Source of the DNA: an uncultured Verrucomicrobiae bacterium
GTDB lineage: Bacteria > Verrucomicrobiota > Verrucomicrobiia > Chthoniobacterales > UBA10450
DNA: 64,000 nucleotides
Reading direction: 5' to 3'
Assembly (NCBI GenBank): GCA_963735805.1
Contig: CAVTMK010000001.1
Coordinates: 192,001-256,000, forward strand
The notes under the pieces are model-generated. The model made no database searches and was not told the origin of the DNA. It saw nothing but the letters and a program-made list of their open reading frames with translations. Positions 1 to 64,000 of this stretch are shown one piece after another (the stretch's first letter is position 1; each line of letters starts with the position of its first letter). The translations under genes and the position numbers were made by a program.

Positions 1-595
1 TTTGCTGCACATCGTACACCGCGATGGGATCCACACCGCTAAACGGCTCGTCCAGCATCAACAATTTCGGTTGCGTCACCAACGAACGTGCAATTGTTAG
101 TCGCCGTTTCTCGCCGCCACTCAGCGTTAACGCGGTATTTTTGGCGATCCGCTCGATGCCAAACTGGTGCAGCAATTGATCGCAACGATTCCGCCGTTCG
201 GCCTTGCTCATAGATAGCGTTTCCAAAATCGCCATGATGTTTTGCTCAACGGTCATTTTTCGAAAGATCGATTCCTCCTGCGGCAGATAACCCATGCCCA
301 GCCGCGCGCGTTTGTACATGGGATAGTCAGTGACATCCGTGTCAGCGAAAATCACGCGACCGCTGTTTGGCCTAACCAGTCCAACGATCATGTAAAAACT
401 GGTGGTCTTACCTGCTCCGTTTGGCCCGAGCAGTCCAACAATTTCGCTCGCATGGACATTCAGGTTGACCCCATCCACGACCGCTCGGCCTCCGTAAATC
501 TTGACCAGTTGGTCGGTGGTCAGGACGGTCTCCGCCTTCGTCGTGGCAGGCGAATGAGCTTTCGGAATCGAAACAGGCGCAGCTTGGCTGATCAT
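1..595 (-). CDS. lptB: LPS export ABC transporter ATP-binding protein (runs off window start)
   Basis: Manual translation from ATG at 595 (ATGA overlap with lptA stop): MISQ...LVKIYGGRAVVDGV...GLLGPNGAGKTTSFYMIVGL, with Walker A; LSGGE signature near 110-125. Confidence 0.95.
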   Translation of the reverse strand, partial: MISQAAPVSIPKAHSPATTKAETVLTTDQLVKIYGGRAVVDGVNLNVHASEIVGLLGPNGAGKTTSFYMIVGLVRPNSGRVIFADTDVTDYPMYKRARLGMGYLPQEESIFRKMTVEQNIMAILETLSMSKAERRNRCDQLLHQFGIERIAKNTALTLSGGEKRRLTIARSLVTQPKLLMLDEPFSGVDPIAVYDVQQ

Positions 596-1314
596 GGTTT
601 AGGCAGGGATGGAGCGGGCGAAGCCTGGGTAGTAGGGGTTTGGGAGGAACTTGCTTTGCCCTTCTTTTCGTCATTGGGCTGCTGAACAATTTCGGTGCGA
701 CTGGGTCCGTGTGTCCTTAATTCACTGTTCTGACCAATCACCATCACCGTATCGGGGCTCGTTGCCACGTGCAGGTTCGCTCCCTCCTGTACGCGCGGCG
801 TCCCCTCCAATTGGACGTCTCCGGTACTAGCCGTGTAGGTCGCTTTATCAGCCCTGCCAATGGCCCGCGTAGGCGGTCCACCATTCGGACTGAGCCGGTC
901 GCGCACGAGTCCAACATTCCCCTCTGCGATGGCTTTCTCAAGGCTCTGGTTTTGCCCCTTCGTAATAAACACTGTCAATTTCTCAGATTGAAGATTGAAA
1001 CGCGGATCGACTACTTTCACACGGCCGCTAAAGATGCCCATGTTCTTGGTTGAATCAAAGAAAGCCTCATCCGAATAGATTTCTGTCGTCGTCGGTTGAT
1101 CGGATTGCAGCCCAGGGGCGCTCGAGCCGAATAAATTCGTACCCGATGACTTGTCTTCTTTCTTTTTGTTTTTGTCTTTTGATTTCTCTTTGGCCGGTTT
1201 CTCCGCCTTTTTCGCTGGTGCAGGTGAGCCTGGCGCCCCAGCGGCAATCTGCCCAAACGATGACGCTCCGATGGCACAGCCGGTAAGAAACACCAGCACC
1301 GCTAGTTTTTTCAT
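592..1314 (-). CDS. lptA: LptA/OstA-family LPS transport periplasmic protein
   Basis: Signal peptide, beta-jellyroll-like motifs (IFSGRVKV, AEGNV, LEGTPRV), position between lptC and lptB. Confidence 0.8.
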   Translation of the reverse strand: MKKLAVLVFLTGCAIGASSFGQIAAGAPGSPAPAKKAEKPAKEKSKDKNKKKEDKSSGTNLFGSSAPGLQSDQPTTTEIYSDEAFFDSTKNMGIFSGRVKVVDPRFNLQSEKLTVFITKGQNQSLEKAIAEGNVGLVRDRLSPNGGPPTRAIGRADKATYTASTGDVQLEGTPRVQEGANLHVATSPDTVMVIGQNSELRTHGPSRTEIVQQPNDEKKGKASSSQTPTTQASPAPSLPKP

Positions 1315-1874
1315 TCCTTCGTGTCGGGCTTCGCTGTCAGATGAGACTTATCAGTGATCACCATTTTGATATTTCCGATCAGTCGCCCGGTCCGCGAGTT
1401 CGTATCAAACTGCACTGAGTCTCCGGCGATATTAAAATCCGATCGCCGAATCGTGGTTCGCTCCTGCGAGCTTAGGATCCGCGTCTTCAAATCCAGTATT
1501 GAAGTATGCATGTCCACTTGCAGGTCCGTCTGATTCTCGGGTGTAAAAGTGATAATTTTTAGCTGTTGAAAGCCGATGTGTTCCTGATCGATCCGATGCG
1601 CCGTACCCGCTTCGAATTTCGCCTTTAGACGACCTTCTGCGTCGAAATCTGGCAACACAAGGCCCTTGGCTTCATGTCCGATCGGTAGCGGAATGTTCGT
1701 TAAACTCTCTTCCCCGGGAGACGCGCTCGCCGTCGCATTAGCACGCCCCTTTTTCTTGCGGACCTTCGACTGACCCGACACTCGGGGCGTCGCTATCAAA
1801 ACTGACAACGCCATTGATAAGAACCAAACCAGGCAGCTCCAGTAGACGGAGCGGCCGTTACGCCACCGCAGCAT
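1311..1874 (-). CDS. lptC: LptC-like LPS export protein
   Basis: N-terminal TM helix, beta-rich C-terminus (GRLIGNIKMVI), kdsA-lptC-lptA-lptB synteny. Confidence 0.7.
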   Translation of the reverse strand: MLRWRNGRSVYWSCLVWFLSMALSVLIATPRVSGQSKVRKKKGRANATASASPGEESLTNIPLPIGHEAKGLVLPDFDAEGRLKAKFEAGTAHRIDQEHIGFQQLKIITFTPENQTDLQVDMHTSILDLKTRILSSQERTTIRRSDFNIAGDSVQFDTNSRTGRLIGNIKMVITDKSHLTAKPDTKE

Positions 1875-2676
1875 GAATAGCCTTTAACACGCGCAGATTC
1901 TTCGGCAAATCCTTTAGGGAAACCTGATTTGGCCCATCCGATAACGCTCGGCCTGGGTTTTCGTGTACCTCCATAAAAATTCCGTCGCAACCGGTTGCCA
2001 TCGCCGCTCTGGCCAGTGCCGGCGCCAGAACGCCGTCCCCCGATGTAGAATCCCCTGCCCCTCCTGGCCGTTGTACAGAATGTGTCGCGTCAAAGATCGC
2101 CAGATACCCGGCGTCGCGCAACCAATAGAGAGAGCGCATGTCGGCAACGAGATTGTTGTAGCCAAAACTGGTCCCGCGTTCTGTGAAACAGAACTTTTCA
2201 TTACCGAACGCAATCAATTTTTCGGCGATATTTCGCACATCCCATGGCGCGAGAAACTGACCTTTTTTAACATTGATCGCGCGACCCGTTTCTGCGGCGG
2301 CACGCAACAGATCTGTCTGCCGGCAAAGAAACGCTGGAATTTGTAACAAGTCGATCTTTTCGCCGACAATCTCGGCTTCGGCGGGCAAATGGATGTCCGT
2401 TGTTACAGGAATTTTCAAATCTTGTCCGATTGCCGAAAGAATTTCGCAGCCTTCGTGCACTCCAACGCCTCGAAAGGAGCGGACCGAAGTTCGATTCGCT
2501 TTGTCGTATGAGGCCTTGAAAATGAGGTCGACATCTTCGGCCGCGCAGATTTCCGCAATCTTCTTCGCCATGCGCCAGACAAACTTCTCCGACTCGATGA
2601 CGCACGGGCCGAGAATGAATACCGGATTTCTTCCGCCAATGAGAACTTTGCCAATCTTGAGGGGCCTGGCTTTCAT
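1858..2676 (-). CDS. kdsA: KDO 8-phosphate synthase
   Basis: GPCVIES, FKASYDKANRTS, QIPAFLCRQTDL, DATHSVQ motifs. Confidence 0.97.
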   Translation of the reverse strand: MKARPLKIGKVLIGGRNPVFILGPCVIESEKFVWRMAKKIAEICAAEDVDLIFKASYDKANRTSVRSFRGVGVHEGCEILSAIGQDLKIPVTTDIHLPAEAEIVGEKIDLLQIPAFLCRQTDLLRAAAETGRAINVKKGQFLAPWDVRNIAEKLIAFGNEKFCFTERGTSFGYNNLVADMRSLYWLRDAGYLAIFDATHSVQRPGGAGDSTSGDGVLAPALARAAMATGCDGIFMEVHENPGRALSDGPNQVSLKDLPKNLRVLKAIHAAVA

Positions 2677-2720
2677 CGATCTCTCATTGTCGCGATGTGA
2701 ACGATTGAGGTCAATGCAAC

Positions 2721-3440
2721 CTAGCTCGCCAATCGCGCCGGGTCGGGGGCGCGATTGCCTCGCAAAAGATCGAAAAAGGCAAATGGTACATACAGTGCGA
2801 CAAAGAATAGCAATGCCAGTCCGTGCATTTGCAAAAGGTAAAGGAGACGCGAATCGGAGAGAAAACTCAAAATGGAAAATGCTTCGGGTTTGTGCAGCAA
2901 AAATCCGTAATTAACACCCGTCAGTTTGTCGACGACGAAGGTAACTATGAAATAAAGCTCCGACCATAGAAACACGCGGACGATCGACATGGGGTATGGG
3001 CGGTACCGTCGAGTCAACATCAGAAAGACCACGCCGATGATGATACCGCAGTGAGAGGTGAAAAAGCTAATGAATCGCCAATCTGGAAAACCATAGCGTA
3101 GGTCTGGCGTGAGCACTGCCTGCAACGTGCCGCCAAGTCCCCAGAAATATGCCACCTCGAACCAGCGTTGATTCCCGGTCCACATCGCCACGATGACGAC
3201 TACCATGCCCCAGTCGCACAATTGCATCGGCAACATTTGTTGCCAATTGGTCACGCCGTGTACGCGGATGAAGATGAGATACACAGCATAGTTTGCGATC
3301 AATAGTGATGTGATCACGATAATGATCGCGCGTTGGCCGCGCGACGATTTCGCGATCGCTGCAAGCACAAACGGCAGGATGATCGTCAGAAAAATAACCG
3401 CCAGATGCGGCAAACCATACGGTTGGAATTCAGGATCCAT
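2721..3440 (-). CDS. TIGR02206/YwaF-like integral membrane protein
   Basis: LPMQLCD, GTLQAVLTPDL and NYGFL..KP motifs; multiple TM helices. Confidence 0.8.
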   Translation of the reverse strand: MDPEFQPYGLPHLAVIFLTIILPFVLAAIAKSSRGQRAIIIVITSLLIANYAVYLIFIRVHGVTNWQQMLPMQLCDWGMVVVIVAMWTGNQRWFEVAYFWGLGGTLQAVLTPDLRYGFPDWRFISFFTSHCGIIIGVVFLMLTRRYRPYPMSIVRVFLWSELYFIVTFVVDKLTGVNYGFLLHKPEAFSILSFLSDSRLLYLLQMHGLALLFFVALYVPFAFFDLLRGNRAPDPARLAS

Positions 3441-3447
3441 GCGTGGT

Positions 3448-3513
3448 TGTTAATGCGGTTGTATCAACCGCCTCATCCGATAGAAAGGCGTTTTGACACA
3501 AGCGCCTCTTCCA
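3448..3513. repeat. Degenerate REP-like double hairpin
   Basis: GCGGTTG-TAT-CAACCGC and AGGCGTTTTGACACAAGCGCCT hairpins in an intergenic region. Confidence 0.5.
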
Positions 3514-3538
3514 TCATGCGCAAGCTTGACGGTTTAGC

Positions 3539-4381
3539 TCACCGAATTACCCAGAGATTACAGGGAATGACATCGGTAACCCACGCGATGTTGCTTGGCA
3601 GTTGGTGTGTCTCACCGGTGTTTTTCTGCAACGGCACAACGAGCAAGTCCGCTTCGACTGATTGAACAAAATCCGAGGCAGCCAGCCCAGTATTCCCACG
3701 AATGCAACGCGCCTCGATCGGAACGTCGGTTGCGCCGGCTGACAAAACGAATTTTTCCAAAGCCTCTTCGTCATCATCGTCTACGCCCGGTTTTGCGCGG
3801 CTCCTGGCATCTCCACGAATCGATGCGCGTGCCTGATCAAATGTGGTGATGATGCGAATAACATAAAGCCGCTCGCACGATTCCGCCGCGGCGAAGGGCA
3901 GCGTCCTTTTCAAAGCCTCCAATCTTGTATCAGAATAATCGGCGACAAAAACGATCCGCCGCAGCGGTTTCGGCTTCATTGCCGGCGTGGTAAAGAGCAT
4001 CACCGAGCAGGGAGCTTCCCGCACAAGGAGCCGTGCGACATTGCCCAGAAATGGATGCAACACCACTTCCTTTTCCAGGGCGCCAGCCACGATCACATCG
4101 ATGTTCTCACGAGCGAGCGCGCGCAGAATAGCTTCGGTGGGATTCCCTTTTTCGTAGTGAATCTTCGAATCAAGCGGAAGCTCCAGTTGTGCGAGGGCGT
4201 CATTAAACTTCTGCGCTATCTCCTGATCGCGTTCGCCTACATAGATCAGGTGAAGATCGGCAGAAAAGCGATCTCGAATTCGTTTCGCTTCCGCAAGCAC
4301 CTGCTTAAATCGCGGGGAAAACGTGCTCGCCACGGCGACGGTCTTGTAGGGCGATGGTTCGCGCATGGGACTGGTAATCAA
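3539..4381 (-). CDS. Universal stress protein (tandem USP domains)
   Basis: IDVIVAGA...FLGNVARLLVREAPCSVM motif and a second USP-like half ending IPCNLWVIR. Confidence 0.85.
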   Translation of the reverse strand: MITSPMREPSPYKTVAVASTFSPRFKQVLAEAKRIRDRFSADLHLIYVGERDQEIAQKFNDALAQLELPLDSKIHYEKGNPTEAILRALARENIDVIVAGALEKEVVLHPFLGNVARLLVREAPCSVMLFTTPAMKPKPLRRIVFVADYSDTRLEALKRTLPFAAAESCERLYVIRIITTFDQARASIRGDARSRAKPGVDDDDEEALEKFVLSAGATDVPIEARCIRGNTGLAASDFVQSVEADLLVVPLQKNTGETHQLPSNIAWVTDVIPCNLWVIR

Positions 4382-4418
4382 TTTCGTGTCTCACGAACTT
4401 TAGGCAAATTCGACTGAA

Positions 4419-4551
4419 AATGGCGAATGACGAATGAACAACGAAAATCCGAATAGCAAAGCAATCATTCGGAGTTTCCGCCATTTTGACTTCGACGCGG
4501 AACCGTCGCTGACGGCGAAAGGCATTCGAGTTTCATTCGCCATTCGTCATT
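4419..4551. repeat. Inverted repeat built from 7-mer (CGAATGA) tandem units
   Basis: AATGGCGAATGACGAATGAA (4419-4438) matches the reverse complement of 4532-4551 at 18/20. Confidence 0.75.
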
Positions 4552-4614
4552 AGCGCCTCGTATTGTTTTTTCATTCATCTTTTCATTTTCAATTTCCTGC
4601 GCGATTTTAATGCG

Positions 4615-5088
4615 ATGCGCCGCGCGATCTACCCTGGCAGTTTTGATCCCGTAACAAACGGTCACCTTGATGTGATAGAGCGCGCTCGGAAATTATTCGA
4701 TGAAGTCGTCGTCGCTGTGGCGCACAACGATGAGAAGCAACCGCTTTTCTCGCTGAAGCATCGCCTTGAGCTGCTGCAAGAGACAGCGGGAAAAATCGAC
4801 AACGTGCGAATCGCTGAGTTCGACGGTCTGCTTGTCGAGTTCGCCAGGCAAGCAGAAGCCGGAGCAGTCATCCGTGGCTTGCGCGCCGTCTCCGATTTTG
4901 AGTTTGAGTTTCAAATGGCTCTGATGAACCGGAAGCTCGATGGTTCAGTAGAAACGATTTTCCTCATGCCGAAGGAGGAATACACTTATTTAAGCTCTCG
5001 CATCGTGAAGGAAATCGCTCGCCTTGGCGGCGATGTTTCAAGTTTTGTTCCGGCTTCTGTCGCCAAGGCGCTGAAGAGGAAATTCTGA
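4615..5088 (+). CDS. coaD: Pantetheine-phosphate adenylyltransferase
   Basis: AIYPGSFDPVTNGHLD, RGLRAVSDFEFE, SSRIVKE. Confidence 0.98.
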   Translation: MRRAIYPGSFDPVTNGHLDVIERARKLFDEVVVAVAHNDEKQPLFSLKHRLELLQETAGKIDNVRIAEFDGLLVEFARQAEAGAVIRGLRAVSDFEFEFQMALMNRKLDGSVETIFLMPKEEYTYLSSRIVKEIARLGGDVSSFVPASVAKALKRKF

Positions 5089-5114
5089 CTGACAACGTTC
5101 GAAAGGTTCGACGA

Positions 5115-5564
5115 GTGAAAATCCATCTCAAACAGGTTCCTCCCCAGGGTTTGCATCTGGACGGCGACGAGGATTGCCCGATTCACGGTCTTGAACCGGA
5201 GGGGATTCGTTGCGCTGGTCGCCTGCATTACAATATCGACCTGGGTATTGCTGGAGGCGCTCTCTGGGCAAGAGGCTCACTATCACAGCCGGTAGAGCTG
5301 AGTTGCGTATCATGCCTGGAAACATTTGTGCACGAAATTCAAGTGCCCGGATTTGCCGCTCACATAGAGCTGCATGGACCGGAGACGGTCGATCTCACGC
5401 CTCTTATACGCGAAGATCTCCTGCTTAATCTGCCAGCGCATCCGCGCTGCGACAGAGATGGCCATCATGTCTGCAAAGCGAAGCGCCTGGATATCGAGGC
5501 ACAAGATGCAAAACGGAAGCCGGATTGGAGCGCACTGGATAAATTGAAGATCGAGAACCGTTAA
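5115..5564 (+). CDS. yceD: YceD/DUF177 family protein
   Basis: CxxC, VDLTPLIREDLLLNLP, WSALDKLK; lies upstream of rpmF. Confidence 0.88.
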   Translation: MKIHLKQVPPQGLHLDGDEDCPIHGLEPEGIRCAGRLHYNIDLGIAGGALWARGSLSQPVELSCVSCLETFVHEIQVPGFAAHIELHGPETVDLTPLIREDLLLNLPAHPRCDRDGHHVCKAKRLDIEAQDAKRKPDWSALDKLKIENR

Positions 5565-5652
5565 ATCGTTGAATCGTTACAACGGATCACGAATCTCACG
5601 TTACAAATCACGTTTGTCTTTTCCACCTCAGATGCTTTAGTGACCGCCTGCC

Positions 5653-5835
5653 ATGGGAGTCCCAAAACGCAAAACATCCAAGATGCGATTGCGCACGCGC
5701 AAAGCGGCAAACCGCTGGCATGCTCCGCATCTGAACAAATGCCCGCAGTGCGGAAGCGCTGTTCCCTCGCACATCGCCTGTCCTTCGTGCGGTTACTACC
5801 GCGGGCGCCAGGTGCTGACGCTCGAGGGTAAATAA
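5653..5835 (+). CDS. rpmF: 50S ribosomal protein L32
   Basis: MGVPKRKTSK...CPQCG...HIACPSCGYY (Zn-ribbon form). Confidence 0.97.
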   Translation: MGVPKRKTSKMRLRTRKAANRWHAPHLNKCPQCGSAVPSHIACPSCGYYRGRQVLTLEGK

Positions 5836-5874
5836 GTTGCATTTCGCGGTTAATGTCCGCAAAGTTTCGGACCG

Positions 5875-6906
5875 ATGAAAATCGCCCTCGATGCGATGGG
5901 CGGCGATTTTGGCCCGCCTAATCTCGTTGCCGGCGCCGTTATGGCGTTGCGTGAGTACCCTTATATCAATAAGCTTTTTCTCGTCGGCGACTCCACGCAG
6001 ATCGAAGCGGAACTCAAGAAGCATGGCTGCAACGACGGCAGAATCGAGATCACACACGCGACGCAAGTAGTAGATATGAGCGACCGCGCATGGTCGGCGG
6101 TCAGGCGAAAGAAGGATTCATCAGTAAGCCGCGCATTCGATCTAGTTAAGCGCGGGCAAGCGGATGCAGTCGTGAGCGCAGGTCACACGGGCGCGTCCGT
6201 CGCCGCGGGCACGATTAAGCTCCGCACACTGCCAGGAATCGATCGACCGGGTATCGCGGCTGTGCTTCCGACCGAAACGAATGTCTTCGTTTTGATCGAT
6301 GCCGGCGCAAATATCGATGCGCGCCCAGAACACCTTCTCCAATACGCGTTCATGGGCTCGGTTTATTCACGTCATGTTCTCCACTACAAAAATCCGACCG
6401 TTGGTCTGGTCTCGCTCGGCGACGAGGACGTTAAGGGCACCGAATTAACCAAGGAAGTGTTTAAGATGCTAAGACCAAGTTCGCTCAACTTCGTCGGCAA
6501 CATAGAAGGCCGACATCTTTTTGAAGATCCGGTTGAAGTTGTCGTGTGCGACGGATTCGTCGGCAACGTGATCTTGAAAACGTGCGAATCGATCGCGGTG
6601 GCGATGTTTCAATGGCTCAAGCACGAGCTCATGCGCACAACGATGCGGAAGGCTGGTGCCTTCCTTGCGAGGAAAGCAATTGGAACAATTAAAGATAAGA
6701 CGAACTATGAAGAGTACGGCGGCAGTCCGCTTCTCGGCGTGAACGGCATCTGCATCATCGCGCATGGCGCGAGCACGCCACTGGCCGTCAAGAATGCGCT
6801 GCGAGTGGCGGCGGAGTCGATTGAACAGCAGGTAAACCCGCATATCGTCGAGGAGATTCGCCGTTACTATGAAACGACAGCCTCGCTCGAACCCGCGCTC
6901 CACTAA
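5875..6906 (+). CDS. plsX: Phosphate acyltransferase
   Basis: IALDAMGGDFGP, SAGHTGA, VVCDGFVGN, HGAS. Confidence 0.97.
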   Translation: MKIALDAMGGDFGPPNLVAGAVMALREYPYINKLFLVGDSTQIEAELKKHGCNDGRIEITHATQVVDMSDRAWSAVRRKKDSSVSRAFDLVKRGQADAVVSAGHTGASVAAGTIKLRTLPGIDRPGIAAVLPTETNVFVLIDAGANIDARPEHLLQYAFMGSVYSRHVLHYKNPTVGLVSLGDEDVKGTELTKEVFKMLRPSSLNFVGNIEGRHLFEDPVEVVVCDGFVGNVILKTCESIAVAMFQWLKHELMRTTMRKAGAFLARKAIGTIKDKTNYEEYGGSPLLGVNGICIIAHGASTPLAVKNALRVAAESIEQQVNPHIVEEIRRYYETTASLEPALH

Positions 6907-7891
6907 ACTACTGCGCACGGTTTCAATCGTCGGTACGGGAAGCTACGTGCCCGACAAGGTTCTGACCAACGCAGACCTATCGCGCATCGTCGATACCAGC
7001 GACGATTGGATCACCACCCGCACCGGCATTAAGGAACGCCGTATTGCCGCAAAAGATGAAAATACCAGCGATATGGCGACCAAGGCTGCACTCAAAGCAA
7101 TCGAACAGGCCAAGATCTCCGCAAAGGAGATCGATCTTATTCTCGTGGCAACGGCCACTCCTGACATGCTTTTCCCGGCCACGGCTTGCTTCGTTCAGAA
7201 GAAGATCGGCGCAACTAACGCCGCTTGTCTCGATATTTCCGCAGCATGCGCAGGTTTTCTCTTTGGCCTGGAGATCGCGCAGCAATTCATTACGTCACAT
7301 ACGCACGACACTGTGCTCGTGATCGGGGCCGATAAATTAACATCGATCACCAACTGGACCGATCGCAATACCTGTGTCCTTTTCGGAGATGGCGCTGGCG
7401 CCGCGGTTTTACGTCACCGAGGCAGCGCGCACGGCGTGATCAGCACTCACATCGGAAGCGATGGACAGTACACGGATATCTTGTTCATGCCCGGCGGTGG
7501 TTCGAGATGCCCGATTACACGGGAAAATGCCGATATGCATTTGGCAACAATCCACATGACGGGTAAGGAGGTGTACAAACAGGCTGTCATTGCAATGTTG
7601 AACGCGGCCAAGAAGGTCCTCGAGCAAGCTGGACTTTCCATTGAAGACATCGCCTGCGTTATTCCGCATCAGGCCAATCTCCGCATAATGGACGCGATCG
7701 CAGACCGGCTCGGTATTTCGCGCGACAAAATGTTTGTAAATCTGGATCGCTATGGCAATACCTCGGCTGCCGCTGTGGCGATCGCATTAGACGAAGCCAA
7801 TCGCAGTGGACGGATCAAGCCAGGTGATTACGTCTTGTTGGTCGTATTTGGCGGCGGACTAACCTGGGCGAGCACAATAATAGAATGGTAA
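6869..7891 (+). CDS. fabH: 3-oxoacyl-ACP synthase III
   Basis: AACAGF, PHQAN, GNTSAA catalytic motifs. Confidence 0.97.
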   Translation: MKRQPRSNPRSTKLLRTVSIVGTGSYVPDKVLTNADLSRIVDTSDDWITTRTGIKERRIAAKDENTSDMATKAALKAIEQAKISAKEIDLILVATATPDMLFPATACFVQKKIGATNAACLDISAACAGFLFGLEIAQQFITSHTHDTVLVIGADKLTSITNWTDRNTCVLFGDGAGAAVLRHRGSAHGVISTHIGSDGQYTDILFMPGGGSRCPITRENADMHLATIHMTGKEVYKQAVIAMLNAAKKVLEQAGLSIEDIACVIPHQANLRIMDAIADRLGISRDKMFVNLDRYGNTSAAAVAIALDEANRSGRIKPGDYVLLVVFGGGLTWASTIIEW

Positions 7892-7894
7892 AGC

Positions 7895-7956
7895 TGTAAG
7901 GCGTTCCGCGTTCCGCGCTGAGCGAGAAGTTGGCGTTTCGCAGAAACCCCGTACAA
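7895..7956. repeat. GTAG-type REP-like pair (degenerate)
   Basis: TGTAAGGCGTT...GGCGTTTCGCAGAAACCCCGTACA resembles 10591-10614 and 51750-51808. Confidence 0.6.
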
Positions 7957-7963
7957 TCAACGC

Positions 7964-8827
7964 ATGCTAATCGACACCCACGCACATCTGGATTATCCCG
8001 ATTTTGCCAATGACCTCGAGGATGTGCTGGGTCGCGCAAAAGACGCCGGGGTCATGCGCATCATCACGATCGGCACGTCCCTGGAAAGCAGCCGGCGCGC
8101 TATCGATCTCGCGGAAAGATATCCAGCCGTCTTCGCGACAATCGGCGTTCACCCAACGTCCGTTGAGGAAGCAGACGACGACGTAATTACGCCGTTGCGC
8201 GAGTTGGCAAAGAATCCGCGTGTGGTAGCGATCGGCGAAACCGGCCTCGATTATCACCGTTTGCCAAGCGAGAAAGTGGCGAAGGAAGAGCAGGTCCAGG
8301 TGATGACCGCGCTGCGAACTGAGACCGACGAAGAAATCGAAGCACAAATCCGCGACGGTGCTTACAAATCGAAACAGGCGAGCTTATTTCAGCAGCAACT
8401 AGATCTTGCGGGGGAATTGGGCCTAAACGTTGTGATTCATCAACGCGACGCATGGGACGACACGCTCAATATTATGAGGCCATACAATGGCAAGCTGCGC
8501 GGCGTTTTTCATTGCTTCGGCGGCTCGCTCGACCAGGCAAATGAAGTTCTGGATCTTGACCATCTTATTTCCTTCACTGGAATTGTTACTTTTAAAAACG
8601 GTGAAGGCGTGCGAGAAGTTGCGGCACAAATCCCACTCTGGAAATTCATGGTGGAAACCGATTGTCCCTATTTGGCACCTGTTCCTTTTCGCGGAAAACC
8701 CTCCGAACCAGCGCACACACGCATCGTGGCAGAAGCGATCGCCGAGGCGCGAGGGATTCCGCTGGAAGAAGTTGCCGAGGCGACAACCGAAACTGCAGAA
8801 AGATTTTTTCAATTCAATCGCACATGA
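7964..8827 (+). CDS. tatD: TatD family hydrolase
   Basis: DTHAH, GVHP, IGETGLDY, HCF, ETDCPYLAP. Confidence 0.95.
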   Translation: MLIDTHAHLDYPDFANDLEDVLGRAKDAGVMRIITIGTSLESSRRAIDLAERYPAVFATIGVHPTSVEEADDDVITPLRELAKNPRVVAIGETGLDYHRLPSEKVAKEEQVQVMTALRTETDEEIEAQIRDGAYKSKQASLFQQQLDLAGELGLNVVIHQRDAWDDTLNIMRPYNGKLRGVFHCFGGSLDQANEVLDLDHLISFTGIVTFKNGEGVREVAAQIPLWKFMVETDCPYLAPVPFRGKPSEPAHTRIVAEAIAEARGIPLEEVAEATTETAERFFQFNRT

Positions 8828-8892
8828 AGACTCAAGGTGGAACGCGTTGTCCTCAACGCGTTGGTGAAGACAATGCGCCTTCGAAGAAGGCC

Positions 8893-9486
8893 ATGCCGCT
8901 GGTTTGTCTCGTGGCAGCGGTTTTCCTCGCATCCTGCGCCGCGCCAGACACGCAACATCAGGTCGTGGTCAGCACGCGTGAGCAAAAGCTGGTCCTGCTT
9001 GATCACGGCAACGTCCGCGCAATTTATCCAGTCTCTACCTCGAAGTTCGGATTGGGCGATTTGCGTGGCAGCCGTTTTACGCCTCTTGGCAAACTGCAGA
9101 TCGCTGAAAAGATCGGCGACAATGCGCCGCCTGGCACGGTTTTCAAGGACCGACGTCGAACCGGTGAAATCGTAGTGCCGGATTCTCCAGGCCGCGACCC
9201 GATCGTGACGCGCATCTTCTGGCTGCGCGGATTGGAGGCGCAAAACGCCAACGCGTTCTCCCGGGATATTTACATCCACGGCACTCCGGAAGAACGACGC
9301 ATCGGTACGCCTGCAAGTTATGGCTGCATTCGGATGCGCTCGAGCGACATCATACAGTTGTACGACATCGTGGGAACAGGCGCAGCAGTCACCATCGTGA
9401 ACGTTCCGCTAGCCGTTGCAGTTCCGAGCCTCGTCTCAGCTCACTCGATGGCCGACACCAACTCGGCGCCATTTGTAATGCGGTAG
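8893..9486 (+). CDS. L,D-transpeptidase (YkuD) lipoprotein; alternative start at 8824
   Basis: Lipobox FLASC; IYIHGT...SYGCIRM catalytic motif. Confidence 0.88.
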   Translation: MPLVCLVAAVFLASCAAPDTQHQVVVSTREQKLVLLDHGNVRAIYPVSTSKFGLGDLRGSRFTPLGKLQIAEKIGDNAPPGTVFKDRRRTGEIVVPDSPGRDPIVTRIFWLRGLEAQNANAFSRDIYIHGTPEERRIGTPASYGCIRMRSSDIIQLYDIVGTGAAVTIVNVPLAVAVPSLVSAHSMADTNSAPFVMR

Positions 9487-9565
9487 AGCTGTAAACGGAA
9501 GTCGCTGCCGCGAATCATCCGGGACCGAATTTCGCCGAGCGGCGGCCGGCGACCGATGGACACAA

Positions 9566-10579
9566 TTACGGCAGCTTGCCGAGATGTTCTCTAGGCGTTT
9601 CGCGCGAGAGTAATGCCATGTCCGCATCCACCATGATACGGACAAGTTCATGAAACAGGGTCTTCGGTTCCCAATGCAGAGTCTTTCTCGCCTTCGAAGC
9701 GTCACCAACCAAAACATCCACCTCCGCTGGACGCTCATATCGCGGATCGTGCTTGACGTATCGCTTCCAGTCCAGATTGGCGTGCGCAAAAGCTGCTTCA
9801 ACAAACTCGCGGACTGTGTGCGGTTCGCCGGTAGCCAGAACAAAATCGTCACCTTCGTCGAGCTGCAAAATCCGCCACATGCCTTCGACGTATTCAGGTG
9901 CAAAGCCCCAATCTCGCTTTGCATCCAAATTGCCGAGGAACAATTCCTTTTGCAGTCCGTGTTTGATAGCCGCAACAGCACGCGTGATTTTGCGAGTGAC
10001 AAAAGTTTCGCCGCGCCGGGGGCTTTCATGGTTGAACATGATGCCGTTACTCGCACAAAGACCGTAGCTTTCTCGATAATTGATGGTCGCCCAGTATGAA
10101 AAGACCTTTGCCACACCATAGGGACTGCGCGGCCAAAACGGTGTCTTTTCAGTTTGCGGCACCTCTTGGGCCTTTCCAAAAATTTCGCTGCTGGAAGCCT
10201 GAAAAAAACGGGAACGCAATCCTACTTCACGAATTGCCTCCAGAATACGGATGGTACCCACGCCAGTGACGTTCGCAGTGTACTCTGGAATATCGAAACT
10301 CACCCGGACGTGGCTTTGAGCCCCCAGATGATAAATTTCGTCAGGCTTCAGGTGGTAAAGAAGCTTCACCAGATTCACAGAGTCGCTGAGATCTCCGTAA
10401 TGTAGAAACAGTCGCACGTCGTTGACGTGTGGATCAGCATAAAGATGGTCGATGCGAGCAGTGTTAAACGTGCTTGCACGGCGAATAATGCCATGAACTT
10501 CATATCCCTTCTCCAGCAGCAACTCGGCAAGATAACTTCCATCCTGACCGGTGATGCCGGTGATCAACGCTTTTTTCAT
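9566..10579 (-). CDS. gmd: GDP-mannose 4,6-dehydratase
   Basis: Start taken at [51 protein letters not shown]. Confidence 0.97.
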
Positions 10580-10590
10580 GAGCGCATAAT

Positions 10591-10614
10591 TGTAGGGCGT
10601 TTCTGTGAAACGCC
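10591..10614 (+). repeat. GTAG-type REP-like hairpin
   Basis: TGTAG followed by the GGCGTTTC-TGT-GAAACGCC palindrome. Confidence 0.75.
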
Positions 10615-10673
10615 AACGCAAGAACATCCGCCCGGCGCGCACTGCGGCGGACCCCTGCAATCCGGAGCGGCCG

Positions 10674-11423
10674 CTAGCTCTCCGGTGGGGAAACCATGAT
10701 TCGCGCCAAAACAGCGCGTTGCGCGCCGATCAACGCGGCGATGCCTTTGCGAGCGAGACCTAGCATGTCATCCAATTGCGATCCCGAAAAAGTCGCTTCT
10801 TCACCGGATCCCTGCACTTCTACGAATTCGCCGTCTTCGGTAGCGACAAGATTGAAATCAACAACAACAACTTTGTCTTCTTCGTAGTTAAGATCCAAGA
10901 TGGCTTCACCGTCCAGAACGCCGGCACTCACCGCCGCAACCAGTTTTTGAATTGGAGGGGTGTCGAGCTTTTTATCCCTCACAAGTTTCCGGCAAGCTAT
11001 AGCAAGCGCCAGACTGGCTCCAGTGATTGCTGTTGTACGTGTTCCTCCGTCGGCTTGCAAGACATCGCAATCGACCCAGATCGTTCGGGGCCCGAGTTTT
11101 TCGAGATCGATGACAGCTCGCAGCGACCTGCCAATTAATCGCTGAATCTCAACGCTGCGGCCGTCGAGGCGGCCTTTTGTAACGTCCCGTGGCTTTCGCG
11201 TCTGCGTGGAATATGGGAGCATCGAATACTCAGCCGTAAGCCAGCCACCGGTGACCCCCTGCTCTTTCATCCAGCGCGGCACGGCTTCTTCAATTGTGAC
11301 GCCGCAAATCACGCGTGTCTGCCCCATTGACACCAGCACCGAACCGCTTGCGTGCGGAGCGATATTTAGTTCGAAATTAATCGGACGGATTTCATCGGGT
11401 CCACGGCCGTCATTTCGTTGCAT
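10674..11423 (-). CDS. rph: Ribonuclease PH
   Basis: Start taken at [50 protein letters not shown]. Confidence 0.97.
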
Positions 11424-11591
11424 CGCTGGAAATCTAGATGCGGCTGGGATTTGTGCGACGAAGATTTGTACCAGGAAATTGAGGTTAGTCTCAAACGTGC
11501 GACTGTCTCCGCGCGCGGTTATTGGATTATGGCCGCCGCCTAGTAATCGGCTTGACGCACCGCAGTGGCCATCGTTGTATACGCATTTTGA

Positions 11592-14500
11592 GTGAAAAAC
11601 AGCGCGGATAACCACACAGCGATTTGCATCGCCGGTGCGCACCGTTCAGGAACATCGATGCTCACAAGGCTCTTGCACACCTGCGGTCTCTACCTCGGCC
11701 CAAAAAGCGAATTGATGCCACCGCAGGCCGATAACCCTGACGGCTTCTGGGAACATCTGGGATTCGTTGCCGTGAATGACGAGCTATTACATGCTCTCGG
11801 CGGCGCCTGGGACCTTCCACCAAAAGTTGCCGAAAATTTAAGTGACCCGCGCCTCGATCCCGTGCGCATGAAAGCACGGCTGCTAATCGAACGTTTCCAT
11901 TCGGCAAAGTTCTGGGGCTGGAAGGATCCGCGCACCAGTTTGACGCAGCCGTTCTGGCAGGCGCTTTTGCCGGGCCTGAAGACGCTTATCATCGTGCGGA
12001 ATCCGCTCGAAGTCGCCCACTCGATGCGGGAGCGAAACGGAACATCCTATTCGCTCGGTTTACGGCTTTGGGAAATTTATAACCGGCGCTTGATCGCGGC
12101 GGCAAGTGAGCAAGACCATCTTATTACTTATTACGATTTATTTTTCGAGGACCCGGAGGCGGAGCTGCGGCGAATTGTAGAATTCGCTGGTTTGCCCGAC
12201 AAGGAAATCGCTCGCGCCGCCGCACTCGTAAGAAAGCCAAGACGCCATACTCATTTCACGGTTGAGCACCTTATTGATGCCGGCGTAGCTCCGGAAGTAA
12301 TTGAGTTTTATCGCGCTTTGATTGCTGAAGCATCGGCATCCAGAGAAAACAAGGCACATATGGGCAGCGCACACCACGTCACAAAAGCGGACGAGGCCGA
12401 TTTGCTTCCCGGCGCCATCACCCGGCTAAACGCCTTAGTTCCGGAAAGGATTGCTCACATCGAAGATCTCTACCAGGAACTCTTGGCCCAGGCGGAAACT
12501 CGGCACAAAACGCAAGTTAAGGAGCTCAGTGAGCACTTGGCTCGCCAAAACGCTAGCATTACCGAAACGAACCACCTTCTTCGCGAAAAAAGCCTTAGCC
12601 TAGCGGAGAGCGAAACACGGGAAGATGAACTGCGGAAGCGTCTGCGTTTGCAATTGAAGGCTACCGAGAGGCTTTGTCGACTCTTGGAGGAGACCGACCA
12701 CGCAGCAGCCCAGCTTCGCTCTTCAGCGCGCTGGCAAATTGCAAATCCCATTGCGGCGTTCAAGGCCAAGCTCTCTCCTTCGCAGTCGCAGAGCTTGTTA
12801 GGGTATGGTCATCTGGAAAAGGTCATCTCCACATATCAGAAGTGGCGAACTACCTATCCGGAAATCACTGCGGCTGATGACCAGATTCAGGCGCTGATTT
12901 CAGGCGGAGTTTCTTCCGCATGGCAGAGAGTGGCGCCAGTCGAACCACCTGAACCGATACGTCCGATTGAGTTTCCGAGCCGCGAGCAGGTCGAAGTTTC
13001 AATTATCATTCCGGTGTTCGGTCAATTCCGTTTCACCCAGGCCTGCCTGGCTTCCCTGCAGGAGAATCAAGGAACAGAATGCTTTGAAGTCATTGTGGTG
13101 GATGATTGCTCGACGGACGCCACTCCGGAAGCTGTCCCGCGGATGCCAGGAGTCATCTATTTGCGCAACCAAACGAATTTCGGTTTCGTGGGGTCGTGCA
13201 ATCGCGGTGCCGAGGCCGCGCGGGGTAAATACCTCGTCTTTTTGAATAACGACACGCTCGTGAGACCAGGTTGGCTAAGCGCGTTGATTGATACTTTTGT
13301 CGAGGAACCCCGCGCGGGCATCGTTGGCTCAAAGCTTCTTTATCCTAATGGCCGGTTGCAGGAAGCAGGCGGAATCATATGGCGCGATGCATCAGGATGG
13401 AACTATGGCAAATCTGACGACCCGAAAAAGCCTGAGTACAATTATCTGCGCGAAGTTGACTATTGCTCAGCGGCAGCGTTGATGATTCCGAAATCGCTAT
13501 TTGCGACCGTGCAGGGCTTCGACTCACGGTACGCGCCCGCATATTACGAAGACACCGACCTGGCGTTTAAAGTTCGGAAAGCAGATTACAAGGTTTTGTA
13601 CCAACCGTTAAGTGAGGTCATCCACTATGAGGGAGCAACCGGCGGAACCGATCTTGCGACCGGTACGAAGAAACATCAAGAGATCAACCGCTCGACGTTT
13701 GCAGAAAAATGGGCTGCCGCACTAAAAACAAAGCCACCTAACGGGGATTCGGCTTTTTTGAGGCAGGCTCCGCAAGGGCGAAAGAACATCCTCGTGATCG
13801 ACCATCATGTCCCGAAGCCCGATCACGATTCAGGGTCTCTTCGAATGTTTCAGATTCTTAAGCTACTTCATCAGCTCGGTCATCGCGTTACTTTCGTTCC
13901 GGATAACCTGGCAAATGTTGCTTTTTACACAGGCGAGCTGCAGAAACGTGGAATTGAAGTCGTTCACCATCCCTATATCAAAACGGTGCGCGATTACCTC
14001 ATTTCGCACGGCTCGGCGTTCGATGCAGTTGTGCTAAGCCGGTGTGATTTTGCGCGCAAACATATCGCCGACGTGCGTCTCTATGCGCCACAAAGCCGCA
14101 TCATTTTTGATACCGTCGATCTTCATCACGTCCGCGAAGACGGCGAAGCAACACTGACCGGGGATACGGAGCTGCGCCGAAAAGCGCAGGAGAAAGAACG
14201 CTTGGAAAATGAACTAATCGAGCAGACTGACGAAACCTGGGTAGTTAGCCCTGCCGAACAGCGATTGCTCCGTGGGAACTGGCCTGGCAAATCGATTCAA
14301 CTGGTTTCGAATATTGTCGATATCCCCGGATCAAAGACGCCATTTGAACTCCGGCGCGACTGGCTTTTTATCGGCGGATTCCAGCACAGGCCAAACACCG
14401 ATGCTGTTCTCTTCTTCGTGAAGGAAATTTATCCGCTGGTGAGCGAGCGACTGCGCGATGCAAAATTCTATATCATCGGCGATAAAGTGCCGCCGGACAT

Positions 14501-14939
14501 CGCTGCGCTGGCGAGCGAGAGGATCATTGTAGCGGGACTACACAGAGATGTGCGCCCGTTTTTTGACAGCGTGAAACTGTCCATTGCGCCTCTGCGATTT
14601 GGGGCCGGCGTGAAAGGCAAGATCAACCAAAGCATGGCGTTCGGCGTGCCGGTAGTTGCAACGTCTATTGCGGCTGAGGGAATGGAACTTAAAGACCATG
14701 AGGACATTCTGCTTGCCGATAAACCGGAAGAGTTTGCCGAGGCGTTAGTTGAACTCTATGAGTCGGAGGCGCTTTGGAACCGTCTCTCAGAAAACGGTAT
14801 CCGGAAAACACAAGCTCTGTATTCCACTGACGTCGCGCGGAAGAAGCTCGAGTTTTTGTTTAGCGACGATCACCTTGCAAGCTTGCGTAAAGAAGCAGCA
14901 ATTGCAGAGGCGGAGACTGTTACCGCAGCGAAAAGCTGA
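11592..14939 (+). CDS. Multidomain sulfotransferase + coiled coil + GT2 + GT4-like glycosyltransferase
   Basis: GAHRSGTS / WGWKDPR / [10 protein letters not shown] (sulfotransferase); E/K/R/L-rich helix; [27 protein letters not shown] (GT2); [23 protein letters not shown] (GT-B). Confidence 0.9.
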
Positions 14940-14971
14940 TCCTGATTTGCGGGGGGATAAGGCGAAGCGAA

Positions 14972-16225
14972 GTGGAAAAAATCACCGGAAAAATCAATGC
15001 AACCCCCAACCCCGTTTGTTTCGGGGAAGGCTGCGTAGTGATCTCATGGGAAACCAATGATCCCTCCGGCAGTGAGATTCGTGTTGCGACCCCGGCGCAT
15101 AAAGAAAAGGTCGTTGTCGAGGGAGGAAAGGCCGGACGCGTTGAGATTCATTGGATCCAGAACTCGACAGAATACGAATTTCGCCTTTATGCAGCCAGCC
15201 GCCTTCACAAATCGATTGATTCAGTAAAAGTCAAAGGGAACAGCAATTCGTTGCACCCGCTACTGACTGAAGCTGCCCTCGAAGTGAAACGCGGAAACAT
15301 TGGCGTTGCGGCGCTCTCCGACTTTATAGCGAAAGTTCTCCCTTCTTGTGTTCACAACTCAAAGTTTCGCGAGATCTTTCGCTTGTGGGAGCGGCACGGC
15401 TTTCACGTTACGCCAGTGCATTTCTATCAACCTATTCCCAATACCCAATCCTTGCCCGAAACTCTATGGAATCAGGCGAGCGAACTGGTCGGGATCGACA
15501 TGAACGATCCAATGCAGCTCGATCTATTGCGGAATCACTTTCCAAAGTTTCGCGGCGAATATGATCAATTTTCAGCAGAGCCAACCGACTCGCCGGTCCG
15601 TTTCCATCTTAACAACGGGCTTTTTGACGGCACTGACGCGCTGGTTGCTTATTGTATGATTCGCCACTTTCAACCACGGTTGATCATCGAGGTGGGCAGT
15701 GGGTTTTCATCTCTGGTCGCAGCTGAGGCCATCGCAAAAAATAAGGGCTCGGCACTGATTTGTATCGAACCGTTTCCGATGGATTTTCTCCGGAAGGGGG
15801 TACTCGGGCTGCATTCATTGATAGAGAAAAAGGTGGAAGATGTCGACCTGGAATTCTTCTCACAGCTGTGCTCCGGCGACATACTTTTTATCGATAGTTC
15901 TCATACGGTAAGGATTGGCGGAGACGTCAATTACCTGTTCCTTGAAGTGTTGCCACGCCTAAAAGCCGGGGTCATTGTGCACGTCCACGATATCTTCTTT
16001 CCTTTCGATTACCGGCGTGACTGGGTGATGGATGAATTACGTTTTTGGGCGGAGCAATACCTGCTTCAGGCGTTTCTCACATTCAATTCCCAGTTCGAAG
16101 TGCTGATGGCCAACGCTTACCTGGGCCACCGTCATATGGAAGATCTCAAAAGGACTTTCGCGAATTCACCTTGGTGGGGCGGAGGAAGTTTCTGGATGCG
16201 CCGCCGCGCTGCGAAAGCAGATTGA
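14972..16225 (+). CDS. Class I SAM methyltransferase (Methyltransf_24-like) with N-terminal beta-sandwich-like module
   Basis: IIEVGSGFSS, ILFIDSSH, VHVHDIFFP, WAEQYLL. Confidence 0.85.
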   Translation: MEKITGKINATPNPVCFGEGCVVISWETNDPSGSEIRVATPAHKEKVVVEGGKAGRVEIHWIQNSTEYEFRLYAASRLHKSIDSVKVKGNSNSLHPLLTEAALEVKRGNIGVAALSDFIAKVLPSCVHNSKFREIFRLWERHGFHVTPVHFYQPIPNTQSLPETLWNQASELVGIDMNDPMQLDLLRNHFPKFRGEYDQFSAEPTDSPVRFHLNNGLFDGTDALVAYCMIRHFQPRLIIEVGSGFSSLVAAEAIAKNKGSALICIEPFPMDFLRKGVLGLHSLIEKKVEDVDLEFFSQLCSGDILFIDSSHTVRIGGDVNYLFLEVLPRLKAGVIVHVHDIFFPFDYRRDWVMDELRFWAEQYLLQAFLTFNSQFEVLMANAYLGHRHMEDLKRTFANSPWWGGGSFWMRRRAAKAD

Positions 16226-16283
16226 AAATAGAATAGTTTTCGATTCGATGCTAACGAGGTTCGAGGAACATTAGAGTCCTGCC

Positions 16284-17051
16284 TTAGATCAAATCCAATG
16301 TTCGACCGCGGCTCAAAATCTGGTCAAAAATGGAGTCGCTCTCGATCGTCTGTGAGATGTCTCGTCTTCGGACCGCGCTCTTTGCCTTCTGGATCAGATA
16401 AAGAAACCTCCAAACACGGATCTCGGAGATCAGTAGTGTAGACCCCAGCAGCATAATTTGTTCGAACAGGAGGTTGGACAGCGCACGGCGCCTTGCAAAC
16501 GAAGCATCGGGTGATTGGTAATCAGGGTGGTGCGCCCAACTCCAGTCTTCGATCACGTAGATGCCGCCGGGACTCAACAATGGAAAGAGAAATTCGAAAG
16601 ACGCCCTTGTTTCCTCGTAGGTGTGAGACGCATCGTCCACTACCAGATCCAGCTCATCCGCCAGCTCGCCGAGAGCGATTTGCCTCAACTTATCACCATC
16701 GCACTGCGATGTAGCAAAATGAACAAACCGATCCTTGGTACGCGACACGTAGTCCAAAAGCGGCGCAACAGGCTTTGAACTAATATCAACGGCTGACATT
16801 CGGCGAGGTTTGAATAGCTTGTCCAGGAACACGTAGCTACCGCCCTGAAAAATCCCAAGTTCGAGAAGTGATCTCGGTGAGAACCGGGAAGCGAGGTCCT
16901 CATAAACACGCAGATAGGGCTCAGTTTTTACGATCGTAAACGTCTCCGAGGTGGAAGAACGCCGGTCTTTCGGCGGCACAGCGACCTCAACCACGAAGTT
17001 TTCACCTCCCAATGAGAACTCCCCACCGTGACCAATCTTGATCGGATTCAT
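16284..17051 (-). CDS. Class I SAM methyltransferase (CmcI/sugar O-methyltransferase-like)
   Basis: LLELGIFQGGS, DLVVDDASH, GGIYVIEDW. Confidence 0.82.
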   Translation of the reverse strand: MNPIKIGHGGEFSLGGENFVVEVAVPPKDRRSSTSETFTIVKTEPYLRVYEDLASRFSPRSLLELGIFQGGSYVFLDKLFKPRRMSAVDISSKPVAPLLDYVSRTKDRFVHFATSQCDGDKLRQIALGELADELDLVVDDASHTYEETRASFEFLFPLLSPGGIYVIEDWSWAHHPDYQSPDASFARRRALSNLLFEQIMLLGSTLLISEIRVWRFLYLIQKAKSAVRRRDISQTIESDSIFDQILSRGRTLDLI

Positions 17052-17124
17052 CAGACAATTCTGCGCAGCAAATATGCGCTAAGCTTGACTGCTGGCAAAA
17101 AGGCGAATAATCCGTAGGAACTGA

Positions 17125-18165
17125 ATGCAGCGTAACATAAACAAGCCGATTTTTGTCGTGGGATCGCCGCGTTCAGGGACAAGTATTCTCACATGGTGTC
17201 TGGGTCAGCATCCAAATATTTTTCCAGTGCCGGAGTCGAATTGGATGGGAAACTTTGCGGTTAACGTAGCCACGGCCTATCAGGTCGGTGCGGCCCGCGG
17301 CGAACGCTCCATCTTGAGCGCCATGGAAATTCAAGAGGACGAATTGTTCGTTGCGTTCGGTCAAAGTATCAATGACCTGATTCTTTCACATCGCAAGGAT
17401 CTGGAAAGAAAACGTCAATCCTGGATTTCGTTGTCTGGACTTAAAGAGCGCTGGTTGCGGGGCAGAAATGCAGCGTCGGACCCCAAGGCGCGGTGGGTGG
17501 ATGGCACGCCGGAATACTCGCTGTTTATCTGTGGCTTGCGCAAACTCTTTCCAGAGGCTCGCTTCGTTCATATCTTCCGAGACGTCGGCGCAGTGGTGCG
17601 CTCGATGCTGAACTTTCATCGCGTAGCCGGTACTCAGCTGGTTGCTAACGAAGAAAAGGCTTATAAATACTGGCTCCGAACCGTGAGAGCATGTTTAAAG
17701 GCAGAACAGGCGTATGGCCCGGAGGTTGTCCATCGAATCCAATACGTAGATTTGATCGACAATCCAGAATTGACCATGCGCTGGTTGTTCGACCGGCTTG
17801 AGGAACCGTACAGCGCAAAATGTCTGGAGCCGCTTGCCGATCGGATCAACAGTTCCAATGTACCGGCCGATTTTAAAGCGAACGATCCTGCTACCGACCC
17901 GGCAATAATCGAAAAGGCGATGCGCCTTTCCGCAAGTGTAAGCGAAGCTCGACAAGCGGATCGACCTTCGCGAGAGGCTGGCAATGAAATGGAGGCTGCA
18001 TTTAGAAAACGGGTCCATGACACTGCACGCGTGGATCGCGCCTACAAGAAAACCCGGCAAATCATGAAGGCCTTGAATTACTCGGCACTTTTCATGTATG
18101 TGCTGGTTCAAGCAGTGCTCACAATCGGGGATCCTTGTGTCGTTGTCTTGTCGCCGTTGCCATAG
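17125..18165 (+). CDS. Sulfotransferase family protein
   Basis: PIFVVGSPRSGTS (5'-PSB loop), HIFRD...VVRS (3'-PB). Confidence 0.88.
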   Translation: MQRNINKPIFVVGSPRSGTSILTWCLGQHPNIFPVPESNWMGNFAVNVATAYQVGAARGERSILSAMEIQEDELFVAFGQSINDLILSHRKDLERKRQSWISLSGLKERWLRGRNAASDPKARWVDGTPEYSLFICGLRKLFPEARFVHIFRDVGAVVRSMLNFHRVAGTQLVANEEKAYKYWLRTVRACLKAEQAYGPEVVHRIQYVDLIDNPELTMRWLFDRLEEPYSAKCLEPLADRINSSNVPADFKANDPATDPAIIEKAMRLSASVSEARQADRPSREAGNEMEAAFRKRVHDTARVDRAYKKTRQIMKALNYSALFMYVLVQAVLTIGDPCVVVLSPLP

Positions 18166-18276
18166 CCACTCAGTAACACGGACAATCTTGTTGGGGATGC
18201 CTTTTGGAAGAGAGCCAGTCGTTGCTGTCTGCCTTCGGCACCAGCGCCACCGACTGCGTTGATATTTCCAACCGAA

Positions 18277-19386
18277 ATGGAAGAGGGAATAGAGAGACCG
18301 ATTTTTATAGTTGGATCGCCGCGGTCGGGAACAAGCGTTCTGACTTGGTGTCTGGGTAAGCACCCGAATATCATTCCGCTGGAGGAATCTGATTGGATGG
18401 GGGGGTTGGCGATTGATCTGGCGAGGTACTACCAAATCGGGAGTGCGCGCGGTCAATACTCGCTCTTGAGTTCGATGGGCTTGGGAAAAGCGGAATTTTT
18501 CGCTGTCTTTGGCAACACCATAAACAACTTGATCCTACGCCATCGGGTTGATCTTGAGAAAGAACGCTGGCGGCGCGCTGCTGGTCCGGCTCTTCCCATC
18601 GATTTATTCGTTTCAAAATATTACGCAAGAACGCGGTGGGTAGATGGCACGCCGGAATATGCCTTCCATATTTGTGGATTGCGGAAGCTCTTTCCGCAGG
18701 CGCAATTCATCCACATCTTTCGGGATGTGACTTCCGTGGTTCGCTCAATGCTACACTTCCATCAGCTTAGCGGACAAAGTCTGGTCGCCAATGTGCAGGA
18801 GGCGTACAGTTATTGGCTAAGAACTGTAAGCAACTGCTTGCTGGCTGAACAGGCTTACGGGCCGAACGTGGTCCTCCGCATACGGCATTCCGATCTCGTA
18901 GACGCTCCGGAAGCGACTTTGCGCTCCATTTTCAGCTTTGTCGGTGAACCGTTCGCACCGGAATGCCTGGAGCCACTCGCACAAAGGATTAATAGTTCCA
19001 ACGTTCCTGCTGATTTTCAGATTGATGACCGAGGAACCGATCCACGCCTCGTACATCAGGCAATGCAGCTTTGTCGCGAAGTCGAAAAGAGTTCGCAGCC
19101 CCTCGAGGCTTCGGCTGTGGCAATAGAAGAAATAGAGGCAGCTTTCGATGAACGGGTGCAGTTTGTAGCGAGTCTGCCGAAGGAATATCGTAGAGCGCAG
19201 CAATTAATTCTGGAGCAGCAAGACAAAAATCAACAAATCCACGCGCGGGCAGCGACACTGGCAACGGAGGTGAAGAAAAAGATCGCCATCATTGAGGATC
19301 TTCGCGGTGGGCGAAAGCATTCCAAATGGCTGCGTCTACTTTTGGGAGCTTTGCCAAAAGTTACCAACGACAAAGCAAAAGGATGA
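18277..19386 (+). CDS. Sulfotransferase family protein (tandem paralog, C-terminal coiled coil)
   Basis: PIFIVGSPRSGTS, RWVDGTPEY, RINSSNVPADF shared with 17125-18165; ATG at 18277 preferred. Confidence 0.88.
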   Translation: MEEGIERPIFIVGSPRSGTSVLTWCLGKHPNIIPLEESDWMGGLAIDLARYYQIGSARGQYSLLSSMGLGKAEFFAVFGNTINNLILRHRVDLEKERWRRAAGPALPIDLFVSKYYARTRWVDGTPEYAFHICGLRKLFPQAQFIHIFRDVTSVVRSMLHFHQLSGQSLVANVQEAYSYWLRTVSNCLLAEQAYGPNVVLRIRHSDLVDAPEATLRSIFSFVGEPFAPECLEPLAQRINSSNVPADFQIDDRGTDPRLVHQAMQLCREVEKSSQPLEASAVAIEEIEAAFDERVQFVASLPKEYRRAQQLILEQQDKNQQIHARAATLATEVKKKIAIIEDLRGGRKHSKWLRLLLGALPKVTNDKAKG

Positions 19387-19542
19387 GAGATGCTTATTCG
19401 AAGGAAGTAGACCTTGCCGAGATCTCGATGAAAGACGCTCATCCACCCTACCGACTTAGATTGGAGGACTTAGCGTTTTTTGCAAAAGGCTCGACCTTAA
19501 TGCCAGTTTCGTGTTTCCGCATGGCTCTGTGTTGAATCGAAA

Positions 19543-20649
19543 ATGAGAATACCTATCAAAACGGTTCTGCACCACACTAAGTTCGATAGGATCGTCGCTA
19601 ACTTACGTCGTCCCCCGCTCTTCGGAGTTTCTCTGACAGTTCTTGTTGTAACGTGTCTTTGTGCCGTCGGGATTGTGGGATACATTGACTACCTGACTGG
19701 ATACGAACGTCCGCTTCTTCTTTTTTATCTCTTGCCGATCTGGTTGGCCACATGGTTTGGATCCCTGCGTATCGGCTTGGGAATCGCAGTTCTCAGTGTC
19801 GCGGTATCCGTGTTGTCAGACGTTGCGGCCGGAATCCCTGCTCTCCGTTTCTGGAATGCAGGGATGGCTTTTGCGTCCTATGCGCTGTTTGCCGGGGTTC
19901 TCTCCAAGCTGCACACACTTTTGGAAGAGTTGGATCAACGCGTCCAGGAGCGAACGGCGGCCCTGCAACGCGAGATGAGCGAGCGACAGCGGCTTGACCA
20001 GGAAATCGCACAAGTAGCGGATCGCGAGCGACGACGATTAGGACAAGATCTTCACGACCGGTTGGGCCAACACCTTACCGGCACTGCTCTCGCCGCCCAA
20101 GTCTTAAAGGAGAAGCTCGCGGCAAAGGCCGCTCCCGAAGTAACGGAGGCGGATAAGCTCGTGAGCTATGTTGAAGAGGGCATCGATCTCACGCGCAACC
20201 TGGCACGCGGTTTCTTTTCGCCGGAACTAGAAGCAGACGGGCTAACTACAGCCTTGGAAGGCCTGGCCGAAAACATAAGCGAACGTTTCACGGTCAACTG
20301 CATTTTTCATGGAGAAGAATCTATTCCGGTCCATGATTCCGCTGTTGCAACCCAGCTCTATCGGATCGCTCAAGAAGCCGCTACAAACGCCGCGAAACAT
20401 GCCGCTGCGGAACAAGTCGATATTCGCGTTAGTGTAGACAATTCCGAACTTACCCTGGCAATTTCGGATGATGGAGTTGGTTTTCCAGGTAACCTCTCGG
20501 ATTCAAAAGGGCTTGGGCTGCGCCTGATGCGCCACGGCGCCGCGTTAATTGGCGGGACATTTAGTGTCCGGCGAAACGGTCAGCGCGGAACGATTGCAAT
20601 TTGTAAGGTAACTGTATCAAACCACAACGAGCTAAACCTCCTACAATGA
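19543..20649 (+). CDS. Membrane sensor histidine kinase (HisKA_3/NarX-type)
   Basis: About 4 TM helices, ERRRLGQDLHD H-box, RIAQEAATNAAKHA, DDGVGF, GLGL. Confidence 0.93.
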   Translation: MRIPIKTVLHHTKFDRIVANLRRPPLFGVSLTVLVVTCLCAVGIVGYIDYLTGYERPLLLFYLLPIWLATWFGSLRIGLGIAVLSVAVSVLSDVAAGIPALRFWNAGMAFASYALFAGVLSKLHTLLEELDQRVQERTAALQREMSERQRLDQEIAQVADRERRRLGQDLHDRLGQHLTGTALAAQVLKEKLAAKAAPEVTEADKLVSYVEEGIDLTRNLARGFFSPELEADGLTTALEGLAENISERFTVNCIFHGEESIPVHDSAVATQLYRIAQEAATNAAKHAAAEQVDIRVSVDNSELTLAISDDGVGFPGNLSDSKGLGLRLMRHGAALIGGTFSVRRNGQRGTIAICKVTVSNHNELNLLQ

Positions 20650-21329
20650 GTTCAAATGCATCTGCGAACGCCCCGCGTAAACATCGGATCTTTCTTGTCG
20701 ACGATCATCCTCTAGTACGCGAGGGACTGACCAATCTGATTAATGAACAGAATGACATGATTGTCTGCGGTGAAGCAGAGGATTCCGCTGGAGCGATGAC
20801 AGGAATTCCAAAAACACGACCTGATGTCGTCCTTGTGGACATTTCGTTGAAGAATGAATCTGGCTTGGAGTTGGTCAAGAACCTGGAGAGTCAATTCCCA
20901 CTGGTCGCTCTGATCGTGCTTTCCATGCATGATGAAGCCCTTTACGCTGAGCGCGCGTTGCGCGCCGGCGCGCGGGGTTACGTCATGAAACGAGAGAGTA
21001 CAAAGAGCGTCCTCGCGTCCATTCGCCGAGTATTGGAAGGCGGCGTTTATGTTAGCGAAAGGGTCGTTAACAGTATGGCTCGTCGTTTTAGTTCGTCGTC
21101 TAAGGGAGCCGAGAGTTCTCCGGTGGAACGTCTAAGCGATCGTGAGCTGGAAATATTCCGACTCCTGGGGCAGGGACGCACTACCGCGCAGATTGCCGAG
21201 GATTTGCATTTGAGTTTGAAAACCGTGCAGGCTTACTGTGCTCGCGCGAAGGAAAAATTCGGTGTTAGCTCTCTAGGCGAACTGCTCCGTGCGGCAATTC
21301 GCTGGGAAGATGCGACCCATCTAAAGTAA
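20646..21329 (+). CDS. NarL/LuxR-family response regulator
   Basis: LVDDHPLVREG, VLVDISL, LSDRELEI HTH; ATGA overlap with the kinase. Confidence 0.95.
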   Translation: MSSNASANAPRKHRIFLVDDHPLVREGLTNLINEQNDMIVCGEAEDSAGAMTGIPKTRPDVVLVDISLKNESGLELVKNLESQFPLVALIVLSMHDEALYAERALRAGARGYVMKRESTKSVLASIRRVLEGGVYVSERVVNSMARRFSSSSKGAESSPVERLSDRELEIFRLLGQGRTTAQIAEDLHLSLKTVQAYCARAKEKFGVSSLGELLRAAIRWEDATHLK

Positions 21330-21362
21330 TCTGCTGCTCCTCACCGGGCGAGAATTCAGTCC

Positions 21363-21379
21363 GTAGGATTCAATCCTAC
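21363..21379. promoter_or_regulatory. Perfect 8-1-8 palindrome, candidate regulator binding site
   Basis: GTAGGATT-C-AATCCTAC, 60 nt upstream of the 21439 gene. Confidence 0.4.
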
Positions 21380-21438
21380 AAAAAGACGCGGTAGCGCCCG
21401 TCTGTTAGATTGCACAGTCCTGCGCGAGTGTTTCCGCC

Positions 21439-22617
21439 GTGAAACTGCTAGCACCTGGCCTGCCTCAAAAGGCCTCAAAGATTTCTGAAGCGCTGAACAG
21501 GTTTTTCGCCGAACCCACCCCTTTGCCGCGCCTCTCCAAGGAATCTGACAAGCCGGTCCTCAGATCAAGCAATACACAAGAGGGAAGATCATCATTGCGC
21601 GAGCTTGCCCGTGCTAAAGAGCAGGAGCTTTGGAAGACCAAGTTCGCATATCGCCCCAAAACATTTTGGTACCCGTATCCCACTCTGCGAAATATTTCTG
21701 TATTGGAGCAACTCCTGTCCGGGGTCGGACTTAACTTGCTCGAACTCTGCCGAGGCGAGTATGGCAGGATTGCGGACATCGGCGCCGCCGATGGAGATCT
21801 CGCCTTTTTTTTGGAGGAATTGGGATTCACAGTAGATGTCGTCGACAACGAGTACACAAATTTCAATAAGCTAGAGGGAGCGCGAATACTTAAGAAGGCA
21901 TTAAACTCATCGGCCGCTATCCGTTCGATCGATTTGGACTCGCGGAACCATCTCTTTCCTGAACGGTACGACGCTGCATTTTTCCTCGGCGTTCTCTATC
22001 ACTTAAAAAACCCTTTCTCCATTCTCGAACGACTGGCTCACGTAGCGAGATATTGTTTTCTAAGCACCCGGATCGCCCGACAAACCGCCGACGGTTTAGC
22101 TCTGTCAAAACACCCCCTTGCGTACTTACTGGGCCCAGAGGAATGCAACAACGACAGCACGAACTTCTGGATCTTCACAGATGAAGGGCTCAAGCGACTG
22201 CTTCACCGGACGGGTTGGAATATATTGGCATTCACGACAATTGGCGATACGAGCGGCTCGATGCCGGCTGACCCAAATCATGATGAACGCGCCATCTGCA
22301 TTTTGAAAAGCGACGCCGTATTCGAACTCAGTGCCGCTCCAAATCCTGTGCCTGTCGGTGAAAAGAGGGGAAGCACCAAGGTTCGGTGGAGCACGCCTGA
22401 TGCATGCCCTGGCAAAGTCTACGTCTCGATTAACGGACAAGAAGAGTTTCTGTTTGCAGGAGGACACAAGGGCGTTGCCACAGCCGACTGGATCGAAGCG
22501 GGACGCACCTATGAATTCCGTCTTTACGATTCAGATCGCACTCGCCTGCTCGACGAAATCAGCGTCACGACAACGGCAGAAAAAGCGCAAACCTTCGGCC
22601 GGCAGGTTCCTCTTTGA
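21439..22617 (+). CDS. Class I SAM methyltransferase with C-terminal beta-sandwich-like module
   Basis: IADIGAADG motif I, YDAAFFLGVLYHLKNP. Confidence 0.82.
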   Translation: MKLLAPGLPQKASKISEALNRFFAEPTPLPRLSKESDKPVLRSSNTQEGRSSLRELARAKEQELWKTKFAYRPKTFWYPYPTLRNISVLEQLLSGVGLNLLELCRGEYGRIADIGAADGDLAFFLEELGFTVDVVDNEYTNFNKLEGARILKKALNSSAAIRSIDLDSRNHLFPERYDAAFFLGVLYHLKNPFSILERLAHVARYCFLSTRIARQTADGLALSKHPLAYLLGPEECNNDSTNFWIFTDEGLKRLLHRTGWNILAFTTIGDTSGSMPADPNHDERAICILKSDAVFELSAAPNPVPVGEKRGSTKVRWSTPDACPGKVYVSINGQEEFLFAGGHKGVATADWIEAGRTYEFRLYDSDRTRLLDEISVTTTAEKAQTFGRQVPL

Positions 22618-22736
22618 ATGCGCATCGAATTCTGCGGTGAACTCATCGCGATTGGCTTTTTCCTTGTTGCTTCCGAAGAATTAAACTACTGAACCTGAAA
22701 CAATTGCGTTTTTGGCAAAAAATTAAACAGATTGCC

Positions 22737-22764
22737 TTGACGTGCCACGCATTTCGCGTAAGCT
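22737..22764 (+). promoter_or_regulatory. sigma70 promoter of the 23S-5S operon with AT-rich UP-like element
   Basis: TTGACG-16 nt-TAAGCT preceded by TTTTTGGCAAAAAATTAAA. Confidence 0.65.
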
Positions 22765-22945
22765 ACTGATCCCGCTGGAAGCGGGCCTCCTTTAACTTGG
22801 AGTGCGTTCTATGTACATTTTGGGACTGCAAATTGGGCTCAATTTTGTCCCGGCAACGAAAACGGTAATCCGCCCACGGCGGTTAAGCTGTGATTTTTGT
22901 CGGCACGAGATTGAGTTTTTTTGTGGTCAAAATGTGATAAACGGC

Positions 22946-22959
22946 TGGTTCTTTGACAT
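22946..22959 (+). promoter_or_regulatory. boxA-like antitermination element
   Basis: TGGTTCTTTGACAT resembles the boxA consensus TGCTCTTTAACA; a second copy AGTTCTTTGAAAA lies at 26240-26252. Confidence 0.65.
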
Positions 22960-23092
22960 CTACATACAGGGTAGTAAGAAATACAACTTTAAGAGCTGAG
23001 TCTGAAAATGCTGCAGTTGTCGGTCGCTGACCGCGGCTGCAGGAGAGTTTCAGTTATCAACGAATCTCTGGCCACGCAGGCCAGAACAGATT

Positions 23093-26078
<2,986 letters not shown>

Positions 26079-26357
26079 TTTACTTTTCTGTTAACCCGTC
26101 CCGCGCTTTGCGGGACGGCAAACAGAAGAGAAGAAGATCTCTAAACAAAACGAAGCTCAGATGTTGTAGCCGCGGTCGTTGACCGCGGAATTTTCCAAAA
26201 ACCTGTATGTAGATGCCAGCGGACCAGTTGCCGGTTGAGAGTTCTTTGAAAACGGAATCGTGAAGCGAGAATCGTGAATCGGAAGGTGTTTTCCGTTAAC
26301 GATTTAACGCATTTCGAATCACGCACCAGACCCGAGCAGCGCAAGCCGCTCCTCGGG

Positions 26358-26473
26358 TCTGGTGACCCTAGCGCAGTGGCACCACCCGTTCCCATTTCGA
26401 ACACGGCAGTGAAACGCTGCAGCCCCGATGGTAGTACGGCGATAGGCCGTGCGAGAGTAGGACGTCGCCAGAA
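26358..26473 (+). rRNA. rrf: 5S ribosomal RNA
   Basis: TCTGGTGAC...CCCATTTCGAACACGGCAGTGAA...GATGGTAGT...GAGAGTAGG...GTCGCCAGA. Confidence 0.97.
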
Positions 26474-26475
26474 CA

Positions 26476-26517
26476 AAATGCCCAGCACGTCGTCAGATGT
26501 GCTGGGCGTTTTGTTTT
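26476..26517 (+). terminator. Rho-independent terminator of the rRNA operon
   Basis: GCCCAGCACGTC-GTCA-GATGTGCTGGGC stem followed by GTTTTGTTTT. Confidence 0.85.
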
Positions 26518-26646
26518 ACGTCGCCCACTGAACAGAGAATGGAGCAAACTGGGAAGTTGCGATAAACATTGGCAAGCCGAGAGACCGAGGCGGATGGACG
26601 ATCCATCCCGCGCAGGTCGCAGATGAGCCTACGGGAATTGTGCGAA

Positions 26647-28362
26647 TCAATTCAAGCCAAGAATCTGACGAAGACTTGCCTCATCGAGCCCACTGACCAG
26701 CATTTTTGCGGCGCGTCCTCTTAACGATACTTGCGTTATTGTCGCCGACGCATGCAGTCCCGCTGCCCGCAATGTCTCCGCTGATACAACTAATGGAGTC
26801 CCCAATTCCTTGGCCGTCCGTTCCAGTCGCGCAGCAGTGTTTACCGAATCGCCTACCGCAGAGATGATTGGAGTCTTCGGCGGCCCCATTCGGCCGACGA
26901 TCGCCTGGCCTGTGTGAATGCCAATGCCGATTGCAATCGGCACTTCCAATTCAGCGGCAAGCCGTTCGTTCAAGCCATCGAGACTCTCGAACATTCCTAG
27001 CGCACAACGCAGAGCAGCTCTGGCACTTGCCGCCCGGTCTCCATCAAGTCCGAACAAGGCCATCAACCCGTCGCCGGTAAAATTGGAATAATATCCGCCG
27101 GCTTTTTCTACTGCCTCTGCCAGCGCCGCGAACAAGGAATTCAGCAGGAATACGACGTCATATGGCAATCGTCTTTCTGCTAATGCAGTAGAGCCCCGAA
27201 TATCAACAAATAAAATGGTAACCTCTCGTTCCTCACCAAATTCCTGACCAGCTTCGGTATACGTCGCCGCGACGACGCTCGGATGCAGGAGCGGTTGCAC
27301 TGTCAGATCCACTTCCGGCCGCAACTGACACGCAAGGCGCACATTATCTGGCGCACCAATACGCCGAAGAGCAACCGCTTCCAGTTCATTCGCTTCAGGT
27401 AATTCTCCAGCTGCGCTCGCAATTTGTACTCGACAAGTCGTGCATCGCGCGCGGCCTCCGCAAACCGACATATGGGCACGTCGCGTCATTCGACTTACCT
27501 CAAGCACCGACATGCCTTTCGGTGCTTCGACAGTTACGGCATCTGGGTAAGTTACTTTGAACCGGGCGTGTCGCTCTCGCCAATTACGAATCTGGGCGAT
27601 GGAAAAGACCAATCCGACCACGGCGATCCATGACGGCCCGACCCAATCCTTCAGCGCCGCACGCAACTCGGCCCGGTGCGGATCCGCTGGCACTCCGTGT
27701 GCCTTCATCGCCCGCATCCATTGCGGATCGCTTCGTGCGTGCGCCGTCATTGTCATCCCAACTTCTGCAAATCCAAGCAGGGCCGCCGTCGGGATCAGCA
27801 CGAAAGCGAGAAGCATGGCTGGAAAAGCACGGCGATACCAACTGTGGAGTCGCCACCAAAAATGCAACCCGACGGCAAAATGTCCCCACACCAATAATAC
27901 AAGCGCGATTTGCCGAAACCGTGTCCAGGGGTCGACCCAGAGATTGGCAATTTCATAGGTATAATCGATATCGATACCGGTAAGAATACGTGTGCCTCTG
28001 GTGTTTATGATGTGGACGAGTAACAGGTAGGGAATAATCAGCCCTAGCAGGATCTGGATTGCTTCCCACGCAGGCATGTAATAGTGGCGGCGCCGATATA
28101 ATATCAGGAGCGCGATTGCAGCATGAGTGATCAGACTGCCATACAACAGCACCTGGCCAGGCGGCGAATGCCACAGCGCCATTACCCATGGCCGGACTGC
28201 CTCTTGTGCATGCACGGAAATCAAACCCAGCGCATGGTTCGATAGATGCATCGTGACGTACAGCCCGATGATAAGACCGGTCACCATACGCAGATCGGCG
28301 ATCGTGAGTTTTCGGATCGATTTCACGTCTCGATGACTTCCCATTGAACCAAACAAACCCAC
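26647..28362 (-). CDS. Membrane class III nucleotidyl cyclase with His-rich TM domain and 2Fe-2S ferredoxin domain (CyaC-like architecture)
   Basis: TM His motifs (HLSNH, WGHFAVGLH); CGGRARCTTC...RLAC; LFVDIRGST, GDGLMALFG, GDSVNTAARLE. Confidence 0.9.
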   Translation of the reverse strand: MGLFGSMGSHRDVKSIRKLTIADLRMVTGLIIGLYVTMHLSNHALGLISVHAQEAVRPWVMALWHSPPGQVLLYGSLITHAAIALLILYRRRHYYMPAWEAIQILLGLIIPYLLLVHIINTRGTRILTGIDIDYTYEIANLWVDPWTRFRQIALVLLVWGHFAVGLHFWWRLHSWYRRAFPAMLLAFVLIPTAALLGFAEVGMTMTAHARSDPQWMRAMKAHGVPADPHRAELRAALKDWVGPSWIAVVGLVFSIAQIRNWRERHARFKVTYPDAVTVEAPKGMSVLEVSRMTRRAHMSVCGGRARCTTCRVQIASAAGELPEANELEAVALRRIGAPDNVRLACQLRPEVDLTVQPLLHPSVVAATYTEAGQEFGEEREVTILFVDIRGSTALAERRLPYDVVFLLNSLFAALAEAVEKAGGYYSNFTGDGLMALFGLDGDRAASARAALRCALGMFESLDGLNERLAAELEVPIAIGIGIHTGQAIVGRMGPPKTPIISAVGDSVNTAARLERTAKELGTPLVVSAETLRAAGLHASATITQVSLRGRAAKMLVSGLDEASLRQILGLN

Positions 28363-28528
28363 TTGTCTCCAAAGTAAAGGCGCGGGCGGGCCAGAATCGA
28401 AGCAGTTACTGCGCGAAATTACCGGAACGTTTCGAAGTGAGAAAATTGGCCGTGATTCAAAGAAAGGTGGAAATGAAAAGTAATGAGCCAGTCGAAAGGG
28501 GCTTGGTACCGGTCATCGGCTTGGTTCT

Positions 28529-28741
28529 TCAATCTAATTTCGCGTACTCGTATCGATCTTTAATCAAATTCCAAAACGTTCCCGCCGAGTCCGCTTTCAA
28601 GAGTGCCTGATAAACAAACTCAGGCACGTGCATGTAACGATATGAATGTCCCTCGCGAAACTCGACATCCAGTGTGCGATTCGTCTCGTCATATGTGACT
28701 GCTTCGATTGCGGAAGAGCCGAGTGTGATCCGTTGTGTCAT
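28529..28741 (-). CDS. KTSC domain protein
   Basis: SSAIEAVTYD...LDVEF...YRYMHVP...ADSAGTFWN..IK pattern. Confidence 0.88.
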   Translation of the reverse strand: MTQRITLGSSAIEAVTYDETNRTLDVEFREGHSYRYMHVPEFVYQALLKADSAGTFWNLIKDRYEYAKLD

Positions 28742-28805
28742 TCGCCTTATTGAACGTCAAGCGTTCATGCGCTAAGACAAGAATTACATTAATCGAAAGG
28801 TTCCT

Positions 28806-29318
28806 ATGCTCACAAGTCAGAAGGTTATTGACGCTGTTAACGAACAGATCGGCTACGAATTCAGCGCGGAGTTACAGTATTACGCTATAGCGGCGCATTT
28901 TGCAGCCGAGGCGTTGCCGCAACTCTCGCAGCATTTTTTTCGGCAGGCCGAAGAGGAAAAAGGACACGCACTGCGGTTCATCAAATACGTGGTCGACGCC
29001 GGCGGTCGCGTGATGATTCCAGCGATCGACGCGCCTAAATCGAAATTCAAGACGCCGCGGGACGCTGTGAAGCTTTCGCTCGACCAGGAGATTCATGTCA
29101 CCAATCAAATCAATGGTCTAGTGGAACTCGCACGAAAGCAGAACGACTACATCACAATCAATTTTCTACAGTGGTTTCTGACAGAACAGCTCGAGGAAGT
29201 TTCATCGATGGATAATCTGCTCAAGATCGTTGATCGCGCCGGGACCGATCTCTTGCAAGCTGACGAATACCTGGCTCGGGTTGGCATCAGAACAATGCCG
29301 CAGCCGCCGAAAGAATAG
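28806..29318 (+). CDS. Non-heme ferritin
   Basis: NEQIGYE, QAEEEKGHA, FLQWFLTEQLEE ferroxidase motifs. Confidence 0.92.
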   Translation: MLTSQKVIDAVNEQIGYEFSAELQYYAIAAHFAAEALPQLSQHFFRQAEEEKGHALRFIKYVVDAGGRVMIPAIDAPKSKFKTPRDAVKLSLDQEIHVTNQINGLVELARKQNDYITINFLQWFLTEQLEEVSSMDNLLKIVDRAGTDLLQADEYLARVGIRTMPQPPKE

Positions 29319-29398
29319 CAACGTGGCGGTCCAAGCCGGTCTGGCATAGCGTCCATTCTGCGGCTCACACAGCCGCCGCTGCAAGGCGGAACGCTGGT

Positions 29399-30163
29399 AT
29401 GACGTTCAAGGATCATTTTTCGAGGCAGGTAGACGACTACGCGATCTTTCGACCAGGTTATCCGCGGGAGCTTTTCGATTATCTAGGGACCATCGCCCCC
29501 GGTCATCAGCTCGCGTGGGATTGCGGCACAGGAAACGGGCAAGCTGCCATAGGATTAGCGGCGGTGTTCGATCGCGTGATTGCGACTGACGCGAGTCAGA
29601 GACAAATCTCAAACGCTCAGCCACACGAGAAAGTGGAATACCGGGTCGCGTCTGCAGAAAACAGTGGCATCCACTCGGGGACGCTTGATCTGACTATGGT
29701 CGCTCAGGCGTTGCATTGGTTTGATCTGGACCGCTTTTACGGGGAGGCGCGGCGAGTGTTGAAACCAAATGGCGTTCTCGCCGCGTCGGCTTACAACTTG
29801 TTGCACGTCGAACCGGCAATCGACGAGGTTGTAAACCGATACTATTTCGAGGTGGTCGGACCATTCTGGCCGCCGGAGCGCAAGCTCGTTGAACAGTTCG
29901 CAGATCTTCCCTTCCCGTTTCGAGAGATTGATCCGCCAAAATTCGAGATGACGGCGGAATGGAATCTCAATCACCTACTCGGGTACGTTCGAACGTGGTC
30001 TTCGACACAGCGCTTCATCGCGGATAAGGGCCGCGACCCTTTGGAGCAAATAACAGATGACCTTCGCAACGCCTGGGACGATCCTCAGCGGACGCGAAAA
30101 ATTGTGTGGCCACTGATCTTGCGCGTTGGCGTAAATGAAAATGTCGGAATCGTGCGCGCCTGA
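29399..30163 (+). CDS. Class I SAM methyltransferase (Methyltransf_11-like)
   Basis: FKDHFS...RPGYP, WDCGTGNGQ, AQALHWFD. Confidence 0.9.
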   Translation: MTFKDHFSRQVDDYAIFRPGYPRELFDYLGTIAPGHQLAWDCGTGNGQAAIGLAAVFDRVIATDASQRQISNAQPHEKVEYRVASAENSGIHSGTLDLTMVAQALHWFDLDRFYGEARRVLKPNGVLAASAYNLLHVEPAIDEVVNRYYFEVVGPFWPPERKLVEQFADLPFPFREIDPPKFEMTAEWNLNHLLGYVRTWSSTQRFIADKGRDPLEQITDDLRNAWDDPQRTRKIVWPLILRVGVNENVGIVRA

Positions 30164-30311
30164 CACAAACGCCCAAAACTCGATGTTCAGCATCAGACGA
30201 TGCCCAAGCCATCGCCAACGACCAAGGCTAGAGCAGTCCGGACGATACCGGATCCCGCGCAAAAACGCTTGAATAGAAGGGATCGGAAGCGGTCTAATCG
30301 TCACTATGCAT

Positions 30312-30623
30312 ATGAAAACAGCGTTTAGCTTATTGGCAGCAGCGAGTCTCGCGCTCAGCAGCGCGGTTCTTGGCGCAGGGTCGAAGACTTATCAAGTCAC
30401 AGGGCCAGTTCTCGAAGTTACCGATTCAATGATTGCGGTCCAGAAAGGCAAAGACCGTTGGGAAATCAATCGCGACGCGAATACTAAGGTTACGGGCGAT
30501 CTAAAGGTAGGTGAGAAAGTGACCATCACGTACACAATGTCAGCCACGGACGTTGAAGTGAAGGCAGGGAAGGGCGCAAAGAAAGAAGGCGCCAGTCCGG
30601 CCGGTGCGACTAAGAAAAAATAA
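30312..30623 (+). CDS. Small secreted beta-rich hypothetical protein
   Basis: Signal peptide MKTAFSLLAAASLAL; YQVTGPVLEV...GDLKVGEKVTITY. Confidence 0.7.
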   Translation: MKTAFSLLAAASLALSSAVLGAGSKTYQVTGPVLEVTDSMIAVQKGKDRWEINRDANTKVTGDLKVGEKVTITYTMSATDVEVKAGKGAKKEGASPAGATKKK

Positions 30624-30740
30624 CAAGCACAGTTCACAATCGCCGGATGCGTAAAGCGTGCCCGGCGATTCTTTCTGTTGCAACGGCGCTTGTGCCAGCG
30701 CCGAGGCAAGAGCACGCGCTTTGTGCAAGCGACTCCACAA

Positions 30741-32279
30741 TTATCTTCTACGACTGCCACTCCCGAGAATTCCTCCTAGAATCCCGCGAGCGATTTGCCG
30801 GCCGATTGAGCTGCTGGCAGCGCGCATTGCACTTTTTACCATGGAAGTTGCCATCGAATCATAGCGTCCTCCGCGTGGTCCGATTTTCGGTTGGAACGCA
30901 GCCGCAGCGGTGCCGAGGGCTTCAGCCAGTATGGAAGGCTTCTCCCCCTCAGGCGGTGGGGGGCTTCCAGCTACTGGCGGTGCACCGGCGGTTTGCGTTT
31001 TTTCACCTGCTCTGGACTGGAGTATTTCGTAAGCCGACTCCCGATCGATCGCTTTCTCATAATGCCCGGAAACAATAGATGAAGCGATGATCTCTTTGCG
31101 TTGATCGGCCGTGATTGCTCCGACTTGACTGCGCGGCGGAACAATTTTCGCTCGCTCGACAATTTCTGGACTGCCATTTTCGTCCAGCATTGAAACAAGC
31201 GCCTCACCAACCGCGAGCTGGCTCAACACCGTCTCGGCCTTTAGCTTTGGATTTTGCCGGAAAGTTTCCGCAGCGGCTTTAACCGCTTTCTGATCCCTCG
31301 GAGTAAACGCGCGCAATGCGTGCTGCACTCGATTCCCCAGCTGGCCCAGCACAACGTCAGGGATATCGAGAGGGTTTTGGCTAACGAAATAAACGCCGAC
31401 ACCTTTAGAGCGGATCAGTCGTACCATTTGCTCGATTTTTTGCTCTACTGCCGGCGAGATATCAGCGAAAAGCAGGTGCGCCTCGTCAAAGAAGAAAACC
31501 AACTTCGGTTTTTCCGGATCACCGATTTCTGGAAGATTCTCGAACAACTCGGAGAGCATCCAAAGCAGAAATGTCGCATAAACCTTTGGCGACTTTTGCA
31601 TCAACTTGTCCGCGGCGAGGATATTGACCACTCCTTTGCCGGCCTGCGCTTGGATCAGGTCGTCGAGATTAAGCGCAGGTTCGCCGAAAAATTTATCCGC
31701 GCCTTGTGATTCAAGCGCGAGGAGACTGCGCTGGATCGCCCCGGCACTTGCGGCGGAGACATTCCCATACTGGGTCTTAAATTGGTCGGCATTGTCCGCC
31801 ACGTACTGTAACATCGAACGCAGATCCTTGAGATCGAGCAAGAGCAATCCATTTTCGTCGGCGATCTTAAACACCATGTTGAGCACGCCTTCCTGGGTGT
31901 CATTCAATTCGAGTAGCCGCGCGAGCAAAAGCGGACCCATTTCGGAAACGGTCGCGCGCACCGGGTGACCTTGCTCGCCGAATACGTCCCAAAAAACCAC
32001 AGGGCAGGCTTCGCCCTTAAAATCATCGATCTTAAGTTCTTTCGCGCGCTCGAGAACTTTCGGATTATTTCCGCCAGGCTGACTCAACCCCGCGAGGTCA
32101 CCTTTCACGTCAGCCATGAAGACGGGTACACCCCGAGCACTGAAATTTTCCGCGAGCGTCTGGAGGGTGACCGTTTTGCCTGTGCCGGTGGCTCCGGCTA
32201 TCAATCCGTGCCGGTTCGCCATTTTCGGCAGCAGGAAGATTTTTTCCTTCGATTCAGCGACGAGGATAGGTTCGGCCAT
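30741..32279 (-). CDS. DUF853/YjgR HerA-like ATPase
   Basis: [41 protein letters not shown]. Confidence 0.92.
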
Positions 32280-32352
32280 CGTTCAATATAATTCTGACTA
32301 ACAGCGCGGCGATTGTCCAGGATTGGTCGCACGCTTCGGACAATGTCCGAGG

Positions 32353-32775
32353 CTACAACTCGCGCTTGCGCCAGGCACCGAGAACAAGGCCACTTATCGC
32401 GAAAGCCACGAATGGGCGGCCCATGTCAATAAAAACCAACGGCCACTGGTTGGTTTCAAACGCCGCGAATGCCGAGATTGCAGAGTACTGAACAAACAGA
32501 AAGCCAAAAAAACAGATTAGCGCAACCTTTAATCCAGCTACAGCAGTGGAAGCATGCAGTTTGTAGATAAGCCACGCCAACGCGTAGTTCGCGAAGATTG
32601 CCGCAACGATCGCAATCAAATACGGCTCCACGCCAAACACGTTTTCGATATCTGTCATAGTGCGAGCGTGATAATTCAGCCAAGCCTCCCCAAACAAAGC
32701 GTACCATCCGAGTCCGATAAAAAAATGGACAACGACAAGGATCCAAACCGCGAGATGATGAATCTTATATTTCAT
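32353..32775 (-). CDS. DUF1761-like membrane protein
   Basis: GLGWY..LFGEAW motif, four TM helices, ID.G motif. Confidence 0.7.
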   Translation of the reverse strand: MKYKIHHLAVWILVVVHFFIGLGWYALFGEAWLNYHARTMTDIENVFGVEPYLIAIVAAIFANYALAWLIYKLHASTAVAGLKVALICFFGFLFVQYSAISAFAAFETNQWPLVFIDMGRPFVAFAISGLVLGAWRKREL

Positions 32776-32866
32776 CCGTTTTCTGATTATCGGGCGGTCG
32801 GAATTTGGATTGCAAGCGGATTTACTCGTGAGTCGTTGCTGTCAGCGAATCGGCTGCTGAACAGCG

Positions 32867-33331
32867 TCAGTAAAGATACGGTTTGGAAAGTGGGAACGCG
32901 TTCTTGATGAGTTCAAACCGCGGTTTCGCGTCATCTGCGATGACAACTTCAACAACATCAAACCGGAAAAGAATGTCGGGGTTATCCAGCATTCGCAGCC
33001 AGGCCAGGCCCCCACGAGAAATGCGTTTTCGTTTTTCGCGATCAATCGCTTCGATGGGCCGGCCGAAATCTTCGCGCCCGCGGGTTTTTACCTCGACAAA
33101 AACCAGCGTGTCATTATCGCGACACACGACGTCGATTTCACCGCCGGTGCGACCACGGAAGTTGCGGAAGAGGATTTTGTAACCGTTACGCTTCAGATAG
33201 CGGCACGCCAATTTCTCGCCTAACGCGCCTCGCCGGAGATGACCGGATTTGGGAGAGGTCCTCCAGCGCGAGAAGCGGTTGTGCCACCGGCTCGAAAGAT
33301 CGGCGATGGATTGGGCAAGGGCCGAATTCAT
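32867..33331 (-). CDS. yraN: YraN (UPF0102) family nuclease-like protein
   Basis: GALGEKLA..YL, RNFR...GEIDVV, LVFVEVKTR, RFDVV. Confidence 0.9.
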   Translation of the reverse strand: MNSALAQSIADLSSRWHNRFSRWRTSPKSGHLRRGALGEKLACRYLKRNGYKILFRNFRGRTGGEIDVVCRDNDTLVFVEVKTRGREDFGRPIEAIDREKRKRISRGGLAWLRMLDNPDILFRFDVVEVVIADDAKPRFELIKNAFPLSKPYLY

Positions 33332-33884
33332 GGAGTTTCAGCAAGTGCAGTTCGGTTCCGTAACCTTTATGCTGCTCAAAGCAATATTGCGGGAATTGCA
33401 GGCAGAAGTCACGCATCATCCGGTCGCGCGTTACCTTAGCGATCACGCTGGCGGCCGCGATGCTCAGACTAAGGCAGTCGCCGTCAACAACGGCTGTTTG
33501 TGGAAACGGAAAAGGAATGACTGGCAGTCCATCGATCAAGACGTGATCGGGCGGGTTCATCAGGGCGGTAATCGCAAGGCGCATCGCCTGCTGGCTTGCG
33601 CGCAGAATGTTGATGCGATCAATCTCAATGGAGTCCACAGCACCGATTGTCCATCGTACTTCTGGATTAGATACCAACTCCAGATAGATCTCATTGCGCA
33701 ATTCCGGCCCAAGTTGTTTGGAATCGTTCAGCCGGCGATGGCGAAATTTTTCAGGAAGAATTACGGCTGCGGCTACAACCGGACCTGCCAGGGCGCCCCG
33801 GCCGACTTCGTCAATCCCGGCAATCTGGGCGGCGCCGGTGGCGCGCAGTTTTTTTTCGTAACGAAATCCGCATCGCCGGTACAT
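33186..33884 (-). CDS. rnhB: Ribonuclease HII
   Basis: GIDEVGRGALAGPV, LNDSK, SIAAASVIAKVTRD, HKGYGT, HRRSF. Confidence 0.97.
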   Translation of the reverse strand: MYRRCGFRYEKKLRATGAAQIAGIDEVGRGALAGPVVAAAVILPEKFRHRRLNDSKQLGPELRNEIYLELVSNPEVRWTIGAVDSIEIDRINILRASQQAMRLAITALMNPPDHVLIDGLPVIPFPFPQTAVVDGDCLSLSIAAASVIAKVTRDRMMRDFCLQFPQYCFEQHKGYGTELHLLKLHEFGPCPIHRRSFEPVAQPLLALEDLSQIRSSPARRVRREIGVPLSEA

Positions 33885-33912
33885 CCGCGCAAATCATTGG
33901 CAAATTTACGCT

Positions 33913-33993
33913 AGTGACAAGTAACATGTGACGAGCGACGAGAAAAAGATGAGAGCTGCGAAGCGCGCCAGGTTTCGCTCGTCACTTATTACT
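33913..33993. repeat. Inverted repeat built from 7-mer (GTGACNA) units, overlapping the rplS stop
   Basis: AGTAACATGTGACGAGCGA (33920-33938) matches the reverse complement of 33975-33993 at 17/19. Confidence 0.65.
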
Positions 33994-34330
33994 CTCTCAC
34001 CGCTGTTGCTTCCTTGCCCTTACGGGTCCGAAGATAATTTAGCCTGGCGCGACGGGCGCGGCCTTTTTGCTCCACCTCTACTTTTGCGATGCGCGGCGAA
34101 TGCAAAGGAAACACACGTTCAACGCCTTCGCCGTAGGATATCCGGCGCACGGTGAAGGTTTCATTGAGCCCCCGGCCCTTGCGCCCAATAACGATGCCAG
34201 TAAATATCTGGACTCGTTCCTTGTCGCCTTCTACCACACGGGTATGAACGCGCACACTGTCCCCGACAGAAAACGGCGTCACATCGCTTTTATGCTGTTC
34301 TTTCTCAATGGCGTCGATCATCTGATTCAT
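33989..34330 (-). CDS. rplS: 50S ribosomal protein L19
   Basis: [44 protein letters not shown]. Confidence 0.98.
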
Positions 34331-34507
34331 GGAAATTCCCCCTCCTGCCCGCTCGGGCGGGCAAACAGTTTCCAGCAGGATAGGTAAAATTGCAACCGCT
34401 CACCGGATCATTTAGCGATTTGACAAGTCGGAGATTTAGCGACCCGCCGACTGACAAAATCCTTGAATCGCTAACACAATAGATTGCGGTATGTTTGGGA
34501 TTCCATC

Positions 34508-34581
34508 GCGCCCGTAGTTCAACTGGATAGAACGACGGCCTCCGGAGCCGTAGGTTGCGCGTTCGAGCCGCGCCGGGCGCA
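34508..34581 (+). tRNA. tRNA-Arg(CCG), CCA not encoded
   Basis: GCGCCCG/CGGGCGC acceptor stem, anticodon arm ACGGC-CTCCGGA-GCCGT, GTTCGAG T-loop. Confidence 0.95.
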
Positions 34582-34681
34582 GGGCCTCTGAAAACGCATC
34601 TTCATAGGTAAAATCGACTCATTTCGCAACCTAGGCCATATCAGGTGCGAATCGCCGAAGAAGACGCTCGAAAGCGCAGCT

Positions 34682-35894
34682 TTACTGATTGTTGTTGACC
34701 ACTTGCGGCGCAGATTTGCTCGCTTCGAGCTGTGCGCTCACTTTCTGGATTTGCGCTGCCTGCTCTTTCACTGTCGCGGTGAGAGCCTCCATTCCGGATT
34801 TTAGTTGTGCGATGGTCGCTTGCTGCTCCTCATTTTTGTGGTGCTCTTTGAGGAACTCGTTGAGCAACATCGCGTTCACGGCTTCGTAGCGCACCGTTTC
34901 GGGCTTCCCGTCGGCATCGCACGTCACCAGGTCGGCATTGACCTGGGCCACTTCCTCGGCGATCAGGCCAAAGCCGAGGCAGCGCATCGGATCAATCTCC
35001 TTCTTATAGCGGAAACTGACCGGTTTAAGCCAGAGGATTGCTTCGCTGGCTTTGTCCATCGGCTTGATTTGCTCTTTGTAGCGGCGAGAGGACGAAAGCG
35101 TCCCGATCTTGTCGTCTGAATTGACGTAAACAGCCCGGCCATTCGCCACAGAAGAGTAAATGTTGCGGATGCGGGTGGTGTTGCTCTCACCAGCAACGCC
35201 AGCGCTGCCGATGTCAATATTGTTACTTCCCGTGGTGAGATTTACACCGGCGAAAGCGCCCAACGCGATATTGCCGTTGCCGGTGCTGTTGTTAAAGAGC
35301 GCGTCAAAACCGGTAGCCGTGTTGTTTGAGCCGCTCACGTTCGAGAAAAGGGCATTAAGACCATCAGCGGTATTGTTGTCGCCGTTGTGATTGCTAAAGA
35401 GGGCTTGAAACCCGCTGGCCGTATTATACCTTGCGGTGCTGTTAAAATAGAGCGACAGCCCGCCGGTAGCCGTGTTGTAGTAGCCGGTTGTGTTGTAAAA
35501 GAGCGCTTGCATTCCGGTGGCTGTGTTGCCGTCGCCGGTGGTGTTGTGAAACATCGCGCTAGTTCCGGTGGCGGTGTTGTCCCATCCAGTGCTGCTAAAT
35601 CTGAGCGCGTCCCATCCGGTGGCCGTGTTGTAGAGGCCGGTGGTGTTGCTATTGAGCGCTTGCATTCCGGTGGCCGTGTTGGCGCTGCCGCTGGTGTCGC
35701 TATACAGCGCCTGATAGCCGATCGCCGTGTTGCCCCCGCCGCCCCCCCAGACTGAAGAGAGCATCAGTACCCTCAGCGGTGTTGTAGTTCTGATACCCTC
35801 CGTCCGGTGGTGGATCGACCGCTTGCGTGTTTTGGACGAGCGCAAAACAGACAAGTGCAAATGTGATTAGAACTGGTGGGATGTTTGGTTTCAT
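34682..35894 (-). pseudogene. Secreted 17-aa-repeat fibre protein with peptidase S74 (intramolecular chaperone) domain; one-base frameshift in a G7 tract
   Basis: Signal peptide and PPPDGGY in ORF 35700-35996; NTATG..AL..NTTG repeats, SSRRYK, GLIAEEV and a coiled coil in ORF 34682-35860; the frames switch at 35742-35748. Confidence 0.8.
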
Positions 35895-35988
35895 TATGAG
35901 GGAGTTTCGGAAAAATCTCGCCAGCTTGTCGAGGCAATTCCCAGCAAGCGCGATCACTTTAGCCATCTTCCCGACTTCTCCGCGCACA

Positions 35989-37785
35989 TCAGCCACTCAA
36001 CAACCGCCGCTCCGCTTTGTAAGGGAACACTTCTGGAATTTCACCAGCTCGGATTTGGCGCTGGACGGTCCGCCAAAAATCGGCCCTAAAAATCTCAGGG
36101 TGATGTTCGAGCAGCGCCGCCAGTGCCGGCTTTGGGAAAGCCAGAAATTGCAAAAATTCCTCGGGAAAAATGTCGTTCTCACGCACCGAGAACCACGGTT
36201 CGGCGGCAATCTCATCCTCCGGAGTCCGCGCTTCGGGGAGTTTGCGAAAATGGCAATCGGTAAGGAAACAAAGCTCATCGTAATCGTAAAAGACGACGCG
36301 ACCGTGTCGGGTCACGCCAAAGTTCTTCGTGAGCAAATCTCCCGGGAAAATGTTGGAGGCAGCAAGGTCTTTGATCGATTGCCCGTATTCGCGTCCGGCA
36401 GCGGCGATCGCCTCCGGCTCCTTTTCCCGAAAAAACACGTTCAGCGGGCGAAGCCGACGCTCCACATAGGCGTGCGCGATGATGACGTCGCCGCTTTCAG
36501 TCTTCACAATCGAAGCGGCATCGCGCAAAAGTTCAGCGAGCAGCTCGGAGTCGAACCGGTCCGCGGGGATGCGCAAATGTTCGAACTCATGCGCTTCGAC
36601 CAATCGTCCGGCGCGGTCATGTTCAAACACTAACCGGTAACGCCGCCGCACATCCTCACGGGTACTATCTTTCGGCAAATCAAATTGATCTTTGATCAGT
36701 TTAAAAACGACGTCGTAGCTCGGGAGCGTGAAAACGCTCATTACCATTCCCCGAGCTCCCTCGGCTACGACGAAACAATCGTTAGACCTGCGCAGATGGG
36801 CTATGAAATCGCGGTAAAATTCCGTTTTACCGTGGCGATGAAAACCAATGGCGTTATAGAGATCAATCAAACGTTTGCGCGGCATCAATTGCTGAAGATA
36901 ACGCACAAGCCGATACGGACATTCAACCGTGACCCGGAAATAAGAACGTGTAAACGAAAACAAAAGTGCAAGGTCGACATCTCCATGCAGCAGTGCATCG
37001 AGGATGATACCGCGCTCATTTTCGTGACGAAGGCAGAGCGCGATCGGTAAGGGCTGCTCTCCTTTGCGCAGGACGCGTCCCACCAAATACGCGCCGCGTC
37101 CACGGTAAAAAACGTTCGGGAGAATCTCCAATTCGGGCTGCGAGTTTTTCGCCGGTCGATCAGCTTCAAGACGCGCCGCGGCTAGTTTAGCTGTTACCCG
37201 CACGTCGTCCCAGCTTTCGTCAAAAGCATCCATCAACGCCGAACACAGCAGTTCGGGGAGCCCCTGGTCACGATAAGTTCTAGCGATGGTAACCGGGGCG
37301 CCAGGCGGCGGAGCGTCGAAATCGGTATCGACAAATTCGATTGCCTGGTCCACGCCGGCGGTGTCAAAAACGCGACGCGTTAACGAATTGAAAAAGGTTT
37401 CGGCGATTTCCCACGCCGGCAAGCGCGCGATAAGCGATGAGTAAACAGCTTTGATTCCTCTCCAGATACTGTGTTCCGGTAAACGCACCCCCATCAATTC
37501 ACGAATGCGACTGGTCAGATCGTCGAGAACGTCGTTGTAAAAATGCAGGCGCTCGGCCGCGTCATCAAAACTGCCGGCCCAATCGCGTTCCACAAAACGT
37601 TCACGCGCGCGCCGCGTGATCGCGTCGAAGCGTGTTTGGTAGTCAAAAAAGGATTCGAGCGCGGTTTCGGCGCAACGCGCAGCAAGACGACTGTCTGTCA
37701 GCGCCGAAAATTCCTGCGCAACGTTTTCGCTGGCGATCGTCGATCTTGCATTCAACAGAACTGTTCCGCTTCCGTCGAGCCGCAC
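35989..37785 (-). CDS. aceK: Isocitrate dehydrogenase kinase/phosphatase
   Basis: [53 protein letters not shown]. Confidence 0.95.
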
Positions 37786-39002
37786 AACGCCGTGGTCGAG
37801 CTTTTGCCGTCGGCGATAATTTGAGAGACGAGATCGAAGTAACCGGTACCAACCTCGCGTTGATGTTTCGTTGCCGAGTAACCGTCGCGTTCGGCCGCGA
37901 ATTCCGCCTCCTGCAATACCGCATACGCGGCCATGCCATGGTCGCGATAATCGCGCGCCAAGTTAAACATGCTGGCGTTCAGCGCGTGAAACCCAGCGAG
38001 CGTGACGAACTGAAATTTGTAACCCATCGCGCCGAGCTCGCGCTGAAATTTTGCGATGCTGGCGCTGTCGAGTTTCTTTTTCCAGTTAAACGACGGCGAA
38101 CAATTGTAAGCTAGTAACTTGTTAGGAAATCTTGCGTGCACGTTCTCGGCGAATCGCTTTGCTTCCGCCAGGCTCGGTTCGCTTGTTTCGCACCAGATCA
38201 GATCGGCAAACGGCGCGTAACTTTGCCCGCGCGCGATCGCCTGATCGAGTCCGGCGCGCACGCGAAAGAAGCCTTCCGGAGTTCGTTCGCCGGTAAGAAA
38301 TTCGTGATCGCGCTCATCCACGTCGTTCGTTAGAAGGGCGGCGCCGTTCGCGTCCGTGCGCGCGATCAGGACCAATGGCACGTCGCAAACATCGGCCGCC
38401 AGGCGCGCGGCGATAAGATGCTTGATGGCAGTGCCCGTCGGCACTAACACCTTGCCGCCCATATGGCCGCATTTTTTCTCGCTGGCGAGTTGATCTTCGA
38501 AATGCACGCCAGCTGCGCCGGCTTCGATCATTGCCTTGGTTAATTCGAACACGTTGAGCGGTCCACCAAACCCGGCCTCGCCGTCGGCTATGATGGGCGC
38601 AAACCAGTCGATGTCCGCCTCCCCTTCGGCGTGGTAAATTTGATCGGCACGCTGAAAGACTTGATTGATTCGCCTAACGAGAGCCGGCACGCTGTTCGCC
38701 GGATACAAACTTTGATCGGGATACATTTGCCCGGCCAGGTTTGCGTCCGCGGCCACCTGCCAGCCACTGACGTAGATTGCCTTCAACCCTGCTTTGACCT
38801 GCTGCATCGCTTGATTGCCGGTCAGGGCACCGAGGGCAGCTACGTAATCTTCGTTGTGCAACAGTTGCCAAAGTTTTTCCGCGCCGCGTCGCGCCAGCGT
38901 ATGTTCGATGCGCACACTACCGCGCACCCGCTCCACGTCTGCCGACGAATACGGTCTTGTTATGCCGCGCCAGCGCGCGTCGATCTCAGTTGAGTTTCTC
39001 AT
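37752..39002 (-). CDS. aceA: Isocitrate lyase
   Basis: [28 protein letters not shown]. Confidence 0.98.
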
Positions 39003-40599
39003 AACCTGGTAACGTTAGAAATTCCGCGAACTCATCGTCGGTGGTCATCTTGTCGAACAAGTCGCGCGCGATTTCGAATTTTCCTTTGGCGAAGCGATCG
39101 GGACCGATTGCTTGCTCAATTTTCTCCAGTTCTTCCGCCAACACTTCGCGAAATAGTTTCTTCGTCACTTTGCGGCCGTCGCTCAGTTTTCCGTCGGGAT
39201 GTCGAATCCATTGCCAGATTTGCGCGCGAGAGATTTCCGCGGTGGCGGCGTCTTCCATCAAATTGAAAATCGGGACCGCGCCATTACCGCGCAGCCAGGC
39301 CTCAAGATACTGCACGCCCACGCTGACGTTCGTGCGCAATCCTTGTTCGGTGATTGGGCCGCGCGGCCCGAAATCGAGCAGGTCTTTTGCACGAGGATCG
39401 ATATCGTCGCGTTGGCGCGCGATTTGGTTAGGCTGCGGCATCAGGCGATCGAACGCCTCAGTCGCCAGCTGAACCATCCCTGGATGCGCCACCCACGTTC
39501 CATCGTGACCATCGCCAGCTTCGCGTTCCTTGTCCGCGCGCACTTTGGCGAACGCTTCTTCGTTTGCGCTCGGATTGTTCTTCACTGGAATTTGCGCCGC
39601 CATTCCGCCCATCGCGAAAGTTTTCCGGCGATGACAAGTCTTGATGCAGAGCAACGAATACGAATGCATGAAATGCGTCGCCATTGTAATGACCGCGCGA
39701 TCGGCCAGCAGGAAATCCAGTTTGCTTCGAAATTTTTTGATACAGGAAAAAATGTAGTCCCAGCGACCGCAGTTGAGCCCGGCAGAATGCTCGCGCAGCT
39801 CGTAAAGAATCTCGTCCATCTCGAACGCGGCCGGAATCGTCTCGATAAGAACCGTCGCACGGATTGTGCCTTGTTGAATGCAAAGCTCGTCCTGAGCCAG
39901 TTTAAAAGCGTCGTTCCAAATGCGCGCTTCCAGATGGCTCTCCATTTTTGGCAGATAAAAATACGGGCCACTCCCGCGCGCGATCAGTTCTCTGGCGTTG
40001 TGAAAAAAATATAGACCGAAATCGAAAAGTGCTCCGGCGACCGGCTCGCCATCTACGAACATATGTTTCTCGACCAGATGCCAGCCACGCGGTCTGACGA
40101 ATAGCACCGCAGTGCGTTGATTCAGCCGATATTCTCTCCCCTGCGGGTTCGTGAACGTGATCGTCCGCCGGATGGCGTCGCGCAAATTGATCTGGCCTTC
40201 CACCATGTTGGCCCAAGTCGGCGCGTTCGCGTCTTCGAAATCGGCCATAAAAACTTTCGCCCCAGAATTGAGCGCGTTGATCACCATTTTGCGATCGGTT
40301 GGCCCCGTGATTTCGACTCGACGATCCTGCAAATCGCGCGGAACTGGCGCGCAAATCCAATCACCGTCGCGAATGTGTTTGGTTTCAGTGAGGAAATCCA
40401 GCGACTCGCCACGGTCAAATGCCTGTTGTCGGTCTTGTCTATTTTGGAGACACCCGCGGCGTCGCGATTCAAACGCGCGATGCAATTTCGCGACAAACGA
40501 CAGCGCTTCCGGCGTGAGGATTCCGTCGTAACCGCTTGCGATCGCGCCGGTGATTTTCACTCCGTCAGAAATATCGCGGACTGATTGGACCATAATCAA
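38986..40599 (-). CDS. aceB: Malate synthase A
   Basis: [41 protein letters not shown]. Confidence 0.97.
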
Positions 40600-40758
40600 A
40601 GGCTGGAATTTTTAGGGGGCATCTAATCGAGCCGTTTGGCGCAGTTGGTAAGGTGCAGTGCCTGCTCGGACTGCACGCTGCGAGGCGGGTGTCCGCACCA
40701 ATTTTCAAAACACAAAATTTTCTATTGCGAGTCGATTCGGTTCGACTAGCAGCCTGCC

Positions 40759-41016
40759 CTAAGCCGTTGCAAGGCCCGCGCGGATCACAGCTGATATCAG
40801 GATTGAAGCAAGCGCACCCTCATCGCGACGATTTTTGAGTTGCTTTCGCGTATTCGTGAATGCGTCATGTGTTAGCACGACTGCTTGCCTGGGATCATCG
40901 GTCAATCGAGAAGCAAAGCTGTAAACAGCAGGATAGTAACGAGCGACCAAACTATCAAAACGTGAAGTTTTCGCTTTAATTGGTGACTTGCTTTTTTTGA
41001 TCAGCGGCAATCTCAT
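40759..41016 (-). CDS. Small protein resembling ECF sigma factor region 2 only
   Basis: FDSLVARYYPAVYSFASRLTDDPRQAVVLTHDAF matches the ECF sigma-2 pattern; GGAG RBS upstream; no region 4. Confidence 0.6.
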   Translation of the reverse strand: MRLPLIKKSKSPIKAKTSRFDSLVARYYPAVYSFASRLTDDPRQAVVLTHDAFTNTRKQLKNRRDEGALASILISAVIRAGLATA

Positions 41017-41115
41017 ATGGGGGATTTCTCCAGTTCACCTCATTCTACGGGAATGACGGACCGAAGTTCTCACAATATCAGTTACCTCGGCGCAAAGTGC
41101 TGCCGAGTAGCGAGT

Positions 41116-41143
41116 TTGACCCTAATCGCAACGCGCTTATGCT
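41116..41143 (+). promoter_or_regulatory. Candidate sigma70 promoter
   Basis: TTGACC-16 nt-TATGCT upstream of GGAGG RBS and ATG at 41176. Confidence 0.5.
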
Positions 41144-41175
41144 GGGTGACAAGAGCTTCTTTTGGAGGAATCACC

Positions 41176-42267
41176 ATGTTGAAACAATCGTTCGTTACCC
41201 TTGTTATCTCGGCCTTTGCAGGCGGAATCCTGAGCGCGCAGGAACTCTCGCCAACGCGTCTTCATCAACCGACGCTGACTCCTCAGAATAGCGGCACTAT
41301 TAATGGCCTGATCGCGGTGTGGCCAGTTAATCCGCAGGTAGTCTGGGCATCTGGTCGCGCCGGCACGTTCACCGTTACCACTGACGGCGGACAGACGTGG
41401 AGAGCCGGCGTAGTCCCGGGCGCAGAAGCACTACAATTTCGCGATGTGCAGGCCTTCAGCGCTAGCGTTGCCTACCTGATGTCCATAGGAACATCCGGTG
41501 ATCCAACAGATTTTCGCATCTATAAGACAGAGGACGGCGGCGCGACCTGGACGATTCAGTTCGAGAATCAGAACCCGAACGCCTTTTACGACGGCTTCGC
41601 GTTCTGGACGCCGCACCGAGGCATTGCTCACAGTGACTCGGTGAATGGAGTATTTCCGGATCTACGCACTACCGACGGGACAACGTGGCAGGATATCAGT
41701 AACAATATGCCGCCGGCGCTGCCGGGCGAAGCCTCCTTTGCATCAAGTGGTACTTGCGTCACCACACAAGGCGGGCGCAACGCATGGATTTGTACTGGTG
41801 GATCGGATATTGCCAGGGTTTTAGCTACCAGAGACGGAGGCGACACTTGGAATGCGTACGACACTCCGTTGGTAAGCTCGCCCAGCGCAGGCGCCTTCAC
41901 GATCGATTTTCGTGATCCACACCACGGTATCGTCGGCGGCGGTGATTTGGATCCAAACGATCCCAACAACGCGCGGACAGCAACTTCAAGCGATGGCGGT
42001 CAAACCTGGACTCTTACCAACCCTCCGCCCGTGACGGGAGCTATTTTCGGATTGAGCTACGTGGGGCAGACCGGTGGCGGTGTGGGAGACAACGGTCGCG
42101 CAGTGGTAATCACGGCCAACGATGGAGGCGCAGCGTGGACGCCCGATGAAGGAAACACATGGTTCACGCTGCCTGGCGTGAGCGGCTTCTGGGCCGTAGC
42201 TTTTGCAAGTCCGAAGGCCGGATGGCTTGTGGGCACGGACGGTCAAATTTTTAAGATCAGCTTCTAA
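41176..42267 (+). CDS. Secreted BNR/Asp-box repeat beta-propeller (YCF48/glycosyl-hydrolase-like)
   Basis: Signal peptide; repeated TxDGGxTW Asp boxes; GGAGG RBS at 41164. Confidence 0.85.
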   Translation: MLKQSFVTLVISAFAGGILSAQELSPTRLHQPTLTPQNSGTINGLIAVWPVNPQVVWASGRAGTFTVTTDGGQTWRAGVVPGAEALQFRDVQAFSASVAYLMSIGTSGDPTDFRIYKTEDGGATWTIQFENQNPNAFYDGFAFWTPHRGIAHSDSVNGVFPDLRTTDGTTWQDISNNMPPALPGEASFASSGTCVTTQGGRNAWICTGGSDIARVLATRDGGDTWNAYDTPLVSSPSAGAFTIDFRDPHHGIVGGGDLDPNDPNNARTATSSDGGQTWTLTNPPPVTGAIFGLSYVGQTGGGVGDNGRAVVITANDGGAAWTPDEGNTWFTLPGVSGFWAVAFASPKAGWLVGTDGQIFKISF

Positions 42268-42366
42268 CGGCCTAGGTTTCGGGTGCGACGCTCGCCAGCT
42301 AATGGCCAAAGGTCGCGACGACTCGCAGCACTTTCGCTATTTGCTTGAAATTCTTGAAAAATTTCT

Positions 42367-42696
42367 TCAGGCCAATGCGTCGATTCGAGTCAATAGATCT
42401 TTCTTACTTGTGACCCCGGTGATTTGATCTCGCAGCTGGCCGCTCTTGAAAAACAGCAAAGCCGGAATGGCTCGAATATTATACTTGAGCGAAAGGCTCT
42501 GGTTCTCATCTACGTTAACTTTCGCGACTTTCACTGAACCTGCTTTTTCTCTCGCAATTTCATCCAGCAACGGTGCGATCATCTTACAGGGACCACACCA
42601 TTCTGCCCAAAAATCGACGATTACAGGCTTGTCGTCCTGCGATACTTCATGGTCAAAATTCGACTCATCCAGTTTAATAACAGCTGAATTATCCAT
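42367..42696 (-). CDS. trxA: Thioredoxin
   Basis: VDFWAEWCGPCK. Confidence 0.97.
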   Translation of the reverse strand: MDNSAVIKLDESNFDHEVSQDDKPVIVDFWAEWCGPCKMIAPLLDEIAREKAGSVKVAKVNVDENQSLSLKYNIRAIPALLFFKSGQLRDQITGVTSKKDLLTRIDALA

Positions 42697-42700
42697 AGCT

Positions 42701-43165
42701 TTAAGAAAGATAAGTCCAAATCTGAATAATCAAAATCATGGCGGAAACACCAAGCAACAGCCACAGCAGCGGCATTGAGTTTTTCTCGAGCGGCGCCACC
42801 ACGATTGAAGGGTTCTGCGGCACGTTCTCCGGGATGGCGATAAGGGGCTGAGTCTTTTTCATCTGAACCGCTCGAAGAGGAATGCGCACTGTCTCCTTTA
42901 TTGGTCCCGACGGCGGCAGATCAGGTGCGGGCATCACCGAGGCGTTCAAGGGTACCGGTGGAGGTTGCGGTCGCTGGAAGAATTGCGGAGAAACCACTTC
43001 CTGAACGGAAGGCGTCGAGACGGGTCGAGGTTCAACTAAAATGCGAACCGGCGACTCAGGGATCGGCAACCGGACGGTGTCGCGCGATTTCGTATTCGTG
43101 TCTGCGGCTTCAGGGGCCACTGAAATGCGAGTCGTTTCTTTCTTTGGTTCGTTTGGCTCCGCCAT
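42701..43165 (-). CDS. Pro-rich hypothetical protein with C-terminal TM anchor
   Basis: Low-complexity Pro-rich body, C-terminal hydrophobic helix, 4-nt gap to trxA. Confidence 0.65.
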   Translation of the reverse strand: MAEPNEPKKETTRISVAPEAADTNTKSRDTVRLPIPESPVRILVEPRPVSTPSVQEVVSPQFFQRPQPPPVPLNASVMPAPDLPPSGPIKETVRIPLRAVQMKKTQPLIAIPENVPQNPSIVVAPLEKNSMPLLWLLLGVSAMILIIQIWTYLS

Positions 43166-43258
43166 TTATCAAAATGATTACCAAGAAGTTTGCTCAGGAA
43201 AAAGACAACTGTCACGCGTTAAGTACACAGCGAGAATCCTTCTTGTAAGAAACTCGGC

Positions 43259-44728
43259 TCAGGCCAATAGATCGTATCCGCGGCTTCCTGCGATTGTGCG
43301 CTGAACGAACTCGCCTACGGGGGCCTCTTTCGATAAGATGACTCGGGCGTCAACATCCGGAGCATCGGCTTCGCTCCGCGCGACATGTGGCTGATCCACG
43401 AGTAATTTCAAGTCCGTTCCGGTTTTTTCGCGCGCAATTTCATGCGCAATCTCCCGCTGAATCGACATCGCGATGCGGTAGCGCGCATTCCTGATTTTCG
43501 CGGGAATCTGGCCTGGCATTTTCGCGGCGCGCGAGCCTTCTTCCTGCGAATATTTGAACACCCCGAGGCGCTCGAATCGAGTGTGTCGAATGAAATTAAG
43601 AAGGCCAGCGAATTCATCGTCGGTCTCTCCGGGGAAACCGACGATGAAAGTGGTACGCAACGTCAAACCCGGAATTCCGGCGCGCAGCCTTTGAATTAAA
43701 TTTTCGATATGCTGACGGGAAGTTTCCCGTTGCATACGTGCCAACATCGAGTCCTCGATATGCTGCAACGGAATATCGATGTAACGAGCGACCTTACTGC
43801 ACTGAGCGATGGTCTCGATGAGCTCATCACTCCAGTGCGCCGGGTGCGTGTAAAGCAGGCGCACCCAGAAATCGCCATCGATCTCCTGAATTTCGCGAAG
43901 CAGAGCAGCCAATGTTGGGCCGCGTGCCGAGTCAACTGGTTGCCGGGGACCGGCCTTCTCCGACCAGAGATCCATTCCGTAATAGGTCGTGTCCTGACTG
44001 ATCAAATTGAACTCACGGACGCCTTCGCTCACGAGGCCGCGAATTTCCGCCAGCACCGACTGTGGCGCGCGGCTGCGGTGTTTCCCACGCATTTGCGGAA
44101 TCACGCAAAAACTGCACGGATGATTGCAACCTTCGGCGATCTTTACGTAGGCGGAATGCGACGGCGTAAGCCTGAAGCGTGGTGTGTCGTAATTGGGAAT
44201 GTAAGTGGGCCGCGTTTCTGCGAACGCAACATCCAGACCATTATTCGTCGCATCGGATTGATGTGACCCATCTGACTGACGCGTCACTATTTTCTCCACG
44301 ATTTCACCAAGCTGCGCTACCTGGTCCAATCCGATGAACGCGTCGACTTCGGGCATTTCCTCCCGCAGTTCGCGTGCGAAACGTTGCGACATACAACCGC
44401 TCACAATGAGTTTTTGATTGGATCGCTTGCTTAAGCCACGCTGCTGATGCGCCTCTAAAATTGCTTCGATAGACTCCTCCTTGGCTGAATCAATGAAGGC
44501 ACAAGTGTTGATCACCAGCACGTCGGCCTCCTCGGCACGTGCGGTGATTTCCATGCCACGCTGCAACACGCTGCCCAGCATGATTTCCGCATCGACGAGG
44601 TTCTTCGCGCAGCCGAGACTGATCATGCCAACCCTGATGGGTGACATTGGTACATCTGTCGCCTGCTTTTGGTGCTGCGCATGGTTGTCTGCAGCCGGCA
44701 CAGCTGCCACTACGGGTGGCGAATTCAT
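43259..44728 (-). CDS. rimO: Ribosomal protein S12 methylthiotransferase
   Basis: SLGCAKNLVD, INTCAFI, KIAEGCNHPCSFC radical SAM motif, APDVD. Confidence 0.95.
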   Translation of the reverse strand: MNSPPVVAAVPAADNHAQHQKQATDVPMSPIRVGMISLGCAKNLVDAEIMLGSVLQRGMEITARAEEADVLVINTCAFIDSAKEESIEAILEAHQQRGLSKRSNQKLIVSGCMSQRFARELREEMPEVDAFIGLDQVAQLGEIVEKIVTRQSDGSHQSDATNNGLDVAFAETRPTYIPNYDTPRFRLTPSHSAYVKIAEGCNHPCSFCVIPQMRGKHRSRAPQSVLAEIRGLVSEGVREFNLISQDTTYYGMDLWSEKAGPRQPVDSARGPTLAALLREIQEIDGDFWVRLLYTHPAHWSDELIETIAQCSKVARYIDIPLQHIEDSMLARMQRETSRQHIENLIQRLRAGIPGLTLRTTFIVGFPGETDDEFAGLLNFIRHTRFERLGVFKYSQEEGSRAAKMPGQIPAKIRNARYRIAMSIQREIAHEIAREKTGTDLKLLVDQPHVARSEADAPDVDARVILSKEAPVGEFVQRTIAGSRGYDLLA

Positions 44729-44736
44729 TACCGGCG

Positions 44737-45705
44737 CTAGTTAACCGTCACGTCTTCGTCACCTTCTTCCAATGCTTTTCCATTCTTGGTGATCTGGACA
44801 GCATCAGGATCGAGAACGCGAATCGAGACATGTTTGCCGTGAAATTCCACCGTTCCATCTGCCGGAGAAACCCAGCGTTCGAAGGCAGGACTTCCGGTTT
44901 TGTCGCCCACGGTGACTCTTACATAAGTTCTTTTTAGCGGCCGAATCGCGACGCGATTTTGGTCGCCTGATTCCACGGAAGACGGATTCGCGGTCTCTTG
45001 TGCCTTCCCCACATCTTCGCGAGTCACCGGCTTCGCCCGACGCACCTCCGGTTCACTTGGCGCCGCCGAAACAGGCAAAGCCTTCCGAGTTTCTGGTGGC
45101 CCGACTGTCGCAATAGGTGAAGTAGCCGCTTCGGACGGCGCTGGCGGCACGGCGGTGGGAGCGGATGCAACTGTACTTGGCGACGCTTCGGTCTTGCCAG
45201 GCTGGCTGGCCTTGGGGCTTGGGACCGCTGAGGCGCTTGGTGATACCTGCGCCGTAGACTGCGCTTTTCCAGGCGCGAGCCGCTGCACATTGAGAATCAA
45301 CTTCATTACGCCAAACCCGATCACTAACACAAGCACCCCGAAGATCAGCGGCATTGGCGAGATGCGTTCTTGGTTGGTTGTGGCGGGACGACGACGTCGA
45401 ATAACCGGTGCGCTAACCGGCTTCTCAGGGCGATTTTCCTGGAGATACGAGTAGCCATCGACGGTCACGCGTTCGGAATCTTCAAACGCGTCCAGATATG
45501 GCGCGACGTCGACATCTAAAAATTTGCCGTAAATGAGAAGAAAACCTTTTGCGTATGCAAGACTGGGGAATTGCGAAAAATCATCTGCCTCAATCTCCGC
45601 AAGCCGGGCGGGACGAATCTTTGTCATTCGGGCTGCTTCGTCGAGCGTAAGGTTTCTCGCGAGCCTCGCCTCCTGAAATTTTTTTCCAAGCCCTTCTATC
45701 GTCAT
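44737..45705 (-). CDS. rodZ: RodZ-like HTH_25/TM/DUF4115 protein
   Basis: GKKFQEAR...TKIR...IEADDF...YAKGFL..Y..FL, central TM helix, ftsK-rodZ-rimO synteny. Confidence 0.85.
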   Translation of the reverse strand: MTIEGLGKKFQEARLARNLTLDEAARMTKIRPARLAEIEADDFSQFPSLAYAKGFLLIYGKFLDVDVAPYLDAFEDSERVTVDGYSYLQENRPEKPVSAPVIRRRRPATTNQERISPMPLIFGVLVLVIGFGVMKLILNVQRLAPGKAQSTAQVSPSASAVPSPKASQPGKTEASPSTVASAPTAVPPAPSEAATSPIATVGPPETRKALPVSAAPSEPEVRRAKPVTREDVGKAQETANPSSVESGDQNRVAIRPLKRTYVRVTVGDKTGSPAFERWVSPADGTVEFHGKHVSIRVLDPDAVQITKNGKALEEGDEDVTVN

Positions 45706-45721
45706 TGCGCAGAAACAGCGG

Positions 45722-48142
45722 CTAAACGGCAGCATCGAGATCGACCAGAATCTCGCGTGGTTTGGCGCCTTCGCCGGGACCTAAAATACCGCGCTGCTCC
45801 AGAATATCAACGATTCGTGCGGCGCGCGTGTAGCCGAGTCGCAGGCGGCGCTGAAGCAGTGAGGTCGAGGCACGTTTTTCCTGTCGAATGATCTCCAGAC
45901 ATTTTTCGACCAACTCTTCGTCTTCGTCTGTCACATCTTCTTCTGGGGCGGCGGTAGATTGAAGCTTCTCGTGCATGGCCGTATCGAAAGCAGGCGGGCT
46001 TTGCGCGGAAACAAATTCGACTACTCGATGAATCTCATCATCCGTGACAAGAACGCCCTGTGCGCGAATGAGGCGCGACGCGCTGGGTGGGAGATAAAGC
46101 ATGTCGCCTTGCCCGAGCAATCGATCGGCACCGTTTTCATCAAGAATTACGCGACTGTCGATCTTGGAAGCAACCTGAAACGCGATCCGGCTCGGAATAT
46201 TCGCCTTGATCACGCCGGTGATGACGTCCGCGCGGGGAGTTTGCGTCGCGACAATAATGTGAATACCGGCCGCACGAGCCATTTGTGTGATGCGTGCAAT
46301 GGCACTTTCAACGTCCGCAGGCGCGGTTTGCATCAAATCCGCCAACTCATCGATGATGACGACCACGTACGGCATCTTGTCAGGAATTTGCGGCTCATCC
46401 TTTGTAGTTGAGTGCGCGGAGCCCGGACCTTCCGAAGCTTCCTGTTCGTCGCCACGCTCAGCACCCGGGGCGACAGACTTCTTTGGTCGTGCGTTGAAAC
46501 CGACGATATTGCGCACGCCAACGCGTGCAAAGATTCTGTAACGACGCTCCATCTCATCGATCAGCCAGCGCAAGGCGAGCATCACTTTTTTTGGATCGAC
46601 AACTATCGGGAACGCGAGATGCGGCAGTGAGCTATACGATTGAAGTTCCACCATCTTCGGGTCGACGATCACAAGACGGAGCTCTTCGGGCGTGAAACGA
46701 AAAAGCATGCTGGCGATCAATGCATTGATACAAACACTCTTTCCGCTGCCAGTGGTACCAGCAACCAGTAGATGCGGCATTTGCGCAAGGTCGGCAATGA
46801 TCGTTTTGCCGTAAACGTCTTTCCCAAGCGCGAGCGGAATTTTCGCGTGTCCCTTCGCCTCTTCCCAGTCGGATGACTGCAACAGTTCACGCAGTTTGAC
46901 TGTCACCTTTCGGCTGTTCGCCAGTTCGATGCCCACCGTGTCTTTTCCGGGAATCGGCGCGAGGATATTGATTCGTTCGGCGCGCGTGGCTCGAGCGAGG
47001 TCCCGCTCGAGGCTTACAATCTTGTCCACACGAACGCCTTTGGCCGGATAGACTTCGTAACGGGTAATCGTCGGCCCTTTTGTGATATCGCCCGGTGCCA
47101 CGGCAATTCCGAATTGCCCCAAAGTCTCAATCAAAACTCGTTGAACGTCCTCCAGCTCCGAAGGATCAGACGTGCCGCGCCCCTCCATACTATGCTCGTC
47201 CAGCAGATCCATCCCGGGCAAGGCATAATTTTCCGATGTCCAAGTTGGAGTCATTACACTCGGCGCCGATCTTGCCTTCCGTTCGCCGGCACGCAATTCA
47301 GCGAGAGATGGTTTTCTGCGGGTCTCCTGCTCGCTCGGCAATGCGGTTGTATCGACGACCTTTGGTTTCGGCCGATTTGCCAGTTCCTCTGGCGAAATCA
47401 TCGACCCGCTCAACTCGCCCGTGGGCACACCTTTCTTTTTTAATTGTTTTTCCAGTAACCGCCGCTGCTTGGCGAGTTGCTGCTCACTGATTGCCAGTTT
47501 CCCCTTGAGATCCGATTTGCGCAGCCTCCAACGCAATCGCCATTCCTGCAGACTTACGCTCACGCGACGCATGAGCGCGACCGTCTCGCGAACAAGATGA
47601 ATGGGACGCAAACCGGTGACCAGAATCAGTGTGGTCACATAAATTCCGATCAAAAGGAGAAGGGTACCGAGTGGACCAACAGCGTTACGAAGCAAACCAC
47701 GGTGCTGATCGGCGAAAGCGTACCCGATCCAACCACCGGGTCCCTGGATGTTGAAGGCGGAGTGCCAGCCTTGCAAATGATACGGCTGCACATGGAGCAA
47801 ACAGGCACCTGATATGATAAACAGAGCGATCCAGGCTAACCGCGGCGTGATCCGCAAACCGGGATAAAACAGTTTTGCAGCGCCGAAACCCAGCAGGATT
47901 ACGGCCAAAAGGTATGACGCGGCTCCAATAAATTGATAGCAGATTCCTGCGATAACGGCGCCTACCGGCCCGATGAAGTTCTGCGCAGGATGATTCGCCG
48001 GCGAAATGTGACTGAACCAAATCCAGGAGGGAACATCCTTGGGCGTGTAGGAAATCAGCGCGAAAAACAAGAGGGTCCCCGCGAATAGTAAAACGAGAGC
48101 AAAGACTTCGTTCCAAGCGCTGTGTCTATCCGTGCGAGCCAC
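45722..48142 (-). CDS. ftsK: DNA translocase FtsK (GTG at 48142 preferred; ORF extends to 48196)
   Basis: N-terminal TM helices, PHLLVAGTTGSGKS, IIDELADLM, ATQ, gamma domain LQRRLRLGY. Confidence 0.96.
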   Translation of the reverse strand: MARTDRHSAWNEVFALVLLFAGTLLFFALISYTPKDVPSWIWFSHISPANHPAQNFIGPVGAVIAGICYQFIGAASYLLAVILLGFGAAKLFYPGLRITPRLAWIALFIISGACLLHVQPYHLQGWHSAFNIQGPGGWIGYAFADQHRGLLRNAVGPLGTLLLLIGIYVTTLILVTGLRPIHLVRETVALMRRVSVSLQEWRLRWRLRKSDLKGKLAISEQQLAKQRRLLEKQLKKKGVPTGELSGSMISPEELANRPKPKVVDTTALPSEQETRRKPSLAELRAGERKARSAPSVMTPTWTSENYALPGMDLLDEHSMEGRGTSDPSELEDVQRVLIETLGQFGIAVAPGDITKGPTITRYEVYPAKGVRVDKIVSLERDLARATRAERINILAPIPGKDTVGIELANSRKVTVKLRELLQSSDWEEAKGHAKIPLALGKDVYGKTIIADLAQMPHLLVAGTTGSGKSVCINALIASMLFRFTPEELRLVIVDPKMVELQSYSSLPHLAFPIVVDPKKVMLALRWLIDEMERRYRIFARVGVRNIVGFNARPKKSVAPGAERGDEQEASEGPGSAHSTTKDEPQIPDKMPYVVVIIDELADLMQTAPADVESAIARITQMARAAGIHIIVATQTPRADVITGVIKANIPSRIAFQVASKIDSRVILDENGADRLLGQGDMLYLPPSASRLIRAQGVLVTDDEIHRVVEFVSAQSPPAFDTAMHEKLQSTAAPEEDVTDEDEELVEKCLEIIRQEKRASTSLLQRRLRLGYTRAARIVDILEQRGILGPGEGAKPREILVDLDAAV

Positions 48143-48309
48143 CGCGTCTGATAGTAGTCCCGCAGCAGCGTCTTTCAATCTTTTGTAGAGGCGCATGCTT
48201 CCTTGCTCGTGTTCGCACTATTGAACGCGGCGCCCCTGACGGTCGCGCCTTACCATCGCGGTTTAATCTTGCGCGCATTACCAGAGACTGATAACTGTGC
48301 CAGCGCATT

Positions 48310-48528
48310 ATGGTTCCTTTCGTCCGCTACGGCCTCAGTGCTGTGGCGCTCTGCACACTGCTGTTTTGCATATCGTGCGAAAAACATCCGCTCGGCCAAA
48401 TGCCGGAAGTTCAGCGGGAGCAGTCCGATCCAGCAACGAGAGTCTGGTCCGAAGCGGGCAAAATCGAGTCTGAAAAATCGGCCTCCTCGCCCGGGCCAGC
48501 GGAAGCTGTTCCGCACGAAGATCGTTAG
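48310..48528 (+). CDS. Putative small lipoprotein
   Basis: Hydrophobic leader ending FCISC; 14 nt upstream of the POT gene. Confidence 0.45.
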   Translation: MVPFVRYGLSAVALCTLLFCISCEKHPLGQMPEVQREQSDPATRVWSEAGKIESEKSASSPGPAEAVPHEDR

Positions 48529-48542
48529 GCAAAGGAGATCAT

Positions 48543-50021
48543 ATGGCCAAACACAGGTACGCAACCTCGCCTCCAAACTTAACGGGCATGCCGCCGGGCG
48601 TACCGTACATCATCGGCAACGAAGCTGCCGAGCGTTTCTCCTATTACGGGATGAAGTCGGTCCTGACCGTCTTCATGGCGCATTTTATTTTGAATCAATC
48701 TGGTGTGCTTGCGCCGATGAGTTCGAACGAGGCGTACATGTACACGCACTACTTCGTTTTCGGCGTTTACTTTCTCCCGATCCTCGGCGCCGTCATCGCG
48801 GATGGCTGGCTGGGCAAATATTGGACCATCCTCTCGCTCTCGATCGTCTACTGCCTGGGCAATCTCACGCTGGCGTGCATGGCCACTTCCTGGGGGATTG
48901 CAATTGGCCAGCGAGCGATGCTGGCAATCGGACTGTTTCTGATTTGTCTGGGGGCAGGCGGCATTAAACCGTGCGTGTCGGCGAACGTTGGCGATCAGTT
49001 CGGCAAATCAAACCAGCATCTCCTATCAAAAATGTTTGGCTGGTTCTATTTCTCCATTAACGCCGGCTCTTTCATTTCTTCACTGCTTTGTCCCTGGTTA
49101 CTGGGGAATCCGAAGTACGGACCGGGATGGGCATTTGGAATTCCTGGAATCGCAATGTTGATCGCTACTTTGTTTTTCTGGGGCGGTCGCAAAAAAATGG
49201 TGCACGTGCCTCCGGCTGGATTGGGCTACCTGCGCGAAACCTTAAGCAAGGAAGGTCTCATCACGCTTGCGCGAATCGCAATGGTTTACGTTTTCATTTT
49301 GGTTTTTTGGGCCCTGTGGGGAATGAGCAACGGCGCCGAATGGACGTTGCAAGCAGAGAAAATGGATCTCCACGTGTCCTGGCTGCCGTGGGTCAACATT
49401 GGCTTTTCGCCATTTCACGTTTCAGCGGGGTGGGGTTTGGATTTGCTGGCCGCGCAGGTGCAAACCGCAAACCCTATTTTGATCCTGATTTTTATCCCAT
49501 TGGTAAATTATGTGATCTACCCGCTCATCAATGCAGTCTTCCCGCTCACTCCGCTGCGAAAAATCGGAATAGGGCTTTTCATCACTGCGCTCTCTTTCGT
49601 TGTAATTGTCATGATTCAAGGATGGATCGATGCAGGGTTAAAACCTCATATCAATTGGCAGTTTCTCGCCTACGTCGTGCTCACACTCGGCGAAGCGATG
49701 GTTTCAATCACCGGTCTAGAATTTTCCTATACGCAGGCGCCGAACACGATGAAGAGTTCCGTGATGGCGCTGTGGCTTCTCACTGTGGCCTCAGGTGAAC
49801 TCTTCGTGGGTCTGGTAAATAAATGGATCTTAAGCGCAGGCGGCGCGCATAAGCTCAGCGACTACCAGTACTTCACCTTCTTCACCTGGTTGATGTTTGG
49901 GGCCGCTGTCGTTTTCGTTGTCGTCGCCTGCTTCTATAAAGGCCGCACCTACCTGCAAACTCAGCTCACGCCGGACGAAATCGCCACCGAGCCGATTCTA
50001 CATGGCGGCACGCCAAGCTGA
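48543..50021 (+). CDS. POT/PTR family proton-dependent oligopeptide transporter
   Basis: EAAERFSYYGM, GGIKPCVSANVGDQF, FYFSINAG. Confidence 0.95.
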   Translation: MAKHRYATSPPNLTGMPPGVPYIIGNEAAERFSYYGMKSVLTVFMAHFILNQSGVLAPMSSNEAYMYTHYFVFGVYFLPILGAVIADGWLGKYWTILSLSIVYCLGNLTLACMATSWGIAIGQRAMLAIGLFLICLGAGGIKPCVSANVGDQFGKSNQHLLSKMFGWFYFSINAGSFISSLLCPWLLGNPKYGPGWAFGIPGIAMLIATLFFWGGRKKMVHVPPAGLGYLRETLSKEGLITLARIAMVYVFILVFWALWGMSNGAEWTLQAEKMDLHVSWLPWVNIGFSPFHVSAGWGLDLLAAQVQTANPILILIFIPLVNYVIYPLINAVFPLTPLRKIGIGLFITALSFVVIVMIQGWIDAGLKPHINWQFLAYVVLTLGEAMVSITGLEFSYTQAPNTMKSSVMALWLLTVASGELFVGLVNKWILSAGGAHKLSDYQYFTFFTWLMFGAAVVFVVVACFYKGRTYLQTQLTPDEIATEPILHGGTPS

Positions 50022-50026
50022 ATCCG

Positions 50027-51754
50027 ATGAAAATCATCTTCGCAGCCGCGCTCGTATTGTCGTCTTCGAGCCTCAGCGCGTTCGGCACTCCGCAGGACGA
50101 CGCGTTTCAAAAAATCGCGCACGACTACATCGAACAGTATTTGCGGAGCAATCCTGAGGATGCGACGGAGCTCGGCGATCACCGGTTTGATGGTCAGCTC
50201 ACTGATTACTCATCCGAAGCACGGGCGAAAGAACTGGCCGCGCAAAAAGAGTTTCGCGAAAAACTGGCGTCCATCGATGGCTCGCAGCTTACCGGTGCGA
50301 ACAATGTCGATTTCCGCATTCTCAAAGAGAACATCGATTACCAAATTTTCCGGGCTGAAAAGCTAAAGGAGCCGCAATGGAATCCGCTCGTGTACATGCA
50401 AAGCCTGGCCAACAGCCTCTATTTGTTGGTCGCGCGCGATTTCGCACCGCCAGGACAGCGGATTCCAAATTTGCGACAGCGGATCGAAGCAATTCCTCGC
50501 GTGATCGCTCAGGCGAAAGCCAACTTGCAACATCCGCCGCGCGTTCACACGGAAACAGCGATTGAGCAAACACAAGGGGCGATCAACCTCGTGCAAGAAG
50601 GGCTCGCCCCGCTGCTGGATCGGGCGCCACAACTGAAAAAGGAACTCGCACCCGTACAGGAAAAAACTGCCGCTGCTCTGGAGGATTACAAGAAATGGCT
50701 TCAGGACAATCTGTTGCCGCGCTCCGACGGCAATTTCCGCCTTGGCGCGGAGAAGTACCGAAAGAAACTGCGTTTTGCGCTCGCCTCGGACTTATCGATG
50801 GAGGAAATCATGAAGCGTGCGCAAGCCGACCTGCGGCAAACTCAAACTGCGATCTATGAAACGGCGTTGCCCCTTTACAGAAAATATTTCCCGAACGCAG
50901 ACGCAGCAACGCTTTCAGACAAACATAAGGTCACAGCGGCAGTACTCGAAAAACTCGGTGAGCAACATCCCGACGACGCAACGGTTGTCGGTTACGCGAA
51001 AAAAGTTGTTACCGAAGCTACCGATTTCGTTAAAGCCCGCAATCTGGTCACTGTTCCGAACGCACCACTGGATGTGATCGCGATGCCCGAGTTCAAACGC
51101 GGTGTAGCCGTCGCATACTGTGAATCCCCTGGCCCGCTCGAGAAAACGGGCCAAACATTTTTTGCCGTCTCACCGACGCCAATAGACTGGTCAAAGGAGC
51201 GAAAGGAATCGTTCTTCCGCGAATATAACAATTATATGATTCGCGACCTGACCGTGCACGAGGCGATGCCGGGACATTACCTGCAATTGGCCCATGCGAA
51301 CCAGTTCCATGCGCCCACGCTGGTTCGTGCAATTTTCCAAAGTGGCCCGTTCATCGAAGGTTGGGCCGTTTACTGCGAGCAAATGATGGCAGAACAAGGC
51401 TACGGCGGGCCGGAAGTGAAGATGCAGCAGTTGAAAATGCGATTACGCGTAATCGCCAACGCCATCCTCGATCAAGGCATACACGCCGGCAACATGACGG
51501 AAAAAGAAGCGATGGATTTGATGATGAAAGAGACTTTCCAACAGGAAGGCGAGGCAGTGGCAAAGTGGAAACGCGCGCGCCTTACTTCCGCTCAGCTCTC
51601 CACATATTTCGTGGGCGTCACTGAGCATCTGGATCTGCGCGCGACGGAGGAGAAGAAACTAGGCAAAGATTTCGACCTTAAGAAATACAACGACCAGGTG
51701 ATCTCATACGGTAGCCCGCCGGTAAAATACGTTCGCGAGCTGATGGGTCTGTAA
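50027..51754 (+). CDS. DUF885 family secreted protein (zincin-like)
   Basis: Signal peptide; HEAMPGHYLQ, FIEGWAVYCE, QLSTYFVG. Confidence 0.9.
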   Translation: MKIIFAAALVLSSSSLSAFGTPQDDAFQKIAHDYIEQYLRSNPEDATELGDHRFDGQLTDYSSEARAKELAAQKEFREKLASIDGSQLTGANNVDFRILKENIDYQIFRAEKLKEPQWNPLVYMQSLANSLYLLVARDFAPPGQRIPNLRQRIEAIPRVIAQAKANLQHPPRVHTETAIEQTQGAINLVQEGLAPLLDRAPQLKKELAPVQEKTAAALEDYKKWLQDNLLPRSDGNFRLGAEKYRKKLRFALASDLSMEEIMKRAQADLRQTQTAIYETALPLYRKYFPNADAATLSDKHKVTAAVLEKLGEQHPDDATVVGYAKKVVTEATDFVKARNLVTVPNAPLDVIAMPEFKRGVAVAYCESPGPLEKTGQTFFAVSPTPIDWSKERKESFFREYNNYMIRDLTVHEAMPGHYLQLAHANQFHAPTLVRAIFQSGPFIEGWAVYCEQMMAEQGYGGPEVKMQQLKMRLRVIANAILDQGIHAGNMTEKEAMDLMMKETFQQEGEAVAKWKRARLTSAQLSTYFVGVTEHLDLRATEEKKLGKDFDLKKYNDQVISYGSPPVKYVRELMGL

Positions 51755-51808
51755 GGCGTTTCTGTGAAACGCTGAATCAAAGTTGGCGTCTGACACAGAC
51801 GCCCTACA
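51750..51808. repeat. GTAG-type REP doublet (REPIN-like)
   Basis: TGTAAGGCGTTTCTGTGAAACGC...GGCGTCTGACACAGACGCCCTACA inverted pair. Confidence 0.8.
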
Positions 51809-51834
51809 ATTAGGTTGAGATCGAAATCATATTT

Positions 51835-52473
51835 ATGCCAAGCCTCGCCACATGGATGCGACCGAAGGACGAACAATGGTTTCAACCATTTTTTGAGATG
51901 CACCCTGACATTCATGTTTGCGATGCGAGCAAAAGGGAGGTTTCGATGGACCAAATGGATGGGCTCCTGCTGACGGGCGGATCCGATATCACACCGGAGT
52001 TTCTGCGGCAGGAAAATGTCGATCCGACCTTGATCGACAAAGATGATCTTGATCCCAAACGGGACCGTTGGGAGTTCAAGGCGATTTCGAAGGCGCTCAC
52101 GCGCGGCCTTCCGATTCTCGCCATTTGCAGAGGTATTCAGGTGTTAAATGTCGCCATGGGCGGAACACTTAAGCTCGACATTCCGGGTCACAGGCTGCCG
52201 GAACAGAAAGAGCAGGACATTCAGCGGCTGCGTTATGATGGCAACGCGAAGCATCGATTCAAAAACGTCAACAGTTCGCATCATCAGGCAATCGATCGCG
52301 TCGCCGATGGTTTCGAAATCCAAGCATGGTGCACCGACGACGACATCATCGAGCAAGTGCGCCTGCAGAATTATCCCTTCGGGTTAGCAGTCCAATACCA
52401 TCCTGAGCGTGGAAAAATCTACGATGCGCTCTTTGAGGATTTCTTCGAACGAGTGAAATCGTTCAAGCGCTAA
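51835..52473 (+). CDS. Gamma-glutamyl-gamma-aminobutyrate hydrolase family (peptidase C26)
   Basis: GLLLTGGSD, AICRGIQ, VNSSHHQA, VQYHPE triad. Confidence 0.9.
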   Translation: MPSLATWMRPKDEQWFQPFFEMHPDIHVCDASKREVSMDQMDGLLLTGGSDITPEFLRQENVDPTLIDKDDLDPKRDRWEFKAISKALTRGLPILAICRGIQVLNVAMGGTLKLDIPGHRLPEQKEQDIQRLRYDGNAKHRFKNVNSSHHQAIDRVADGFEIQAWCTDDDIIEQVRLQNYPFGLAVQYHPERGKIYDALFEDFFERVKSFKR

Positions 52474-52477
52474 AAAT

Positions 52478-52840
52478 TTAGTTGCCGCGATAAACGCAGC
52501 GCGCCGTCGGTGTCTCGTGCACGACGATTTCGCAAAGCCCCGGACATTGCGATTCCAATTTTTTCCAGAACCATTCAGCCATTTTTTCAATCGTCGGATT
52601 CTCCAAGCCTTCGATATCGTTGAGATAAGCGTGATCTAACATTTTCAGAAGCGGCTTCATCGCATCGCTAATTTTCGCATGGTCATAAACCCATCCGGGT
52701 TTTGGATCGACATCACCTTCCGCTGATACTTCGACCTTAAAACTGTGGCCATGTACGCGACGGCATTTGTGGCCTTCTGGCGCGTTTGGCAAAGTCTGCG
52801 CCGCTTCAAAGGTGAAATCTTTTGTTAGGCGAGCTCTCAC
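52478..52840 (-). CDS. queD: 6-carboxytetrahydropterin synthase
   Basis: HKCRRVHGHS, LDHAYLN, ENPTIE, VHET. Confidence 0.92.
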   Translation of the reverse strand: MRARLTKDFTFEAAQTLPNAPEGHKCRRVHGHSFKVEVSAEGDVDPKPGWVYDHAKISDAMKPLLKMLDHAYLNDIEGLENPTIEKMAEWFWKKLESQCPGLCEIVVHETPTARCVYRGN

Positions 52841-52870
52841 AGTCGGGAAAATACCATTGCCCCCGCTCCC

Positions 52871-52983
52871 TTGTCATCCCGAACGGAGTGAGGGACCTCG
52901 CACAAGGTCGTAAGATTACGCGCGCTACCTTGTGTAATCCAGCGCCCGCCTAAGATCGCCATTGTCTTCGCGACTCGGGACAA
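52871..52983. repeat. TGTCATCCCG-type intergenic palindromic repeat
   Basis: TTGTCATCCCGAACGGAGTGAGGGACCTCG...CTTCGCGACTCGGGACAA imperfect terminal inverted repeats. Confidence 0.55.
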
Positions 52984-53007
52984 CCAGGCCTGGCGGAGGC
53001 ACATCGA

Positions 53008-53667
53008 TCAAACTCCACGCTGGGTCGGGCTCCATATGAACTTGTGCATCTGAAGCTGAAAACGGACCTCGAGTTTATCGGCCAAGATCCACTCCACGAT
53101 CTCGCGTGGATCAATCCTCCCAAAAATCGGCGAAAATAGCACAGCGTGACAGCGAGCAGGAAGATCGTGTCGCGCCACTTTTTCGCGCGACCATTCGTAA
53201 TCTTCGCGCGATCCCATCACAAATTTCACCTCATCACGTGAAGTGAGATGGTCGATGTTCGACCAAAGATTCTTATCGACTTCGCCGCTTCCCGGCGTTT
53301 TCAAATCCATGATCCGATGGACACGGGGATCGACCTTCGAAACATCGTGTGCGCCCCCCGTCTCGATCAGGACCGAGTAGTCTGCATCACATAGCATCGA
53401 CATCAACGGCAGGACATTTTTCTGGAGCAACGGTTCACCTCCTGTGATCTCGACCAGAGGACAACGAAACGTGTGAACCGCATCCACGATCTCTTGCAGC
53501 GTTTGCTTTTTTCCCTCGTAAAACGCATACTCGGTATCGCAATAGCTGCAGCGCAAGTTACAGAAAGTCAGCCGCACAAAGACACACGGTCGTCCGACCC
53601 ACGTGCTTTCACCCTGGATCGAGTGATAGATTTCATTGATCGTCAGTGTCTTTTGGCGCTCGGCCAT
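53008..53667 (-). CDS. queE: 7-carboxy-7-deazaguanine synthase (radical SAM)
   Basis: SIQGE, FVRLTFCNLRCSYCDT, TGGEP, QLQMHK; next to queD. Confidence 0.93.
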   Translation of the reverse strand: MAERQKTLTINEIYHSIQGESTWVGRPCVFVRLTFCNLRCSYCDTEYAFYEGKKQTLQEIVDAVHTFRCPLVEITGGEPLLQKNVLPLMSMLCDADYSVLIETGGAHDVSKVDPRVHRIMDLKTPGSGEVDKNLWSNIDHLTSRDEVKFVMGSREDYEWSREKVARHDLPARCHAVLFSPIFGRIDPREIVEWILADKLEVRFQLQMHKFIWSPTQRGV

Positions 53668-53882
53668 AGAGCCGGAAGGTCTTACGCGAAGGATTGCAAA
53701 GCAAGTGATCCTGAGGTGCGCGCTAGCGGGAGAAATCGCTATAGCTTGACGCTCTATCCGGCGTCCATAATCTGAAATTTGGCGACAAGCCGCATTTAAT
53801 GTGGCAACGCATTGACCAGCCTTCGCATCGCTTCGGCGTGTCGAGGGACAACGCGTTCGCCGGTCCGTAAGATGTTTGTAGC

Positions 53883-54578
53883 GTGAAGGTTTTAATACAT
53901 TTTTATCGTTCGTCGGTTGGCAGAAAAATAATCGTCGCGATCACCGGCATTATTCTGATCCTGTTCGTAATCGGCCATCTTCTCGGGAATTTGCAGATCT
54001 TCATCGGCCCAGATTGGATCAACGGTTATTCGGAGCATCTGCGTAATCTCGGGCCGATCCTCTGGTTGATCCGAATTTTTCTGCTGGCCACCGTCATTAT
54101 TCACATCTACGCAACCATCCAACTGGCGATTGAAAACAAGCGTGCCCGACCTGCGCCGTACGTGGACAAGCGGTACGTCAAAGCAACGTTCGCCTCTCGT
54201 CACATGGTGATGAGCGGATTGATCGTGCTGGCATTTATCATTTATCACCTCGCGCATTTCACCGTGCGCGTTACTGATCGCCGGTTTGGCCTACTCAAGG
54301 CTGATCCACTTGGCCACTACGACGTCTACTCCATGATGGTGTACGGGTTCCAAAATTATTATGTGTCTGGCTTTTACGTCCTCGGGCTGTTTTTGCTCGC
54401 ACTTCACTTAAGCCATGGAGCGTCCAGCTTTTTCCAATCTCTGGGGTTAAATGACAAAAAGGTGGCTCCCCGTCTTGCTCTGGCAGGTCGAATTTTCGCC
54501 TGGCTCATCTTTGCTGGGTATACGTCCATTCCAGTGGCCATCTTGCTCGGGTGGGTTAAACCGGCGCAACAGCTATGA
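53883..54578 (+). CDS. sdhC: Succinate dehydrogenase cytochrome b subunit
   Basis: SSVGRK..VAITG, HLLGNL, LHLSHG; five TM helices. Confidence 0.93.
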
Positions 54579-56497
54579 TTGGAAGATTCGACGCCAAGGT
54601 TCCACCCGGACCGCTGGCCCAGAAATGGCGTAACCACCGCGACCATTCGCGGTTAGTTAGTCCGAACAATCGCCGAAAATTCGAGGTCATCGTTGTAGGA
54701 AGCGGTCTGGCTGGTGGATCAGCTGCAGCGACACTGGGCGAACTGGGTTATCGGGTGAAATGTTTTTGCTTTCAAGATTCGGCGCGCCGGGCGCATTCGA
54801 TTGCAGCGCAAGGCGGGATCAACGCGGCGAAAAATTACCAAAACGACGGCGACAGCGTTTACCGTCTCTTTTACGACACCATTAAGGGCGGTGATTTTCG
54901 TTCCCGCGAAGCGAACGTGTATCGGCTCGCTGAGATTGCCAACCACATTATCGACCAATGCGTCGCTCAGGGTGTACCCTTTGCGCGCGAATACAGCGGC
55001 TATCTTGCCAATCGTTCCTTCGGCGGCGCGCAGGTGTCGCGGACTTTTTATGCGCGTGGACAAACTGGTCAGCAGCTCTTGCTGGGATGTTATCAGGCGC
55101 TTTGTCGCCAAATCGCTATCGGCACAGTGCAAATGTTTCCGCAAACGGAGATGCTCGACCTCGTGATTGTCGAGGGACATGCCAAGGGAATCATCACTCG
55201 GGATTTGTGCTCCGGAAAAATCGAAAGGCACGCGGCGGATGCTGTCGTAATCGCCACTGGGGGATACGGAAACGTCTTTTATCTGTCTACCAACGCGCGA
55301 GGATGCAACGTCACGGCGACGTACCGTGCTTACAAAAGAGGCGCGCTGTTTGCAAATCCGTCCTTCACACAGATTCATCCGACGTGCATCCCGGTCAGCG
55401 GCGAGCACCAATCCAAGCTCACGCTCATGTCCGAGTCGCTACGAAACGATGGACGCGTCTGGGTTCCGAAACGCAAAGAAGATCGTGACAATGCGCCCGG
55501 TGAAATCTCTGAGACAGATCGCGATTATTATCTCGAGCGAAAATATCCGAGCTACGGCAATCTTTCGCCGCGTGATATTTCGTCTCGTGCGGCGAAGGAA
55601 GTTTGTGACGAAGGTCGCGGCGTGGGACCCGGCGGGCGCGGTGTCTACCTCGATTTTGCGGATGCGATTAAGCGTTTGGGAGAGCAGACGATTCGCGAAC
55701 GGTACGGGAATTTGTTTGAAGTTTACGAAAAGATCACCGGTGAAGATGCCTATAAAGTGCCGATGCGGATTTATCCCGCCGTCCATTACACAATGGGCGG
55801 CCTGTGGGTCGACTACGATCTAATGAGCAATGTGCCCGGGCTTTTTGTAATCGGTGAAGCAAATTTTTCTGATCACGGCGCCAACCGGCTTGGTGCCAGC
55901 GCTCTCATGCAAGGCCTGGCCGATGGTTATTTCGTTTTACCTAACACGCTGCCGAACTATCTCGCCGGACAGATGGGGAAGCGGCCTTCGCCAGATTGTC
56001 CGGCGTTTCGAGAAACGGAGGAAAGTGTTCACGGCAGGATCAGAAAACTTCTCAGTGTGAATGGCACTCGTCCGGTCGATTCATTCCATCGCGAGCTTGG
56101 TTTGCTTCTCTGGGACATGTGCGGAATGTCGCGTCATGAAAAGGGATTGCGGGAGGCGTTGAAGAAAATTCCCGAACTGCGAGAACAATTCTGGCATGAG
56201 GTGCGCGTCCCGGGGAATGGCGACGATTTCAATCAATCCCTGGAACGCGCCGGACGCGTTGCAGATTTCCTCGAGTTTGCCGAGCTGATGTGTTTGGACG
56301 CGCTTGAGCGTGACGAATCTTGCGGAGCCCATTTTCGCGAAGAGCATCAGACCGCCGATGGCGAAGCATTGCGCGACGACGAAAACCACACCGCGGTGTT
56401 TGCCTGGGAATTTCAAGGCGATGGACAATCTCCAAAGCTTCATCGTGAGGCGCTACATTTCGAAACGGTGCATCTGACACAAAGGAGTTATAAGTGA
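54575..56497 (+). CDS. sdhA: Succinate dehydrogenase/fumarate reductase flavoprotein
   Basis: [38 protein letters not shown]. Confidence 0.96.
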
Positions 56498-56508
56498 GCA
56501 ATCCCTAT

Positions 56509-56572
56509 GGTAGGGCGCGACCGCCGGGCGCGACGACGAATTTGACGGACGGCTCGGCGATCCGTCCCTACC
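56509..56572. repeat. GTAG-type REP doublet between sdhA and sdhB
   Basis: GGTAGGGCGCGACCGCCGGGCGCG...GGACGGCTCGGCGATCCGTCCCTACC; the left half resembles the reverse complement of 48226-48254. Confidence 0.75.
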
Positions 56573-56582
56573 TCTCTCAACT

Positions 56583-57338
56583 ATGAATTTTCGGCTCAGA
56601 ATCTGGCGCCAAAAAGATCGACAAACGCCGGGTGAACTCGTCGATTACGAAGCGGCTGACATTTCGCCGAACACCTCGTTTCTCGAAATGCTCGACATTC
56701 TCAACGATACGTTGGTCAAGGGCGGAGCGGAACCAATCGCGTTTGACTCGGATTGCCGCGAAGGCATTTGCGGCACTTGCTCGCTGACGATTAACGGCGA
56801 ACCCCACGGACCCGATCATCCCGGCGCAGTCTGCGAGCTTTACATGAGAAAGTTTCGCGACGGCGCGACGATTACAATCGAGCCTTTTCGCGTCGGGTCC
56901 TTCCCACTGCTGAAAGACCTCGTAGTCGACCGCAGCGCGCTGGATCGCATTGTGCAGGCGGGCGGGTTCATTTCCGCGCGCACAGGGTCCGCTCCCGAGG
57001 CAAATTCGATGCTGGTTCCCAAGCACAACGCCGATCTGGCGATGGAAGCGGCAGCTTGCATCGGCTGTGGCGCGTGCGCAGCGGCTTGTCCAAATGGATC
57101 AGCCATGCTTTTCGCTGCTGCAAAGGTCTCACACCTATCGTTTGTACCGCAGGGGCATCCGGAACGAGATAGTCGGGTGCTGCGAATGGTTAGCGTCATG
57201 GATGCGGAAGGATTCGGCAATTGCACTAATACATATGAATGCGAAGCGGTTTGCCCAGCCGAAATCAGCGCCAGTTTCATTGCCAAGCTGAACCGGGAAT
57301 ACGCACGAGCGTCATTGCAGCGTAGCGCAGGCGAATAG
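56583..57338 (+). CDS. sdhB: Succinate dehydrogenase iron-sulfur subunit
   Basis: CREGICGTC, CIGCGACAAACP, CTNTYECEAVCP. Confidence 0.96.
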   Translation: MNFRLRIWRQKDRQTPGELVDYEAADISPNTSFLEMLDILNDTLVKGGAEPIAFDSDCREGICGTCSLTINGEPHGPDHPGAVCELYMRKFRDGATITIEPFRVGSFPLLKDLVVDRSALDRIVQAGGFISARTGSAPEANSMLVPKHNADLAMEAAACIGCGACAAACPNGSAMLFAAAKVSHLSFVPQGHPERDSRVLRMVSVMDAEGFGNCTNTYECEAVCPAEISASFIAKLNREYARASLQRSAGE

Positions 57339-57425
57339 GCTTAGGGCGCACGGGATCTGCGCCTAACTTTTTCCCAAACCGAAGGCCGTCTTGTAATGCC
57401 GTTATCTGCATGCGATGAAATCGCG

Positions 57426-58547
57426 ATGCCGAAAGCTAAAACCAAAGCGGCAAGCGCAAACAGTTACGCCGTACTCGGTTCCGACGAAGCAGAGGTCAAG
57501 CGCGTGGCCGCAGAGCTCGCGTCTAATCTGACCCCACCAGGCGCAGGCGATTTCGGATTGGAAGTCATTGATGGCACTGCCGATAACGCGGAGCAGGCAG
57601 AAGCGCGAGTAAGAGCGGCAATCGAGGCACTCCAAACACTGCCTTTTTTTGGCGACACAAAAGTGGTTTGGCTAAAGAATATTAATTTTCTCGGCGACGA
57701 TCAAAAGGCGCGTTCGGCGCCGGTGCAATCAGCTTTGGAGGAGTTGTCCGAGCTAATCGATGGCGGTCTCGGTCCCGGGATCACTCTGCTGATGAGCGCG
57801 ACTGAGGTGGATAAACGTCGCTCCTTTTATAAGACGCTGGTCAAACGCGCAGAAGTACAGATTTTCGACCGACTCGATTCCAGCCGAAGCGGATGGGAGG
57901 AAGAAGCGCTTGAGCTGGTTCAACAGCACGCAAAAAAAAGAAAACTCCAATTCGACGAAGACGCGCTCGATCTTTTTGTGTTGCTGAGTGGCGGCGATAC
58001 TCGACAGATCGATAACGAACTGGAAAAGATCGATACTTTTCTTGGAAAAGAGCGAGGCGTGAATGCCAAACTCGTCCGCGAGTTGGTGCCGCTTTCGCGC
58101 GCTGGTGTCATCTTCGAGCTGGGTAATGCGCTGGCGGCTCGCGACCTTCAATTATCACTGAAGCTGGTGCAACGCTTACTGGATCAAGGCGAAAGCGCCA
58201 TCGGAATCTTGCTGGTGGCGATCGTTCCCACGATCCGCAACTTGCTACTCGCGAAGGAGCTGATGGAACGATATCGCATGGCGCGACCGCACTCACCCTT
58301 TCAGTTCATCTCGGCAGTCAACCGGCTGCCGGCCGAGGCGACGGATCATTTGCCGCGCAGGAAGGATGGCTCGCTCAACGCTTACGCGCTCGGGATCGCC
58401 GCACAGCGGGCAGGTCGGTTTGAAACCGATCAATTAATTGGGGCCATGAGAGCGTGTCTCGCGGCAAATGTTCAATTGGTTACCACGCAGCTTGATCACG
58501 AACTGATCTTAACCGGGGTGGTCGTCAATCTGCTCGGAGACACCTGA
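57426..58547 (+). CDS. holA: DNA polymerase III delta subunit
   Basis: LQTLPFFGDTKVV, VDKRRSFYK, IDNELEK, IFELGNAL. Confidence 0.88.
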   Translation: MPKAKTKAASANSYAVLGSDEAEVKRVAAELASNLTPPGAGDFGLEVIDGTADNAEQAEARVRAAIEALQTLPFFGDTKVVWLKNINFLGDDQKARSAPVQSALEELSELIDGGLGPGITLLMSATEVDKRRSFYKTLVKRAEVQIFDRLDSSRSGWEEEALELVQQHAKKRKLQFDEDALDLFVLLSGGDTRQIDNELEKIDTFLGKERGVNAKLVRELVPLSRAGVIFELGNALAARDLQLSLKLVQRLLDQGESAIGILLVAIVPTIRNLLLAKELMERYRMARPHSPFQFISAVNRLPAEATDHLPRRKDGSLNAYALGIAAQRAGRFETDQLIGAMRACLAANVQLVTTQLDHELILTGVVVNLLGDT

Positions 58548-58623
58548 TTTTGCAGCCGACAACCTTCGCGAGGCACTGCTTAACGAGTTGGCGCTGCGCT
58601 TCGCACAGCGAAGCCTCCGCAGA

Positions 58624-59052
58624 TCAAGTGCTTTCCACCTGTCGCCGCGCAACCGGGCCGATGTAAGGAATGTCCCAGCGAACACCTGTAAAGGCCTTCA
58701 CGATGGTAATAATCATTATTACCAGAAACACGAGATGAACCAGCGCGGCGACGATTGCCCAGAAAAATACCAGGATGCCGCCAATACCGGGAATCGCCCC
58801 GAACACGGCATGCACGACAGCCGACACGATGTTAAAAAGAAACCACGCGCAACCAAAGATGATCGATTGCATCGCGTAAAAGCGCACGAAGGCATCTTGC
58901 TTTTCGAGGATATAAAAAATGATGCCGCCGATCAAGGGGATGCAGGCGATCGCTGCAGCTACATTTGAAGGTAAACCGGTCGATGTAGATTTTGCTGTCG
59001 CCCCAGGTTCGGGACCTGGCGGAGGAGGTTGAGTGGGCACTTCGTCTGGCAT
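58624..59052 (-). CDS. DUF4870-like membrane protein
   Basis: TGLPSNVAA...FVRFYAMQSI...IPYIG pattern. Confidence 0.75.
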   Translation of the reverse strand: MPDEVPTQPPPPGPEPGATAKSTSTGLPSNVAAAIACIPLIGGIIFYILEKQDAFVRFYAMQSIIFGCAWFLFNIVSAVVHAVFGAIPGIGGILVFFWAIVAALVHLVFLVIMIITIVKAFTGVRWDIPYIGPVARRQVEST

Positions 59053-59167
59053 GATCTACATACACAAACTGGAAAGTGTATTGTCAAGCAACTTCCTTTT
59101 GCGGAGGTCTTTTTCGCTTTCGCTCCCCAGCCTGCCAAATATCATGGGTGCCGAAGCAAGCAGATCA

Positions 59168-59833
59168 ATGACCAAAAATTCCTATTTTGCGCGTGCTTTC
59201 ACGCTGCTCGAATTGCTCGTTATCATGGCGGTCATCGCAATTCTCATATCGATCGCTTATCCGGTATATACCGGCATTCTGGAGCGTGGAAAAGTAACGC
59301 AAGATATGAACAATCTTCACCAGATCGGTATCGCTATACAGACCTATCTTAACGACAACGATCAAATTCTTCCCGATAGTCCGACCTGGCCCGGCACGAC
59401 GATAACGCCAGTGCTTTACCCGAAATACATTGGAACTAGAAAGATTTTCCAGTCGCCCTTCGATAAACGATCCAGTTTGGAAACCGATCTGGCGCCGGTC
59501 AGCTACAGCATCAACCATAATATGTATGACCCCGCAGTGGGAATAAGTCGCAACTTGATAAAAGTTGTCTCACCGGCTTCAACGTTCTTGATGGCGCCGA
59601 CATACACCGGAAACCCGACAAACGCTTCGTCATGGGCAGGCACTACTACCAGCGCACCCGATTTGCCCGTGGGCGGTACGGGCGAAACAAAGGGAACTCA
59701 CTCTAACGGCACCCGGATCAATGCCTTATTTTGCGACTGGCACACAGAAAGTCTGACATTCGGCCCGGCAGCCACGGCTGGCACATTTCAGAATACAACG
59801 CTCGCTCCATTCCATTGGGATCCCAGGCAATAA
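59168..59833 (+). CDS. Prepilin-type N-methyl protein with H-X9-DG-like C-terminal motif
   Basis: AFTLLELLVIMAVIAILISIAYP, NNLHQIG, HSNGTRINALFCDWH. Confidence 0.88.
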   Translation: MTKNSYFARAFTLLELLVIMAVIAILISIAYPVYTGILERGKVTQDMNNLHQIGIAIQTYLNDNDQILPDSPTWPGTTITPVLYPKYIGTRKIFQSPFDKRSSLETDLAPVSYSINHNMYDPAVGISRNLIKVVSPASTFLMAPTYTGNPTNASSWAGTTTSAPDLPVGGTGETKGTHSNGTRINALFCDWHTESLTFGPAATAGTFQNTTLAPFHWDPRQ

Positions 59834-60924
59834 AAAGACCGGTTTTCCAGATTGTCCTCCGTTTTGGTGGTTACGATTACCGTGCGCTGATCGGCGCGGA
59901 TTTACTCAAGCAACTGGGAGAGTATCTGGGTAAATACCTAACTGCAAAAACGTGTACTGTGGTTACCGACAACAATGTTGGACCGCTCTTCGCTAGACGA
60001 GTGGAACGAAGTCTTGCATCAGCTGGCTTTAAGCCAACGTTGATCACGATTCCAGCGGGCGAAAAATCGAAGACGCTGAAGCAAGCTGCCGCAATTTGCG
60101 ATGAGATGCTTGCTGCTGGATTGGATCGGCAATCGTTCGTTATCGGTCTCGGTGGCGGCGTGATCGGTGATATATCAGGATTTGTTGCGGCCATTTATCA
60201 GCGCGGCATTCCCCATGTTCAAATTCCAACGACGTTGCTTGCGATGGTGGACAGCTCAATCGGCGGAAAGACCGGGGTGAACACTACAAACGGCAAGAAT
60301 TTGCTCGGCGCCGTCCACCAGCCGTCACTGGTGATTGATGATGTGAATGTTTTGAAAACGTTGCCTCGCCGCGAGTTTAATCAGGGGTTCGCAGAGGTCA
60401 TCAAACACGCAATCGTCGCGGATGCAAAAATGATCGGCGTGCTTGAATCCTGGAAGGCAGGGTCGCCGGGGCGACCGCTGGCCCTGCTATCGCTGATTAA
60501 GCACAACATCAGGATTAAATCGAAAATCGTGGCGAAAGATGAGCGAGATCGCACCGGCGAACGAGCGCTCCTCAATTTCGGACACACCGTGGGTCACGCG
60601 ATTGAACGCGCGGGAAATTACCGGAAATTTCTTCACGGCGAAGCCCTCAGCTTGGGAATTGTCGCCGCGTGCGCGATCTCAATCAAAAGGGCTGGACTGA
60701 ACCCAAGGCAACGCGATGCGGTGATTGAGCTTCTGCAACGATTCGACTTGCCAACAAGATTGCCAAAAAATTTTCCACGCCAGAAGGTTTTTAACGCGCT
60801 GAAGTTTGATAAGAAATTTGAAGGCGGCAAAACCCGATTCGTCGTAACGCCGAGAATAGGCGCTGCCTATCTCACGAGCGACGTCACGCTCGACAATATC
60901 CGCGAGGCGGTAGATGAACTGTAG
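59830..60924 (+). CDS. aroB: 3-dehydroquinate synthase (start codon uncertain)
   Basis: GEKSKT, GGGVIGD, PTTLLAMVDSSIGGKTG, LNFGHTVGHAIE, HGEA. Confidence 0.95.
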   Translation: MKRPVFQIVLRFGGYDYRALIGADLLKQLGEYLGKYLTAKTCTVVTDNNVGPLFARRVERSLASAGFKPTLITIPAGEKSKTLKQAAAICDEMLAAGLDRQSFVIGLGGGVIGDISGFVAAIYQRGIPHVQIPTTLLAMVDSSIGGKTGVNTTNGKNLLGAVHQPSLVIDDVNVLKTLPRREFNQGFAEVIKHAIVADAKMIGVLESWKAGSPGRPLALLSLIKHNIRIKSKIVAKDERDRTGERALLNFGHTVGHAIERAGNYRKFLHGEALSLGIVAACAISIKRAGLNPRQRDAVIELLQRFDLPTRLPKNFPRQKVFNALKFDKKFEGGKTRFVVTPRIGAAYLTSDVTLDNIREAVDEL

Positions 60925-60970
60925 CCGCTGGCGTCGATCGCGACGGCCGGGGTCTCCGCCCCCGGCTACA
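60920..60970. repeat. GTAG-type REP doublet between convergent genes
   Basis: TGTAGCCGCTGGCGTCGATCGCG...CCGGGGTCTCCGCCCCCGGCTACA. Confidence 0.75.
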
Positions 60971-62237
60971 GACCTCGTGTCTTCGAGTAATATTCGATTA
61001 ATCCATCGGTTACGCTGTCGGCGTATTCGCGGAAAATACTTTTACGTTCGGTTCCGTTGACGTTGCGGGTTCCTTTGTAATCGCCAGCCTGAATACGAGC
61101 GAAAGCGTCGTTACTATTCATCACATAGGGCTCACAATAAATCACCGGACAACGATAAAGGCGCGTAGCGAGCAAATTCCGCGCGTACACATAACCGGTG
61201 CCACCGACTTTGGTGGTGCTGTTCGTAGTAGGATATTCATAAGCTGGTAGATGAGTTTCACGCGCCATCGCGCTGGCAATGGTGTCCGCCATTGGTAATT
61301 CCTCGTCGTAAACGCGACTCAGAAGTCGCCGAATCATTTCGAAACGTTCGTCGTCGTATTCAAGCTCCTGCGGCAAATAGGAACCGTTCACAAGAAGATG
61401 AAAATGGTTGGCGTCCGTCAGTGTCGGATTATTCGGGTCGCCCCAGCCTTCGGCATTGAAATGCAGGCAAAGGACGAGGTCGGGATGCAGTTTAAAGTTT
61501 ACCAGCGCTGCTCGACGGCGAATCTCGCTGTAGCGGTAAAATAGGATTTCGCTCTGCCAGCGAATCGTGTGCTCTTTCTCCGGATCATTTGGATCAAGGA
61601 TGTCAGCGCGGGGCTGTGGCACACCGTTTTTGATCAGCACTTTCCTGGCGAGTTCCCGAAAATCATCAGGACGTTTTGCTGTGACCGGCTCATTGCTATT
61701 CCGAACAAACAAAACTTTCGCGCCCAGTTCGCGCAATCGTGAGGCGAGCAGCCGCGCAACTTTCAAAGTCAGATCACCTTCCTGAACTGGCTGGGTATTA
61801 CCGACTTGAAACCAGCGTTCTTCCATTTTTGACCATTGGCCGCCCAAATGACCCGGGTCGAGTGCAATCCGTAAGCCTGAAAGCGGCTTGTCCTCTTTCG
61901 CGGGCGGCAACGATTTAGCGGAATTCCAGAGATGCGGCACCAGCTTGCGCGAAGCATCATTCTTCGCGAACCGCAAAATGAAAAAATTCTGTGACTCGCG
62001 GTTAGTCACAATCCGCGCTGTATCGCTGTTTACTTGGATTAAATCCGGAGCGAATCCGTGCGTGCAGTAAACGTTGTAGACTAAATGCGCGAACTCATCG
62101 TGGGTGATTGTCTCCTGATAGTGTTCAAGAAGACTCCACTTTGGTTTGCTGCCGAGAACACTGACGCTTTCCCCCGCATGCAGCGTCAGCGGAAAAAATA
62201 ACAGGAGAAATGACAACTGACGAAGGACCAGAGACAT
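60966..62237 (-). CDS. Secreted N-acetylmuramoyl-L-alanine amidase (Amidase_3-like, divergent)
   Basis: RIALDPGHLGG, QEGDLTL, RRAALVN, LCLHFNA, YCEP; signal peptide. Confidence 0.8.
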   Translation of the reverse strand: MSLVLRQLSFLLLFFPLTLHAGESVSVLGSKPKWSLLEHYQETITHDEFAHLVYNVYCTHGFAPDLIQVNSDTARIVTNRESQNFFILRFAKNDASRKLVPHLWNSAKSLPPAKEDKPLSGLRIALDPGHLGGQWSKMEERWFQVGNTQPVQEGDLTLKVARLLASRLRELGAKVLFVRNSNEPVTAKRPDDFRELARKVLIKNGVPQPRADILDPNDPEKEHTIRWQSEILFYRYSEIRRRAALVNFKLHPDLVLCLHFNAEGWGDPNNPTLTDANHFHLLVNGSYLPQELEYDDERFEMIRRLLSRVYDEELPMADTIASAMARETHLPAYEYPTTNSTTKVGGTGYVYARNLLATRLYRCPVIYCEPYVMNSNDAFARIQAGDYKGTRNVNGTERKSIFREYADSVTDGLIEYYSKTRGL

Positions 62238-62329
62238 GCGTGATTCGTAAATCGTTACACGGTCACATCGGATTGGCTATCCAACGATTCAACGTTGTAA
62301 CCTAGCAAAGCCAATACGATGATCGCAGA

Positions 62330-63184
62330 ATGCTAACGGTTCTCATCCTGGGCGATATCGTCGGTGAGTCGGGACGTACAGCCGTGATCGCCAGGCTGCC
62401 GGAACTAAAAGCGAAGTACGGCCTGGATTTCATCGTCGTTAACGGAGAGAACGCGGCTGGCGGTCGCGGTATCACGGGAAGGATCACAATCGATCTCTTG
62501 CGCGCCGGCGTCTCTGTCATTACCACCGGCGATCACGTGTGGGACCAGAAAGAAATTCTTGGGTTTATCGATACCGAGCCGCGTTTGTTGCGGCCCGTGA
62601 ATTATCCTGACGGGGCGCCGGGCAACGGATCGATCGTTCTGGAAACGGCCAAGGGAAAGATCGGTGTCATCAACGTACAAGCGCGCACATTTATGCAGCC
62701 GATTTTGGAAAACCCGTTTCACTCGGTCGAAGCAGCTGTGACGAAAATGCGCAGCGACACTGCGAACATTATCGTGGACGTACATGGTGAGACGACCAGT
62801 GAGAAAATTGCGCTGGGCCGGTTCCTTGACGGAAAGGTCTCTGCTGTGATTGGAACCCACACACACGTTCAGACCGCCGATGAGCAAATTTTTGAGGGTG
62901 GCACAGCTTTCCTGTGTGACGCAGGCATGTGCGGACCTGTGAAGTCGATCCTCGGACGCGCCATTGATCCAATTATGAACCGGTTCATCTCCAATCTGCC
63001 GGCGTCGTTTCCGGTGGCTAGCGGTGAGGTGCGCTTGCGTGGTGCACTAGTCGAAATTGACGAGAGCACTGGTCGCGCAGTGCAAATTACGCGCGTGGAT
63101 GAGCCTGGGCCCGGTGTAAATGCGTCATCGGAGCCCGAACGAAAGATCGATGTCGAGCAGGTGCCATCTCCAGAACAAACTTGA
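62330..63184 (+). CDS. ymdB: TIGR00282/YmdB metallophosphoesterase
   Basis: GDIVG..GR, NGENAAGG.G, VDVHGETTSEK, GTHTHVQTAD. Confidence 0.93.
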   Translation: MLTVLILGDIVGESGRTAVIARLPELKAKYGLDFIVVNGENAAGGRGITGRITIDLLRAGVSVITTGDHVWDQKEILGFIDTEPRLLRPVNYPDGAPGNGSIVLETAKGKIGVINVQARTFMQPILENPFHSVEAAVTKMRSDTANIIVDVHGETTSEKIALGRFLDGKVSAVIGTHTHVQTADEQIFEGGTAFLCDAGMCGPVKSILGRAIDPIMNRFISNLPASFPVASGEVRLRGALVEIDESTGRAVQITRVDEPGPGVNASSEPERKIDVEQVPSPEQT

Positions 63185-63259
63185 ACAGTTGCGCTTGCGG
63201 CTAACGATTCGCGGGCTGAACTTCGAATGGTTCAAGAACATCAACGTCCAAAAGAAATT

Positions 63260-63907
63260 ATGAATAGAATCCATGTCTTAACGTTCATCGCGACCCTGGC
63301 GCTTTGTGCTCCGCAGTTGTCGCAGGCGGAAGCCGCTAAAGAAGCCAAAGAGGCAAACAAGCTCGCTCTCGAAGGGGCCGAGGCGTCCAAGAATCAAGAG
63401 TGGGACAAGGCCATTGAGCTGCTCCGCAAAGCCACCAACCTCGACCATAAATATGCGCCGAACCTCTCTGCCGTATATCAACAACGCGCATATGTTGAAG
63501 CGACTAACGAGCAGTTTCAGGATGCCCTTAATGATTATGGCGAAGCACTCAAAATCACTTCAGACGACCCGCGCATCTACGAACAACGGGCCGCGGTGGA
63601 GATGAAAGCAAATGATATGGATAAAGCACTGGCCGACTATTCCCAGGCGATCAAGCTTAAGCCGAATGAGACGCGGTATTACCTTTACCGCAGTTACATC
63701 TACGAAACGAAGGGCGACCTTAAGAGCTCCATGGGTGACACGGAGAAAGTGCTGCAACTCGATCCTAAAAACCAGGAAGCCGTCGCGCGAAAAACCCGGC
63801 TGGAAAAGATAACCGCCTTGAGAGCCCCATTTACACCGATCCCCGCACCCTCACCGCGTCCATCGCCAGCGGCCGCGCATACGCCGCATAAGCCGCATAA
63901 GCCGTAA
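63260..63907 (+). CDS. Secreted TPR repeat protein
   Basis: Signal peptide MNRIHVLTFIATLAL; ALxDYxxA(L/I)K TPR repeats. Confidence 0.85.
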   Translation: MNRIHVLTFIATLALCAPQLSQAEAAKEAKEANKLALEGAEASKNQEWDKAIELLRKATNLDHKYAPNLSAVYQQRAYVEATNEQFQDALNDYGEALKITSDDPRIYEQRAAVEMKANDMDKALADYSQAIKLKPNETRYYLYRSYIYETKGDLKSSMGDTEKVLQLDPKNQEAVARKTRLEKITALRAPFTPIPAPSPRPSPAAAHTPHKPHKP

Positions 63908-64000
63908 CCGTTGGTCAGGCGGCAACGAGGTCGCAGTTTTTCCGCTCTATTCCACGCGTCCGTTTACCAAGATAGATCGGCTTCTCGAAAGACAATCGTG

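What the first reader, a model, noticed from the sequence alone, without database searches (positions are those of the whole stretch)
11592..14939. Sulfotransferase-coiled coil-GT2-GT4 fusion: candidate sulfate-capping glycan polymerase with a molecular ruler
Seen: one 1115-aa protein with a PAPS-binding sulfotransferase domain (~11592-12330), a charged helical segment (~12450-12720), an amphipathic [14 protein letters not shown] motif, then GT2 and GT-B domains. Established: in ABC-exported glycans, E. coli O9a WbdD (kinase/methyltransferase plus coiled coil) and Raoultella/Klebsiella O12 WbbB (Kdo-capping GT, coiled coil, polymerase GTs) set chain length with a terminator held at a distance by a coiled coil. 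Inference: here the terminator is a sulfotransferase, so the chain would be capped with sulfate, a chemistry I do not know to have been characterised for this layout.
Basis: partly seen in the sequence, partly recalled or inferred. Interest (0 to 1): 0.82.

Follow-up and report, generated by a model that had tools for sequence, protein, structure and literature searches.

The report
Sulfate-tipped sugar-chain ruler lacking its exporter
A common soil bacterium carries one protein that joins a sulfate-transferring domain, a long helical rod and two sugar-adding domains; it likely builds a surface sugar chain and ends it with sulfate at a length set by the rod, yet the export pump that such systems normally use was not found in this genome or in over half of the relatives that carry the gene.

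Summary
ORF 11592-14939 (+, 1115 aa) encodes a sulfotransferase with both PAPS motifs (fold match Z 16), a predicted 94-residue helix, a conserved SxRW motif, GT2 and GT4. Relatives are labelled Ca. Udaeobacter and other Verrucomicrobia. Two results support a terminator-ruler-polymerase. First, only the helix changes length among relatives (70-267 aa), in 7-, 11- and 18-residue steps that keep helical register (p about 0.0005). Second, the same rod-GT2-GT4 chassis carries a GT2, WbsX-GT4 or methyltransferase head instead of the sulfotransferase in 12 of 120 relatives, the slot that known terminators occupy. The genome has CysD and CysNC. The SxRW motif is only weakly amphipathic. Terminal rather than internal sulfation is inferred, not shown. 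This scan noted the layout before in at least seven other genomes; a bioinformatic survey I could not read may have predicted it. New here: an exporter-less, lineage-conserved version with a natural series of ruler lengths.

The parts
11592..14939 (+). Fusion gene, 1115 aa: sulfotransferase - helical rod - conserved base - GT2 - GT4
11616..12347 (+). Sulfotransferase domain (residues 9-252), TPST-like fold; candidate terminator head
   Evidence: Pfam PF13469; model pLDDT 94.8; Foldseek and VIA
11640..11657 (+). 5'-phosphosulfate-binding loop (residues 17-22)
   Evidence: invariant in 51 close homologues; RSGTS-type motif in 132 of 150 distant representatives
11997..12023 (+). 3'-phosphate-binding R-x7-S motif (R136, S144)
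   Evidence: invariant in alignments A1 and A2; pattern in 150 of 150 distant representatives
12438..12719 (+). Predicted coiled-coil rod (residues 283-376, about 14 nm); the only segment whose length varies widely among relatives
12720..12854 (+). Conserved base of the rod: SxRW..NP motif (weakly amphipathic) and helix 406-421 (amphipathic); inferred membrane contact
   Evidence: no transmembrane segment (maximum 19-residue hydropathy 1.33)
12996..13727 (+). GT2 (GT-A fold) module, residues 469-712, acidic motifs intact
13785..14858 (+). GT4 (GT-B fold) module, residues 732-1089
   Evidence: Pfam PF13692; Foldseek best hits BshA, MshA, PglA
14972..16225 (+). Methyltransferase (PF13578) with an extra N-terminal domain; follows the fusion in 49 of 80 related loci
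16284..17051 (-). CmcI/rhamnosyl O-methyltransferase-like protein
17125..18165 (+). Stand-alone sulfotransferase (PF13469), different subfamily
   Evidence: family present in 45 of 80 related loci
18259..19386 (+). Second stand-alone sulfotransferase, with a short charged helical tail and a basic-hydrophobic end
21439..22617 (+). Methyltransferase (PF13489) with a C-terminal domain resembling the N-terminal domain of 14972-16225 (by eye)
9566..10660 (-). gmd, GDP-mannose 4,6-dehydratase (possible donor pathway), beyond the divergent rph gene; in 51 of 80 related loci
   Evidence: TIGR01472 above cut-off

Best explanation
The protein joins a sulfotransferase, a long helical rod and two glycosyltransferase domains in one chain, and it likely works as a self-terminating glycan polymerase that would end its chain with sulfate at a distance set by the rod. 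Inferred steps: the base of the rod (residues 377-421) rests on the inner face of the cytoplasmic membrane; GT2 and GT4 alternately add sugars to a lipid-linked acceptor; the rods of two or three subunits form a parallel coiled coil of about 14 nm that holds the sulfotransferase away; once the chain reaches the head, PAPS (from CysD/CysNC) donates sulfate to the non-reducing end and blocks extension. Rod length is tuned between lineages by gain and loss of 7-, 11- and 18-residue units. Export in this lineage would not use Wzm/Wzt; the carrier and flippase are unidentified (an MsbA-type ABC protein is my first candidate).
For: Domain order equals that of WbbB (O12) and O7 ORF6: terminator at the far end of the coil, polymerase GTs at the base (PMC11231755, passages). 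In 121 sequences (two are this protein) the rod takes 18 lengths from 78 to 197 aa while the GT2 segment is 262 aa in nearly all; lengths are phased at period 3.61 (R 0.92, p 0.0005 against random lengths); a second set, 59 of 80 genome loci that could be parsed, gives 70-267 aa, period 3.63, R 0.75, p 0.0005. Long rods are 54-bp tandem arrays (6.2 copies in L092). Of 120 longer proteins found with the GT2-GT4 part, 108 have the sulfotransferase head, 10 a GT2 head, 1 a WbsX-GT4 head and 1 (47% identity, Methylospira) a methyltransferase head; glycosyl and methyl heads are the known cap chemistries. Distant relatives of the head (40-55% identity) lie in wzm/wzt loci in 9 of 80 metagenome loci (8 of 27 of 8 kb or more); 5 of those 9 Wzt carry Wzt_C. 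CysD and CysNC are in the genome. Sulfate is a known chain stop for vertebrate matriglycan (PMC10955480, passage).
Against: No Wzt_C, no Wzm (Wzm profile best E 0.4) and no Wzt-like ATPase (27 ATPases listed, best 34% identity) in this 94.4% complete genome, so the cap-reading checkpoint of the prototypes is missing. No WecA in 26 of 26 family genomes tested (one PF00953 match each; the one in this genome is MraY). The rod model is low-confidence and monomeric; the oligomer could not be predicted. The SxRW motif is only weakly amphipathic. A bacterial ABC-exported capsule with sulfate on every repeat exists (Cobetia marina, PMC11766843), and an Aeromonas wzt-sulfotransferase-wbbB locus gave no sulfate in the O-antigen structure (PMC4483657). 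Related sequences are not independent, and rod length was not linked to any measured chain length.
Confidence: 0.55

Rival explanations
1. The sulfotransferase decorates the growing chain internally (every repeat or a subset); the rod is a scaffold or reach-extender, and chain length is set otherwise.
For: Internal sulfation of an ABC-exported bacterial capsule is documented (PMC11766843). The locus holds two more sulfotransferases and three methyltransferases, a general decoration kit. No cap-reading Wzt is present. GT2 heads on the same chassis could add side branches instead of caps.
Against: An internal modifier has no need to sit 12-40 nm from the polymerase, and free, register-keeping length change of the rod alone fits a ruler. 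In the characterised examples the enzyme at the far end of the coil is always the terminator (PMC11231755).
Confidence: 0.25
2. The product is a short oligosaccharide on a glycolipid or protein, not a polymer; GT2 and GT4 each act once and the sulfotransferase finishes it.
For: No Wzm/Wzt and no WecA; the gene sits among housekeeping genes (rph in 60 of 80 loci) and not in an export cluster.
Against: A 14-nm rod that lengthens to 30-40 nm in relatives is hard to explain for a two-sugar product.
Confidence: 0.12
3. It is a standard Wzm/Wzt-exported, capped O-antigen system whose transporter genes are missing from the assemblies or too divergent to detect.
For: The genome is 94.4% complete; a roughly 800-aa Wzy_C/ligase-type gene seen in most relatives was not found in it, so gaps are possible. 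15 of 33 published carriers do have a Wzt somewhere.
Against: 15 of the 18 published carriers without Wzt are at least 90% complete. G012, G037, G001 (6-10 contigs) and G110 (one contig) have no Wzm among their PF01061 matches, while the control G104 does. Wzt frequency in carriers equals background (Fisher p 0.55), and no wzm/wzt lies in 80 close loci or 20 family regions.
Confidence: 0.08

Closest known systems
WbbB of Klebsiella pneumoniae O12 / Raoultella terrigena, and K. pneumoniae O7 ORF6
   Same: Single chain: N-terminal head, coiled coil, two C-terminal GT modules (PMC11231755, passages).
   Different: Head is a sulfotransferase, not a beta-Kdo transferase or methyltransferase-kinase; no Wzm/Wzt with CBM in the genome; GT pair is GT2+GT4; activity untested.
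WbdD/WbdA of E. coli O9a (K. pneumoniae O3, O5)
   Same: Head held off the membrane by a coil, about 20 nm in WbdD (PMC5082667) against about 14 nm estimated here; natural rod lengths here mirror the engineered insertions and deletions.
   Different: Polymerase is fused here; cap would be sulfate instead of methyl-phosphate or methyl; trimer not shown here.
HNK-1 sulfotransferase capping of LARGE1 matriglycan (vertebrates)
   Same: A two-module polymerase whose chain is stopped by sulfate on the terminal sugar (PMC10955480, passage).
   Different: Separate Golgi enzymes, no ruler; no homology was tested or is implied.
Sulfated capsule of Cobetia marina KMM 1449
   Same: Bacterial cytoplasmic assembly with PAPS genes and sulfotransferases (PMC11766843).
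   Different: Sulfate on each repeat, KpsMT export, and the word 'coiled' does not occur in the paper's main text.

Membership tests
PAPS-dependent sulfotransferases | Sulfotransferase fold with 5'-PSB loop and 3'-PB Arg/Ser motif | tested here: met
PAPS-dependent sulfotransferases | Transfers sulfate from PAPS to a sugar hydroxyl | not testable with these tools
   PAPS synthesis genes present; no assay
Terminator-ruler glycan systems (WbdD/WbbB type) | Candidate terminating enzyme at the far end of an extended coiled coil | tested here: met
   Helix 283-376 (low confidence), period 3.54, register-keeping length steps, head exchange
Terminator-ruler glycan systems (WbdD/WbbB type) | Parallel oligomer (trimer in WbdD) | not tested
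   The complex-prediction queue was full; no job ran
Terminator-ruler glycan systems (WbdD/WbbB type) | Membrane-associated amphipathic helix at the base of the coil | tested here: inconclusive
   SxRW motif conserved but moment 0.09-0.25; helix 406-421 moment 0.55-0.58
Terminator-ruler glycan systems (WbdD/WbbB type) | Polymerase GT modules at the base | tested here: met
   GT2 and GT4 with conserved motifs; processive or alternating activity is inferred
Terminator-ruler glycan systems (WbdD/WbbB type) | Wzm/Wzt ABC exporter with a cap-binding module | tested here: not met
   Not found in this genome (94.4% complete), in G110, G012, G037, G001 or in 80 close loci
Terminator-ruler glycan systems (WbdD/WbbB type) | Cap blocks extension and coil length sets modal chain length | not testable with these tools
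   needs biochemistry
NoeE (Nod-factor sulfotransferase) | Match to NCBIfam NF052394 | tested here: not met
   No match for the fusion at E 0.01; the two downstream sulfotransferases match only 30 residues, far below cut-off

The most novel reading that the evidence does not exclude
Ca. Udaeobacter and kin run coiled-coil ruler polymerases outside the Wzm/Wzt pathway: the sulfate-capped chain is built in the cytoplasm directly on lipid A-core (or another lipid that needs no WecA primer) and flipped by an MsbA-type transporter. A second ruler protein of this genome (G000:C2:819514-821916, head-coil-GT2-GT2) lies head to head with an lpxL-waaF fusion in 12 of 13 loci and has matches in all 13 genomes of a genus with no Wzt, which points the same way. 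Repeat gain and loss in the rod would tune surface chain length between lineages.
Probability: 0.25. Interest if true: 0.85.

Novelty: new variant of a known kind. Interest (0 to 1): 0.64.

Why it matters
Sulfate would be a new cap chemistry for bacterial ruler-controlled glycans, on a head family with 1575 clusters at E up to 1e-30. All characterised ruler systems that I could read about export through a Wzm/Wzt that reads the cap; this lineage keeps ruler proteins as conserved genes without that transporter, which implies an unknown export route or acceptor. Natural alleles from 70 to 267 residues, and sulfotransferase versus GT2 heads on one chassis about 75% identical, give a ready-made series to test the ruler model and to make length-defined, end-sulfated glycans. 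It also says something concrete about the surface of an uncultured soil group (its abundance is recalled, not checked here).

Tried and rejected
Complex prediction of three copies of residues 270-440 never ran: no evidence either way. A single-sequence search of solved structures gave only a spurious TGF-beta receptor match and weak TPST2 hits; the profile search gave weak sulfotransferase hits. The full-length model had pLDDT under 50 over most of the sulfotransferase, so the domain was refolded alone. A home-made coiled-coil score peaked at residues 281-400 but did not place this protein among the top 45 of 1538 ORFs of the genome; it is uncalibrated and I do not rely on it, nor on its 97 of 136 positives among distant heads. 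The ESM Atlas gave no usable hit for residues 255-465. One RNA run held a 209-base contig of the gene at about 99% identity, depth 2: not evidence of expression. No DNA repeat array in this window's own rod. No sigma-70 promoter match upstream. Absence of an O-antigen ligase was considered as support for direct assembly on lipid A and dropped: all 26 genomes have Wzy_C matches. The four MsbA-like proteins all score best as MsbA/MsbA-related, below cut-off, and none as PglK, so no flippase could be assigned. Plasmid homologues (29-36% identity) in Azospirillum, Cereibacter, Desulfolutivibrio and Methylosinus were read: two lie in glycan clusters, none showed an annotated wzm/wzt within 10-12 kb. 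NoeE membership rejected. Literature searches listed no paper on a sulfotransferase terminator; Mann, Kimber and Whitfield 2019 (doi 10.1093/glycob/cwz066) and PMC7397119 are not held.

Full report
What is there. The frame 11592-14939 (+) is open for 1115 residues from a GTG. Pfam places a sulfotransferase at 11-204, GT2 at 470-592 and GT4-type at 923-1057. A model of residues 1-253 on an 82-row alignment has pLDDT 94.8 and matches sulfotransferases in the first 23 VIA rows, best TPST1 at Z 16.3; Foldseek agrees. Both PAPS-binding motifs are invariant in 51 close homologues and kept in 132 and 150 of 150 distant representatives. The full-length model gives GT-A and GT-B folds and one helix at 283-376 with pLDDT 49-65. 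Named relatives are Ca. Udaeobacter and other Verrucomicrobia from metagenome assemblies; a few records carry other labels, which I did not resolve.

The rod. In 121 sequences (two are this protein) the segment between the head and the SxRW motif takes 18 lengths, 78 to 197 aa, while the GT2 segment is 262 aa and the base 91 aa in nearly all. The common steps are 7, 11 and 18. The 18 distinct lengths are phased at period 3.61 (R 0.92; none of 2000 random sets reached it, p 0.0005). A second set, 59 of 80 genome loci (20 failed my anchors and one gave no row), spans 70-267 aa with period 3.63 (R 0.75, p 0.0005). Long rods are built from 54-bp tandem units; this window's rod has no such array. 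Its hydrophobic residues repeat at 3.54 (p 0.005). At 0.149 nm per residue (standard value, recalled) it is about 14 nm, against about 20 nm for WbdD (PMC5082667, passages). The oligomer was not modelled.

The head slot. A search with the GT2-GT4 part for longer proteins listed 120; 108 carry the sulfotransferase head, 10 a GT2 head, one WbsX plus GT4, and one distant protein a methyltransferase. The 11 non-sulfotransferase proteins at 74-77% identity keep the same rod base and SxRW motif. In characterised systems this slot holds the terminator, either a glycosyltransferase or a methyltransferase/kinase, and the polymerase lies at the base (PMC11231755, passages of abstract, results and discussion; PMC3482155, passages). 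The genome encodes CysD and a CysN-CysC fusion, and 11 Sulfotransfer_3 matches.

The missing exporter. The prototypes export only capped chains, through a Wzm/Wzt whose binding module reads the cap. This genome (94.4% complete, four contigs) has no Wzt_C. Its four ABC2_membrane matches belong to other systems. None of 27 ABC-type ATPases looks like Wzt; real Wzt proteins from the family hit at 34% identity at best, and a Wzm profile gives E 0.4 at best. In 151 family genomes, 34 have a close match to the head and rod (best E up to 1e-90, my cut; some are split or partial) and 58 have Wzt: 15 of 34 carriers against 43 of 117 others, p 0.55. One of the 34 (G136) is unpublished; without it the count is 15 of 33, and 15 of the 18 without Wzt are at least 90% complete. 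Kin are not independent, so the p value only shows lack of enrichment. G012, G037, G001 and the one-contig G110 (which has a distant fusion) show no Wzm; the control G104 does. No wzm or wzt lies in 80 close loci, 61 of them 8 kb or longer, or in 20 further regions. In contrast, distant heads lie with wzt in 9 of 80 metagenome loci, 8 of 27 long ones, and 5 of the 9 Wzt carry Wzt_C. All 26 genomes tested have a single PF00953 match, MraY in this genome, so WecA was not found. The only small phosphoglycosyl transferase lies in a separate Wzx/Wzy cluster on C4. Wzy_C/ligase-type genes are present in all 26, so ligase loss cannot be argued.

Context. In close relatives the gene is divergent from rph and gmd (60 and 51 of 80 loci) and followed by a methyltransferase (49) and one or more stand-alone sulfotransferases (45) (many loci end at contig ends). 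In other genera it lies near a phosphoribosyltransferase gene and secA (names from my reading of the sequences). It thus behaves as a vertically kept gene: 12 of 13 genomes of the genus match. A second protein of ruler layout, G000:C2:819514-821916 (unassigned head, short coil, basic-hydrophobic motif, two GT2), matches 104 of 151 family genomes, including 13 of 13 in a genus with 0 of 13 Wzt (the query included part of a GT2 domain, so weak matches may be other GT2 proteins), and lies head to head with an lpxL-waaF fusion in 12 of 13 loci.

Mechanism. Shown: domains, folds, motifs, rod variation, head exchange, PAPS genes, lack of detectable Wzm/Wzt. Inferred: membrane docking, alternating GT2/GT4 polymerisation, oligomeric coil, terminal sulfation, length control, and export by another flippase. 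I put terminal capping with a ruler at 0.55, internal sulfation at 0.25, a short product at 0.12, and a hidden Wzm/Wzt at 0.08. Results against the cap reading: internal sulfate on an ABC-exported capsule (PMC11766843, passages), and a sulfotransferase gene between wzt and wbbB in Aeromonas with no sulfate in the reported O-antigen (PMC4483657, passages). Precedent for it: sulfate ends matriglycan (PMC10955480, passage of a review).

Novelty. Eight library searches (listings only) showed no paper on a sulfotransferase terminator; the word stem 'sulf' does not occur in PMC11231755. The survey by Mann et al. 2019 of termination chemistries is not held (title seen) and may list this class, in its text or supplements. 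This scan's notes record the same layout in at least seven other genomes, mostly beside wzm/wzt (unchecked notes, of which I tested only the general wzm/wzt link, on other loci). It works like WbbB, but fails the exporter criterion and is not filed as a member. Verdict: a new variant of a known kind; the exporter-less, conserved form with natural ruler alleles is what this locus adds.

Noticed in passing
G000:C2:819514-821916 (L130:4514-6916): Second ruler-layout protein (unassigned head, short coil, basic-hydrophobic motif, GT2-GT2), head to head with an lpxL-waaF fusion and upstream of an RmlC-like gene; headless copies sit downstream of the sulfotransferase fusion in 7 of 80 loci.
   Followed up: partly
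G000:C2:817482-819560 (L130:2482-4560): Lipid A acyltransferase (LpxL-type) fused to heptosyltransferase II in one 692-aa frame, conserved in relatives.
   Followed up: partly
window 14972-16225 and 21439-22617: Two methyltransferases share, by eye, a small beta-rich domain of about 85 aa (N-terminal in one, C-terminal in the other) with no Pfam match; possibly a carbohydrate-binding module like that predicted in O7 ORF6.
   Followed up: no
window 11592-11657: Many database copies, including this protein's own, start at M23 and lose the PAPS loop, which may hide the sulfotransferase from annotation.
   Followed up: yes
L042/L052, L043/L074, L045/L081, L062/L095: Four genomes carry two copies of the fusion; rods are 89/89, 89/129, 96/88 and 96/168 aa, which could give two chain-length modes.
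   Followed up: partly
L098, L062, L065: Some downstream stand-alone sulfotransferases have gained the same rod base and SxRW-type motif, a WbdD-like split form.
   Followed up: no
L122:11908-13983 (Azospirillum brasilense Sp7 plasmid p5) and L123:12019-13434 (Cereibacter sphaeroides 2.4.1 plasmid pB): Distant homologues of the head lie in glycan clusters of cultured, tractable bacteria (with gmd and GTs; with a rhamnan synthesis F gene), useful as test hosts.
   Followed up: no
G000:C4:49830-114880: A large Wzx/Wzy exopolysaccharide cluster with exosortase-like and two-component genes, separate from this locus.
   Followed up: no
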